Source: Balanoglossus misakiensis (lineage: Eukaryota > Animalia > Hemichordata). From it: a DNA stretch of 64,000 nucleotides. How positions within the stretch are numbered: position 1 is the first letter of the stretch; each line of letters opens with the position of its first letter. Below, in pieces: positions 1 through 64,000 of the stretch. Below the pieces are notes generated by a model. That model saw only the letters and a list, made by a program, of their open reading frames with translations. It made no database searches and was not told where the DNA came from. The DNA is taken from the NCBI GenBank assembly GCA_040954595.2, contig CM082576.2:7133129-7197128 (forward strand). The letters run 5' to 3'. The position numbers and the translations under genes were made by a program.

Positions 1-213
1 TTCTCAAAGATTTATGACAATGCCCGATGGGCAAATATATTTTCAGCAGTGGTAAACAATGACAAGCAGCTCTTAATATCAAATCCATAACGAAGCACAC
101 ATGTTTTATGATATCAATCAAGTGGATTGAGAATTTAATTTAATACAAGACCCCATTCTTGCATCTGTCATATTTTTTAATGTATAATCATAATATCTTA
201 TGCTACATCTCAG

Positions 214-1034
214 GTTATGGAGAAAGTGTTCCGAGAACTTTCTGGGGTCGAAATGCTGTCATCATCTACGCTCTGATAGGAATACCGCTGACCGGCTGGA
301 CGCTAAGTACAATCGGAAACCACTGGGAAGCAACATTCCGTAAAAAGTGCAAACGGATCAGTCAGACTCTGCCGCGCAAAACGCCAAGATGGGCGCGACG
401 CTTACTCCAAGTGCTGACCGTGGGTCTCATGAGCTGGTTCGTGTTTGTGATCGTCCCAGCACTGATCTTCATGTATCTCGAAGGTTGGGATTTTTACATC
501 GCTCACTATTACACCTTTGTGACCCTGTCCACGATTGGCTTCGGTGACTTTGTGGCCTCGCGCGATTTGAGGATCTCGGAGAGGTACCAGTGGGTTTATG
601 ACGTCACGGTTGCAATATGGTACATCTTTGGTTTGTCGTATTTGTCAGTTGTTATCGCGGCAATCACCAAGCAACAGCACGGGAATTTGAAGAAGGTTAA
701 ATTATTCTCCAAAAAGTTAAGAAAGAGAAGCCGCGCGGATAAAGAAAGATATCTTTTGGAGAAGAGACCTCAACGCCAACAACTTTGGCGCCATAAAATG
801 AGCAGATCCTTGTCTATAGACTCGGGTCTTTCCGCGCTGGACGAGTGTTGCGTGGTGAGAAGATCCCGCATACGGGACTGCCATACTGTGTCGCTGAGTA
901 TTGCTTGTGAGAGACACGGCCTTCAGCACGATGAACAGATTATGGACGCGGAAACAAGATTTATGAATGAAACTGGTTCTGCTGGTCAGCACAATGGCGA
1001 TTTGAAACCAAAGTTGGGATCGTTAGATACTTGA
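214..1034 (+). CDS. K2P (KCNK) potassium channel gene A: terminal coding exon (end of P1 filter, M2, M3, P2, M4, C-tail); first exon not in window
   Basis: Acceptor catctcAG ends at 213. The exon starts in phase 1 as (G)GT TAT GGA = GYGESVPRT, then YALIGIPL (M2), YYTFVTLSTIGFGDFV (P2) and WYIFGLSYL (M4), with stop TGA at 1032-1034 and AATAAA at 1331. The M1/cap exon is presumably upstream of base 1. Confidence 0.9.
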
Positions 1035-1989
1035 TTATTACTGATTGGAGTTTTACAGTTGATCCTAGTTCGTATTATAATCTGAAGTACATTGTACATG
1101 TACGGACAAGAGGGCAAACCAAAATTCCTTGTCTTTTCTTGCAAGAAAAGTGGGCATGTCTAGTTGATACGAGTATAGATCATGTACAGTATCTGTTATT
1201 TTGGATAAATTGATTGTAGTGTCTGTGTCGTACTGTTCTTTCACAACTTTTTAAAATCAATGTTGCTCAGCGAAGTCATTTTTCTATCGGGATTTATACG
1301 GAAGAATAACTTTAATTGACTTCATATTCGAATAAACGTGTATAATTCCCGGTGTGTGCGTTTTCGGTTGGAACACAGGTCACGCGTCGTAAAGGGGCAA
1401 TTTTAAATCTATGTTCCTCACATTAGGGTCTTCGTGACTTTAAAATTAAGTGTTTAGGCCTATGTGTTGAAATATTTAATCCTGGCCATCTGCTTTTAGA
1501 TGATCGAAGCTGATAAAGGTGCGCCTTTAAAACGCCATTTGTGCACATTAATCCATTTTGAATCACAACTAACATATATCAGTTTTGTGAATGAACTAGT
1601 ATGTAAATAAAACATTTAAACAAAATATGTGGTGACATTTTCATTAATCAACTTGTGAATTAATGCAAAATAAACGATTTTCAAGCGACATGTATCTCAC
1701 CTTATGTATGTTTGACAATTCTGTTCCTAAGCTGTGGCTACAGGCCAATAAACGTTTGTCATTTATGACAGGTGCGATCGGCAGCAATGCAGTTGGTTTC
1801 TGTTGTGACTCTTCTTAGTTATCTTCTTAGTTATCTTCTTCATCTATGTATTGCCTCGCGGAACCCGACAATAAGGACGCGGTGCGTGTTGAGGTCCACT
1901 TTTTTTTTTAATGTAAAAGTGGCTGATATAACTACAAATGCGTTGACGAAGAAACATTGGAGCAGCTATGTTGGTATTCACTCTGTAGC

Positions 1990-2216
1990 CTATGTATTGG
2001 ACAAACATTTGTGTAGAATTTATTACTCTCACGCTGCTTGCAGCTATAATAATTATTCTATTATTTTAGCCCTCATAAAATACAGCCGCATCCCGCGTCA
2101 TACCGAGGAACGCAGAGTACAGCGCCCTCAGTCATAAAATATTTTGCAACTTGAAGTTTACAACCTACTTTCGAACAAGGGTCGCTTGGCCGAAGACGGC
2201 GGGTGTAAAGGTCAGT
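1990..2216 (+). promoter_or_regulatory. Putative promoter / non-coding first exon of K2P gene B
   Basis: Locally CpG-rich patch ending in donor-like AAAG|GTCAGT (2210/2211), followed by ~10 kb of CpG-poor DNA with no recognisable ORF. A strong acceptor (ttctttcttacAG, 12341) lies upstream of the gene B ATG. Inference only. Confidence 0.3.
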
Positions 2217-5200
2217 GCTCAAAGTGTTAATTAACACACTTCAGTTATTCTAATTTGGCTATTGTGAGTGTCACTTCGACACCTGGATCAGAAATTTGGG
2301 ATGGGACAGTAAATAAACGGGGGACTTTTCGGTTGGGGACAAGTAAAGTTAGGCCTGCGACTCTCGATCCGAGCTCAGTTGTGTTACGGTCACTCCCTGT
2401 ATGGAGTGACGTGACCCTCATGAATGTCAGGATCTGTGTCCATGAATATAATGTGTATAGCGTAAAGTAAATACCGATAATTTGTACATGCCAACCACAC
2501 AAGTTGTGACAACATGCATGTGCAAGAATTTGTTGGATTCGTTGAGAGGCATTTCTTCGCCTGTCAATTGCTTAAAGGTCATAGACGTGAAACTATTCTG
2601 CTGCTGTCACTGTCAGTGTCAGGATTTTGTGTGGACACACATTAGCGACTGTCACTCCGTTTCAAAGAATCATAAGCTATTAGACCAGCTATTATTAGAC
2701 CAATCCAATTTGGCGAGAATAGTAGTATTGTCGTTCCACAGTGAATGAACTATAAAGTGATTATGATCAATTGACAATTGCATTGTTCAGAACTTTTCTT
2801 TTCCCTGAAAGATATTGACATGACTACAGTCTTCTATAGCAGATTGGGTGGGTCTGGGCGTGACTACCCAGAAAATAAGCGACTGTTTTTATGTAGAGAT
2901 ATTCAGGTTACCTGGCAACACACACTGTAGCTTGTCAATGTCATGGCCGTCTACATCATTGTTATCACAGTACTTTCTATGAATGGCACCACTCACCAGA
3001 ACGAGATTGTCATATAATCTGCATATTCTTGACACATGTAAAAGTTATGGAAAACGTACATCATACATGTTTTTTGTTTGAGGGGAAATGAATTGAAAAA
3101 AAAGGACAGGTTAAATGTGCAGTATGTGCCACACCCACCTTAAGAAATATGTGTTGAGATCACAAACTCATACGAAGATTTGAAGTTCTGTAGCTGCAAA
3201 ATTACGTATTTTGCGGAGCACATTTGAGCAAATCAGGGTAATCCCTCTAGCGAGAATTCGGAGACTTAAAGTGAATTTGAGCACAGGAGAAAATTGATCT
3301 GAGTCGGCACTGTGTCGCAAATTTACGGCAATGTTTAATGAATTGGAACCCGTATGAGTCATTTGTAAGCCCTATTGACTGTTAATAGAAAGCCCAGTGG
3401 GACATCTCAGCTCCTTTTTCCCCTAGGCGAAAACCACAATGCTAAATCTCAATCACATTTTACATGTGAATATTAGAACACTCTGTCTGGTGATTTTATT
3501 TTTGGATTGAAGCAAAGAAAAATTGTAACTTAATGTGACTGTACTGCCACATCTAATGATGATCATGTTCTCATATTGTACACATTTACATGTATTACAC
3601 AGATACTCTGATGACTCAACCATAACTAATTCCCTTCATTCTGTATGTGCACACAATAAAGAGACATATTCACACTTCTGAGATAATTGCCTAACAGTCT
3701 GCAAATTTTAATATACTACATACAGATATGACATTTTTCTGGTCATGCCGTGGATGAAAGTAGTGGAGACAGCCAATAAAGCTTAGTACACCATACTGAA
3801 AGTTTACCCCTATTATGAAAATTTTATATTACTGTTAAAACTCATACTTGGTGAGATCTGCTTGCTGGTGACCTGGACACCTAGCTCCAAATGTGCATGT
3901 TTCAATGCATGTCGATCTTTTCATGCAGAAGATATACCATTTACACAATATATGGATGGTGTACAGAAGTGTATGTAGCACACAGCTGCTGCTGATTTAT
4001 ACATTGAATCATCCAATGGTTCTTGCAATGCACGTAAAAATAGAAACAACATGCTGAAAAAACATCAATTTACTGGTATCTACTGCATGTGCTTTTGGGG
4101 TCAAGTAGGCCATTCAGTGGGTTAAAATTTATTGGCCCTACATTATTAACATTTATGATATGTCATTTCCCATTGATGAAATCATAAAAATATGTTTAGT
4201 GTCACCAGCGAAAACATTGAAGATACAGAATACCTGTGGTTGAGTTTATTGTTCAGTGCTAGAAATGAGACCTTGGACATGTCCAGAATAATGATTGAAA
4301 TTGAGCATTTTCAATTGAAACAGTGGTATGGCTGGGTTTAGATGATCTTGTCATTTTTAGTGAAACAATGCATATCCAGTCAACAGACGAGCATTTCCTC
4401 CTGTGAAGTGCAGGTCAGGTACACAAGATATATTTGCATTTCCAATTATCTCAGCCCACCAGATTTGTCTAAATTAATTGGTCCTAGTGATACCGAGTGC
4501 AATATTGCCTTCAAGTTCACTATGATTCATATGATATGGCACATGAGTGAGGGGTGTCTGGTGTTGTAACTCAGCAAAATTAAAATGTATATGTCAAGTA
4601 AAACTCACTGAAAATAATTTCTTTTATTGTAATGTAAGCCTTGTATATTTTAGCCTGATGAGAGAGGTCCTGGCTTTCTGCCTTTCATTCAATTGTAAGA
4701 CATGACGAAGCTTTATATACGCAATTTGTCACACTTAGGATTCAAGAGAGTAATTCCCATTTCAGCAGTAAGAAAAACATCTTCTGTTTGAGGATCTGCC
4801 ACTGAGTAGAATGATTTGTTTGCATGAATTCCGGCTGAACCCATAATGACACACCACTATCAAGTCTTGTAAATAGGTTTGGTTACAACTGCTATTGGGT
4901 TTGTGTGTCAGCATGGGAGAGGCGTGTGTTTGTGATGTTCACCTTTCACCAGATAATTCGCTGGAAACACCTTTCACCACATAATACATCGGGAACACTA
5001 TAGACTCGCTATTGTAAATAGGTGGAATGGTGTTTTTTTTTAACAATTGCACACGGACTGTTCAAATCCAAAAATCAATATATTACCAAAATAATGTTTG
5101 CTTTTATCTGCTGGCTATACAATCTCCACAATTGATTCAATGTGTCTTTCCTGTTGGTTGGTATTAGTTTTAGTTATATTTGCAGAAATGATGATGTCCA

Positions 5201-8200
5201 ACAGTGTAAATACAGCTTGTAAAAATATTGGGATAGCAGGTTAATTTTATCACAGGAAGTTGTCAGAATGAAAGTCTCTTTTGTATGGAGGCAATACAGA
5301 TCTCCATGGTGATATTACCTGTGTTATCCCAAGCACTTTCGCTATTAAATATACAATTATACAAACATACAATTTGACTGATGCTTCTTCTTAATAATGA
5401 GTGATTTTATGCTATAAGTATAAAGTCTGTGGAGAAAAAGACAGAGTACATGTATATATCCTACCCGCTACAATTATTCAGAGTCATAGGGAGGTCATTG
5501 GTATTAAGGAGAAGTGAATCTGTTATATATGCTGAGAATGCTAATTATGCTGTTGTCAGGGTTACCAGACCACACCTCTTGTTTGCTTGCACAATGACAT
5601 ACAAATGTTCTAGTGTGTGTGTTTGCATGCTCACTCAAACTCATCACTTGGATTTGCTTGGCTGCAAGTGACTCATACATGTATAATACTTCAAACTGCC
5701 CAGGTGGTACATGAATGTGGAGAAATGTTGGTGAGTTAAATCATATTGTTTCATTTTTTTCCGTGTGAAGCTGGCATTTTGTATGTGCCAGGGACTGAAA
5801 GGTACAAGGCTTTTGCTGGTACAGTTTGATGTACACATTACCTGTAGTTGTGTGTATGGATATACATTTAGCTTGTGGCAGTTTAAGAGTCTAAAACATT
5901 CAGTACCGGTGTTCAGTGGTATGTATAATCTTCTCAAATACATGTATGATGGTTATAATCAGAGGACAAAATTTACCTTTATGGTTTGTGATGATTTGAT
6001 GATAATTAAGATTTTGCAGCTATGATGTTTATTTTTTTGTATGAACACGTTGAATGAATGTGCTAGGAGTTCTACTACATCCACTGTTTAACTGCGGAGT
6101 TTCTACACTTGTGAATGAGATACAGTACACCACATGTTTAATGTGCGCTAGATAATTTAAACGCATTGTTAAATTAAGCGATTCATATAAAAGGGCAGGA
6201 ATTAAGGACCGTTCTCTGGTCACAGGTGGGCTGCATGCAATTAGGTTGCCATTTCATAGATATCAGACCTCTAGGGATGTAGAAATAACCGGCAGCTGAT
6301 AGAAACAACTGTTGCTGGCAAAAATTAGCTGACTATGAAATGATCACGAGTTCAATGAAAAATCAGGGATGCACACTAGTGGTATACTATATGTAGAAAA
6401 TACTTATTGCAGGTGGCTATAGTAAAATCACAGCCAGTACCAGTAACAAGAAGCATTGTGAAAGCAATTTTAAAGCAACTGATGTTGATCTTCAGCATTA
6501 AAATATAACCATAAGCTAACTGTATTTGTGGATAGCCTAATTGATGCAAAGAATGATGATGGTTGCATTGGGTACTGAGTGCTTACATCTTAGCTGGCAA
6601 CCAATGATGAATTGCCTTCAGAGTCAAACCAGTCGCATATGTATACAAACTACAGGCTGTGAGTATAACTGCTGACAGGAAATTGACCTGAAATGAATTG
6701 AGCGTTGTTTAACAAACAGTGACGAGTCATAGTAATTCCTGCCAAGAGGTTTACCTGACATGCTGTAATTGAAAGCAAAGAATAAATGTTTGTATTGCCC
6801 CCAGCCCCCCACCCATCCCATGATGCACCTTAGATAACTTTAAGATATTCTGTTTGTGGTTACCATTGTTATAACAGCAAAGAGAAAACACCTCAAAATG
6901 ACAGCATACTCCAAATGTATGCTGGATTTATTATGTAGTATACAAATATATCACATGTATCTCATCTGTACAACGTTATTGTAGAATTTGCCACAACAAA
7001 CATTTGATAGTGCAGTGACAGATCTGTATGTTTTGTGCTTGGCTGTTAGTATTACCAAGGTCTTATTGGCCTATGCAACGCTCAGAGCTAATAATGATTA
7101 CTTCAAATTTACCATCATCACTATTCTCAATAGCCACAACTAGAAATTGTTTGTCAAACTTTATTATACACTGTTGCTTATGTTTTTTTAGGGTTCATAA
7201 TTTCGCCTACTTGAAATTTTTCATAATACACCTCAAAATATACATGCTAATCAGTATATTATCAAAGAGGTCCGGGTGGTATACTTGTTCTACCGTATGT
7301 AATAAATCAATTACCTAATTTAATTTTTCACATATCATCTCCTTAGGGAAATTCCGCGTTAAATGTTGTTTTTGTTGTTGCTCCAGGCATTTTGTGTTAA
7401 TTTCCCAGCAGGCTGGTGCCCTAAATTGTGCCGAATGGCACCGGGAATTCCTCCTGCACCTCCGATGTTTTCCTCTTTTTCTTTGCCAGTTGCCGCGCAT
7501 TGCACCCATGAGCAGAACCATAAAGCTACAGTAATGAAAATTTAGCTGTCATTTTGTCAAGACACACACCAGCAGCATTAATAAATCACAATTATATACT
7601 GCTGTTCTGACACTGTGTGGGCAGATAGGTGCGGTTTTGTAATATAAAGGACTATCATGTCTTGCAGGCAGATGAGCAGAATTAGACCTCCTTCATCTTG
7701 TTTAATCTCCTTCACCTGAATGCAAAGGAACGGTTCGTTTATACAAACTACAGAGGTCAGTCGGCTGAATCAAGACTTGATCAAGTGTGAGTATTAATTG
7801 AACGTTTTTTACTTGGTTGGTTTTTTTCAATTGAATTGGTATAGATGTGAATCTTTAATTCACAATGGAAAGTTCATTTTCTTATTCTGTTATTCCTATC
7901 ACGTGACCTGTTCATTAGATTCAACAGTACATAAGGTGTGCCCGAGTGACAATCCCACCTGTGAAATTCCTGATAATTACACTGGGCGCCACTGCCTGCT
8001 CAGGTCATAAAGCAAGAAAGGATATATACATGTACTGTAATGCTCGAGCCACAATCAGAGGACAGGTTGATATCATGTTTGTGTATACCCATCAGTAAGC
8101 CCATACAAAAGAACTATAGTTTAAGTTTGAAAATAAACTCATGAAAATAATGCGAAAATATGGCACCTTTTTGAATTTTGTCACTGTATTGACAGTAGAA

Positions 8201-11200
8201 CTTGAAAGTGCCACTCCCATCTCGTGATTGTTATTTTTCCTGTTAAATTATGCATTGACTGCAAGACAATTCAAACTTGATCTTGTCATGCATATCTTGT
8301 AGCTCATTGGGTATTTAATTTCAATGAGGTTAGACTGTAAATTTTGTACACAACAAAACTGTTCAGTAAATGGCAAATAAATGTACCAATTTACGTGAGA
8401 AGCTATCAGTCAGAAATTGACCCGTGCTACAGTTGCTGTGCTTCAACCTGCAGGCACATTTATCCAATTTTCTATGCAGTTGACGTGCTGTATCAATATG
8501 TGTTGATTAGACAGGGATCTACTTGATTTCATGACAGGAATGTAAAACGAGACAGTTCTTTTTTTTTTCCAAGTGCATTATTTCTGAAAAAGTTTAATTC
8601 CACATACTATTTGAAGTGTTTGTTTTTCTAGCTTGTTTTTCCTGGGGGATACTGATTTATGTTTGCAATCCAGTGACTTACTGCTGTATCACAGTGTCAC
8701 AATACACCGCGGTGTTTGCCTCCATAGCAACAAGAAGATGAGTTAGATTGGTACATTTGGCCTCCATGGTGACAAAGATGAAATGTCCCTAGAGCCAAAA
8801 AGATGGACAAATAGCAGTGTATAGTCACACCTGTTTTTGGTCTCACGGAACCATTACAGATCAGAATTAGAGTATACTAATATCATCATGCCACACACTT
8901 GATGGATTGTCTGCCGAATGCATGACTTAATTCATCTGTGGCTTTCTGGCAGAAATGGATAAAAAATTGCAGAGTTATGATGACACAAGCGTGTATCTCA
9001 AAGAAATTTATGTTTTGCTCACATGGATATGGGATGCGTTGTCATGGTTTAGGATATTTCTGGCGTGGTGAGTACGAAGGTTTCAGCTGCATGGCTTCCC
9101 AACCATGGAAATCCCCCGAGATTAGCTCCTGATACTCTTTTACCTATAAATCTAATGATGTCTGCTCTTTTTCTGAGCCGTGTTGATGAGAAAGTGACTG
9201 AGTGTGGGAGTGTCTGTTTTCTTTGATAATCTGTGCTGGCTGTTTCAAATCAGAACATAATGAAGGCAGATTTACAAGTACATTGTACATGTAGATATAG
9301 GACATGCTCAGATGCAAGTTTGCCTTAATGTCTGTACTGAAGACTGAGTTTATCACAAAAACGGGGTTGCTGTTTTGTTCTGTATTTGTGATGTGCATGT
9401 GGATCCTCAAAGCGTCAGGGTGTGTGGTTTAGGTTGCAGTACAATTCAACCATTGCAGCCCGCGGTACCCTTGAATAATTGGCTCTCACAAGGATAATGT
9501 GTGTTTAGTGAACCAGTTAATTGTACGACCATGCAGGCTTATAGAGTTAATAATCATTGATTCTGCCTACGACTGATGTACAAAGTTTGCGCTGAATAAT
9601 TTCAATAAGCTTCAGTCAACAGACGGTTCAGATGCGTGCATGAACATATATGTACCATCACTATTCACAATTGGCAGATTTGCATAAATGTGAGCAGACT
9701 AGTGCATGTGTATACCGGTATTTATGAAAATTGAATATAGAAGCGTAATGGGTTGGACTCACATTTGCATCCATGGCCTTGGATACCAATTCACACCTAG
9801 TGAAGTGGTCAATACATAGAACTAGCGATGGACCAATACAGTGAAAGGATTAATCCTTTACATTATTTTATAATGATGCCAAATTACGTGGTTTTATAAG
9901 GCCTTTCTGCTTTACATATCACGTAATAATGAAGTGAAATCGTTGAAAACCTCCAAATTTGAATAGTCTCACAGTTTATCGAATTCTACATCTAAAGGCA
10001 AAATTATTACGCAAATATGAACTCAACTAGTCAAGCGTCTTCCTCTGTATGTGTGATGAGGAGGAAAAACAATCCATCGATGTTGAATTATTGAAGTAGG
10101 CAAAGCATCACAAAGTGTCAGCCAATATAAGTTACCGTGGAAACAGTGCATGAGCACAGTTCAGATTGGAAAATAAAACAGAAGTAAAGTGTTCAGTTGA
10201 ATAATTAAAATAATATGCTATATATCATTCTGAGGGCTTTGCCTCTCTCATGCGGAAGTTACATGTAGGTGAATAAATTTGTCGCTCAGTTTACATTGTT
10301 ATTGTATCGGCGTATGGATGTGATGTGTGCATAGTTCATATGGACCATACGTGTATAATGTAATATCATCATGAAATGGTTTATATATACTTTTTTCAGA
10401 ACATGGTCCGTCTAGAGGGTCTGCATGTTCAGACTAAATTGTCCAATTGAGAAACGAGGAAAATAACGAGAAAAAATATTCTGTATTAAATCTTGTCCAT
10501 CGTATGGTTAATCTTGCATTGGCAGAGATCAATTTAACGTAACATCTTGTCATGCAGAGAAGTAATAAATGAACACTTCAACCAAGATAAAATTGTCACA
10601 GTTGAAACCTCTAGGCATTATTCGTGGTTTCGTTGAGTGTGTGTATATTTTATCTGTTCAGACAACCAATAAATCTCAAGTAAAAATGTCAAACATGATT
10701 GATGTGCCTTTTAATGACATCAATATTGTATTGTTAATATCTGCTTCTTAGTTTCTTGCCTTGGGTATACTCAATCAGCCATTACACACAGTCCACTGTG
10801 CTATTATCATGTACAGCGCAACATACGTTTGGTGAGAATTAGAGTCATTAAATGTAAATGATTTTGTTGAATGTGGTGACAAATCTGACTAAATCTCATG
10901 GACGCAGATGTTGAGAGGTCAGGCAGGCCTTTGGGTCAATCAATTGAAGAACACATCCGTATTGATCAACTCGTCAGCGATGTACGTGTACATGCATTTT
11001 ATTCTGAATGTGTGTGGTATGTACGTTTCACTTGTAGTTTTCAATGTTATTTGATTTCACCACCATAGATTAAGTGATGTAAATTTTAATGTATAAACTG
11101 CATAACCGTATTTGTTCAAAAATTTTTAAAAAAAATCCAGTGTAATTAAACTTTCTTCAAATTTGTTCAAATGTGGCAAAATATCTCGGCACATCGCTTT

Positions 11201-12658
11201 CAGGGTTTACAGTATGTAGAAACACAAAAGAGATGCTTTAATAGTTTTTATCCTGTGCATAGTAGTGTCAATGGGTCTCCCTGGGATAATTATGCAGATT
11301 CCATGCTAGCACACTCACAGCCCCATTACTGACAAACTCTGCTATAAATCAATGGAAATTAGCTGAGTTTGCCCTTTCCTAAATAAATTTCTCGCTTCAG
11401 TGAGTCCTTGTCAGATAAAAGACCTTGGTAAATTCCCAAGTCAGGTATCTAATATGCCCTCCTTTCAGTTAGACCCTATTAATGAAATCTGGGATGGAGC
11501 TTTGTTCATCCAATTTGTGTGTATGTCGTCGTGCCTTTTGGTTTAGCACGGTGTATCAAACATGGTTTGTCCAATTTTGTATTTTGAAATAAAACAAATA
11601 CTGTACGATTGTTCTACTTTGGCTAATATTGATTTCAAACTTTGGTTAACACGCTCTTGTTTTTCAGGAAGGATTGTATCATCAATGATGCCATATTGGC
11701 AATTACACCTGATAAAACACAAGGGATCTCAACATGGATTAATTAATCTCATTTTACAGTGGGAAATGTACGTGTCTCTTGGAGTAGCATGCCATAAAAT
11801 TGTATAATATTTGAACCCGGTAAACTCAGGTTCCTATAGAGTTGTCAGGCGATACAACCGTGGCATGCACATATTTTAAAACTGATGAAATGTAAATTTC
11901 ATCTAAAGCAAGCAATATAAATTATTCAGAAACATGACAGTTGTTGTTTCAGAGATCTGACGAAAATTTTCATTGCTTTGTTGATAACATGCTATGTGTA
12001 AATAACTAAAGTAAGTGACACATATTAAGGTGCATCATTTGTGGAATTACCAAAAGAGGTCTGCACTCAAATGGGAAGACCTGGTTTGGCAGGTGATGGG
12101 TGGGCATCAAATGCACTGTACAAATTCTTATAATACAGTATTCTTCTTAATCTCATAAATGATTGATTGTTTCACAGTAGCTGGCTGAAGGTAGCAATAT
12201 CTGTGCTGCTTATCAGAGTCTTGTGATGAAAAATTTCATTTTCAGCAGAGCATGAAGATAGCACCTTATCAAATTTGAAATTAATACTTTTATATATCAA
12301 GCAAGCATTTCTATATCATTCTGTCTATTTCTTTCTTACAGGAACATCAAAGCAGTTTCCAGAACATAAAATACAGGGAATAATTTCAGAGGCTACCAGT
12401 ATCACATATCACCATTGGTGGAACAGTGTCTGAGGAATAAATCGAGACTATAAACAAGAAGTAAAAGCAGTTACAACCAAGTTGTACTTAATTATCTGAT
12501 AATTCTTCAAGCCTGGACCTGCCTGAAGGCCAAGAGTTAGAGCGTGTTTGCCTTTTTCTCTGCCACAACTTGGTCACATGACCAGCATCAGCCAATAGGA
12601 ATCACAGCTCAAGTGAAAAATCTTCGTCTCAAGTGAAGACTGCAGAGGATATACAATC

Positions 12659-12962
12659 ATGCATTGGGTTTCTATGCTAATTCTCAGCATCGTTTTCCTC
12701 GTCTATCTGTTGATCGGCGGCGGCATCTTCATGGCCTTGGAGGCAGACAACGAAGAAGCGGCCCGCGTCGATGTTCGCAAATTCAAGAGCTACTGGAAGA
12801 ACAATTTCAGTTGTGTTGATGAGGAAGCATTGGAAGACCTGATCGTCGCTGTCATGAAGGCCGTCAATAGCGGAGTGTCTCCCATCCAAAATGCCACCAG
12901 TCCGTCAAACTGGGATTATAGCAGCTCCTTCTTCTTTGCTGGTACTGTGGTTACAACTATCG
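12659..12962 (+). CDS. K2P gene B shared first coding exon (M1, cap with Cys, P1 helix up to TTIG)
   Basis: MHWVSMLILSIVFLVYLLIGGGIFMALE...NFSCVDEEAL...SNWDYSSSFFFAGTVVTTIG; phase-1 donor ATC G|GTAAGA at 12962/12963. Confidence 0.95.
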
Positions 12963-14339
12963 GTAAGATCTCATACTTTTTTTTTGGCTTGATCGTACTT
13001 ATATCCAATAGTGATTCATGGTATTTATTGGTCTGAGTATATTAGGTAATACAATTATACTTGCATTTTGGATAGTCAGAGTGAAAGTGTATAAGTTGAA
13101 TCATGTTAGTTCATCAATAGTTCATCAAATCAGCAACAAAGTATGTGACTAAATGCATGCCAGTGATGTTGACCCAGCTAGCATACATTAATTGTTATCA
13201 TGGTGTGAAAGTTTGATTTGTGGTTGTTTATGCAAGTTTTACAGAAATTTGTCACACATGCACCATTGTGGTGATCGGGTTTCTTTAACTGAGTCATTTT
13301 GGATTGACAGGCAACAGGTGAATCTTTCACAATTATATAGAGATCTAGTCATCTCCATCAACTCTAATTAACATATGCCCATATATGGTTGAAAGTGCAT
13401 GTCAACAGTCTCCTGGGTAGTGGCACAGTTTGGTGTATTATTCAAATGGCCATCCTAGTGGTAATCTGTGATCAGCTATTTCCCCAGTTTCCATGGTAAT
13501 TGCTAAATTTGCATAGGTGACTGCATGTGTATACCTTTAATCATTCATACTGCACATGATGAATTTATTATTGATCTCTGAGGATTTTTATCCCATCTGC
13601 ATTGTCCTTATTATTGATAAGGCGTAACAAAGCCATATTGCTTATTAATTTGAATATCATGAATATTTAAAAGTGAAGGGAAATGAGTTTCTGAACAATG
13701 TACATATTTTTTATATTGATATGAGTTTGATCGTTAGTGAAATTAATATCTCCTTGAGTGCAGTGGGTGATAAATGAATTAGTGTTTATCCTATATTGTG
13801 CCAAGTTTTCTATGATTGAAGTTTATCAAAAAGTGTGGGTGTGTGTGTGTTTGTTGAGGATGACTACAAGCACTTTGGTCATCTCTCACACTACAGTGGT
13901 TTAACGTTCTGAGAGTATTTTGGTGCTTGTTCGTATTGATAAGTCTTTGTTGTTTCTTCTGTTGTAAAATGGTGAATGCCTTCACATCATCCACTTCAGT
14001 TTGGCGCTGCCATATCAGAGGAAGACCTCTTGTTCCATGCAGGATCCATGTTTCTCTCTACTGTCATACAACTCAAAGCTGTCTGATTCTTTTTGAAACT
14101 CACCTTTAGTCTAACTTTATAATACTTATCATGCTTGATGCATGATCATTATTGCATGTGTGCATGCAAGGCTATATTAAAGCATTTTTCTACCCTATCC
14201 AAACCCCTGACCAAACCCCGTTCCTGGCACCATCAAAACATCCCATTAAAACATTAATCATTTTCTGTGAACTAAGCCTATAACCATGCATCTCTCATAC
14301 CACATCAGCTTCTCTCTCAAATCTGCTCCACCATCTCAG

Positions 14340-15181
14340 GTTATGGACAGAGTGTCCCAAGAACATTCTGGGGTCGACATGTTGTCATCGTCTACGCTCT
14401 GATGGGAATACCGCTAACTGGCTGGACACTTAGCATAATCGGAAACCACTGGCAAGCAACATTTCGCAAAAACTGCAAAAGGCTCAGTCAGACTCTGCCG
14501 CACAAAACGCCAAGATGGCTGCGACGCTTACTTCAAGTGCTGACCGTGGGTCTCATGAGCTGGTTTGTGTTTGTGGTCGTCCCAGCCCTGATCTTCATGT
14601 ACATTGAAGATTGGGATTTTTACATCGCTCACTATTACACCTTTGTAACCCTGTCCACGATTGGCTTTGGTGACTACGTGGCCTCTCGCGATTTGAAGAT
14701 CTCGGAGAGGTTCCAGTGGGTTTACGACATCGTGGTGGCAGTGTGGTACCTGTTCGGGTTATCGTATCTCGCCGTTGTCATAACGGCGATCAACAAAGAA
14801 CAACACGAGAAATGGAAGGAAATAAAGACACTTTCCAAGACGCTGGGACAGAAGAAGGACGCCGGAAAGGCTGCAGATCATCCGGAGAGCGGAATCGGTG
14901 CTGAGCTTGAGGAATATCAGCAGAACACCGGGAATGGGAGGATGACCAGATCCCTGTCTGTAGACTCTGGTTTATGCAGACTGGTTTTCTGCAGCGGTTC
15001 GTGGCATTGCAAGCGCACAAATCTCCATGCTGTATTGAGTCAGCTGTCCTGTCAAAGGCATGGATTGGAGTGCGCCAAACAGTGCATCAGCAAGTGTAGA
15101 CACCTGAATGGAAACACCCTCGAGTCTGTCGGTGACGGAGGACAAAATGGCCAAACTGTGGAGTCCGAAACCTGCATGTGA
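14340..15181 (+). CDS. K2P gene B alternative terminal exon, body 1 (intronless GYG-M2-M3-P2-M4-tail); 381 aa when joined to 12659-12962
   Basis: Acceptor catctcAG at 14338-14339; (G)GT TAT GGA CAG = GYGQSVPRTFWGR; TIGFGDYV; open to TGA at 15179-15181. Close paralog of 214-1034. AATAAA at 15892 and 15924. Confidence 0.88.
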
Positions 15182-16435
15182 AGAAAGTGACCGATAATTG
15201 TATTATTTATAACTTTGGCAAAAAAAAAACTTTTTTTGTTCAAACATTTGCCCCTATTTATTTTTTACTTTTTTATCAGAAATGCCCAAATTTAACACAT
15301 GGGTATTGTACAAAGAGACATTATACATACAACTCCTTATTTTCTACAACTTATAGCCATGAAAGTGAATTTTGGTTTTAAAAAAGTTGATTCTTGGTCA
15401 AATCTTGCCTAACAAAATTAGGCTTTTGCTCATTAACAATGCCTAAAATTTTCAGGTGGAGTCATTTTACAGCATAGTTAAGTGTTTATGATTCTCATTT
15501 TCATAATCCATGGTCATTTCGTATGTAGGTGTGCAGTAGGTGTGTGCCTGATCAATGGTGCGCCCTCTATAGTTGTCTCTTTGCAGTAGCAAGATGTTAG
15601 TCAAACTTTGATGTACATTGTATTAAAGCTCACAATCTCTCAGGAACTATGGCATATCAAATACAACATAGTTGATCATTGTGTGCATGGTTTTCAAACC
15701 AGTCATGACTTGTTCACCATTTTTCATAGTACAGTAGAGATACTGTCTACAAACTAGAAAGACCATATGAAGTGAGTATATATGTATTGGTAGTTATACA
15801 TGTAGTTATACATGTATAAAACATGGCGCATGCATTTATGTGTACCAGTATGTCTCAAATATAAATGAATGCATGTGATGTATGTCATTAAAATAAATGT
15901 GGTTCTCACTTTAACAATCTGCTAATAAATGTATATTTACCACTTGTCTGTATATAATGACTTAACACTCATGAAGAAGTTCTTTTGTGCTGATCCTTTC
16001 AATGGCTATCTCTGGTGGTTCAAATGATGTACATATACATGCACTTCTTGGTTCTTGGTGAAAGAAGTGGAATTAAACATTGATACTACATGTATATTTA
16101 ATCCTGCCAGCAATGTCCACTATTGTGGTGTACATTATGCATGAGAATCAGTTCACTTTCACAATTAAGATATATGTAACCTTCACTTAATAAATACTTT
16201 TATTTTATTTTAATTTGCCAGTTTACGACTGAAATCAATGATTTAATTGATTGATACGTGTTCACTATTGGATGGTTGATCACTATTCACAATCATTGAA
16301 ATTTCACTTAACTTTTGACCTGAGGAAATAATAGGGGTAGGGGACCAGTTTGAGAATATTACAGCAACTGAAACAATTAACTTTTGTACGATGTATAGAT
16401 TGTCATTTTGCTCCTCTTTGTGCCTCATTTCACAG

Positions 16436-17458
16436 GATATGGCAACATTTCCCCGTCGACCCTCGGAGGGCAGGCCTTCTGCATCCTTTTCGCCTTCATG
16501 GGGATCCCGCTGTGTGGAATCTTCCTGGCGGCCATCGGCGACAAGCTGGGTCAGCGCGCCCGGCAAATGGAAGACAGGATCTCCAAGTGGAAGTACTCGG
16601 CCTCCCACCCGAAGGCGGCTCGTCTCATCTACCTGTTCGTCTTGATCGGCTTGGGAATGTTGCTGTTCATCACCTTCCCGGGTTTGATCATCGGCGCCGT
16701 TGAAGACTGGGAATATCGAACGGCCTGGTATTATTGCTTCATCACCTTGTTTACAATAGGATTTGGTGACTACGTCATGGGTGAGTCGTAATACTGTCAA
16801 ACGGGATATTTTTGTGACAGGAAATTTTTGCGATATCAACAGAAGGGACTATTTGGCATTCTGTTTATCTCCTAATAACATTTAATTGTACACATTGTTC
16901 TTTTGTGGCTATTATTATTGCACTTTTAAGGCTTCCGCAAAGGTCGAGAAAATTTCCCGTTTTACAGTAATTCTTGTGTGAAAAAAAGATCAGCAGTAAC
17001 ATGGTTTAAATTAAAATACAGCCCTTTAAGCACACATGTTCATTTGTCATTTTGTATAGATTATAATCCATTGACCAAGTGTTGTGAAAACTGGCAAGTG
17101 CGTGTAGTAACGAAACAGTGACCTGCATTTGTTGATAGGTACCAACGAAGACAAGGACTACCCATTGGTGTACAAGTGGGCGGGGTACGCCTGGATCATC
17201 ATCGGTCTGGCCTACCTGGCGCTGCTTGTGAACATGATCTCGGATATCATGAAGAAATGGGGCCAGAAGATCAAAGATAACGATGACGAAAAGGGCGGCG
17301 CTGAAGACAACCCCAACGATGAAACCAAAATGACAATGGCCGAGATGGACAACCTTCCCATTATGTCCGGAGAGAGCCAGCAGAACGGGGCAAAGGAGAA
17401 GACTGGATCAACGGAATTGACTGCGGTGAATTCAAATGATGAACATACTCAGATGTAG
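16436..17458 (+). CDS. K2P gene B canonical body 2: exons 16436-16780 and 17139-17458; 322 aa TREK/TALK-like channel when joined to 12659-12962
   Basis: Acceptor ttcacAG at 16435; (G)GA TAT GGC AAC = GYGNISPST; ...TIGFGDYVMG|GTGAGT donor at 16780/16781; acceptor gatAG at 17138; GTNEDKDYPLVYKWAGYAWIIIGLAYL; TAG at 17456-17458. Exon sum 304+345+320=969 nt is in frame. Confidence 0.93.
16794..16967. mobile_element. Tc1/mariner-type MITE in K2P gene B intron
   Basis: Imperfect terminal inverted repeats CTGTCAAACGGGATATTTT / AAAATTTCCCGTTTTACAG, flanked by TA on both sides (16792-16793 and 16968-16969); no coding capacity. Confidence 0.65.
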
Positions 17459-18719
17459 GGGAGCAATTGCAGCTTGAATTGTCTTGTTTTGTGTCCTGTC
17501 GTTTGTTTTGAAAGTTACATAAGAAAAAGAACCAGCTGATTTGTCCTAGCTTAATAGTTGTATTTTTGTTACTTCACTCAAAGAGTTATTTTCTACTGAT
17601 ACATAAGTTATTCTAACCTACGACTGCTATCTGCATGCAAATTTACCATTTCACAGGGTATATCTTATGGTTTGACGTGCCGACCGCACAAAGCACCTTG
17701 ATCCAAACAATTTGGATATATTTTGGGGTGTCGCACATGGAGGGGCAGTTGCAGTCTTCCTATATGAAAAAAAAGTTCATATTGCCTTGCAGACTGTCCT
17801 CAGGCCTCATGGCCGAGCAGACTGCCTCTAAAACACCACATGTGTAGTGGTTCATCCACAATGCCATTATGCAATGCTATAAGTTCTTGAAAACACAAGC
17901 ACATTATTCCACTCAGTATAATTAATGGGAGTGTGTGAAAATGGTGACTTCCTGCTCTCATGGTGCAGATTTCAAACCAAATATGTGCCACATGACATCA
18001 GACGTTTAAATTTCTTTGATACAAAAAGCTTTTGAAAGTTATTGCCAGATTGACAGCTGATTTTCATTGATCATGAGAACGATGTACAAAACATTTTAAC
18101 TAATTAACTTATAATGTGAATTTTATAGGAGAAACCAAAGAACTGTGTTCCTTATGTAGCTGAAGAAATTTTATGTTTAATTTTACACCAAATTTAGATA
18201 TTTTGCTGCTATTATAATTACTAAGTGCAGAAATCACGTTTTACATAAATCTCTCATCAAAAGAGGCTCCCAATTTCTAAAACATTTTATGACATTTTTA
18301 TCGGATGTTGAAATATTGTTTTATCTGTACAGTGTCCTTTACTAGAGAAGTGATGATGTAAAACTGTGACTATTTTTTTGTTAACTTCAGGTTTAATGCC
18401 AAGTTGTGAATTGGGTTTTGGGGGCTACCTGAATCCTTTGGAACAGGGTAGATACTAGCTGTGGAAATGCAGCTGTACCTACTTAATAAGCAGCTAATAC
18501 TATCTACATTAAAAATGCTATTGTTCTTTTTATTTTATTTTAAAATATGACCACTACTCTTTGTACTTAAATTGTATGTGACTGCCTTTTGACTGAACTG
18601 ACTTGAATAGTTTTGAAAGATTCCTGCTTTACTGCAAGAGTACTTGAATTTCAGATTTGGTATAGTTCCAGAGGGTCAAATGTGATCCTGATCAGATTCT
18701 TTATCATTAAACAGTAATG

Positions 18720-18747
18720 AAGAGAGAGAGAGAGAGAGAGAGAGAGA
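18720..18747. repeat. (AG)n microsatellite
   Basis: Direct read of the agagag run. Confidence 0.95.
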
Positions 18748-19410
18748 AACGAAAATGCTTAATTGCATTGTAGGCCATAAACACAGTTTAACAAAAATTA
18801 CTGGTAAACCTCCTTTCTTGGTGCAAAATGTACAGTGAAAATTTACTCTAGGTAAATGAAAACTGTGAAGATGTATAAACATGCCCACTATTGATTTCCT
18901 TGAAATTTATAATGTTAGTCCATGTTCTGACACCTTGGTTCTGACAAACACATATATATAGGTGTGTCATTATCTGCAACCTAATTTTGTAAGATACAAA
19001 CGCCTCTGTATTCCATGCATAGTACCGGTAATTTTATAATGTCAGGTTGTCTCTACAAAATGTGCGTTGAATCAGATGTATTGGAAAACTCAATGCCAAA
19101 GTAAGGTACCGGTACATTTGTAGTCCTAACACACAGATGTGATCTGGTGACCTGTAATTGTATTGTGCCAAGTCGTGCCTTCGTAACAAACACTGATTAC
19201 CGTCATATTGTGTTTTGTGTCAGTGTGAATACAGATCGTGATTTTTAAACTGTGCAGTACTATTTTATGGTTATGGGCACCAGATACATAATAACAGGGT
19301 CATACACAGTCAAGAAATATGTTGTTGTGAATTTTGAGTCATTTTTTCAAATCACGTAACCCACCAACTTGCACTAAAGCATGTAATCTTGCGAGAAAAT
19401 ACTGATGTAG

Positions 19411-19416
19411 AATAAA
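19411..19416 (+). terminator. Likely polyadenylation signal of K2P gene B body 2 (long 3' UTR)
   Basis: AATAAA followed by GT-rich sequence, near the end of the CpG-poor domain. Confidence 0.4.
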
Positions 19417-19470
19417 GTCATCTATAAACAATCTGGTAAAACACTTTGGGCTGTGTGCATTGGTCTCGTG

Positions 19471-19566
19471 TAGTTGTTTGTGATTGGCTAGTTCCTTGTC
19501 AAGTAGTCGTTTGTGATTGGCTAGTTCCTTGTCAAGAGGTTGCTTGTGATTGGCCAGTTCCTTGTC
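19471..19566. repeat. 3 x 33-bp tandem repeat, each unit carrying a CCAAT box (TGATTGGC)
   Basis: Unit TAGTTGTTTGTGATTGGCTAGTTCCTTGTCAAG; ATTGG at 19483, 19516 and 19549. Confidence 0.85.
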
Positions 19567-20197
19567 CCTGACGTTACTCTGCCCAATGCTTAAAACCTGG
19601 TATTTTTATGATGTCTTTCATGTCAACGTAGATTGCAACAGTATTCCCCGCTTTGTTCAGTGTGATATTTCCTTACTTGGATCAACCAACAAAAAAGCAA
19701 GAAGATCGCGCACCTTGAGTTCCATTGTGAAATAATTGCATATTCTTAGTATTCATTTCTATCAAATTGCGCCAGAACTATAGTCAAGGAACAATACACT
19801 GTGTGTCCCTGGAGATCACCAATGCATCATTATTTCGAGATGAATTTCATCGCTCTCGTTAAAAATGCATTGGGATACATATCATTACAGTACGTTGGCC
19901 AGTTATGCGAAATGTTTAAGTATTAACCAATGTTGTCATGGCAAAACTTCATCAAGGGAGATTTGCTTCCGATGGTTCAACGCCTCGAAGCGAACCCAAT
20001 TAATAACGTTGACAGCAGAGTGATATCAACAAGCGACTCGCGTCGACCAGTAGGCCATCCGCTAAATGGTTGTTCTCAGTGCCACAAGACAAGACACAGT
20101 TGGCACCGCGGAGATTTTACAAAGACCGGGCGAACACTACTTCGTGTATATTGATTTTGCATTAATTTACATATAACGAGGGAACCAGGCGTAAACT

Positions 20198-22129
20198 ATG
20201 GCGAAGAAGTGCGACTTGAAGTTGATAATTTTCGGTTTGGGTCTATCGGCGTACTTGATGTTTGGCGCGACAATTTTCATGGTATTGGAATCGGACGCAG
20301 GTGGCGGTTCGATCCGGTCAGAACATCTTCTTGAAGATCATTTGAACGACACCGTGGCAAGACTGCTGGGCGATTGCACCTGTGTGAACGGGGCGGAAGG
20401 CAGGAAGGAAATGATCTCCGCTGCTGTTACGGCTATCATTGACATTGTGAATTCCGCCCCAAATCCCCTCCCCTGGGATTACAGCAACTCTTTCTTCTTC
20501 GCCGGCACAGTAGTCACAACTATAGGTGAGTTGATGCTTACAGAATAGCGACAGAAAATAGAAAAGTCTCGCGTTTCCATGGCAACCATAACGTTGGAAG
20601 TACACTGTAGTGTGAATATTTCTAGTTATACAATCCGGTTTGCCATGTACGACGAACGGATATCTACCTACTGTAACCCGCAACTCATGCATATCTAATC
20701 ATGCACAGAGCTAGCTCATGCATTGCGTTGTGCTGCCTTCTCAGGCTTGTTATAGACTATGCCACAGCACCGTGTTTAAGTCTCTTAGCTGCTATGGCAA
20801 CACACTAGTGTTAACTCCCCCACACGACATTCGCACAACCGTGTTGTGTTGTGTTGTGTTGTGTTGTGTTGTGTTGTGTTGTGTTGTGTTGTGTTGTGTT
20901 GTGTTGTGTTGTGTTGTGTTGTGTTGTGTTGTGTTGTGTTGTGTACCAAACATGAGAAAGATAACACAAACATACTAACATGCTCTTTTCCCAGTCAGAT
21001 ACCTCGGTCTTACATATATAGGCCTATGTACAAGTTTAATTAACAGTCAATTAACCATCCATTATCCACATTAATATTCATCTCTTGCTTGCATAAGGAT
21101 ACGGACACCTTGCTCCGTCGACCCGTGCAGGGCGAGCCTTCTGCATACTCTACGCCTTCGTGGGAATCCCACTCTGCGGTCTTTTCCTCAAAGTCGTCGG
21201 CAACAAACTGGGGAGTAACGCCCGACGACTGGAAGAGCGTCTCAAGAAGTGTGGCTGTTTGGCGGAATATCCCAAGACAACGCGGCTTCTCTACTTGTTG
21301 ATTCTGATCGTCTTCGGCATAGTAGTTTTCATCGCCTTCCCCAGTCTCATCATTTCCGAAGTCGAAGGCTGGAGTTTCTTGGAATCGTGGTACCATTGCC
21401 TGATCACTTTGCTGACAATCGGCTTCGGGGATTTCGTCATGGGTAAGTGTCGAGAGCATCATGTTTTATGAATGCAGAGTACCACTTTAAATAACCGAGC
21501 TGAGGCCCACCAAAATATGTGTTTAATTCCGAAAAAGATTATTCAGTTCAGAATAATGTTATTTTCTGATACATTTTATTATTTTCCAATGTGTGTCTTG
21601 AAGAAGTAATTAATGTGATTAGTTACTTCTTAATTACTTCTGAATAAGAAAACAACGTTAATGCATCACATCCCGGTATCTAGACCAATACAGTACTTAG
21701 CACTCTATTGAAGGAAAGTTGAACATCTCTCACCCAACAGGTAGCAACAAAGACATAGAGTACCATATTGCGTACAAGATCGCTGGTTACTTCTGGATTG
21801 CCATCGGGTTAGCTTACATAGCGCTGCTCATCGACGATATTGCCGATATAATTGCAAAATGGAACGAGAAGATGGAGACGGAGGCCGACGTATTGGGTGA
21901 CCACCTAGGCCTTCCAAAAATGCAACAGTCCGGCATCGACAACACTGGAGTTGAAACGAGTGACAAACTGATAGCCGATGCAGACCCACGCGACGGCGAT
22001 CAGACTGCGGACAGAGAGGCTAATACTACAAGTAACCAACAGCCGGGCGAACAGCAGGGTAACAGAAATAGCGATGATGTGCAGAATCCACGGGACGACG
22101 CTAAGCTACCGACAGCTGATGTGATTTGA
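20198..22129 (+). CDS. K2P (KCNK) potassium channel gene C; exons 20198-20525, 21098-21442, 21741-22129; 353 aa
   Basis: WDYSNSFFFAGTVVTTIG|GTGAG donor; acceptor taAG then GYGHLAPST; LTIGFGDFVMG|GTAAG donor; acceptor aacAG then GSNKDIEYHIAYKIAGYFW; TGA. Exon sum 328+345+389=1062 nt is in frame. Intron positions and the 345-nt exon 2 match gene B body 2. Confidence 0.93.
20573..20586. promoter_or_regulatory. RFX X-box (GTTTCCATGGCAAC) in intron 1 of K2P gene C
   Basis: Matches the RFX consensus GTTNCCATGGNAAC; near matches at 19932-19945 and 20788-20801. Confidence 0.5.
20841..20944. repeat. (GTGTT)n pentanucleotide microsatellite, ~20 copies, intron 1 of gene C
   Basis: Direct read; it explains the spurious VVLCC/HNTTQ ORFs. 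Confidence 0.97.
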
Positions 22130-22599
22130 AGCGCACCGACCAACAAAATACACTTTACGTGCAAACAGACAATCGGTTGTTTTCGATGGCGCGACAAGAT
22201 GAACACTGACAGAGAAAAGAAAAACTTTTATTTTATTTTAAAGAACTTGGTTTATTTCAATCTGAACAATGTGTCGAGAACAGGCGGCACCCGAATAAGG
22301 AAATCAGAAATGTCAGGTTGACAATCGAGTACTGGATAGAGAACACTGACGTAAAACTGAACAATGAAGCCGACCATTCTAAAAGACGCGGTCTTGTCGT
22401 CACTTTTTTCGCACCTCTTTAGAAGTTATTAAAGTGGTTCTGTTTACAGAAAGGTTGACTCGTTTTGTTCATTTGTCATTTCGACAGCGACTAAAATTTT
22501 AAGAAAAGACTTACGCCCTCAAATAGAACTTGTTGTCTACATATTTGTTTTTAGCGCTGTTAATTGGCGAAAACAACAGCAACCATAAAGAAGTCTGTA

Positions 22600-22640
22600 G
22601 AGAGCGCTATCACTTCCGCTCGAACAACATGGCTGCCCTC
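22600..22640 (+). promoter_or_regulatory. Housekeeping-type promoter elements at the WDR74 start
   Basis: Ets-like CACTTCCG (22611-22618) and YY1-like AACATGGC overlapping the ATG, in a CpG-rich context. Confidence 0.4.
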
Positions 22641-25626
22641 ATGAACAACGTGTGGATCGGAGCAGAAACCGGGATCCTCAAAGGTATCGTGAAATGTTTG
22701 ATATATCTAGGCCTAAAGGTCGAATTTTGTAACGTTTCTGCTGATTCAGCGAGCTGTCAAAAATCACCAAGTGTTCGTACGTATCGACGTCAGCTCCATC
22801 CGACACGGACACTGCATCATGCTGCACAGTTCACTGGCACCAAACGCCGGAGACAAAACCTCGGGCAACATCTCGCCAGCTGCAGTACATGTACCACACC
22901 TCGAAGTTTTACCCGGTATTGTGTGTGGACGACAATACTAGGCAAAACGTCGAAGTGTACAGCACTGCAGCAGGGAGAGACCGAGCTCTGTTTGGTAGGA
23001 CTAGTATATGTATGTGTGGTTACCAATTCATCAACAAGGCGTCGTTGTGGTTGGCGGCACGGGTTCACGGCCTTGGCTGCAATGTCACATGAATGGCTCT
23101 ATTTAGGTCTCTGCGATGTAAGCCGTCATTATCGATTTGATTTGTTCCAGGTGTTGATTTAGAAAAGAGAACTGCATCCAACTATTCCAACCTGACAACT
23201 TTAACTAAAGAGCAAGAAATCACAGCAATGTGTTGGGCCAATGATGCAGAGAGTCAGGTAAGGTACTTTGTGTTTGTGTACACTCTAGAAATACTTCAGG
23301 GAAAAAGCATTTCATTTTAAAACCTTTCCCCATTAATTGCACAATAAGCAATCTATCAATTTGGCCTTGCTTCGCCCTTGCCTACAGATGTGCCTGGGAT
23401 TGAGGAATGGTGTTGTGAAGACCTTTGACCTTGACTTGGGTGAATACACAGCAGAAGATGACCGTTCAGGTAGCGAGGGGGCATTTACAGGTCTGGCCAA
23501 GGTGGATGATCATTTAATTACATGTACACAATCAGGTCTGTTGAAAGTCTGGAAAGGAGACTCAGACCAAAATGTAAGTCATTTAGAAGTTACTCCTTGA
23601 CTTGCTAAAAACTGTAGTGTCATATAGGACCAATGCCTCTCTTCAGTCTGATAGTGTGGAACGTTTTTTGGCAGTATCAACCCATAAGCCAAGTTTCATG
23701 TCTACTAATTGTTTTGATATTCACAATCACAAATGACAGCTAAACAAGCGTTTTATTCCATGTATAGGACACAACAAGGATAAGGGACCAGTGTGAAGAT
23801 TGACATGTTTTTCTTTTCAGGTTGAAATCAATGTTGGGGAAAATATTTGCAAGATGAGGCAAAACGACGAAAAGAAAAATTTTGTTGCAACAGGCGGCAA
23901 AGAGAATGATCTCAAAATCTGGGATCTGGAAAATCCGTCTGAAGCAGTATTTAAAGCTAAAAATGTAAGTATTGATGTTCGATCATATAAAAACAAGTGT
24001 CTTTATTGCTGAATTGTGTTGCAAATTTTGCTTAATTCAAGTCCACTTCCCATACAGTACAAGTTGCCCACTGTTCGGCTATGTTACAGCGCCACCAGTG
24101 GTGACTTTGGCTAATTTTTGTTTTTGGACCAAGAAAAAGGCAAACCACAGAAATTGTGCAAAATATTTATTTCAAACCTCAAATTTTGTCATCTGTTTTA
24201 ATTTTACAGGTTCGGAATGATTTTCTTGATCTGCGAGTTCCTGTCTGGGTGTGTGATATGCAGTTCCTCCCGGGAACTTCAAAAATTGTCACATGCACAG
24301 GGCACCGTCATGTAAGTTTGTCTGAAGGGGCATTGGGGAGAGAAACACAGACTAACAAACAATTTTTTGGTGCACAGCACTGCCCACTAATCTGGTGAAA
24401 AGTGGGATTTGAACAACGGTTGGGTCATGTCGGAGTTAAAGTTTATCGTTCATGTTGTATTTGACATGTAGGTGAGAGTCTACGATCCAAGTACGCCACA
24501 GAGACGGCCGGTTTTAAGTGTCGACTTTGAGGAATATCCAGTGATGGCTCTTTCCATAGTACCTGGAGCAAAGTAAGTCTGTTTCTATTCCATGTTCACT
24601 AGGAGCAATCTGCAGAGAATTGCTAGGAGTAGTTATAAGTGATTACCGATATTGAAATGACAATAGTATTTTTTTCTTGGTAGCTCTGTGATAGTCGGCA
24701 ACTCACAGGGAAGGATGGCGAGAATCGATCTCCGCAAGGGTCTGGTGCAGAAAGTGTTCAAGGGACTCGCCGGCAGCGTTCGCAGTATGCAGTGTCACCA
24801 GACAAAGCCATTGGTGGCATCCTGTGGACTGGACAGACATCTGAGAATACACAATGTCAACACAGGACAGTTGAAACAGAAGGTAAACGGCAAACTTTGC
24901 AGAATGATCTCTCCTTGACCAATACACTTCACTTGAGAGAGCGAGAGAGAGAGTGTGTTTGTGTGGGCAAAAAGCAGAGGTCAACTTTCATTGTATTCAA
25001 AGAGTGGCTTCACAAGTACATGAAACTTGATCTGCTTGGCTAACTCTTGGATAAGAGACATATTGACATGTCAGGAAAATTGGACATGTCTTGGTGTACT
25101 GTTACTCGGGAGCCAGAGTTCGGATTTTGTTTGCTGAAGAAAAACACAGCCAATACCTTACACATGTCTGTTTTTGAAGATATGCATTACATTTACATTG
25201 ATGTGTTCTTTTGTAGGTTTATCTCAAATCTAGATTGAACTGTCTGTTATTTTCAAGCAGAGAATCATCAATGGTGAGTGAAACCAAAGTTTCTGCAGAA
25301 AAGTTTCCCAGAACTTTCTGCCTAAGATGAAACATGGGGTGGGGGGGATGAGATCTGCTTTCCTTGTTATTTTTTTCACATTTGCATCAGGTGTGACCAG
25401 GTGACATTGTGTTGCTTTGTTTCCCTCACAGCCGGAAGAGTCGGAGTCTGGTGTTGGAAGAAGGAAGAGAGTGGCGGAAGACCAGGCTGGTCACTCCGGC
25501 AGTGACGACGACGATGATGTGTGGGAAAAGATGGACACCGTCGTGGAAACGTCAACTATGAGCGAAGCCCAGAAATCACAGACAATAAAAGTGTCCAAGA
25601 AAAAGAAAGTAAAGACAAAAGACTGA
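22629..25626 (+). CDS. WDR74: WD repeat-containing protein 74 (Nsa1 homolog, 60S ribosome biogenesis); exons 22629-22683, 23151-23257, 23388-23573, 23821-23964, 24210-24311, 24472-24572, 24684-24882, 25217-25273, 25432-25626; 381 aa
   Basis: Diagnostic motifs VWIGAETGILKGV, VATGGKENDLKIWDL, FKAKNVRNDFLDLRVPVW, VRVYDPSTPQRRPV, GLAGSVRS, ASCGLDRHLRIH and KVYLKSRLNCLL, plus an acidic/basic tail. All introns are GT-AG; total 1146 nt in frame; AATAAA at 25649. Confidence 0.95.
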
Positions 25627-28049
25627 AAATTTAAGAGCGTTACGTGTAAATAAAAGAACTTTTAACACGATATGTGCATCGCTATATGGATGATTGATCG
25701 ATGTAACAGTAGTCGTACTTTCCCACTTTCTGTTCATGTTATACATAGGCCAGCAGATGTGGGTAAATTCTGTATCAAAAGTAAATTGTAAATCTCTTGT
25801 CACGATGACTGGATGGAAACGATAAAACTGATGGATTAATAGAGTCTTTTTCCAATCATGGACAATGGCCATTTATTCCCTAAATAGTTCTATTCGTGTT
25901 AACCATAAAATGCAAAAAGGGCCAATGACTTTTACGGCGAAATCCGCAGGTGTCATTGTCGACCGTTATGCGCCATTGTTGGACGAACGGTTTCCCATAA
26001 ACCTGGTTGTAGTCGATTTTAATAGGTTTTCAGTTTGTCGGCTGGACGTGAGTTTGACAAAATTAACACCACAAAACAAATTCCATAAATAGCTTGTTAA
26101 AATGTATGCGATGTTAAAACGTCCCTCAACAATAGAGTCAGCACGATTTTACTGTGGTTATATTATGTTGCTTTACGCCCGGTCTTGTCTTTGTCAAGCG
26201 TCCTTGCAATAATGGGTGAAACAACAAAAAGAACCACGTTTACGAATAGGTTCCATTTAAATCATGAAGATATTTGTAAAACTCAAATTAACGCTTTGAC
26301 GCATCATTTTCCGCATCACGTAGCCTGTTTAATCAAAGTCCGTTAGGTTCCATTTCCGCGAGACTGTTTGATCTTAGGAACTGCGAAACTGACAAAGTTT
26401 GTTTTCGATTTAATTTCTTTGCACGCGGTGTAGCGGGCAATCGCTCTTTTGTCGTAACTGTAATGTACCGTACAATATAATCCCCCGCGGATTTAGCCTT
26501 TGTCAACAGGTAGTGCCTTTGTGCGCATATTCCGCTACTCAGGTAGATCCCATTATACTGTATATATTTACCGTTATTCATTACAAGCAAACATGGGCTT
26601 GTTTCTCATTGTAAAAAACACGAGGTTGCGAACTCTGGTGACACTATGAAACCACGTCACCAGGACATCGTCATGCTAACGTTAGACGTGCGCTTAATGA
26701 CGTCAGAACACTCAGGTGAACGTCCGAAGGAACAGTCGGAGGGTACAACTATCAGGGTGTCAATTATCTCATCGTAGCATGCATGGCTTGCGATGCGACC
26801 TCCAGCCTGCCCTCGCGTGTACCGTGGAATGTCCGAATAAAGGGACATTGACTTGTACACCCCTCATGACCTCCCAAGCTCCTGTTTTCATATCATTAGA
26901 AAAATAACATGATTACAATTCTTCATTTTCATTACCTCTGCAATAATGCTGTCTCTTTTTTACATATTTATAGTGTGCTTCTTCAGTCTGAAATCACATT
27001 ATAACCCATTGTTTTTTAGTAATCTTACTTAAGTTATAACGGCAAACAACAGATGATGGACAGGCGTCACATTTTTCAGAATAGAATATCAACACGTTTG
27101 TATCCACTGTAATATAACGGTTACTGTATTGTAATTAATACAAAGGTTGCCTTTCATAGCGCTTTACAATCATCAATGGGCATACCTTTGAATTCAATAT
27201 AACGGTAATATAACGGTCATCCACACCCTGCCAGGCAGGAAGAGATAATATCTCATTTAATCTGTTGCCGAGATACAAGAACAACTATGCGTCCTTAACC
27301 AAGTTTCCTTTCTACACATCCTTTGGCGGCACGTGTTGACCAGCCGCGAAATCTGAAAACCCGTAGGGTGTCCGGTCGTTCGTTGGCCGTGTGCTGTGAC
27401 CTGAACTCGGAAAACATTAGTTCAGGTCAGGCCTTGTTTTTTGGTCTTCAACCACAGGCAATGAGATTCTCTCTGTGCTCCAATTTGCCATTCTGCGATA
27501 GTGAGATCTGTCCTCTAGCCACTGAACCCCAATGCCTCTTCACCCAAACAACAACAATAACAACAACAACAACTCAGGTATAAAACAACGAACAATGGAA
27601 TCATTAAACCGATAACACTTTCCGTCGACCGATACATAATTGGGGGGCAGGTTGTTGTTCCACCGCCAGCGAGGAAAGGACCTGTTTGCCGCGGGGCAAC
27701 AGTCTTGGGAACCCCCGCGACTCGTTTGTCTAAATCCGCCAACAAAAGGTGCAACGTATCGATTGTTTGGATGTCTTCAAGTCTGTGTAATATTTCAAGC
27801 AAAACAATCCTTTTAAAGTCTGGGGCTGTTGACAAATCATCGACGATACGTGAAGTTTTAATTGAAATAACCTTGCTGCAGTAAAAACCATCTCAGGACA
27901 CAGGTTCAACCGGTTAGATAACACTGGCCCGCACGTAAAATAATGGCCTTACTACCAAATGCGCTCACATTGCCAAAAGCGGCACTTATTTGATAAACAA
28001 GCGCGCTTCCAATGTTGAAAACTGAAAAGAGAGCAGGGGAGGGTAACTT

Positions 28050-28502
28050 TTATGGATGAGTAAATATACAGATGTTTGCTTTTTCTGTTGTGCGTTTCGC
28101 GTCGACGCGAAAAGCGTTCCTTTGATAAATCAAATATCTCGCACAAACGGAAGTCGAACTTTTTATTGTGGAGTTAGGTATGGGGCGAGAACACTAAAAG
28201 CTTTAGGTTATCGGCCCGTACTTTGCCTATTGTTCTGTCTTGTTGCCAAGACACCGGTGCTGCCAAAATTCTTGAGGGGTAAAAAAGTCAAGGTCACGTT
28301 TGTTTACTTCCAGGGAAAGGGGTGGGATCGGCCCGAAGGAAGAACGATGATATATGGAAGTTAAATTACATGTAGTTTGTTAGAACTCGCCCATCCGTTA
28401 CATTGGAAGACGAGACAGCCGGCGGATAACAAGTGGTAGACTCGACTCGATCGCGAATCCAATTCCCACGTTTTCTCTTCTTCACTTTCAGCTGAAGTAA
28501 GT
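28050..28502 (+). promoter_or_regulatory. Putative promoter and non-coding first exon of the 30.5-31.6 kb gene
   Basis: CpG-rich; palindrome TTTCGCGTCGACGCGAAA (28095-28112); Ets-like CGGAAGT (28148-28154); donor GAA|GTAAGT at 28496/28497, which could join the acceptor at 30489. Confidence 0.35.
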
Positions 28503-29261
28503 ATATTTTATAACTACTTTAAGCAGCAGATTTTGCAAAAATGTTTAATAACTTAGATTATATTTCATCATAGTTCTGTTAAAATATCGGAATTATCGAT
28601 ATCCAAAAAATATCGAGTGCGGGACGTCACTCAGGTTTGTGGTCATACGTTTGTGGCTTCTAGTCATTATGCACCTTTCTTGGAGTATATACAGGGACTA
28701 CCTATAACGCGTATGCTCATAGCCACGGAGCCCATCGACTGTGTATTTTGCATGTTACGTCGAGATTACATCACTGTACTTCAATGCATGTGTTCAGTAA
28801 ATAACTTAAATAAAGTGTCACTTACTACAGAAAAACTCGAAGAACTGAATATACTATACGTGTATTTGACACTATTGTTAAAATACACGCACGTATTCGT
28901 CATTTACGACATAATCGCGTACGTGTTACATGCCTCATACACTTGCTGAAGAGACAATGTCTTTGATACGCTGTTTGCGAAGTCCGCGGAGTTTTCAAAG
29001 TTCAAGTGTTTAATCGACGCCTGGCCGCGTCTTCCGCAGTGACGTTCTCTTTATATGTGAGAGTAGCTGAATGTGTTTATTTGTTTGTTTTGAACAATTG
29101 ACGTGAGAAAGAGAGAATTGGGAAGAGTGAGAAATGGACCGCGAGAGAGGGGAGAATAGTTCAAACCCCAGTGTGTTTGGGCATATTTCTATTGCAAGTA
29201 TACCATCCGCGGGTCATTTTTGTTAAAAATAGCACACCTGTATAATGTTTTGGACATACAG

Positions 29262-29545
29262 GTCGTAAAATTTACTACTTTCATGAAATAATGGTGATTC
29301 CCCAATACTCACGCACCACCAGCGCCGGAGATTGTCCGTCGGTTCGTCAAGAACGGACAACTGGCGCCAATTATTCTTATTTTCGTGTACCAACACAATA
29401 CAACAGAGTTTTGACGACGTGTTAATTATAGGGTGCCAATCCTTTCACTTCGTAATTTGCATAAATAAAGTCACAGGCCGTTTACCCTCCCGATACATGT
29501 ATAACAGCCACGTTGGCAGTTCTACAAGACAAACGGAGGGTATCT
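29262..29545 (+). repeat. Dispersed direct repeat, copy 1 (copy 2 at ~33238-33482)
   Basis: Shared blocks include TTTCATGAAATAATGGTGA, AGAACGGACAACTGGCGCCAAT, TTATTTTCGTGTA, CAATCCTTTCACTT and AATAAAGTCACAGGCCG. Confidence 0.85.
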
Positions 29546-30510
29546 GACATGTCATGTCAACTTGCGCTCGATTCAAGTCCAAACAGCAAATGTCACTGCG
29601 AAAAAAACACGATTTTAGCCTTTCAAGAACTCTATCAACACATCGGTTCACCAAGCAAGTGGAAGACAAACAGACACTTACACACAAGCACAGAATTTGG
29701 CAGTGGTGGATGACGATAACACTTGAAGCTGTGTGCAATCATTTTTATGTATCTTTATTTAAAAAAAACAACGAGTATACATGTACTTCCCACTAGTCCA
29801 ATATATCTATGAGAAGTTGGCGATGTGACGTGTTTGAGTATGGCATTCAAGTTGGACAACCACCCTGCACCATTTTAAATTTTATCACCAAATAATGATC
29901 TCCACCGTGACTTAATAAAGGCGGCATGCGCGTCAGAATCATAATGCTGGCCATAAGGAGAAAACTGACGTATATTAATGATTAAAAATATGCTACAAGT
30001 GGCGGCTTATCGGGGCTTTAAGATTCCCCATGCATACATGGGCAAACGGACTCTACTGGACTATGTCCGTGGAGACTTATGACCTTTGTATGACATTGCA
30101 CAGCTATACAACAGTGCGTGAATTTTAAAATCCGTAATTGCTTGTGGGTTATATTACCGACTACACCCTTGCAAATGTGTTGTTTTTAATTGCTATTAAC
30201 GCCGAGACGTTAATTAAATGTTTGTTACCATGGCGACGCTTGCCAGGGGTTGACAGTTAACTATATCAGCATTTTTTGACCAATCAGCCGCAAAATAAGC
30301 ATTAACATTCCCAAATATCCTTGTTGCTGCAATTATTATAATTCCTTTTCTGTCACCGCGTAGAAATCTGGATACACATTTCTCGCAATAGCGCTGTGAT
30401 AGCACTGCAGAGTGTTCAGCTCATAAAAGACGAATTTGTTACGTAACATTTTAATTTATTTTTTTTCCTTTCTGTTTTGCGTCCAAAAGGCATCGTTAGA
30501 CTCGTCACTC

Positions 30511-31581
30511 ATGTCGTTAACGGTTGCCGTGTTGCCCATCATGAATGGCCGTTCGTGGAACCAGACAAAGGGTTTCGATTTTGATGGCAGCGTCATCGCT
30601 CCTCAAAAGTCGACCTTCTCCGAGGCACACTTCAGAAGACGCTGTCGTCTGCACGACATCAACTTGACGAGGACCAAGAACGCCATCGTCCTTGAGTACC
30701 GCCTGGTCAGCATGGATCTAGCGCAGGAGCAGAAGCGGATGAGACGGAAACTGCAAAATCTGCAGGTGAAGAAAGGCGACATCGAACGGGAGAGACACGC
30801 CACGCGGCGTCACTCGGTGGACACCAGTAGATTAGAGGTGCCCCCGCAGGTGTTTGGGAGGAGAAAATTATCAGACGACGCGTCCTCTACGGGTTCTGAT
30901 TTGGCGCCAGGGCAGGCGAAGGCTGCGGCGCCGTCCTCCAAAACTGCAGGTGCATCTTCCGGAGGGGCGAGGCATTCCGAATACAAAGATCCGCCACCGC
31001 CGTCACCGCGAAAATCAAGCACGAACTCTACACCCAGACGGAGACTATCCAGCGAGGAGTCGTCTTCCGTGCACTCGGCGAAATCCGACGAATCGTCGCA
31101 GCCCACGAAACTCCCGGAAATAGACCTGCTCACGAGGGCGAAGGTCCAACCTGTAGTCCAAAAGTGGAAATCCTTGGCTAAGAAGAAGGGGTCGGCGGCC
31201 ACTTTCATCACGGACAATTCAGGACACGACGGCGTCTGCCTCAGTCTTGCGAGACGGAACAGCCTCCAGCACCCCGTCAGCAGTTTCGCGAACACCGAAG
31301 GCGACGATCAACCGCTGGACGCCGCACCGCAAGACATCGCTGCAGTGGCTCCCAAACCGCGCTACCAGAGGACGAACAGCCTGGCATCTGCGAAACAAGG
31401 AGGAATGTCCAACTGGCTCGGCATGAACGACAAAACTCTGAAAACCACCCGTAGAAAATCCGTTTCTAGTGTCGCCAGCGCTCCCGCACAGGACGAGAAA
31501 GACAAGAAGAAGATCTCCTTTGCAGCATTGGTCGACACTGTTATGGCGATGAAAGCATCGGGTATAATAAAAGACGTTTGA
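30511..31581 (+). CDS. Uncharacterised ~356 aa protein: N-terminal coiled coil, then Ser/Pro/Lys/Arg-rich disordered region (faint CCDC190-like resemblance)
   Basis: Long GC-rich open frame in AT-rich surroundings; polypyrimidine tract and acceptor AG at 30488-30489; first in-exon ATG at 30511 (alternative 30541); coiled-coil-like MDLAQEQKRMRRKLQNLQVKK; TGA at 31579-31581. Confidence 0.8.
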   Translation: MSLTVAVLPIMNGRSWNQTKGFDFDGSVIAPQKSTFSEAHFRRRCRLHDINLTRTKNAIVLEYRLVSMDLAQEQKRMRRKLQNLQVKKGDIERERHATRRHSVDTSRLEVPPQVFGRRKLSDDASSTGSDLAPGQAKAAAPSSKTAGASSGGARHSEYKDPPPPSPRKSSTNSTPRRRLSSEESSSVHSAKSDESSQPTKLPEIDLLTRAKVQPVVQKWKSLAKKKGSAATFITDNSGHDGVCLSLARRNSLQHPVSSFANTEGDDQPLDAAPQDIAAVAPKPRYQRTNSLASAKQGGMSNWLGMNDKTLKTTRRKSVSSVASAPAQDEKDKKKISFAALVDTVMAMKASGIIKDV

Positions 31582-33237
31582 ACAGTCAGACGGTCTATAC
31601 TTAGCACTATGTCCTTCAAAATTTTAGTGTTCAACTCGTACCTGGTCATTTAAAATTTTAAACTCATCCATGCACTTTTCTGTATTTAGTCGTAAATTAT
31701 TCTTAACTGAGTCTCTAACAGTAACATTCAAAGAAGCATTTTATTTGCTATATTCAAACTATTTGTATATATTTCCATAATCCACGACAATTCAACTATA
31801 GAATGCAGCCGTCCGTTTCATTAAACGGGTGTCATATTGTACAGACGACGTGATCAACATTATGTAATCCTTTAACAGATATCATTTGAAGAACTCGTTT
31901 TTACCGGATATGATCTTATTTTTATTTCCACGTGGGAGCCGGGTTCACTTTAATACGCATTTAAAATTACAACGCCGTTATCCGTTTACTCCCAAAACCG
32001 CTTAGCGGCCTTTCTGGCACTCGTATGCATGGCGAAAAAATGGGTCACAATTTTTTTCCGCAAAGATACGCAGACTTGGCACTCGACGAAAGATGTCTAG
32101 CGGTAGAGACTTTGGTTGCTGTGTAAGAGAATGCTCTCTCAGTACTTTTTATCACATTCCAGGTTACTTTGATATAACATGTATTTGATTGGCAGGGTCT
32201 GCCTGAACAGTGAGAACAACTAGATGACAGAAATGCCGCATCTATGCAGTTCAGGTGACTCTCGCCTTATAATTTGTAGCTGCTGAGTTTGAGTCACTGG
32301 TTGACAGTTTGCTTCTTATGGATTTTTTTTAAAACTTTGATCGAAATGTTGTGTGCTCCGTGAACATATGGTTATTTCCAAACGTCACGTCAATATTGCG
32401 AGAACAAGTTCGGACCACTGGTGACCTCGTCAAATTGTTACCCGCTTCTAAAGATCACATTTAAGGTGATAATTTTCCACGAGACTGAAACGTGTGCAGT
32501 GTGACATTAGTCAGTACTGGTGTTTGTCCAGGGTTTAGAATAGGCGTATGACAAAATTCAAACCGACCACAATTTACATAGTTGCCAAATCAATCTCATT
32601 TAACGTAAAAGACCATCGGTGCTGACCTTTCTGGGGTAATGAATATACTCGAGTAAAAGACAATAGATGTCAGTTCCACACAAAAATTATTACTTACAGA
32701 CTTGGTGTTTTATTTTCCTCTCAAATCTGGCCTCTGTTACAATGATAACACTTGCTAAACAGTTGAACATTTTCAACATATGGCATAATAATTTCATGGT
32801 TGCATCATCGCTGTAATGGTTTACATTGGTCAACAGATTGCATGTCTGTAGAAATGGATGTGGTCTACAGAAGGTCGCATGTACTACGTATGCTCAGGGA
32901 CAAAAAATGTCTGAAGTTTGTTTTCACGGACGAATTTTATGGTGTTACTTATTATCTGACATTAAAACTCCGTTTGTATCTGAGATACTGTAGTGTTTAT
33001 TTGCAGTTCTTTGACTCGATACAAAATGTTATGAAAGTTGATATATGAGTGACGAAGAAGAATTGTGTGTAAGCGTTCTTAGCTATGCCTGCAGAAAGAG
33101 AGAGAGACAGACAGACAGAGAGGAGGGCGCTATAAGCTACACAAAGGGTAATACTATTTTGGACACATTTCGACTTCTTGTAATATCTGGGTCATCTTGT
33201 TCAATACAACACTCAATTACTGCTTTGGAAATGAGGG

Positions 33238-33482
33238 TTGTAAAAGTCACCACTTTCATGAAATAATGGTGAAGATTGTCCTTCGGTTCGTCCAGAACGG
33301 ACAACTGGCGCCAATGATTTTTATTTTCGTGTATCAACACATTGCAACACAGTTTTGACGACATGTTAATGATAGGGTGACAATCCTTTCACTTTGTAAT
33401 TAGCATCAATAAAGTCACAGGCCGCTTCCCTCACTAACAGCCCTCGTTTGAAGTGCTGAAAGACGAGAGAAGGGTCTCTGGT
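33238..33482 (+). repeat. Dispersed direct repeat, copy 2 (copy 1 at ~29262-29545)
   Basis: Same blocks as copy 1, lacking a ~30-bp segment present in copy 1. Confidence 0.85.
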
Positions 33483-33589
33483 ATTTCATGCTATTTAGAG
33501 TCAAGAAAGAGGGAAGGGATGGGAGGGAGAGTACATTATGCAGAATGTACTCAGGTTGTTTCCCCTGTCATAGGTAAGTGAGCGAGAGA

Positions 33590-34040
33590 ATGTGAATCTT
33601 GACCCTGAGGGCGCTTTACAAACCACATACACGATCTTTATATTCGTTTACTTTTCCTCGCCGAGAAATGTGTCACGTTTCAATCTGCAGTTTAAATTGG
33701 TCAGTTGGGTTTTAGATTTTTTTTTGAAAACAGAGCTCGGTGTGTGTGGGTTAACAGCTGTGTGTAAAAAAAAGACATGTTTTACATCATTCTACATGTG
33801 CGCCCCAAGGGTTATATTCTTACAGACGGCCACAGAAGTCGACAAATCAGACACATTTTGTATTTTGCTGATCGTTCAGCCATTGTCAGCTAACTCAAAT
33901 TTACGAGAGTGATCCGTGGTCCCAATGTGGGCGATTTTATTGAATGACTGGTGTAGAACATCGTTTCTGGAATTGAATATTAGTAAAACTAAAGACACGC
34001 GTATTGATTAGAACACACGAGAGGAATGGAGATATTGACT
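33590..34040 (+). mobile_element. Decayed CR1-group (Rex1/Babar-like) LINE reverse-transcriptase fragment
   Basis: Across frameshifts it reads FVYFSS, LVSWVLDF, STCAPQG, RHILYFADRSAIVS*L, GPNVGDFIE and WCRTSFLELNISKTKD. This matches, in order, the RT motifs FIDFSSAF, WILDFL, GAPQG, KFADD and WC..LNVSKTKE. Confidence 0.75.
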
Positions 34041-34599
34041 GGTACTTTCATAACACCATATTAAGTGTTATGACAAAGAACATGTCTTGGTGAGGAAAAT
34101 AATAGGGTATTATTATTATATTGTGCTAATTTGAAAATTAAAAGTCCGAAAAAATTGGGCATGTAAAGATATCCTCCCTGAACACAGGAATGTGGTAAAT
34201 TCTTCCAAAACCACCAAGAAAGAGGGAGTGGTTAGGGAGAGGAATATAATGAAATTGAAAATGCAAAACACTGCGTACTTCTTCATGTATTACCTTTATA
34301 CAGACGGTACCAATGGTGCAACATCTGGGATTATTAGGCCATACGCTCAAGCATGGCTCCAAGCTAAGCGCTGTGTCCGATAACGCCAAAAGGTCTGGCG
34401 CTGATACCATGTTGTGGTCGATATGTCTTCAGTCAGGATTGTATGACCTGCAATTCTATGTGATGCAAAATGTCAAAATTGCCATTCCAGCTGAACGCGC
34501 AATGTGCTGTAAACAAACAAACAAAACGCGTCGGCGTAAACAGGTTAGCTCGATAACATCAACCGAGTTAGAGGGTCCATATTTACAGAAAGTTAATTG

Positions 34600-34995
34600 C
34601 GGAGAGCTTCCGATCTCTCATGGGCCTGACACATAGCGTGACGCGCATACATACAAGCTTACATCCATCATCTCTTTTAACGAGAATTCGCCAGTCGACC
34701 GAACCGTTTCATTTATAATTCTGAACGGCGAACGCAAACACGTCGTCAGCATGGGCGTGTGCAGGGCCGCTGGCGGACTGCCCGTGATAGCCCGCTTCAT
34801 CAAGTGATCTGATCCGTTTTACGCACTGCGGCGTTTGAACACAAGCTGGTACGGCGTATCATACGGCACGGGGATGCACAGCAGCCAACAGGGTGTGATC
34901 TGCGAGAGAGACTGATTCTAGCGTCGACGGTGCCAAATGCACCAACCATACCCTAATTACTGTTGCTAGTAACAGGTAGGGTTTAAAGGTAAGCT
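34600..34995 (+). promoter_or_regulatory. GC/CpG-rich patch ending in a strong donor; possible 5' non-coding exon of an unidentified downstream gene
   Basis: Locally high GC and CpG; AAAG|GTAAGC at 34988/34989; no matching coding exon identified in the window. Confidence 0.25.
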
Positions 34996-37900
34996 TCGCT
35001 GTATTTTCATTTCGACCTGATGATTCAAGAAAAACAAATTCCGTTCACTTGCACATGTGAACATAACAGAGCATTATCATTCAGATCTCGTCGCGATATT
35101 TCGAGTCACAAGAACGGTGTGGGTGGATGATGTGAATATTAACATTTTCTTCTCCGCCGACGACAGTAACTGATTAGCCAGTCCAGCTCGTGTAGGCCTA
35201 GTTACAAACGGAAGTAGGACAGAATAAAACGTTCGTTTGAGTCCCCCTCATTTTCACACAGTGATGTTTGTTTTTAAAAAAATATACGTAAAAGGGCAAT
35301 GAAGTTGGTTTTGCAAAGGCAGAAATATCCCCTAGAATGACAATGACTTTAAAAATATAGAGTCCCACATCAGAAGAGGTGTTAAATTATTGATGAAGGA
35401 TTTCCAAGCATTGTCGGCAAATTGTCATCATCTCGTTCCGAGACGACGCGAACGGCGAGCTCACGTGTAGCCTCGCTATGTCAACATACCGAACGGCGCA
35501 GAATCCCGAACAGCTGCAGAACCACCTCATCATTTCTGGTCGATTTTTTTAGGGTGTCGTTTGGACACCATTAGCGATGCTGTTGTAAGTGGACTCGATC
35601 TGGGTCTAATTTATGAAGCTATAGGTCACAGGTGGGAGCCGGGGCCAATGTTGCGTCGCGTTGTGTGATTGACAATCTTGTCGGATTCTTATTTTCCTCT
35701 CTATTTACCTGTGTATGTGTTTTGTGTGCCTTTAATCCTTATGAAATTTGAGAAATCATTTGACGATGGTCTCGCTCTGCATCACCCATGTCACCTTTCT
35801 CACAAAAGATAAACCGTTTATAGGAGAATATTCATGAACAGCTTTCATTATCATCAATTGATCTTTCTCGTTACATCTACGGGTATGTTTCTAAGTAAAG
35901 CCAATATTTGACTTTTAAATTATACAGTTACATAAAGTAAACAATTCTCCATACGATTGGTTTATACCTAGTACAACTGTTATATTCTACCGCTATCAAC
36001 ACGTCTTTGCCGCATCATGTGAACATTCTAATGGCACGTTCCAATCATCGTTAAAACAATAAGGGAATTTAATTGAAGGCGCTTATAGTTGTCGAGAGAG
36101 GCCGCTCACCCACACAAACACATAATTAACATTCTATTTTCCTTTCTTTATTCAATTGATCGATGTCATCAAAGGTCAACTAATTCCATCATGGCATTTT
36201 AATACGGCTCTCAAAATGTTTCGTCAATTAATACGGCAATTTACTTTTCGCGATATTAGTGGGCATGTTAAAATTCAGTGGAATTCGCTTATCGGCGACA
36301 ATTGGTGTCGACCTCGGCGGTCATGACTGTTTGTCTTATAATAAACCAATTTCAGCTGCTGTCATACTAAACACTTGCAGTGGCCGGGCGGCTCTGCTGC
36401 AGTACACACAACTACCCAGCGATGTATATGCCCGAACAGTAAGCGGAAACGCATTCACCTTCGTTTATCACGGGCCCAATAAACTTTCAACCCGGTGATT
36501 GAATAACGTTTTAATGACAGTCACAACTGCCAATCATGTCAACCAATCGGAATTATTCATTGGTTGAGATCGTACGAAATACATACCTGCATATTCAACG
36601 TGACAACTAGCTGTTTAATTGACACGTTTAACATACCCATTCATTTTTCATTAGATGACACAGGTGACACGTCACATGACATTGTCGAGCTTGTCTCACT
36701 AGGCCCTCATCGTTCGATTCGGTACAAGTTCAAAAATATTAACCTTCGACCATCCATCAAACAGAAAATAGTGTTTTGGACAGGATTTGAAAATTAGAAT
36801 TATGCATGGATTTGGACATCACTGTATTCCAGAGTGACAGATGGTTACTGCACTTAATCGCCCCTATTGTAACGAGGGACAGGCGTGCCGCGTTGCCTTT
36901 GACGGTGTAATTTGCAAAAGCCGTACCGTACTATACAGCAACTGTGCCACGGAAGCTGGGGGGTACAGCCCACGTGTTATATAACGACACCCGCCCTTGC
37001 CCGGGCCACAGGTGCGCATTTCGATGATAAATGTAACTGGTGTCGCGCATAAAGGGGAAATTGATATCGTTATGTGCTATTAGAAAATGGCACGTTGGGT
37101 GATACAGGGGTCACCCTGAAACCGGCCTCTATGCAGACATTCAATTGACAGGTTTACAGCCTGCCTTATAATTGTACACAGCCATAGTCTAGCCTAAGCA
37201 GCAATAATTGGCGTTGAAACAGCAATTGCCACAGGCAAATGTTGGCGAAGACGCCTAATATGGCGGCGTGGTTTATGAACGTTTGTGAAATATATATATA
37301 TTTATAGAAACCCGATAAACCAACTCCTTGGACTGGCTTAAATATTCTATACTGCATGAGCACTATTCCCCCGTACCTACTATAAAACATCACAAACTGG
37401 ACCTTTGTTGAAAACCAAAGATTTTCTCGGTTCAGACAGGTTCGTTTATGGGACCCGTCACCTGCAGCATCATGTGTTTAGTAAACGTAGTTGTTTCCGT
37501 GTAACCAATGCATTCGTATTCTCCGGTCCTATTTATAGTAACCACAGAAATAAAATGTTCGCGCAATATCACAGAGCAAAGCGTTTTATGCACCCTGTAC
37601 CCATCGTCGTAAACCATGGGCCCCCTTTTACGGCACGACTTCTGCGCTAACATTTACGAAAGTGATCTCAAATCGTTGAGCTACGGGTCTTGGCGAAATG
37701 TCCATGCAGTTGTGAAGGGATTGAGACGAAACGTGGAAGAAGAATATTTCAGATCCATCGGTATAGATGTAAAAAAAATCACTCAATGTCACGAATATAA
37801 AAGCTTTATCATGAGTGCATTACCCTTTATAGTGAGCCAAGTACTATTTCTGCCTAATACATTCTATTTGGACATGCTCGTTTGAAATGACCCGGTACAA

Positions 37901-39405
37901 GTGAAGCATGTGAAAAAATATAATTGCAATATATCGATAATTCAAGATTATGAGCCTAACAAATGAAACAGCGTTGCCATAGAATGAACATAGTCAATAT
38001 CATAAGTAGGATACGCGCACACAAATTAATCATTGGCAGCGCGTTACCATGGCAAACCGTCTGCAAATATTTCGGTGCAAGGTTAATTTGTTTAAGGTTC
38101 TATTTTATGATAGCCTGCATATTTCAACGATGTGGCCTGACTATATACAACAGACTCGAAAACTGAAACAACATCTCCCATGGAGAAGAATGCCTGGTTC
38201 CCCCGCTAAGCTAATTTCTCATCATTCTCCGTACATGTTCTTGAAAGCATGTATTCAGCCAGGACCCGCCCACGCATGCACCCACATCGTCCAACCATTC
38301 TACAGAACCACAACGCCGCCATCATACTTGCTAATCCCCCGGGAAGCAAGGGTCGAGTTATTGAACCCCGGCACATGTGAACATTGTCTCATGTTTGCAA
38401 GACATCCCTCAAATGATTGAACTGAAAACAACATGGAGATGATATGAACGTATACAAAGGAATATATTGATATTGTAGCCCCGGGCTGGTTAATTACTGA
38501 GCTCAGCACGCGTATGGAACGGCGCGTTACGTGCAAAACTGAATCATACTTTATGCAATAATGCCGTTTTAAATGCAACATTTGCTTCGACTTTAATGTA
38601 AAGCGTGCGTGGGAGATACGAATGCATTGCAAGATAAAAATACAATTATATTCTCCTAAAAGGAAAATAGTTGGATTCGCTCTCCTCAGCGAAAACAAAG
38701 AACACAGTTGAAGCACAGATAACATTCTCTTCGTCAGTGGCTGAATCGATGACGTCACTACGAAAATGTTCCTCAGATAACTTCTGACGATAAGAAGCAA
38801 TCTTCCCTCCCACCATCTGATTTGTGAACCATTTATAGCCCGTCTGGCAAAGAGTAGCCACCACTGATATGTCACTCGCTTGCAATAGACCATTTTCCGA
38901 GCTTCACGAGACCCTGCGAGATCTCGCGTAACTAGTCAGTTTATATGGTGACATTCTCACGTGACACATGACAAGAAACACATAGCCCACGACACAAACG
39001 TTACAATTTTTGTTTAACTTGTGACTGTGACTGTTATTGGTGAACTTCGGAGTGTGATGTTGGATGAGGTTGTTGCGTGCAAAGAGGGCCCGCCCCTGAA
39101 CGAAAACTTCGTCGAATTGTTTCTTCGCGATGCGAGTGCCCACTCATGATGACAGAGTGGGATCTTTGTGTTCACGATGTTGCATCAAATGACGTCGCTC
39201 TGTCTCCTCTTCGTCTGTCACGACCTCCCGGCCACACGTGTAAGAATGAATGACGTGATGGATGGCATCGGCTGATTGCTGTGGACACTCGCTCTATAGA
39301 GTTTGCGTCACAGAGCGCGACCCGGGCAATTGGCCATGCACCGTGTTCAGTAAGCCACGTTTGACGAGTGTGTGTTGGCTTGTTATTATGGAGATTGCTC
39401 TATCC

Positions 39406-39513
39406 CAGCTAATGCCGTCTTGATGAACTGAGTATCAGACCGGGACGATTACATCAGCTAATGCCTACTTGATGAACAGTATTGAGTCTCAGACCAATAG
39501 GACGATTACATCA
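39406..39513. repeat. Short imperfect tandem duplication (~50-58 bp x 2)
   Basis: CAGCTAATGCC..CTTGATGAAC..TCAGACC..GGACGATTACATCA occurs twice. Confidence 0.8.
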
Positions 39514-42500
39514 TTCTTACAATGCTTTTGCACAAATAAATACCCATGACTGTTTCTTAAATGTGCAAGTTAATTTCTAAAGCCTCAAACAAGTCCGTTT
39601 GGGGGAGAATAAAAATGACTCTAAAGAGATCAATTCTCGCGATGTATAATCATAGGCCGCAAAAGTCACGGCATTCTGGGATCACCCGGTCTCCTGACGG
39701 TTCCCACCAGCCTGGCATGACATGAAAGCAATTTGCGCGGTGAATGGAAACTGTCTTACGCAATTAGCTACCGTGTGAGCATCTGCGAATGAGAAGATAA
39801 AAACCTCTTACCGTCTCTGTCACTCGAAAAAATCCGGCACTTGCCGGTACTAAACGTTTTTTGTATGTGTGTCAAATATACATAGTTCGGAACAGAACGA
39901 TTCTTGGCATTATTCTGTTCCAAACCGGAAACTCTGAAACCAAGAGTAACTCCGTCTGTTATTAACTTAACAGATCCCGAAATGGAAATTAAAAAGATTA
40001 CAAAACACTCACGGACATAATTTTGTCATGATGTTATCCAGGGCATGTCTATACATACTTTGTCTTTCTCAATTGACATCCCGAATTACTCATGTGGTAC
40101 GCGCATGCTCATATTTAGCAAAACTGAGCCTTATCGTTAGACACGTGAACGCAAATCCCTCAATACGTATAGTGTTGATAATTAAAGTTGTTCAAACAAG
40201 AAGCAACGTCGAAAATGAACAAATGATTTGGGCGTCATGTACCTATAGTACTGTACACTTTATACGCGTGAGTTTATTGGAACAGTTCTCGATAATCCAT
40301 GATGCACAAAAGCAAGAAGTTTCCAGTGATCCCATCAAACTTATAGGTTAGTAGACAACATTTTAAAATTCACACTAGCTCCCGAATGTTGTGAGCCTGG
40401 GGTCGTGAATCACTAGTCAATAGTATCCAGGTTTTTAAAATGGGGATAGGTGAAGCACTTGTAGTCCCGTAATCCTATTTCAAATGCAAATCGTTATCTC
40501 GCAATACAGGGTAAGTTTCTCGTTTATCTGTCGTCTGCCTCGTGTAGCCATTAGGCTCCCAAGCGCCCTGCCATGTTAACAGTCTCTTTCGCCGAACCTG
40601 CGACGTGCTGCAAAACTCAATAAATTATAGCTCCTTCGAGAATGGGACACATTCATCAAAGTTGCTTTCAGCCTAAGTTTGAAATATTCCGTTGGTTGAT
40701 TCATTATTTTCGTCTTTTATTATTAATTGTAATATTTGCTTTGATATTTCTTGGAGGTGTTTCTTACTTGAAATTGACGACCGAACGCGGTTGCCAAGGT
40801 ACTTTTTTAATTTATTGGACAGTTTCCTTCGTTCTGATTTAATCCAATCAGTCATGTCTAATCTCCCGTAACCTGGATACGTCAGTAACTCTTAGTTCAG
40901 ATTTTCACGGGCAAGATTTCTTCTGCATGTACAAACTTCAAAGGTATAGTCGATTTTTCTCTGACATTGATGTATATAGTTTCGATGGCAAATGTCAGTG
41001 GCTGGCCGGGTCGAATATCACAAATGACCCCGGGATGACATGTAGACCCCGCTGTTGATTAGATGTTCAGTTCGAGTAGGAGGCATTATTCGCTCCTTTT
41101 TTTTCTTGGAATTATGCCTGCGGGTAGTCGACCATGGCAACGTCTGACTTTCTAATGTGCTCGAGGAATGTTTTTTTTCACCGCCGTTGCGATGCGAAGA
41201 ATGATTTCACCTGAATTGTGCATTAATACTCAAATCCCTCTCTTTTACGACTTCGTTTTATGCAGGAACCGTCGCCGTCTGTACCGAAAAGCGCTTAAAG
41301 AACTGCAGTAAATCGTTCAGAAATGCCATTTTACGTGAAGTGGTGTTTTAATTGGGCACTTAGCAAGCACTCGGTGACTAGCTGATAGTCAGTGGAATGT
41401 AGCCATATTTTAAACGGACCATATTCTAATCAAGTGCTACGTTCGTCATGTGTGTCAGTTAATTAGACAAATAGGAGAGAACTTTGTTGTTGACACGTGG
41501 AGGAGTTTTGGACAAGATGAATGACGTTAAGTTGGTGATAGGGCAGCGGCCGGCCCTGTAATATCATCGGCAGACAATGTAACATGGTGTCATATCGCTA
41601 CTGTCGTATATAATGACTGATTGGGAATTTTTCCCAGACCGAATAGTTGGATCGACATCCGGATCTGTTTATACGGGCCTCTTGGTGAGCGATTGTTTAA
41701 TCCACCCGACCCGCAAAGTTGCATTATAATATGTTAACTCGTTGAATAGTGCAGTAAAATGTTTATTGTTGAACTACAAAAGAAGAAAAGTACATAGTCC
41801 TAATTGCTGCCAACTTTGGGTGTTCAGTAGCATTTTGGAACACGGGAGATCATATAATTAATTCACGTATAATTTGTGGTAGTCGTGGCCTCTGTCATTG
41901 TTTTAAAAGTTGAGTTTCATTCTTGGACGAATGACAAGAGAGCAGAAGCGTCTTATGAAAATGAATTCATCAAAAATAATGACCATGCCGTCTCTGTAAA
42001 CCATATTTCCTTCATCTGCTCTTATCAATAACCGAATGAATAGTGTTGCCATGGAAATAAAAACGGTCGCCGTATGTTTCATTAGGCCCACAAAACATCC
42101 AGTTTAACTATGTTACTGGTTGATTGAGTTATTTATTATTATGTCTTGTGAATGTGTATGTTGCCATAGAAACTGGTAATCGATCTGTCAGGTATACCGG
42201 CTTTGTGTTGTAAATTCCGGTTAACTTGCATCCAGAGTTGAAGACGCGGTGATGGTGATCGTTGTTATATTCACGGCCAGATTTTTGAATAATTCGTGAC
42301 CAGATTAAGGGTTTCTGACAATATGAAGTTTATGAGTCTAAAGCAAGATAAGACACATCATTTTTTTTTATCATAGTCCACCTATAGATATCAGTATATT
42401 ACGTCTGGATTGAACGAATCCCGTTTTTGCTTAAATAGTATTAACGTTCTTTGAGATGAAGACCTGATCTGCATTTTACTACTCAACCGAATATAATGGT

Positions 42501-45500
42501 CTATCTGTCGATCTTAAACATAATTCTCATTTCATACTACAAGGCTTCTGAGAGAATGTACGAAGATCACGGCAGACTGCGACATATCGTCCAACCGTAA
42601 CATTCAAACCACCCACACGCATGCGCACCCCCGCCCCCGACAACATCCATCATTCCGGGGATATAATTTTGTAATATATCCAGCTTTACTCCGATGTTAT
42701 TTCTGGGAGACGAAAGAGATGGAGAGGCATTACTCTTTATTACACACACCTATCAAATCATGTTCTTGTTGCGTGTTCTGAATGGGAATTCATCTCAACA
42801 TTCTCAAAAGACGTAGTTGCTTAAGTGTTAGCTTGGTACTTATTTCACAAACGATATGGTGAGCTTTCTTCCATGTGGCAAAAACGACGATATGTTCCTC
42901 GTTGTCTATGTATACATTCAGATTTGTTTGAATGTGTTATCATAGGAGCCTACGCATTGAATGTACAAAACGATTGAAACTTGGAGCATAAATTAAAATG
43001 TCAACGACATCAACACCAATTACTACCAGGCCTTCCACATTGATTTACAAAAATAGTACTGCTTTCCAAGTGTCGGTGCAGAGAAAACTGATCACGTACC
43101 TTCCCATTCCTCTATTTCTTCTCTTTTTAACTACATAAAGCATTAATATGAGCGAAAGGCAGTTCAAAGTGAAATTCGTTTGACTGAGAATATCCTAATA
43201 AGTGGAAAGGTATATGGAACATCAGGGAATAACGTGCGCTGAAACATTTTGCTGTAATTTAGTGGAATAAAATTAGAGTGTCAGGGACATTTAACCGTTT
43301 CCCTCTCGTCAAAATGAAGCTGTTTCTATTCCAGACACACCGGACGTTTGATCTATGAACGTAATCCTTCGGGAAAGATTCTGTTTAACCGTATGCAATC
43401 GAAGAAAATAATTGACTGTTGCGACGTGCATATCCCAGAACGTGCTTCTTGCAACAATTCTTTCACTGAGCGCTGTATTAGTTTGCGTGAAATGCAGGAA
43501 AGCATGGATTATGAATTGACTGTAAACCGTGGAAGATAATGAAAATCGGGAAAATGCTATTCTGGTGAGAGAATTCGACTTAACATACCGACCCTCGATT
43601 CAAGCTAAAACTGTCGCCATTCTTTTACACGACACAACTTTGTTTGAAATTAAATGCTTACGGAGAACTCTTCGGGTTCTGTGTGTGACGCTACTTCGGA
43701 TGCAACACACTTTAGAGGGCCACGCCTTGGTGAAAATATGAATGTTAGTAATTAAAATGAAAGCAAATGTTAATTTGGTTAAGTGTGCAATATAATTATG
43801 AGTCTGAAAGCCCTTGCTCTTAAACCGATTATGATGTATATTTCGGTCACTGTTGGTGGCGCAGAATGTCCGCCATTAAATTATTAAATTTTATTAAAGC
43901 AAGCTCGTTCCCGAATAATCTGCAAAGCAAGCGCAATATTTTCAGATAAAATGGCGAAATTCTATATTTACGAAGGTCACTGGTGCGTAATTACATTAAA
44001 TTAATCTATGCCGTGTTTCGCTCTGACAGCATTGCAAAAGGAACTGGTGTCACATATCTCTCAATGCATGTCAGCGTTATAACCTGAAGGAATTTATGGT
44101 CACAATTATTATTGGTAATGGAATCGGGATCAATTTTCAGACAATGAATTAAATTTGTCGTGCTAACTGAAAGCTCGATATAATTCAAACGGGAAACGAT
44201 ATCAGGTATTGTCGTTACTTGACATGAATGTCATTACATGTCATTGTCAGATTTAAACGTAATCGATAATTGTTGCTATGATTGTTCTAATTGCCGGAAG
44301 TTTTCTCAGTGTCTCATGAACTGTAATATCCAACTTAGCAACCCCGTGTCCGTCGTGTATTCTGAACCGTCGATAGAACCCTTCAGACGTATGAAGAGTG
44401 TTTTTTGGATTGTTTTGTTTTGATGATTTTCTGCTGGAAGGCCTAGACTAATTCTGCAGTGCTGGTGGATAAAGTCTGTTTGGTGCATGGGTTAACCATG
44501 AACAGGGGATCGTAAAATGAACCGAACGCAATCGATAAAATAATTTAACTGGGCATCTAACCAGTGCATAAGCCCCCCCCCCCCCCGGACAAGGGCGCAC
44601 ATCAGTATACACCAACGGGGCCTCTTGTGGATTAGAAAGGATGAAGATTTTGATAACATGTTTTGATGCTCACATATCAGTACTATTGATTTCTAGGTGC
44701 GGGGGGGGGGGGGAAATTATCAGATAAAGATATCGAGATTATTTTAGACTTAGAAAGTGAAGCGAAAAATACGAGAAGAGAAACAGACGGCATGCTAGTT
44801 GGTGGATAGGTAGGTGATTGGATAGCTGGCTATATAGCTAGATAGGTAAGAAAGGAGGTAATTAATGGCGTCGATCGATGAACGGTAAAAGAAAATGGAG
44901 AGAGCGAACGACAAGATGTGTTGGAGACAGAGACACTGGCAGAGACAGCGAAGAAAGACAGACATAGCGCAAGAGGGAAACTCATGGCAGACATGTAAGA
45001 TAGGAATATAGAGGTTACGTAAAACATTGTTTTATATCCAGCCGTTTGACATTCTCGTCACGTAAGGACGAAATCCTTTATTGTTGAACTGGCGTTTTAT
45101 CCAGCAGACCAGAACCATTCTGATAGCTTCTTGTGGACAAATTGAGAGCGTGTCTTCATAAAAGTTTCATGTCGGTCGATTTTACCCGTGCAAGTAAAGC
45201 TAAAAACTTTCAAAATTGATTGTTTTTGGTCGACAGCGTTCAAACTTTCGCACATCATTTTTACGTTACGCCCACGACGTATTCTTCCCTAGCGCCTATA
45301 TCGCAGCTTGTCCATGAACAAACCACGCCAACGGACGCAGAAAAAGTGAGTGCATTAAATCATTAACTTAGTATAAAACAAGCTTAGGGCACTGGTGTTA
45401 TGTTAAAAGTTTCTTTCCCGCGTTTAATTAATAGATCTGTTTCGGATGGAACTAGTACTTATGTAAATTCCATTAAATATTCACCCACACCGCCTCAATT

Positions 45501-47282
45501 TTCCACTTTCAATTTCCAGGGTAATTTTTGTACTGGCTTACTTAATAATTTAAGTTAATTCCGTGAAAGAGCATTTTGCATGAAGTAAACGGTTCACTGC
45601 AGTCAATTAATAAGTAAAATACCACGTTCTAGAAGTGCTGTCACAAAAGGAGAATTGAAGTATACTGCGCGAGTTTTTGATATAAACGACTCTTTGTTAT
45701 ACATGTATTGGAATTCTTAAGAATAATCTAACGGGAGATGGGAGTACCTCAGGCTAATGAGCTCGTTCCCTTCCTCACATATTACAAAAAAGGATGACTG
45801 CTTTCTTTCTTTTCATTTTAATTGGTTTCAGTTTGATGGATATTAGTTTATTCAAACCGAGGGTTCGGTCCAGGTCGCATGAAACAAAATTGGAACGTTG
45901 ACTCTATACAACGGGCGAAAGAAACGTCAAACCGTTTGCAAGACAAAACCGAGTCAATAATTTAATCTACTTTTTACATAAATTATGGAGGCAATCAAGT
46001 TGCATTTCATCAGTTTCCCATCTCACAGCGATCACCATCGAGACATTTTGATGTCGTGCAGAACAGATGTAGTTTGTTTTCTGCGTTGATCTCTCTCTCT
46101 CTTCAGCATTCTCAAGTTTGTCTTTTCGGTACATCGATGAATATTGTATGTTCAACCTCTGCGTCACTCGAACACCGGGACATATCCTGTTTAGTTGCAA
46201 ATGAACTATCATTGCCTGGTCTGCAGCTAGTACCATTGGTGTGCAAGGGTCCCAAACACAATAACGGAGAGTTCGTTTTCTAGTGTTTGAAGTGCCCTTA
46301 TGACTTGGGGGTGAGGGGGGAAGAGAGAGAATGGACAGTTAGAAGTTGTGTGATACTCCCACAGGCAATCATTACCATAAGTCTGTAAGTTTTAATTTAT
46401 CTAATGTGATCCATTAACATGATTAATGATTAGAAGCTAATTAAGTTCTCCTGCAAATGTTGCTCTTAATCAAAATTATGCAATAAAATTTGTTGGAATT
46501 TAAATAAAACTGTCCCACTGGCAGCTTGTGCTGTCTTCAAAAGAATGGCGCAATAAAATTTACGTCATTGATTTGCACATTGTTACAAATGTGCTGAAAA
46601 TTGGCGCCAAAAGCGTCCACAGAAATAACAAAATGGTCAAAGAAAAACTGCATGGCCACCGGTAGGTGGATTTTGTAGGCCTGTTGTTAACCGCTGTTTT
46701 ATTTTCCTCACATGCGTAGACACACAAATGCGAATTGAACTTTTCGATTTAAAAGCAAACGGCTTTCAAACTGGCGGTTCCGGGCACACAAGTCACACAC
46801 TAATTGAATTGAGAATCATTAGTGAAAGTTAGTTTTATGCGACTGTGTTACACAACGCAACATTTCAATTTAATTCGTTATTTGGGTATTTGCAGACTCA
46901 TAAATCCACCCAATCATCCTGTTAATATTTTCGAAGAGAATTTTGATGAAAGGAGTGGAAACGTGCTTGTAATACTTATTGGCAATGTCGTCGCATCAGG
47001 CAACACTGTTCATTGGCTCACGACAAGTAAAGGCACAATGTCACGTAAACGTTTGGCATAATTTCAAGAAAACATCAGTAAGGTCAAAGGTCCAACATGT
47101 GAGCAAGTCATACGGTGACACGTGTGTTTAAATAAACCATAATTTGGAGTTGTTATTTTCGCGCCCTATTAAACCTGCCTGTGTTCATTAGTGTACCCGA
47201 TTTCCAACAGAATTCTGAAAACCGAGATATCCTTTGATGTCCACAGACGACTAGTCTTTGTATAGTGCATTAGTGCTTTTCG

Positions 47283-50200
47283 AATTTTGGTGATTTTGTC
47301 ATTTTTGGGCATTTTTCATGGGTTATAGCTCATTAAAATCTTCAAAAACGACCATTTTTCGACTTTGCGAATTTTCAAAATTTCTTCATTCTTTGAAAAA
47401 AATCATGGGTTATACTCATGAAAATCATCCAAAAATGACGATTTTTCGACTTTCCGAAATATCAAAATTTCTTCATATTTTGGCAAAAATCATGGGTTAT
47501 AGCTCATGAAAATCATCCAAAAATGACGATTTTTCGACTTTCCGAAATATCAAAATTTCTTCATATTTTGGCAAAATCATGGGTTATAGCTCATGAAAAT
47601 CATCCAAAAATGACGATTTTTCGACTTTCCAAAATATCAAAATTTCTTCACTTTTTGACAAAAATCATGGGTTATATAGCTCATGAAAATCATCCAAAAA
47701 TGACGATTTTTCGACTTTCCGAAATATCAAAATTTCTTCACTTTTTGACAAAAATCATGGGTTATAGCTCATGAATATCATCCAAAAATGACGATTTTTC
47801 GACTTTCCGAAATATCAAAATTTCTTCACTTTTTGACAAAAATCATGGGTTATAGCTCATGAAAATCATCCAAAAATGACGATTTTTCGACTTACCGAAA
47901 TATCAAAATTTCTTCATATTTTGGCAAAAATCATGGGTTATAGCTCATGAAAATCATCCAAAAATGACGATTTTTCGACTTTCCAAAATATCAAAATTTC
48001 TTCATATTTTGGCAAAAATCATGGGTTATAGCTCATGAAAATCATCCAAAAATGACGATTTTTCGACTTTCCGAAATATCAAAATTTCTTCACTTTTTGA
48101 CAAAAATCATGGGTTATAGCTCATGAAAATCATCCAAAAATGACGATTTTTCGACTTTCCGAAATATCAAAATTTCTTCACTTTTTGACAAAAATCATGA
48201 GTTATAGCTCATGAAAATCATCCAAAAATGACGATTTTTCGACTTTCCGAAATATCAAAATTTTTTCACTTTTTGACAAAAATCATGGGTTATAGCTCAT
48301 GAAAATCATCCAAAAATGACGATTTTTTGACTTTCCGAAATATCAAAATTTCTTCACTTTTTGACAAAAATCATGGGTTATAGCTCATGAAAATCATCCA
48401 AAAATGACGATTTTTCGACTTTCCAAAATATCAAAATTTCTTCATATTTTGGCAAAAATCATGGGTTATAGCTCATGAAAATCATCCAAAAATGACGATT
48501 TTTCGACTTTCCGAAATATCAAAATTTCTTCACTTTTTGACAAAAATCATGGGTTATAGCTCATGAAAATCATCCAAAAATGACGATTTTTCGACTTTCC
48601 AAAATATCAAAATTTCTTCACTTTTTGACAAAAATCATGGGTTATAGCTCATGAAAATCATCCAAAAATGACGATTTTTCGACTTTCCGAAATATCAAAA
48701 TTTCTTCACTTTTTGACAAAAATCATGGGTTATAGCTCATGAAAATCATCCAAAAATGACGATTTTTTGACTTTCCGAAATATCAAAATTTCTTCACTTT
48801 TTGACAAAAATCATGGGTTATAGCTCATGAATATCATCCAAAAATGACGATTTTTCGACTTTCCGAAATATCAAAATTTCTTCATTTTTTGACAAAAATC
48901 ATGGGTTATAGCTCATGAAAATCATCCAAAAATGACGATTTTTCGACTTTCCGAAATATCAAAATTTCTTCACTTTTTGACAAAAATCATGGGTTATAGC
49001 TCATGAAAATCATCCAAAAATGACGATTTTTCGACTTTCCGAAATATCAAAATTTCTTCACTTTTTGACAAAAATCATGGGTTATAGCTCATGAAAATCA
49101 TCCAAAAATGACGATTTTTCGACTTTCCGAAATATCAAAATTTCTTCACTTTTTGACAAAAATCATGTGTTATAGCTCATGAAAATCATCCAAAAATGAC
49201 GATTTTTCGACTTTCCGAAATATCAAAATTTCTTCACTTTTTGACAAAAATCATGGGTTATAGCTCATGAAAATCATCCAAAAATGACGATTTTTCGACT
49301 TTCCGAAATATCAAAATTTCTTCACTTTTTGACAAAAATCATGGGTTATAGCTCATGAAAATCATCCAAAAATGACGATTTTTCGACTTTCCGAAATATC
49401 AAAATTTCTTCACTTTTTGACAAAAATCATGGGTTATAGCTCATGAAAATCATCCAAAAATGACGATTTTTCGACTTTCCAAAATATCAAAATTTCTTCA
49501 CTTTTTGACAAAAATCATGAGTTATAGCTCATGAAAATCATCCAAAAATGACGATTTTTCGACTTTCCGAAATATCAAAATTTCTTCACTTTTTGACAAA
49601 AATCATGGGTTATAGCTCATGAAAATATCCAAAAATGACTATTTTTCGACTTTCCGAAATATCAAAATTTCTTCACTTTTTGACAAAAATCATGGGTTAT
49701 AGCTCATGAAAATCATCCAAAAATGACGATTTTTCGACTTTCCGAAATATCAAAATTTTTTCACTTTTTGACAAAAATCATGGGTTATAGCTCATGAAAA
49801 TCATCCAAAAATGACGATTTTTCGACTTTCCAAAATATCAAAATTTCTTCATATTTTGGCAAAAATCATGGGTTATAGCTCATGAAAATCATCCAAAAAT
49901 GACGATTTTTCGACTTTCCGAAATATCAAAATTTCTTCACTTTTTGACAAAAATCATGGGTTATAGCTCATGAAAATCATCCAAAAATGACGATTTTTCG
50001 ACTTTCCAAAATATCAAAATTTCTTCACTTTTTGACAAAAATCATGGGTTATAGCTCATGAATATCATCCAAAAATGACGATTTTTCGACTTTCCGAAAT
50101 ATCAAAATTTCTTCATTTTTTGACAAAAATCATGGGTTATAGCTCATGAAAATCATCCAAAAATGACGATTTTTCGACTTTCCGAAATATCAAAATTTCT

Positions 50201-53200
50201 TCACTTTTTGACAAAAATCATGGGTTATATCTCATGAAAATCATCCAAAAATGACGATTTTTCGACTTTCCAAAATATCAAAATTTCTTCACTTTTTGAC
50301 AAAAATCATGAGTTATAGCTCATGAAAATCATCCAAAAATGACGATTTTTCGACTTTCCGAAATATCAAAATTTCTTCACTTTTTGACAAAAATCATGGG
50401 TTATAGCTCATGAAAATATCCAAAAATGACTATTTTTCGACTTTCCGAAATATCAAAATTTCTTCACTTTTTGACAAAAATCATGGGTTATAGCTCATGA
50501 AAATCATCCAAAAATGACGATTTTTCGGCTTTCCGAAATATCAAAATTTCTTCACTTTTTGACAAAAATCATGGGTTATAGCTCATGAAAATCATCCAAA
50601 AATGACGATTTTTCGACTTTCCGAAATATCAAAATTTCTTCATTTTTTGACAAAAATCATGGGTTATAGCTCATGAAAATCATCCAAAAATGACGATTTT
50701 TCGACTTTCCAAAATATCAAAATTTCTTCACTTTTTGACAAAAATCATGGGTTATAGCTCATGAAAATCATCCAAAAATGACGATTTTTCGACTTTCCGA
50801 AATATCAAAATTTCTTCACTTTTTGACAAAAATCATGGGTTATAGCTCATGAAAATCATACAAATATGACGATTTTTCGACTTTCCAAAATATCAAAATT
50901 TCTTCACTTTTTGACAAAAATCATGGGTTATAGCTCATGAAAATCATCCAAAAATGACGATTTTTCGGCTTTCCAAAATATCAAAATTTCTTCACTTTTT
51001 GACAAAAATCATGGGTTATAGCCCATGAAAATCATCCAAAAATGACGATTTTTCGACTTTCCGAAATATCAAAATTTCTTCACTTTTTGACAAAAATCAT
51101 TGGTTATAGCCCATGAAAATCATCCAAAAATGACGATTTTTCGACTTTCCAAAATATCAAAATTTCTTCACTTTTTGACAAAAATCATGGGTTATAGCTC
51201 ATGAAAATCATCCAAAAATGACGATTTTTCGACTTTCCGAAATATCAAAATTTCTTCACTTTTTGACAAAAATCATGGGTTATAGCTCATGAAAATCATC
51301 CAAAAATGACGATTTTTCGACTTTCCGAAATATCAAAATTTCTTCACTTTTTGACAAAAATCATGGGTTATAGCTCATGAAAATCATGCAAAAATGAAAA
51401 TTTTTCGACTTTCCAAAATATCAAAATTTCTTCACATTTTGGCAAAAATCATGGGTTATAGCTCATGAAAATCATCCAAAAATGACGATTTTTCGACTTT
51501 CCGAAATATCAAAATTTCTTCACTTTTTGACAAAAATCATGGGTTATAGCTCATGAAAATCATCCAAAAATGACGATTTTTCGACTTTCCGAAATATCAA
51601 AATTTCTTCACTTTTTGACAAAAATCATGGGTTATAGCTCATGAAAATCATCCAAAAATGACGATTTTTCGACTTTCCGAAATATCAAAATTTCTTCACT
51701 TTTTGACAAAAATCATGGGTTATAGCTCATGAAAATCATCCAAAATGACGATTTTTCGACTTTCCGAAATATCAAAATTTCTTCACTTTTTGACATAAAT
51801 CATTGGTTATAGCTCATGAAAATCATCCAAAAATGACGATTTTTCGACTTTCCGAAATATCAAAATTTCTTCACTTTTTGACAAAAATCATGAGTTATAG
51901 CTCATGAAAATCATCCAAAAATGACGATTTTTCGACTTTCCGAAATATCAAAATTTCTTCACTTTTTGACAAAAATCATGGGTTATAGCTCATGAAAATC
52001 ATCCAAAAATGACGATTTTTCGACTTTCCGAAATATCAAAATTTCTTCACTTTTTGACAAAAATCATGGGTTATAGCTCATGAAAATCATCCAAAATGAC
52101 GATTTTTCGACTTTCCGAAATATCAAAATTTCTTCACTTTTTGGCCAAAATCATGGGTTATAGCTCATGAAAATCATCCAAAAATGACGATTTTTCGACT
52201 TTCCGAAATATCAAAATTTCTTCACTTTTTGACAAAAATCATGGGTTATAGCTCATGAAAATCATCCAAAAATGACGATTTTTCGACTTTCCAAAATATC
52301 AAAATTTCTTCACTTTTTGACAAAAATCATGGGTTATAGCTCATGAAAATCATCCAAAAATGACGATTTTTCGACTTTCCGAAATATCAAAATTTCTTCA
52401 TATTTTGGCCAAAATCATGGGTTATAGCTCATGAAAATCATCCAAAAATGACGATTTTTCGACTTTCCGAAATATCAAAATTTCTTCACTTTTTGACAAA
52501 AATCATGGGTTATAGCTCATGAAAATCATCCAAAAATGACGATTTTTCGACTTTCCGAAATACCAAAATTTCTTCACTTTTTGACAAAAATCATGGGTTA
52601 TAGCTCATGAAAATCATCCAAAAATGACGATTTTTCGACTTTCCAAAATATCAAAATTTCTTCACTTTTTGACAAAAATCATGGGTTATAGCTCATGAAA
52701 ATCATCCAAAAATGACGATTTTTCGACTTTCCGAAATATCAAAATTTCTTCATATTTTGGCAAAAATCATGGGTTATAGCTCATGAAAATCATCCAAAAA
52801 TGACGATTTTTCGACTTTCCGAAATATCAAAATTTCTTCATATTTTGGCCAAAATCATGGGTTATAGCTCATGAAAATCATCCAAAAATGACGATTTTTC
52901 GACTTTCCGAAATATCAAAATTTCTTCACTTTTTGACAAAAATCATGGGTTATAGCTCATGAAAATCATCCAAAAATGACGATTTTTCGACTTTCCGAAA
53001 TACCAAAATTTCTTCACTTTTTTACAAAAATCATGGGTTATAGCTCATGAAAATCATCCAAAAATGACGATTTTTCGACTTTCCAAAATATCAAAATTTC
53101 TTCACTTTTTGACAAAAATCATGGGTTATAGCTCATGAAAATCATCCAAAAATGACGATTTTTCGACTTTCCGAAATATTAAAATTTCTTCACTTTTTGA

Positions 53201-56200
53201 CAAAAATCATGGGTTATAGCTCATGAAAATCATCCAAAAATGACGATTTTTCGACTTTCCGAAATATCAAAATTTCTTCACTTTTTGACAAAAATCATGG
53301 GTTATAGCTCATGAAAATCATCCAAAAATGACGATTTTTCGACTTTCCGAAATATCAAAATTTCTTCACTTTTTGACAAAAATCATGGGTTATAGCTCAT
53401 GAAAATCATCCAAAAATGACGATTTTTCGACTTTCCGAAATATCAAAATTTCTTCACTTTTTGACAAAAATCATGAGTTATAGCTCATGAAAATCATCCA
53501 AAAATGACGATTTTTCGACTTTCCGAAATATCAAAATTTCTTCACTTTTTGACAAAAATCATGGGTTATATCTCATGAAAATCATCCAAAAATGACGATT
53601 TTTCGACTTTCCGAAATATCAAAATTTCTTCACTTTTTGACAAAAATCATGGGTTATAGCTCATGAAAATCATCCAAAATGACGATTTTTCGACTTTCCG
53701 AAATATCAAAATTTCTTCACTTTTTGGCCAAAATCATGGGTTATAGCTCATGAAAATCATCCAAAAATGACGATTTTTCGACTTTCCGAAATATCAAAAT
53801 TTCTTCACTTTTTGACAAAAATCATGGGTTATAGCTCATGAAAATCATCCAAAAATGACGATTTTTCGACTTTCCAAAATATCAAAATTTCTTCACTTTT
53901 TGACAAAAATCATGGGTTATAGCTCATGAAAATCATCCAAAAATGACGATTTTTCGACTTTCCGAAATTTCAAAATTTCTTCATATTTTGGCCAAAATCA
54001 TGGGTTAAAGCTCATGAAAATCATCCAAAAATGACGATTTTTCGACTTTCCGAAATATCAAAATTTCTTCACTTTTTGACAAAAATCATGGGTTATAGCT
54101 CATGAAAATCATCCAAAAATGACGATTTTTCGACTTTCCGAAATACCAAAATTTCTTCACTTTTTGACAAAAATCATGGGTTATAGCTCATGAAAATCAT
54201 CCAAAAATGACGATTTTTCGACTTTCCAAAATATCAAAATTTCTTCACTTTTTGACAAAAATCATGGGTTATAGCTCATGAAAATCATCCAAAAATGACG
54301 ATTTTTCGACTTTCCGAAATATCAAAATTTCTTCATATTTTGGCAAAAATCATGGGTTATAGCTCATGAAAATCATCCAAAAATGAAAATTTTTCGACTT
54401 TCCAAAATATCAAAATTTCTTCATATTTTGGCAAAAATCATGGGTTATAGCTCATGAAAATCATCCAAAAATGACGATTTTTCGACCTTCCGAAATATCA
54501 AAATTTCTTCACTTTTTGACAAAAATCATGGATTATAGCTCATGAAAATCGTCCAAAAATGACGATTTTTCGACTTTCCGAAATATCAAAATTTCTTCAC
54601 TTTTTGACAAAAATCATGGGTTATAGCTCATGAAAATCATCCAAAAATGACAATTTTTCGACTTTCCAAAATATCAAAATTTCTTCACTTTTTGACAAAA
54701 ATCATGGGTTATAGCTCATGAAAATCATCCAAAAATGACGATTTTTCGACCTTCCGAAATATCAAAATTTCTTCACTTTTTGACAAAAATCATGGGTTAT
54801 AGCTCATGAAAATCATCCAAAAATGACGATTTTTCGACTTTCCGAAATATCAAAATTTCTTCACTTTTTGACAAAAATCATGGGTTATAGCTCATGAAAA
54901 TCATCCAAAAATGACGATTTTTCGACTTTCCGAAATATCAAAATTTCTTCACTTTTTGACAAAAATCATGGGTTATAGCTCATGAAAATCATCCAAAAAT
55001 GACGATTTTTCGACTTTCCGAAATATCAAAATTTCTTCACTTTTTGACAAAAATCATGGGTTATAGCTCATGAAAATCATCCAAAAATGACGATTTTTCG
55101 ACTTTCCGAAATATCAAAATTTCTTCATATTTTGGCCAAAATCATGTTATAGCTCATGAAAATCATCCAAAAATGACAATTTTTCGACTTTCCAAAATAT
55201 CAAAATTTCTTCATATTTTGGCAAAAATCATGGGTTATAGCTCATGAAAATCATCCAAAAATGACGATTTTTCGACCTTCCGAAATATCAAAATTTCTTC
55301 ACTTTTTGACAAAAATCATGGGTTATAGCTCATGAAAATCATCCAAAAATGACGATTTTTCGACTTTCCGAAATATCAAAATTTCTTCACTTTTTGACAA
55401 AAATCATTGGTTATAGCTCATGAAAATCATACAAAAATGACGATTTTTCGACTTTCCGAAATATCAAAATTTCTTCATATTTTGGCAAAAATCATGGGTT
55501 ATAGCTCATGAAAATCATCCAAAAATGACGATTTTTCGACATTCCGAAATATCCAAATTTCTTCACTTTTTGACAAAAATCATGGGTTATAGCTCATGAA
55601 AATCATCCAAAAATGACGATTTTTCGACTTTCCGAAATATCAAAATTTCTTCACTTTTTGACAAAAATCATGGGTTATAGCTCATGAAAATCATCCAAAA
55701 ATGACGATTTTTCGACTTTCCGAAATATCAAAATTTCTTCACTTTTTGACAAAAATCATGGGTTATAGCTCATGAAAATCATCCAAAAATGACGATTTTT
55801 CGACTTTCCGAAATATCAAATTTTCTTCACTTTTTGACAAAAATTATGGGTTATAGCACATGAAAATCATCCAAAAATGACGATTTTTCGACTTTCCGAA
55901 ATATCAAAATTTCTTCACTTTTTGACAAAAATCATGGGTTATAGCTCATGAAAATCATCCAAAAATGACGATTTTTTGTCTTTCCGAAATATCAAAATTT
56001 CTTCATATTTTGGCAAAAATCATGGGTTATAGCTCATGAAAATCATCCAAAAATGACGATTTTTCGACTTTCCGAAATATCAAAATTTTTTCATATTTTG
56101 AAAAAAATCATGGGTTATATATGGTGATTTTGTCGTTTTTGGACTCTTTTCATGGGTTATAGCTCATTAAAATGACAAATTCTCGACTTTGGGAATTCTG

Positions 56201-56386
56201 GTGATTTTGTCATTTTTGGACACTTTTCATGGGTTATAGCTCATTAAAATGACAAATTCTTGACTTTGGGAATTTTTGGTGATTTTGTCATTTTTGGACA
56301 CTTTTCATGGGTTATTGCTCATTAAAATGACAAATTCTCGACTTTGGGAATTTTGGTGATTTTGTCATTTTTGGACACTTTTTCAT
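47283..56386. repeat. Satellite DNA array: ~100 copies of an 88-bp monomer (~47317-56120) flanked by related ~77-bp units
   Basis: Monomer GGGTTATAGCTCATGAAAATCATCCAAAAATGACGATTTTTCGACTTTCCGAAATATCAAAATTTCTTCACTTTTTGACAAAAATCAT; period checked at 48551, 48639 and 48991. The 77-78-bp units start at 56123, 56200, 56278 and 56355, with a partial unit at ~47289. Confidence 0.98.
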
Positions 56387-59300
56387 ATGTTAGCCTATAG
56401 GAGTCCCAAATCGAGCTAACAGCCAAATGACTCGGCATAGATTCAGTTTGTCATTTACATCACACTGTTCACAAACACCGCGGAGAGAGTCACTCCTCGA
56501 CGCTAATCACTGTGCGTGGATTGTTCATTTGATGTATTTGTCAGTTTGTTGCACGGGGAAAAAATTCAATAAACAGAGATCCGCGATCAAAGATTGCCGT
56601 TTTTTTCTGACTTAAAAGGTTACATTTGGATTACGAAGGAAACCGACTCCCGCGTCACCGCTCGCGGCCATGCAAATTCCTGCTCTAAACGGCCTTGTCT
56701 CTGTAGACGGGAAATTGTGTGACCTCGGACGCGACATCAATAATTTGAATTGACAAGAAAATCGTCCAGGAGAGTATGCACAACCGTTGCCCCCAAGGTG
56801 TCCTGGAGTTTTTAAATTGTCTGCGCTCAGTCGTGTATCTTAACTAGCCAATTAATATGGTCTGCATTTGCTTGCTTGTTAGTAGTCAACGCATGCGATA
56901 TTGGAAAGAAATTTACCGTTAACTAAAGGCAATTGACTGGTGTGTGTTTTTTCGTTAGTCTGTTTGCGTCATCCACAATTTCGAGTCGATGTGCTGTCCT
57001 GTAGGAAAAATAAACTAACGCAAAAAAATAAAATAACCCGAAGCAATATAAATAATGGATAGCCACATTACACGGTATACCATGAAAGTCTTGGAGCAGT
57101 CAATAGTGTTATTCGTAGTAATTCACTGCGACCGTGACTCGAGCGAAAGATGATTAGTATCCTTAGTAAATCTCGGATTTTGCTGGAAGTGTTTGTTCTG
57201 TTTATGCCCTTCGAATTCCGAAACTGCTTCACGAATATCGTGCGAACAATCGGGTCATCGACATCGTCTACATTTTCGCTCTGAGTGATCAATTGTTGAC
57301 ACGTGTTGCGAACAGCTGCGAAAGTTCCTTTAAGTGACTATCTTCTCGCCGACGGCGGCGAAGGCAGACTACGACACACAACCGAGAGTATTCCAGGCAT
57401 TTGGCTGAAACTTCAACAGATGGCGATGATAGTCGACGGTTGCAAATAATATAAACAACCGACGATTTTCATCGCAAAGTACATTGTGCTGAATGCACCA
57501 TTTGATTTTTTTTCTTACACAACGCCCGAAAGTTCCCTAACTCAATATCGTGCCTGTGTTTTCACCCGACCACTAGTCAACCACACAAGACGGCTTATAT
57601 GTCTTGGAAGCAAACGTGACCTTTTCATCACGTCCCTTGGTTCCATTAAAAATTAGCGGTGACGCGACGTGTGTCCGCGAAATTCTCAGTCGGTTGAGTT
57701 TACGATAATCTGCGTATGTGAAGGAGATCAGCCGCTCGTTTCTCCTAGGGTAGCGGTCTAACGCCCCAATAAACCCCACTCGTTAATTATTCAAAGATTC
57801 AGTGCTTTCTAGAAATACTCCCTAAATTAGCTTTACGGTGACTCCGTCTGGCCCATGCTAACACGAGTGACGATCGTTGCCAAGAGAACACGTTCGCCAT
57901 TCTGTGATCCGCAAAAGAGATATTTTAAGGTGTTTCGACGCCACGCGGGTAGAATACGCCATGAGGGCCATTGGAATCCTGTATTAAAAGGAAAAAACAT
58001 ACTCAAGTCTCAACGAATGAGTGCTACTCGGAACGTACGTATCGACAATGTCGACGTCCTCCCATCATGTCGAGTTGAACAGTCCATCGAATCACTGTGG
58101 AACTGACGCCAACGTTTGCGGACAGCTGTCTGTGCGTCATTCGTCTTTGGGCGACATCTCCAAATCCCGCCACATCATCATAGCTCGTCTGTCAATCAAG
58201 CGAATGTTTTCTTGTGAAACATGCATGCAATTTTCGACACGGTCAGTGACCCCGCAGTTATTACATCAACTTCGCCAGCCTAGCGTCGTCTCTCTCTCTC
58301 CCTCGTTTTATTAAATTTTCTTCGGTAAAACTGTTGGCAAATCCCACCTTTAAAAGAAGTGTATATATGTAGGGTATGCAATACCCCCCCCCCCTCCATC
58401 AAGATATAAAAAAACTGAGCATGCGCTGTTTTTCTCTCATCTGAGCCATCACTAATGAAATGTTTGTAATGTTTGTATCATGCATCATCATTAATTTCTC
58501 GGTTTGTACCCATTAAGGACATCCGTTTAAGACCCATTTGCAATACTGATGATATCTGAATCTTGAGTATAGACGCACAATACTGGGTGACTGTTTTAAA
58601 AAAAACGAGCATGTCTATGTCTCTACAGTCAACAGCAGACGAGATATCATGTTATGTGACATTCGCACATACTTGTTTTTATGGAACAACTCTGTGTTCA
58701 GACATCGATCCAATCCAGAACACGAACTGTATATAGGGAGACGGCTGAGTATCTTCACCTTCAACCATTTCCCTGGTGGCCCCGCCAAATCGATTATCAC
58801 TTTCCAAATACCGTTGATATTCTATGAATTAACGCGAGCAAGACGGGAGCGATAGGAGAGGTAATTCGTTTTAGTTTAATCCATTCCCTTGGCCATATAA
58901 GCTTTACAATCTGAACTGAATTTAATTAACATTGGGTTTAAGGCGGTTTGTTCAATCGTCTCAGGTTTGACTGGTTGACCCGAGTCAGATTGAAATTAAT
59001 ACTTAATCGCCAGGTTCGTTGTTGTTTTGCTTTGTTGTTTAAACGAGTTTGTGATACTATTACCTTCTCAAACAATACAATTTGTTACGCTGCGTTTATT
59101 TCCCCTTGGAACTGTACTGTCAAACTCATGGTTTCAGTTGGAACTAAGAAACAGCTGACACAAAGAAACGACCCCCTCAACAGGCTTAATCCACTGTATT
59201 TCTGAAATGTCATTCTGAAACCAAGCGACAGCTGAGATCTGGGAAAGCCGAGAATTTAATGCAGGGTGCGTCAAACATTAAAACCGATCTGCCAATGTAG

Positions 59301-59504
59301 CTTATAGCTTTCAGCGGGGAGCATATAAAGCGAGCGAGGCTCTTCAATAGCTACTGAGAGAGACCACGCAAAGAGCTGACGGCATAAAGTATAGTGGGGG
59401 GGGGGATTTCAAGATACAATTGCTGCTGTAAAAAGGAAATCACGGAGTAATGGGGTTGACGTTACATTAAAGTCATCAATGTCTGGTAATGTGGAGAATC
59501 ATAA

Positions 59505-59709
59505 GGGACTGGTCAGTTTCTCCGGCCTGGGGGAGGGGGGGTTGGATTCAGGAGGGGGAGGTCACCCTGTTTTGGAATTGGGTGATGGGGGTGTCACCGG
59601 GGGTCACCCACTTTTCTATGTTCACGGGTGGTGTCCGTCACTTTTGGATATCCACAAAAAAGAGACCACCGCCCCATCCACCCCCTCGCCGAAGAAACTG
59701 ATCAGTCCC
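59505..59709. mobile_element. PIF/Harbinger (Tourist-like) MITE, 205 bp, TAA target-site duplication
   Basis: Terminal inverted repeats GGGACTGGTCAGTTTCTCCGGC / GCCGAAGAAACTGATCAGTCCC; TAA at 59502-59504 and 59710-59712; G-rich left arm and C-rich right arm. Confidence 0.85.
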
Positions 59710-61829
59710 TAATAGATGAACTCGGCGGAAGGCGAGTTAATATGACGAGTGACAGTTTTGATAAAAACAAACGCAAAGCATCCTTTGCCTAGTAAAAAAT
59801 TCATTACGTCCCAAATTTCCACGGACGGCGAGAAACGACTTATATTGGATTTTGATGGGCGAGAAGACTCTTCAGGAAGGGCGTGAAATTAGCGGAAGCA
59901 AGGTTACGGGAATTCGATCAGGCCGTACAGCCGAGTGCTCAGCGACAAAGTCGCCATTTTCTTTCGAAATCCACTGCTTTGCAGAAGCACGGTCCCAAGT
60001 GTAACGTTCAAGTTAAAGGTTCGATACCACTAGAGACGTGCTATCAACACCCTCGCACAAACCTTTTCACCGTGTGCTTTTAGCAACATTTGCTCATTTG
60101 TAGCTCGTTTCCGCTTTCAATTATTTTATTAGCCGTAAGATTCGACCAGCCGCAAAAGCCTCATCCTCATCCTCAGATGACGGTTCATTTGTCTTTAAAC
60201 GTGCGGCGTTCCCATTAAAATCTAGAGCGCGAAGCTCTTATTAAATTATAGAACACGAGCCAATGCCTGCGAGTCTACTATTTCGTCAGTGACCTGTCTG
60301 TGTGTCAGAAACTACTTAAATCCAACTTATATTGAGGGGCATGCACATATGCAGATGTTGTAAAGTATGTACAGTATTCACATTCATCTGACCCTCTGCG
60401 TACCTTTATAGCTCTACTCCCACCTGCGTTTTCACCGAGAACAGACGTGATCGAAATTTCGGCTTACAATTTCTTTTGGACGAGAAGATGACACGAGGAG
60501 AAAATAGAATCACTGTATGTGATCTGCATTCTGTTCGCGTGTTGTTGCCGGGAGACGGTGACAATTACACGCTTCGACCTCGGGGTTATCTCAATTTTCA
60601 CCATCCTTACCTTGTGATTAACTGTATACTGACGCTCTGTACAAAACCAACTTGAAACAGTCGGTAACATGACGTTCGTCGGGGCGAGTCGGCGATCCTT
60701 TATTCGATACCGCAATCGATGATCTCGCTGTAATATTTCTCCAGAGCGCTGTGGAAAGTTTTCAGATTTTTTGTGATTTGCGGAAGTCTTACTTTACCTC
60801 ACTGATTCCCCCCTCGAGATATTCGATCATTTCTTAGGTGTAACTCACCATATAGTGCAGATTGGTCGTTTTATGACCACAGTTGCATAGCAATATTGGC
60901 ACGAACGGCGGTCGCCGAATCCATACAGCGGAATGTCTAGCACGGAGTCCGGCGTCACAGTACGAGCAAACACTGCAATGCATCTGTCAGTTTTCTCCCG
61001 ATGATACTCGGAGATCCATTCAACATTCATTTACTTACGCGACATATTTGTACAATCGTCTCTTTTTTATATTCTTTTTCAGTTTTCTTCTTGCAAGTAG
61101 TGGGTTTACCGACTATGGCCAGGGGGCCACCTCTCTACTACTATACAAACACCACCCACCCTCGCATGTGACAAGATGAAGCAGCCACCGGTTACTCTGA
61201 CAACCTACTGATTCCAACGGCACCTGTATGGGACTTATCGACAGATTTCTCAGGCGAATCAGATTATTTACAGACAAGATGAAGTACGCTCCGAAACGGT
61301 GGAGGAAGGTGAGTAGTCCTCTCTCGAAACGGTTCTAAAAATGAAAGTGCGCGGAGTTGAACCCAGTTGGCGACAAACCCGTCTCTAAGGAGGAATGCTA
61401 CGAAGGTGTAGAGGCTGATTAAACGGTTACCGATACCTTCTACCACACATTGCTAATGCTGCAATATAACTCGTTTACATTCATTTTAACCAACAATAAT
61501 TAGTTTAAGTGTCCAGATCTTGTTTTCCACATGACGATTTAGCTCAACACAGAGCTTAGCGATTTTTTATTCCTAATCTTGCAGTGGTCCATTTCGAATG
61601 ATTTTATTCTATAAAGCTGTCCCCATGTTTTGATCATGGAAATCCAGGATAGTCCTGTGAGCTTGTTTTCTTGTAGTATTCCTCCTTGGAGATTCTCTTT
61701 TTAATGTATAAATGGACATAAACTACGACAATGTAGGTTTAGTTAGGAAATAACATATAGGTGCATTAGGTAGGGAAATTGCAGGATGACGATCGCGTTA
61801 TTAATACTATACATAAATAATTGTAATGA

Positions 61830-62260
61830 AGCCATAGTATAATGTAATTTAATGTAATGCAGTGTAATGTAGTGTAAAATACTTTAATGTAGTGTGTAGT
61901 GTAGGTAATTTTGTGTTGTGCTGTGTTGTGTGATAATTCAGTGTAGTGTAAAGTAGTGTAGCGTAGTAAAGTGTGGTTTTATGTAGCATGCGGCAATGAA
62001 TTGAGATCTAGAGCGGCGTACTTTACTGGCAGAATTGAATGGTAGAGTTATGCAGTGTAGCACGTGCCGTGCAGAGCAGTGTAGTGTAGTCTAGTGCTGT
62101 GTAGTAACTGTATGCAGCGACGAGTTGAGATCTAGAGCAGATTAGTTTGTATTCCAGAAGCAAAAAATTGAATGGCAGTATAGTATAGTATAGTGTAATG
62201 TATTATTATGTGGTGTTGTGTCTTGTAGTATTGTAGTGTAGTGTAGTATAGTATAGTCGA
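61830..62260. repeat. Degenerate (GTGTA/GTATA)n pentamer simple repeat with an internal duplication
   Basis: Interrupted gtgta/gtata runs; TTGAGATCTAGAGC...AATTGAATGG occurs twice (~62001 and ~62125). Confidence 0.75.
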
Positions 62261-62619
62261 TATATCCAGGTAATCTAACGTTCGCTGATATCAAATCTCT
62301 CCTAATCTAGCCCACGTGAAAACGACATTACACTCGGAAAACCTCAGAACACGTGCGTTCATAAAAAAACTTCCGTTGAGGTCGCTCTGTCACTATATGC
62401 TCCGATCGCCGACTCGATTCCGTTTCTTGCAATTGCTTACCCGACAGCGCAACTTGACTTGGCGCATACATGTATGTGGCCCTCAGTCGGGCAATGCGCA
62501 ATTTATGTTGTCCATGTAAAAAACTATACTGGTGGCGCTAACTGTGCTTTCACCGCGTCGGTTGGTTTCTTCTTTGGGTATGGCAGTTCTATCACAGAAC
62601 ATATATACCTTATACTTGT

Positions 62620-62950
62620 ACATTATGTAGTTTACCGGCAGTTTACATCAATTTCGCCGGTTACACTGTTAATAACACTGAGGTTTGTCGTTCATGCTCT
62701 CACACCAAGTATTGGATGACAAATAATAAACTAGCTTGATGATGATAAAACCGACGTCACCGTGAATGGTTCAATATCCTGCCTCTCACCCGTTCCCATC
62801 GGAAAGGCGAAAATTGGTTTTCGTTCTCATTTCATCGGAGTGACCTTCTAGGATAATCACATGTTCAATCAACACATAGTGTCCATTTGCAAATTTATCC
62901 ACATTAATCTCCGCTGGATTGGATCAGTCAGTAAACAACTCTATCTCCTA
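62620..62950 (+). mobile_element. Decayed L2/CR1-group LINE fragment (RT C-terminal region)
   Basis: Reads WMTNNKL-LDDDKTDVTVNGS (cf. WM..N.LKLN.DKTE...IGS) and IGVTF*DNHMFNQHIVSICKFIHINLRWIGSVSKQL (cf. LGV.FD..L.F..HI..ICK....LR.I..IR.YL), with a stop and a frameshift. Confidence 0.75.
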
Positions 62951-63098
62951 CATGTAAACGCAAAGAGACGCCTGTGACAGAAATAAGTTAGAGAAACAAG
63001 AACAGCTAATATTAATATGTGATCATTGTGTAAACAAGAAGACAACAACAACAACAACAGTTATTGTCATTATATTATCATTTAGAAACAAAAACACG

Positions 63099-63261
<163 letters not shown>

Positions 63262-64000
63262 GTTCATAAATTAATGACCAGTAATTAATTAACTAATTTT
63301 TAACCGACTTAATCTGTTATTCCCACGGGAAATCGAATTCCCGTTAATTTAAGATCAAACTAATCCGAGCTTTGTTCTCCCGAAGGCCAAGGTCAGTAAT
63401 AATTTAATGGTGAATTATAGGCGCTGTATACAGATGACAAATCATCAATCGGGTCACTGACCCTGAAAAGGGATGAGCATGAAATGAGAAACATTATTAT
63501 CGGATGAAGACGCGTTGAAATTTATCTAGTATCGTTCAGCAAATGCCGGACATAACAAGTGGAAGTTTGCTACCGTCAGGAACATGACACAGAAATTCAG
63601 AAATACAGGTGTTGTACATTGAAAAGCTGCAGTGCCAACGGAAATCGGAAATAATCATGCAGTATCGCGTGTTCACACAGATTCTGGCACAAGAGGGCGT
63701 TGTTCGACTAAAATATGGGAACCATTTTGCAGATTATCATATGACAAGGCAGTCGACAATGTCACATCTTGAGACTATTTTTAACGTTTTCATTGAATAT
63801 TAATCGGAAACATTTGGAAACAACATCTGGAGTTTGAACTTCGCTCTTTTCATTTGTTCCACAATTACTCATAATCGACGAAAAATTAAGACACACGATC
63901 TTTAGTAATTTGACATCTCTAAGAATAAAAAAAACAGTATATCTTCAAAGCGAATTGGTAAATTTCCGGCATAGGGATGATGGGATGTTGGGTTAAAATC

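What the first reader, a model, noticed from the sequence alone, without database searches (positions are those of the whole stretch)
12659..17458. One K2P head exon, two complete alternative channel bodies, spliced inside the selectivity filter
Seen: exon 12659-12962 ends ACT ATC G|gt (phase 1, at the first Gly of GYG). Two in-frame acceptors follow, at 14340 (GYGQSVPRT..., single exon to stop) and 16436 (GYGNISPST..., plus exon 17139-17458). I found no other M1/cap/P1 exon between 1034 and 16436, and AATAAA signals (15892, 15924) lie between the two bodies. Inference: alternative last-exon/polyadenylation choice yields two very different channels (381 vs 322 aa) sharing only M1, cap and P1 helix, with M2, M3, P2, M4 and the tail all exchanged. 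Established: K2Ps are dimers joined through the cap (Cys in NFSCV), so identical caps could favour heterodimers between isoforms and give three channel types from one promoter. The K2P variants I know mostly change termini or truncate; I do not know of whole-body swapping, but cannot search to confirm novelty.
Basis: partly seen in the sequence, partly recalled or inferred. Interest (0 to 1): 0.9.

Follow-up and report, generated by a model that had tools for sequence, protein, structure and literature searches.

The report
One head, two potassium channel bodies
An acorn-worm gene for a two-pore potassium channel has one front exon followed by two intact, very different channel bodies, a layout also annotated in sea stars, so it likely makes two channels from one gene, and these are predicted to respond to outside pH in opposite directions.

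Summary
In an acorn-worm (enteropneust) cluster of two-pore potassium (K2P) channel genes, head exon 12659-12962 (M1, cap, P1 helix) is the only intact head upstream of two open bodies: A (14340-15181, 381 aa product) and B (16436-16780 + 17139-17458, 322 aa). The bodies are about 33% identical. No RNA run was listed, so neither junction was seen in this species. RefSeq, however, annotates identical-head isoform pairs X1 (A) and X2 (B) in Asterias rubens, A. amurensis and Acanthaster planci. Saccoglossus models also join one head to both bodies. The layout therefore likely predates the echinoderm-hemichordate split. New here: at the TALK1 R233 pH-sensor site, A-type bodies carry Asp (19 of 19) and B-type bodies Lys/Arg (10 of 11). 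TALK1 R233E is acid-activated and Ca/Mg-inhibited through D94/S97, and the shared head keeps both residues. The two isoforms are therefore predicted to be gated oppositely by pH; this is untested. Corrections: the filter sequence TIGYG is the same in both products, the intron site also occurs in the neighbouring gene, and a decayed head copy lies at 1787-1999. I found no paper on this layout. The scan noted a mirror layout (two heads, one body) in insects.

The parts
12342..12658 (+). Probable 5' UTR part of the head exon, from an acceptor at 12341/12342; one 6-codon upstream ORF at 12578
   Evidence: Pyrimidine fraction 0.83 before the AG; upstream ATG scan; inferred, no transcript seen
12659..12962 (+). 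Shared head, coding part: M1, cap with Cys53, P1 helix, TTI-G; carries the residues equivalent to TALK1 D94, S97 and F100; phase-1 GT donor
   Evidence: 74% and 68% identical to two Ptychodera heads, 60-61% to Saccoglossus
14340..15181 (+). Body A, a single terminal exon: GYG, M2, M3, P2 (TIGFGD), M4, tail; Asp231 at the TALK1 R233 site; no intron at the P2 site
   Evidence: 75% to Ptychodera P0002, 67% to Saccoglossus P0003, 46-50% to the sea-star and brittle-star A-type bodies compared
15892..16194 (+). Candidate polyadenylation signals for the A transcript (AATAAA at 15892, 15924, 16189)
   Evidence: Seen in the sequence; use not tested
16436..16780 (+). Body B, first exon: GYG, M2, M3, P2; phase-1 donor
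   Evidence: B core 73% to Ptychodera P0001, 61% to Saccoglossus P0004
17139..17458 (+). Body B, last exon: P2-M4 loop, M4 with Lys229 at the TALK1 R233 site, tail, stop
19411..19416 (+). Candidate polyadenylation signal for the B transcript
   Evidence: Seen in the sequence; use not tested
214..1034 (+). Body A', an intact paralogue of A whose head must lie upstream of the window
   Evidence: 83% aa and 86% nt identical to A in the core, dN/dS 0.22
1787..1999 (+). Decayed copy of the head exon
   Evidence: 128/196 bases identical, starts at the ATG, stops and frameshifts
20198..22129 (+). Neighbouring B-like K2P gene with its own head (exons 20198-20525, 21098-21442, 21741-22129; 353 aa), with the same two intron positions as head+B
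   Evidence: groups with the second half of Ptychodera P0001 at 96/91

Best explanation
One head exon is followed by two intact K2P channel bodies and is likely spliced to either one by alternative last-exon choice, giving two subunits with identical M1, cap and P1 helix that are predicted to differ in outside-pH gating. Splicing 12962 to 14340 with polyadenylation near 15.9-16.2 kb would give A; skipping to 16436 would give B. The layout likely arose before the echinoderm-hemichordate split, when two neighbouring paralogues in a tandem cluster came to share one head at the phase-1 GYG intron, and it has been kept in sea stars and acorn worms. B keeps a basic residue at the top of M4, like TALK/TASK2/TREK channels. 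A has Asp there, facing D94/S97-equivalent residues supplied by the shared head. By analogy with the TALK1 R233E mutant, A would be held shut by Ca/Mg and opened by acid. Where both are made in one cell, A/B heterodimers would be a third channel type. Shown: anatomy, constraint, annotated pairs in relatives, the charge swap. Inferred: junction use here, origin by head sharing, gating, heterodimers.
For: Only one intact head lies upstream of both bodies. Both bodies are conserved. For A versus A', dN/dS is 0.22 at dS 0.41, and A has 9 assignable changes against 12 for A' over 162 columns, where neutral drift would give about 32-56 in 156 codons. B is 73% identical to Ptychodera. RefSeq isoform X1/X2 pairs with identical heads: A. 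amurensis XP_071807740 / XP_071807964, A. rubens XP_033628386 / XP_033628411, Acanthaster XP_022093050 / XP_022093054. The four head differences between the two Asterias species appear in both isoforms. Saccoglossus P0003 (head-A-B1 in that order) and P0004 (head-B1) share the head exactly. Of 132 near-identical head pairs among 145 proteins, 6 have bodies under 60% identical, and all 6 are these A/B pairs. A-type bodies form one group (11 of 11, 95/92), and A plus B as one clade is rejected, p-AU 0.014. Asp at the 233 site occurs in 19 of 19 A-type proteins and in 0 of 86 parsed other segments. PMC9168622, sections 7 and 9. Heterodimer model of the Asterias pair: score 0.71, best control 0.00, contacts agree at least 93% between runs, partner pLDDT at least 76; this mark was reached by 51 of 78 solved and 2 of 108 mismatched microbial pairs, and the pass may come from likeness to solved K2P dimers.
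Against: No junction was observed in this species. The relatives' isoforms are automated annotations whose read support I could not see. The Saccoglossus evidence is one chimeric partial model plus one truncated model. Ptychodera (heads 72/101 identical) and Amphiura (50/101, different contigs) carry A and B behind different heads, so sharing is not universal. Only A-type was seen in Patiria and the sea urchins, and only B-type in Glandiceps and Holothuria, in limited searches. On gating: Asp is shorter than the tested Glu. The L114 coupling residue is Ser here and variable in A-type bodies. Many A-type bodies have Lys/Arg at position 113, which could neutralise the Asp. TREK-1/2 also have Lys at this site, and TALK1 R233K has pK above 10, so B may barely respond in the physiological range.
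Confidence: 0.8

Rival explanations
1. Both isoforms exist, but the Asp/Lys difference does not reverse pH gating. The two bodies differ mainly in tail regulation, trafficking or tissue use, and the Asp has a structural role.
For: L114 is not kept in A-type bodies and position 113 is often basic. TREK channels have Lys at this site. PMC9520024 states that pH sensitivity also depends on the coupling residues. The tails are unrelated.
Against: Asp is invariant in 19 of 19 A-type proteins and absent in 86 other parsed segments. The D94 and S97 equivalents are present in all 14 A-type rows that have a head.
Confidence: 0.45
2. Only one body is still used in this species. The other is a recently silenced leftover, with A' and the downstream gene doing its job, as the split heads in Ptychodera might suggest.
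For: Separate-head paralogues of both types flank the locus (A' at 214, a B-like gene at 20198). Ptychodera shows A and B behind two different heads. No transcript was seen here.
Against: Both bodies have open frames, canonical splice sites and intact filters. A is not evolving faster than A' (9 versus 12 changes), and a neutral 279-codon exon stays open in 0.1-2.3% of simulations. B has a short branch, 0.13.
Confidence: 0.1
3. The layout is an assembly collapse or mis-join, or B has its own head that is missing from the assembly.
For: The cluster is duplicated and holds a decayed head. No genome or reads were available to check the assembly.
Against: The window has no N. The same head-A-B order is in the Saccoglossus model, and shared heads occur in three sea stars. 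No repeat links the two introns.
Confidence: 0.04
4. Head sharing arose independently in sea stars and in acorn worms from an ancestral A-B tandem pair, rather than once.
For: Brittle star and Ptychodera have separate heads. Only 3 asteroid and 2 enteropneust species show sharing. The head tree is unresolved, with 1 of 13 inner branches starred.
Against: The same two body lineages are paired at the same intron in both phyla. Secondary separation by head duplication is visible within enteropneusts.
Confidence: 0.2

Closest known systems
RefSeq sea-star isoform pairs (Asterias rubens, A. amurensis, Acanthaster planci KCNK-like X1/X2) and Saccoglossus models XP_077869262 / UniRef A0ABM0MQG7
   Same: One head joined at GYG to the same two body lineages.
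   Different: Automated annotations under inconsistent names (KCNK2-, 4-, 10-, 16-, 17-like). I found no paper that describes them.
Vertebrate TALK1/TALK2/TASK2 (KCNK16/17/5) and TREK/TRAAK K2P channels
   Same: Four-helix, two-pore fold, cap Cys, both filters. Best solved relatives are TREK/TRAAK, then TASK2. The human TALK genes are clustered and form heterodimers (PMC9520024, passages).
   Different: They are separate genes with separate heads. TALK1 splice variants change only the tail or lose M4. None of the non-A segments parsed has an acidic residue at the 233 site.
TALK1 R233E laboratory mutant (PMC9168622)
   Same: Acidic residue at the top of M4, with D94 and S97 present.
   Different: The mutant is engineered and has Glu with L114 intact. 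Body A has a natural Asp, and Ser at the 114 site.
NALCN alternative pore exons (PMC3557258, abstract) and Drosophila Shaker alternative 3' ends (recalled; only reference titles seen)
   Same: Duplicated, alternatively used exons in a channel gene, kept over long times in invertebrates.
   Different: NALCN swaps small exons that change filter residues. Here about two thirds of the subunit is exchanged between ancient paralogues and the filter stays the same.
Insect K2P gene with two alternative heads on one body (earlier scan note e1-7506955, unchecked)
   Same: Module swapping at the GYG exon boundary of a K2P gene.
   Different: It is the mirror image: the heads vary and the body is shared.

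Membership tests
K2P (KCNK) channels | Two pore loops with K+ filter sequences in one subunit | tested here: met
   TIGYG and TIGFGD in both products; PF07885 above cut-off in both bodies
K2P (KCNK) channels | Four membrane helices and an extracellular cap | tested here: met
   Alignment to TREK/TRAAK. Model of the Asterias A isoform matches TRAAK 3um7 at E 7e-14, TM 0.80 by target. The window's own joined proteins were not folded.
K2P (KCNK) channels | Dimeric, K+-selective background current | not testable with these tools
   Needs electrophysiology. The dimer model may reflect likeness to solved structures.
TALK subfamily (KCNK5/16/17) | Basic pH sensor at the top of M4 | tested here: not met
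   Not met by isoform A (Asp231); met by isoform B (Lys229)
TALK subfamily (KCNK5/16/17) | Orthology to vertebrate TALK genes | tested here: inconclusive
   Neither body groups with the six vertebrate TALK rows (100/97). B lies in an open group with TREK-like and invertebrate rows; A lies with a third ambulacrarian type.
TALK subfamily (KCNK5/16/17) | Activation by external alkali | not testable with these tools
   Needs recording
Alternative last-exon genes | One donor, two mutually exclusive terminal modules, each with a stop and a poly(A) signal | tested here: met
   (sequence level)
Alternative last-exon genes | Both junctions present in RNA | not testable with these tools
   No RNA holder listed; indirect support from isoform annotations of relatives

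The most novel reading that the evidence does not exclude
A single ambulacrarian gene, kept for over 500 million years, encodes a natural pair of oppositely pH-gated K2P channels. B is alkali-favoured. A is an acid-activated, Ca/Mg-inhibited channel whose metal site is completed by Asp/Ser residues in the shared head, the natural counterpart of the TALK1 R233E mutant. A/B heterodimers give a third, non-monotonic pH response, so splice choice sets the sign of a cell's response to acidification.
Probability: 0.3. Interest if true: 0.82.

Novelty: new variant of a known kind. Interest (0 to 1): 0.62.

Why it matters
The K2P splice variants I found in print change the termini or remove M4. Here most of the subunit, including half the pore and the pH-sensor helix, is exchanged between two ancient paralogues behind one head. 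The pair is a natural chimera experiment on which K2P properties come from the head and which from the body. It also allows a direct test of whether identical caps drive heterodimer assembly. It makes a cheap prediction of a natural carboxylate and divalent-ion pH gate, relevant to how sea stars and acorn worms sense acidification. Finally, it explains broken or chimeric database models of this locus, such as the 451-aa three-pore Saccoglossus model.

Tried and rejected
RNA evidence: no RNA holder listed for 12300-19500, so no reads could be laid; this is no evidence either way. No whole genome is held, so the head of A' and synteny beyond the window are unseen. A hidden intact head for B was rejected by motif scan, tblastn and a 23-head profile. 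Decayed bodies in the first 26 kb were not found by local alignment. A mixed A/B body through a P2 intron in A was rejected: the homologous site reads G|CC, and no GTAAG or GTGAG lies in A. That the splice changes the filter was rejected. Recent duplication of A from B was rejected. The head tree was uninformative, with 1 of 13 branches starred. A single-sequence fold of P0060 was poor (pLDDT 41.6) and was not used. Literature searches found no description of this layout, judged from search listings only: 17 papers; 2; 12; 1; 0; 4; 3; 15 of 152 listed. One search (TALK-1 variant names) gave 0. One search gave 6 Shaker papers, and the one opened held only an abstract and references, so the Shaker comparison is recalled. 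The library lacks most subscription journals and I opened no supplements. Earlier scan notes: none by sequence or in this genome.
Full report
Setting. The window has no N and 39% GC. Its first 22 kb hold a cluster of two-pore potassium (K2P) channel exons on the + strand. The nearest named relatives are from the acorn worms Ptychodera flava, Glandiceps talaboti and Saccoglossus kowalevskii, so the source is an enteropneust hemichordate. The order is: body A' (214-1034), a decayed head (1787-1999), head 1 (12659-12962), body A (14340-15181), body B (16436-16780, 17139-17458), a separate B-like gene (20198-22129), then a WD40 gene. No genome is held.

Observation. AATAAA occurs at 15892, 15924 and 16189, between the bodies. 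A motif scan, tblastn and a profile of 23 heads find intact heads only at 12659 and 20198. A weak tblastn hit led to a decayed head at 1787-1999: 128 of 196 aligned bases identical, score 85 against a best unrelated score of 61.5 among 508 windows. It lacks the P1 helix and lies upstream of head 1. The splice sits in the first Gly codon of GYG, but TIGYG is the same in both products, and the neighbouring gene has the same intron.

Both bodies are under constraint. A and A' differ with dS 0.41 and dN 0.09 over 156 codons. With Ptychodera as outgroup, 9 changes fall on A and 12 on A' over 162 columns. Neutral drift at 0.1-0.2 changes per site would give about 32-56 changes in the core and would leave the whole exon open in only 2.3% to 0.1% of 2000 runs. 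B is 73% identical to its Ptychodera counterpart. Head 1 is the only intact head within the window upstream of A and B, so both most likely use it. This is an inference; no transcript from this species was seen.

Relatives show the same layout. A search with the Asterias head returned 14 proteins. Three species have RefSeq isoforms X1 and X2 with heads identical at 101 of 101 positions and bodies identical at only 49-54 of about 156: A. amurensis, A. rubens and Acanthaster planci. X1 is A-type and X2 is B-type in each. The four head differences between the two Asterias species are carried by both isoforms, as expected for one shared exon. In Saccoglossus, a 451-aa model reads head, A, then the first B exon, and an older 211-aa model reads the same head then B. 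Among 145 of 230 held proteins with a head and at least 60 body residues, 132 pairs have heads at least 90% identical. Six of these have bodies under 60% identical, and all six are A/B pairs. Two unnamed fragments match the Asterias head ending at the donor and body A running unbroken from an intron-like start, consistent with the same exon structure. That RefSeq X isoforms usually rest on transcript alignments is my own knowledge; I could not see their read support.

Results against universality. Ptychodera has A and B behind two different heads (72 of 101 identical). Amphiura has them on different contigs with heads 50 of 101 identical. Only A-type was seen for Patiria and the sea urchins, and only B-type for Glandiceps and Holothuria. 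These searches are word-limited (the Glandiceps protein was missed and found), so absence means little.

History. In a tree of 39 body cores (chosen from 72, which were dereplicated from 98), all 11 A-type rows form one group (95/92). Eight of 9 B-type rows group at 90/82 within an open set that includes TREK-like and amphioxus rows. A plus B as one clade is rejected (p-AU 0.014). The bodies are therefore old paralogues rather than a recent exon duplication. The simplest account is that two neighbours in a tandem cluster came to share one head at the phase-1 intron, before the echinoderm-hemichordate split (over 500 million years, recalled). Later head duplications re-separated them in some lineages. 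Independent origins in sea stars and acorn worms are not excluded, because the head tree is unresolved.

A functional difference. A rodent TALK1-like protein in the set has the published numbering D94, S97, T108, L114, R233. In the alignment, the 233 site is Asp in 15 of 15 A-type rows and Lys/Arg in 10 of 11 B-type rows. Over all held proteins it is Asp in 19 of 19 A-type proteins, several of them close orthologues. It is Asp or Glu in 0 of 86 other segments that the pattern could parse; 22 were not parsed. PMC9168622 (passages and sections 7 and 9) reports that R233 is the TALK1 pH sensor. R233E is activated by acid and by removal of Ca/Mg through a pocket with D94 and S97, and WT-R233E dimers give a U-shaped curve. 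The shared head supplies the D94 and S97 equivalents. Isoform A would therefore resemble R233E, and isoform B the wild type or R233K. Against this: Asp is shorter than Glu; L114 is Ser here and variable in A-type bodies; position 113 is often basic in A-type bodies; TREK channels also have Lys at the site; and R233K has pK above 10. I put the full opposite-gating picture at about 0.3.

Heterodimers. Human TALK1, TALK2 and TASK2 form heterodimers although their heads differ (PMC9520024, passages). A model of the Asterias B/A pair scored 0.71 with best control 0.00, at least 93% agreement in contacts between runs and partner pLDDT of at least 76. This mark was reached by 51 of 78 solved and 2 of 108 mismatched microbial pairs, and by 39 of 65 novel solved and 2 of 126 unrelated eukaryotic pairs. 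K2P dimers are solved, so the pass may be from memory.

Comparison with what is known. Both products are K2P subunits by sequence, and the Asterias A isoform also by fold. Neither is a clear TALK orthologue, and A fails the basic-sensor test. Known TALK1 variants change the tail or lose M4. TREK-1 varies by alternative translation start (PMC8616229, passages). NALCN swaps small pore exons (PMC3557258, abstract). Alternative terminal modules as such are a known kind, with Shaker 3' ends as a recalled example. Ten searches of an open-access library found no description of whole-body exchange in a K2P gene or of this locus; they are listed under Tried and rejected. An unchecked scan note describes the mirror layout in insects.

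Verdict. The feature is real and old, already visible in database annotations of sea stars, and apparently undescribed in the papers I could search. Use of both bodies from one head: about 0.85. The whole explanation as stated, excluding the direction of gating: 0.8. Novelty: new variant of a known kind. Interest 0.62, rising to about 0.8 if the opposite pH gating holds.

Noticed in passing
window 1787-1999 (+): Decayed copy of the K2P head exon right after body A', with no matching body found downstream before 12.3 kb.
   Followed up: yes
window 214-1034 (+): Body A' is closer to A (83%) than either is to Ptychodera (72-75%), suggesting a lineage-specific duplication or gene conversion. Its head lies outside the window.
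   Followed up: partly
window 20198-22129 (+): Third K2P gene with a divergent head: a Gly-rich insertion in the cap, Asn at the S97 site, and His after GYG (the position of the TASK acid-sensing His, recalled).
   Followed up: partly
window 22630-25623 (+): Multi-exon WD40 gene starting about 500 bases after the third K2P gene; it looks like WDR74/NSA1 (name recalled; Pfam gave only weak WD40 hits). Useful as a synteny marker.
   Followed up: no
window 30487-31581 (+): Ser/Arg-rich 364-aa open frame with no Pfam match.
   Followed up: no
P0001, P0003, P0005: Database models fuse neighbouring K2P genes or bodies: 640-aa four-pore models in Ptychodera and a fish, and a 451-aa three-pore model in Saccoglossus. 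These are likely annotation artefacts of tandem clusters.
   Followed up: partly
P0069, P0219: A crinoid protein and an older sea-urchin A-type protein are labelled 'isoform X1'. Their X2 partners were not retrieved and could extend the shared-head layout.
   Followed up: no
window about 47300-47800, 20840-20945 and 63030-63250: Tandem repeat arrays and microsatellites seen in the frame listing.
   Followed up: no
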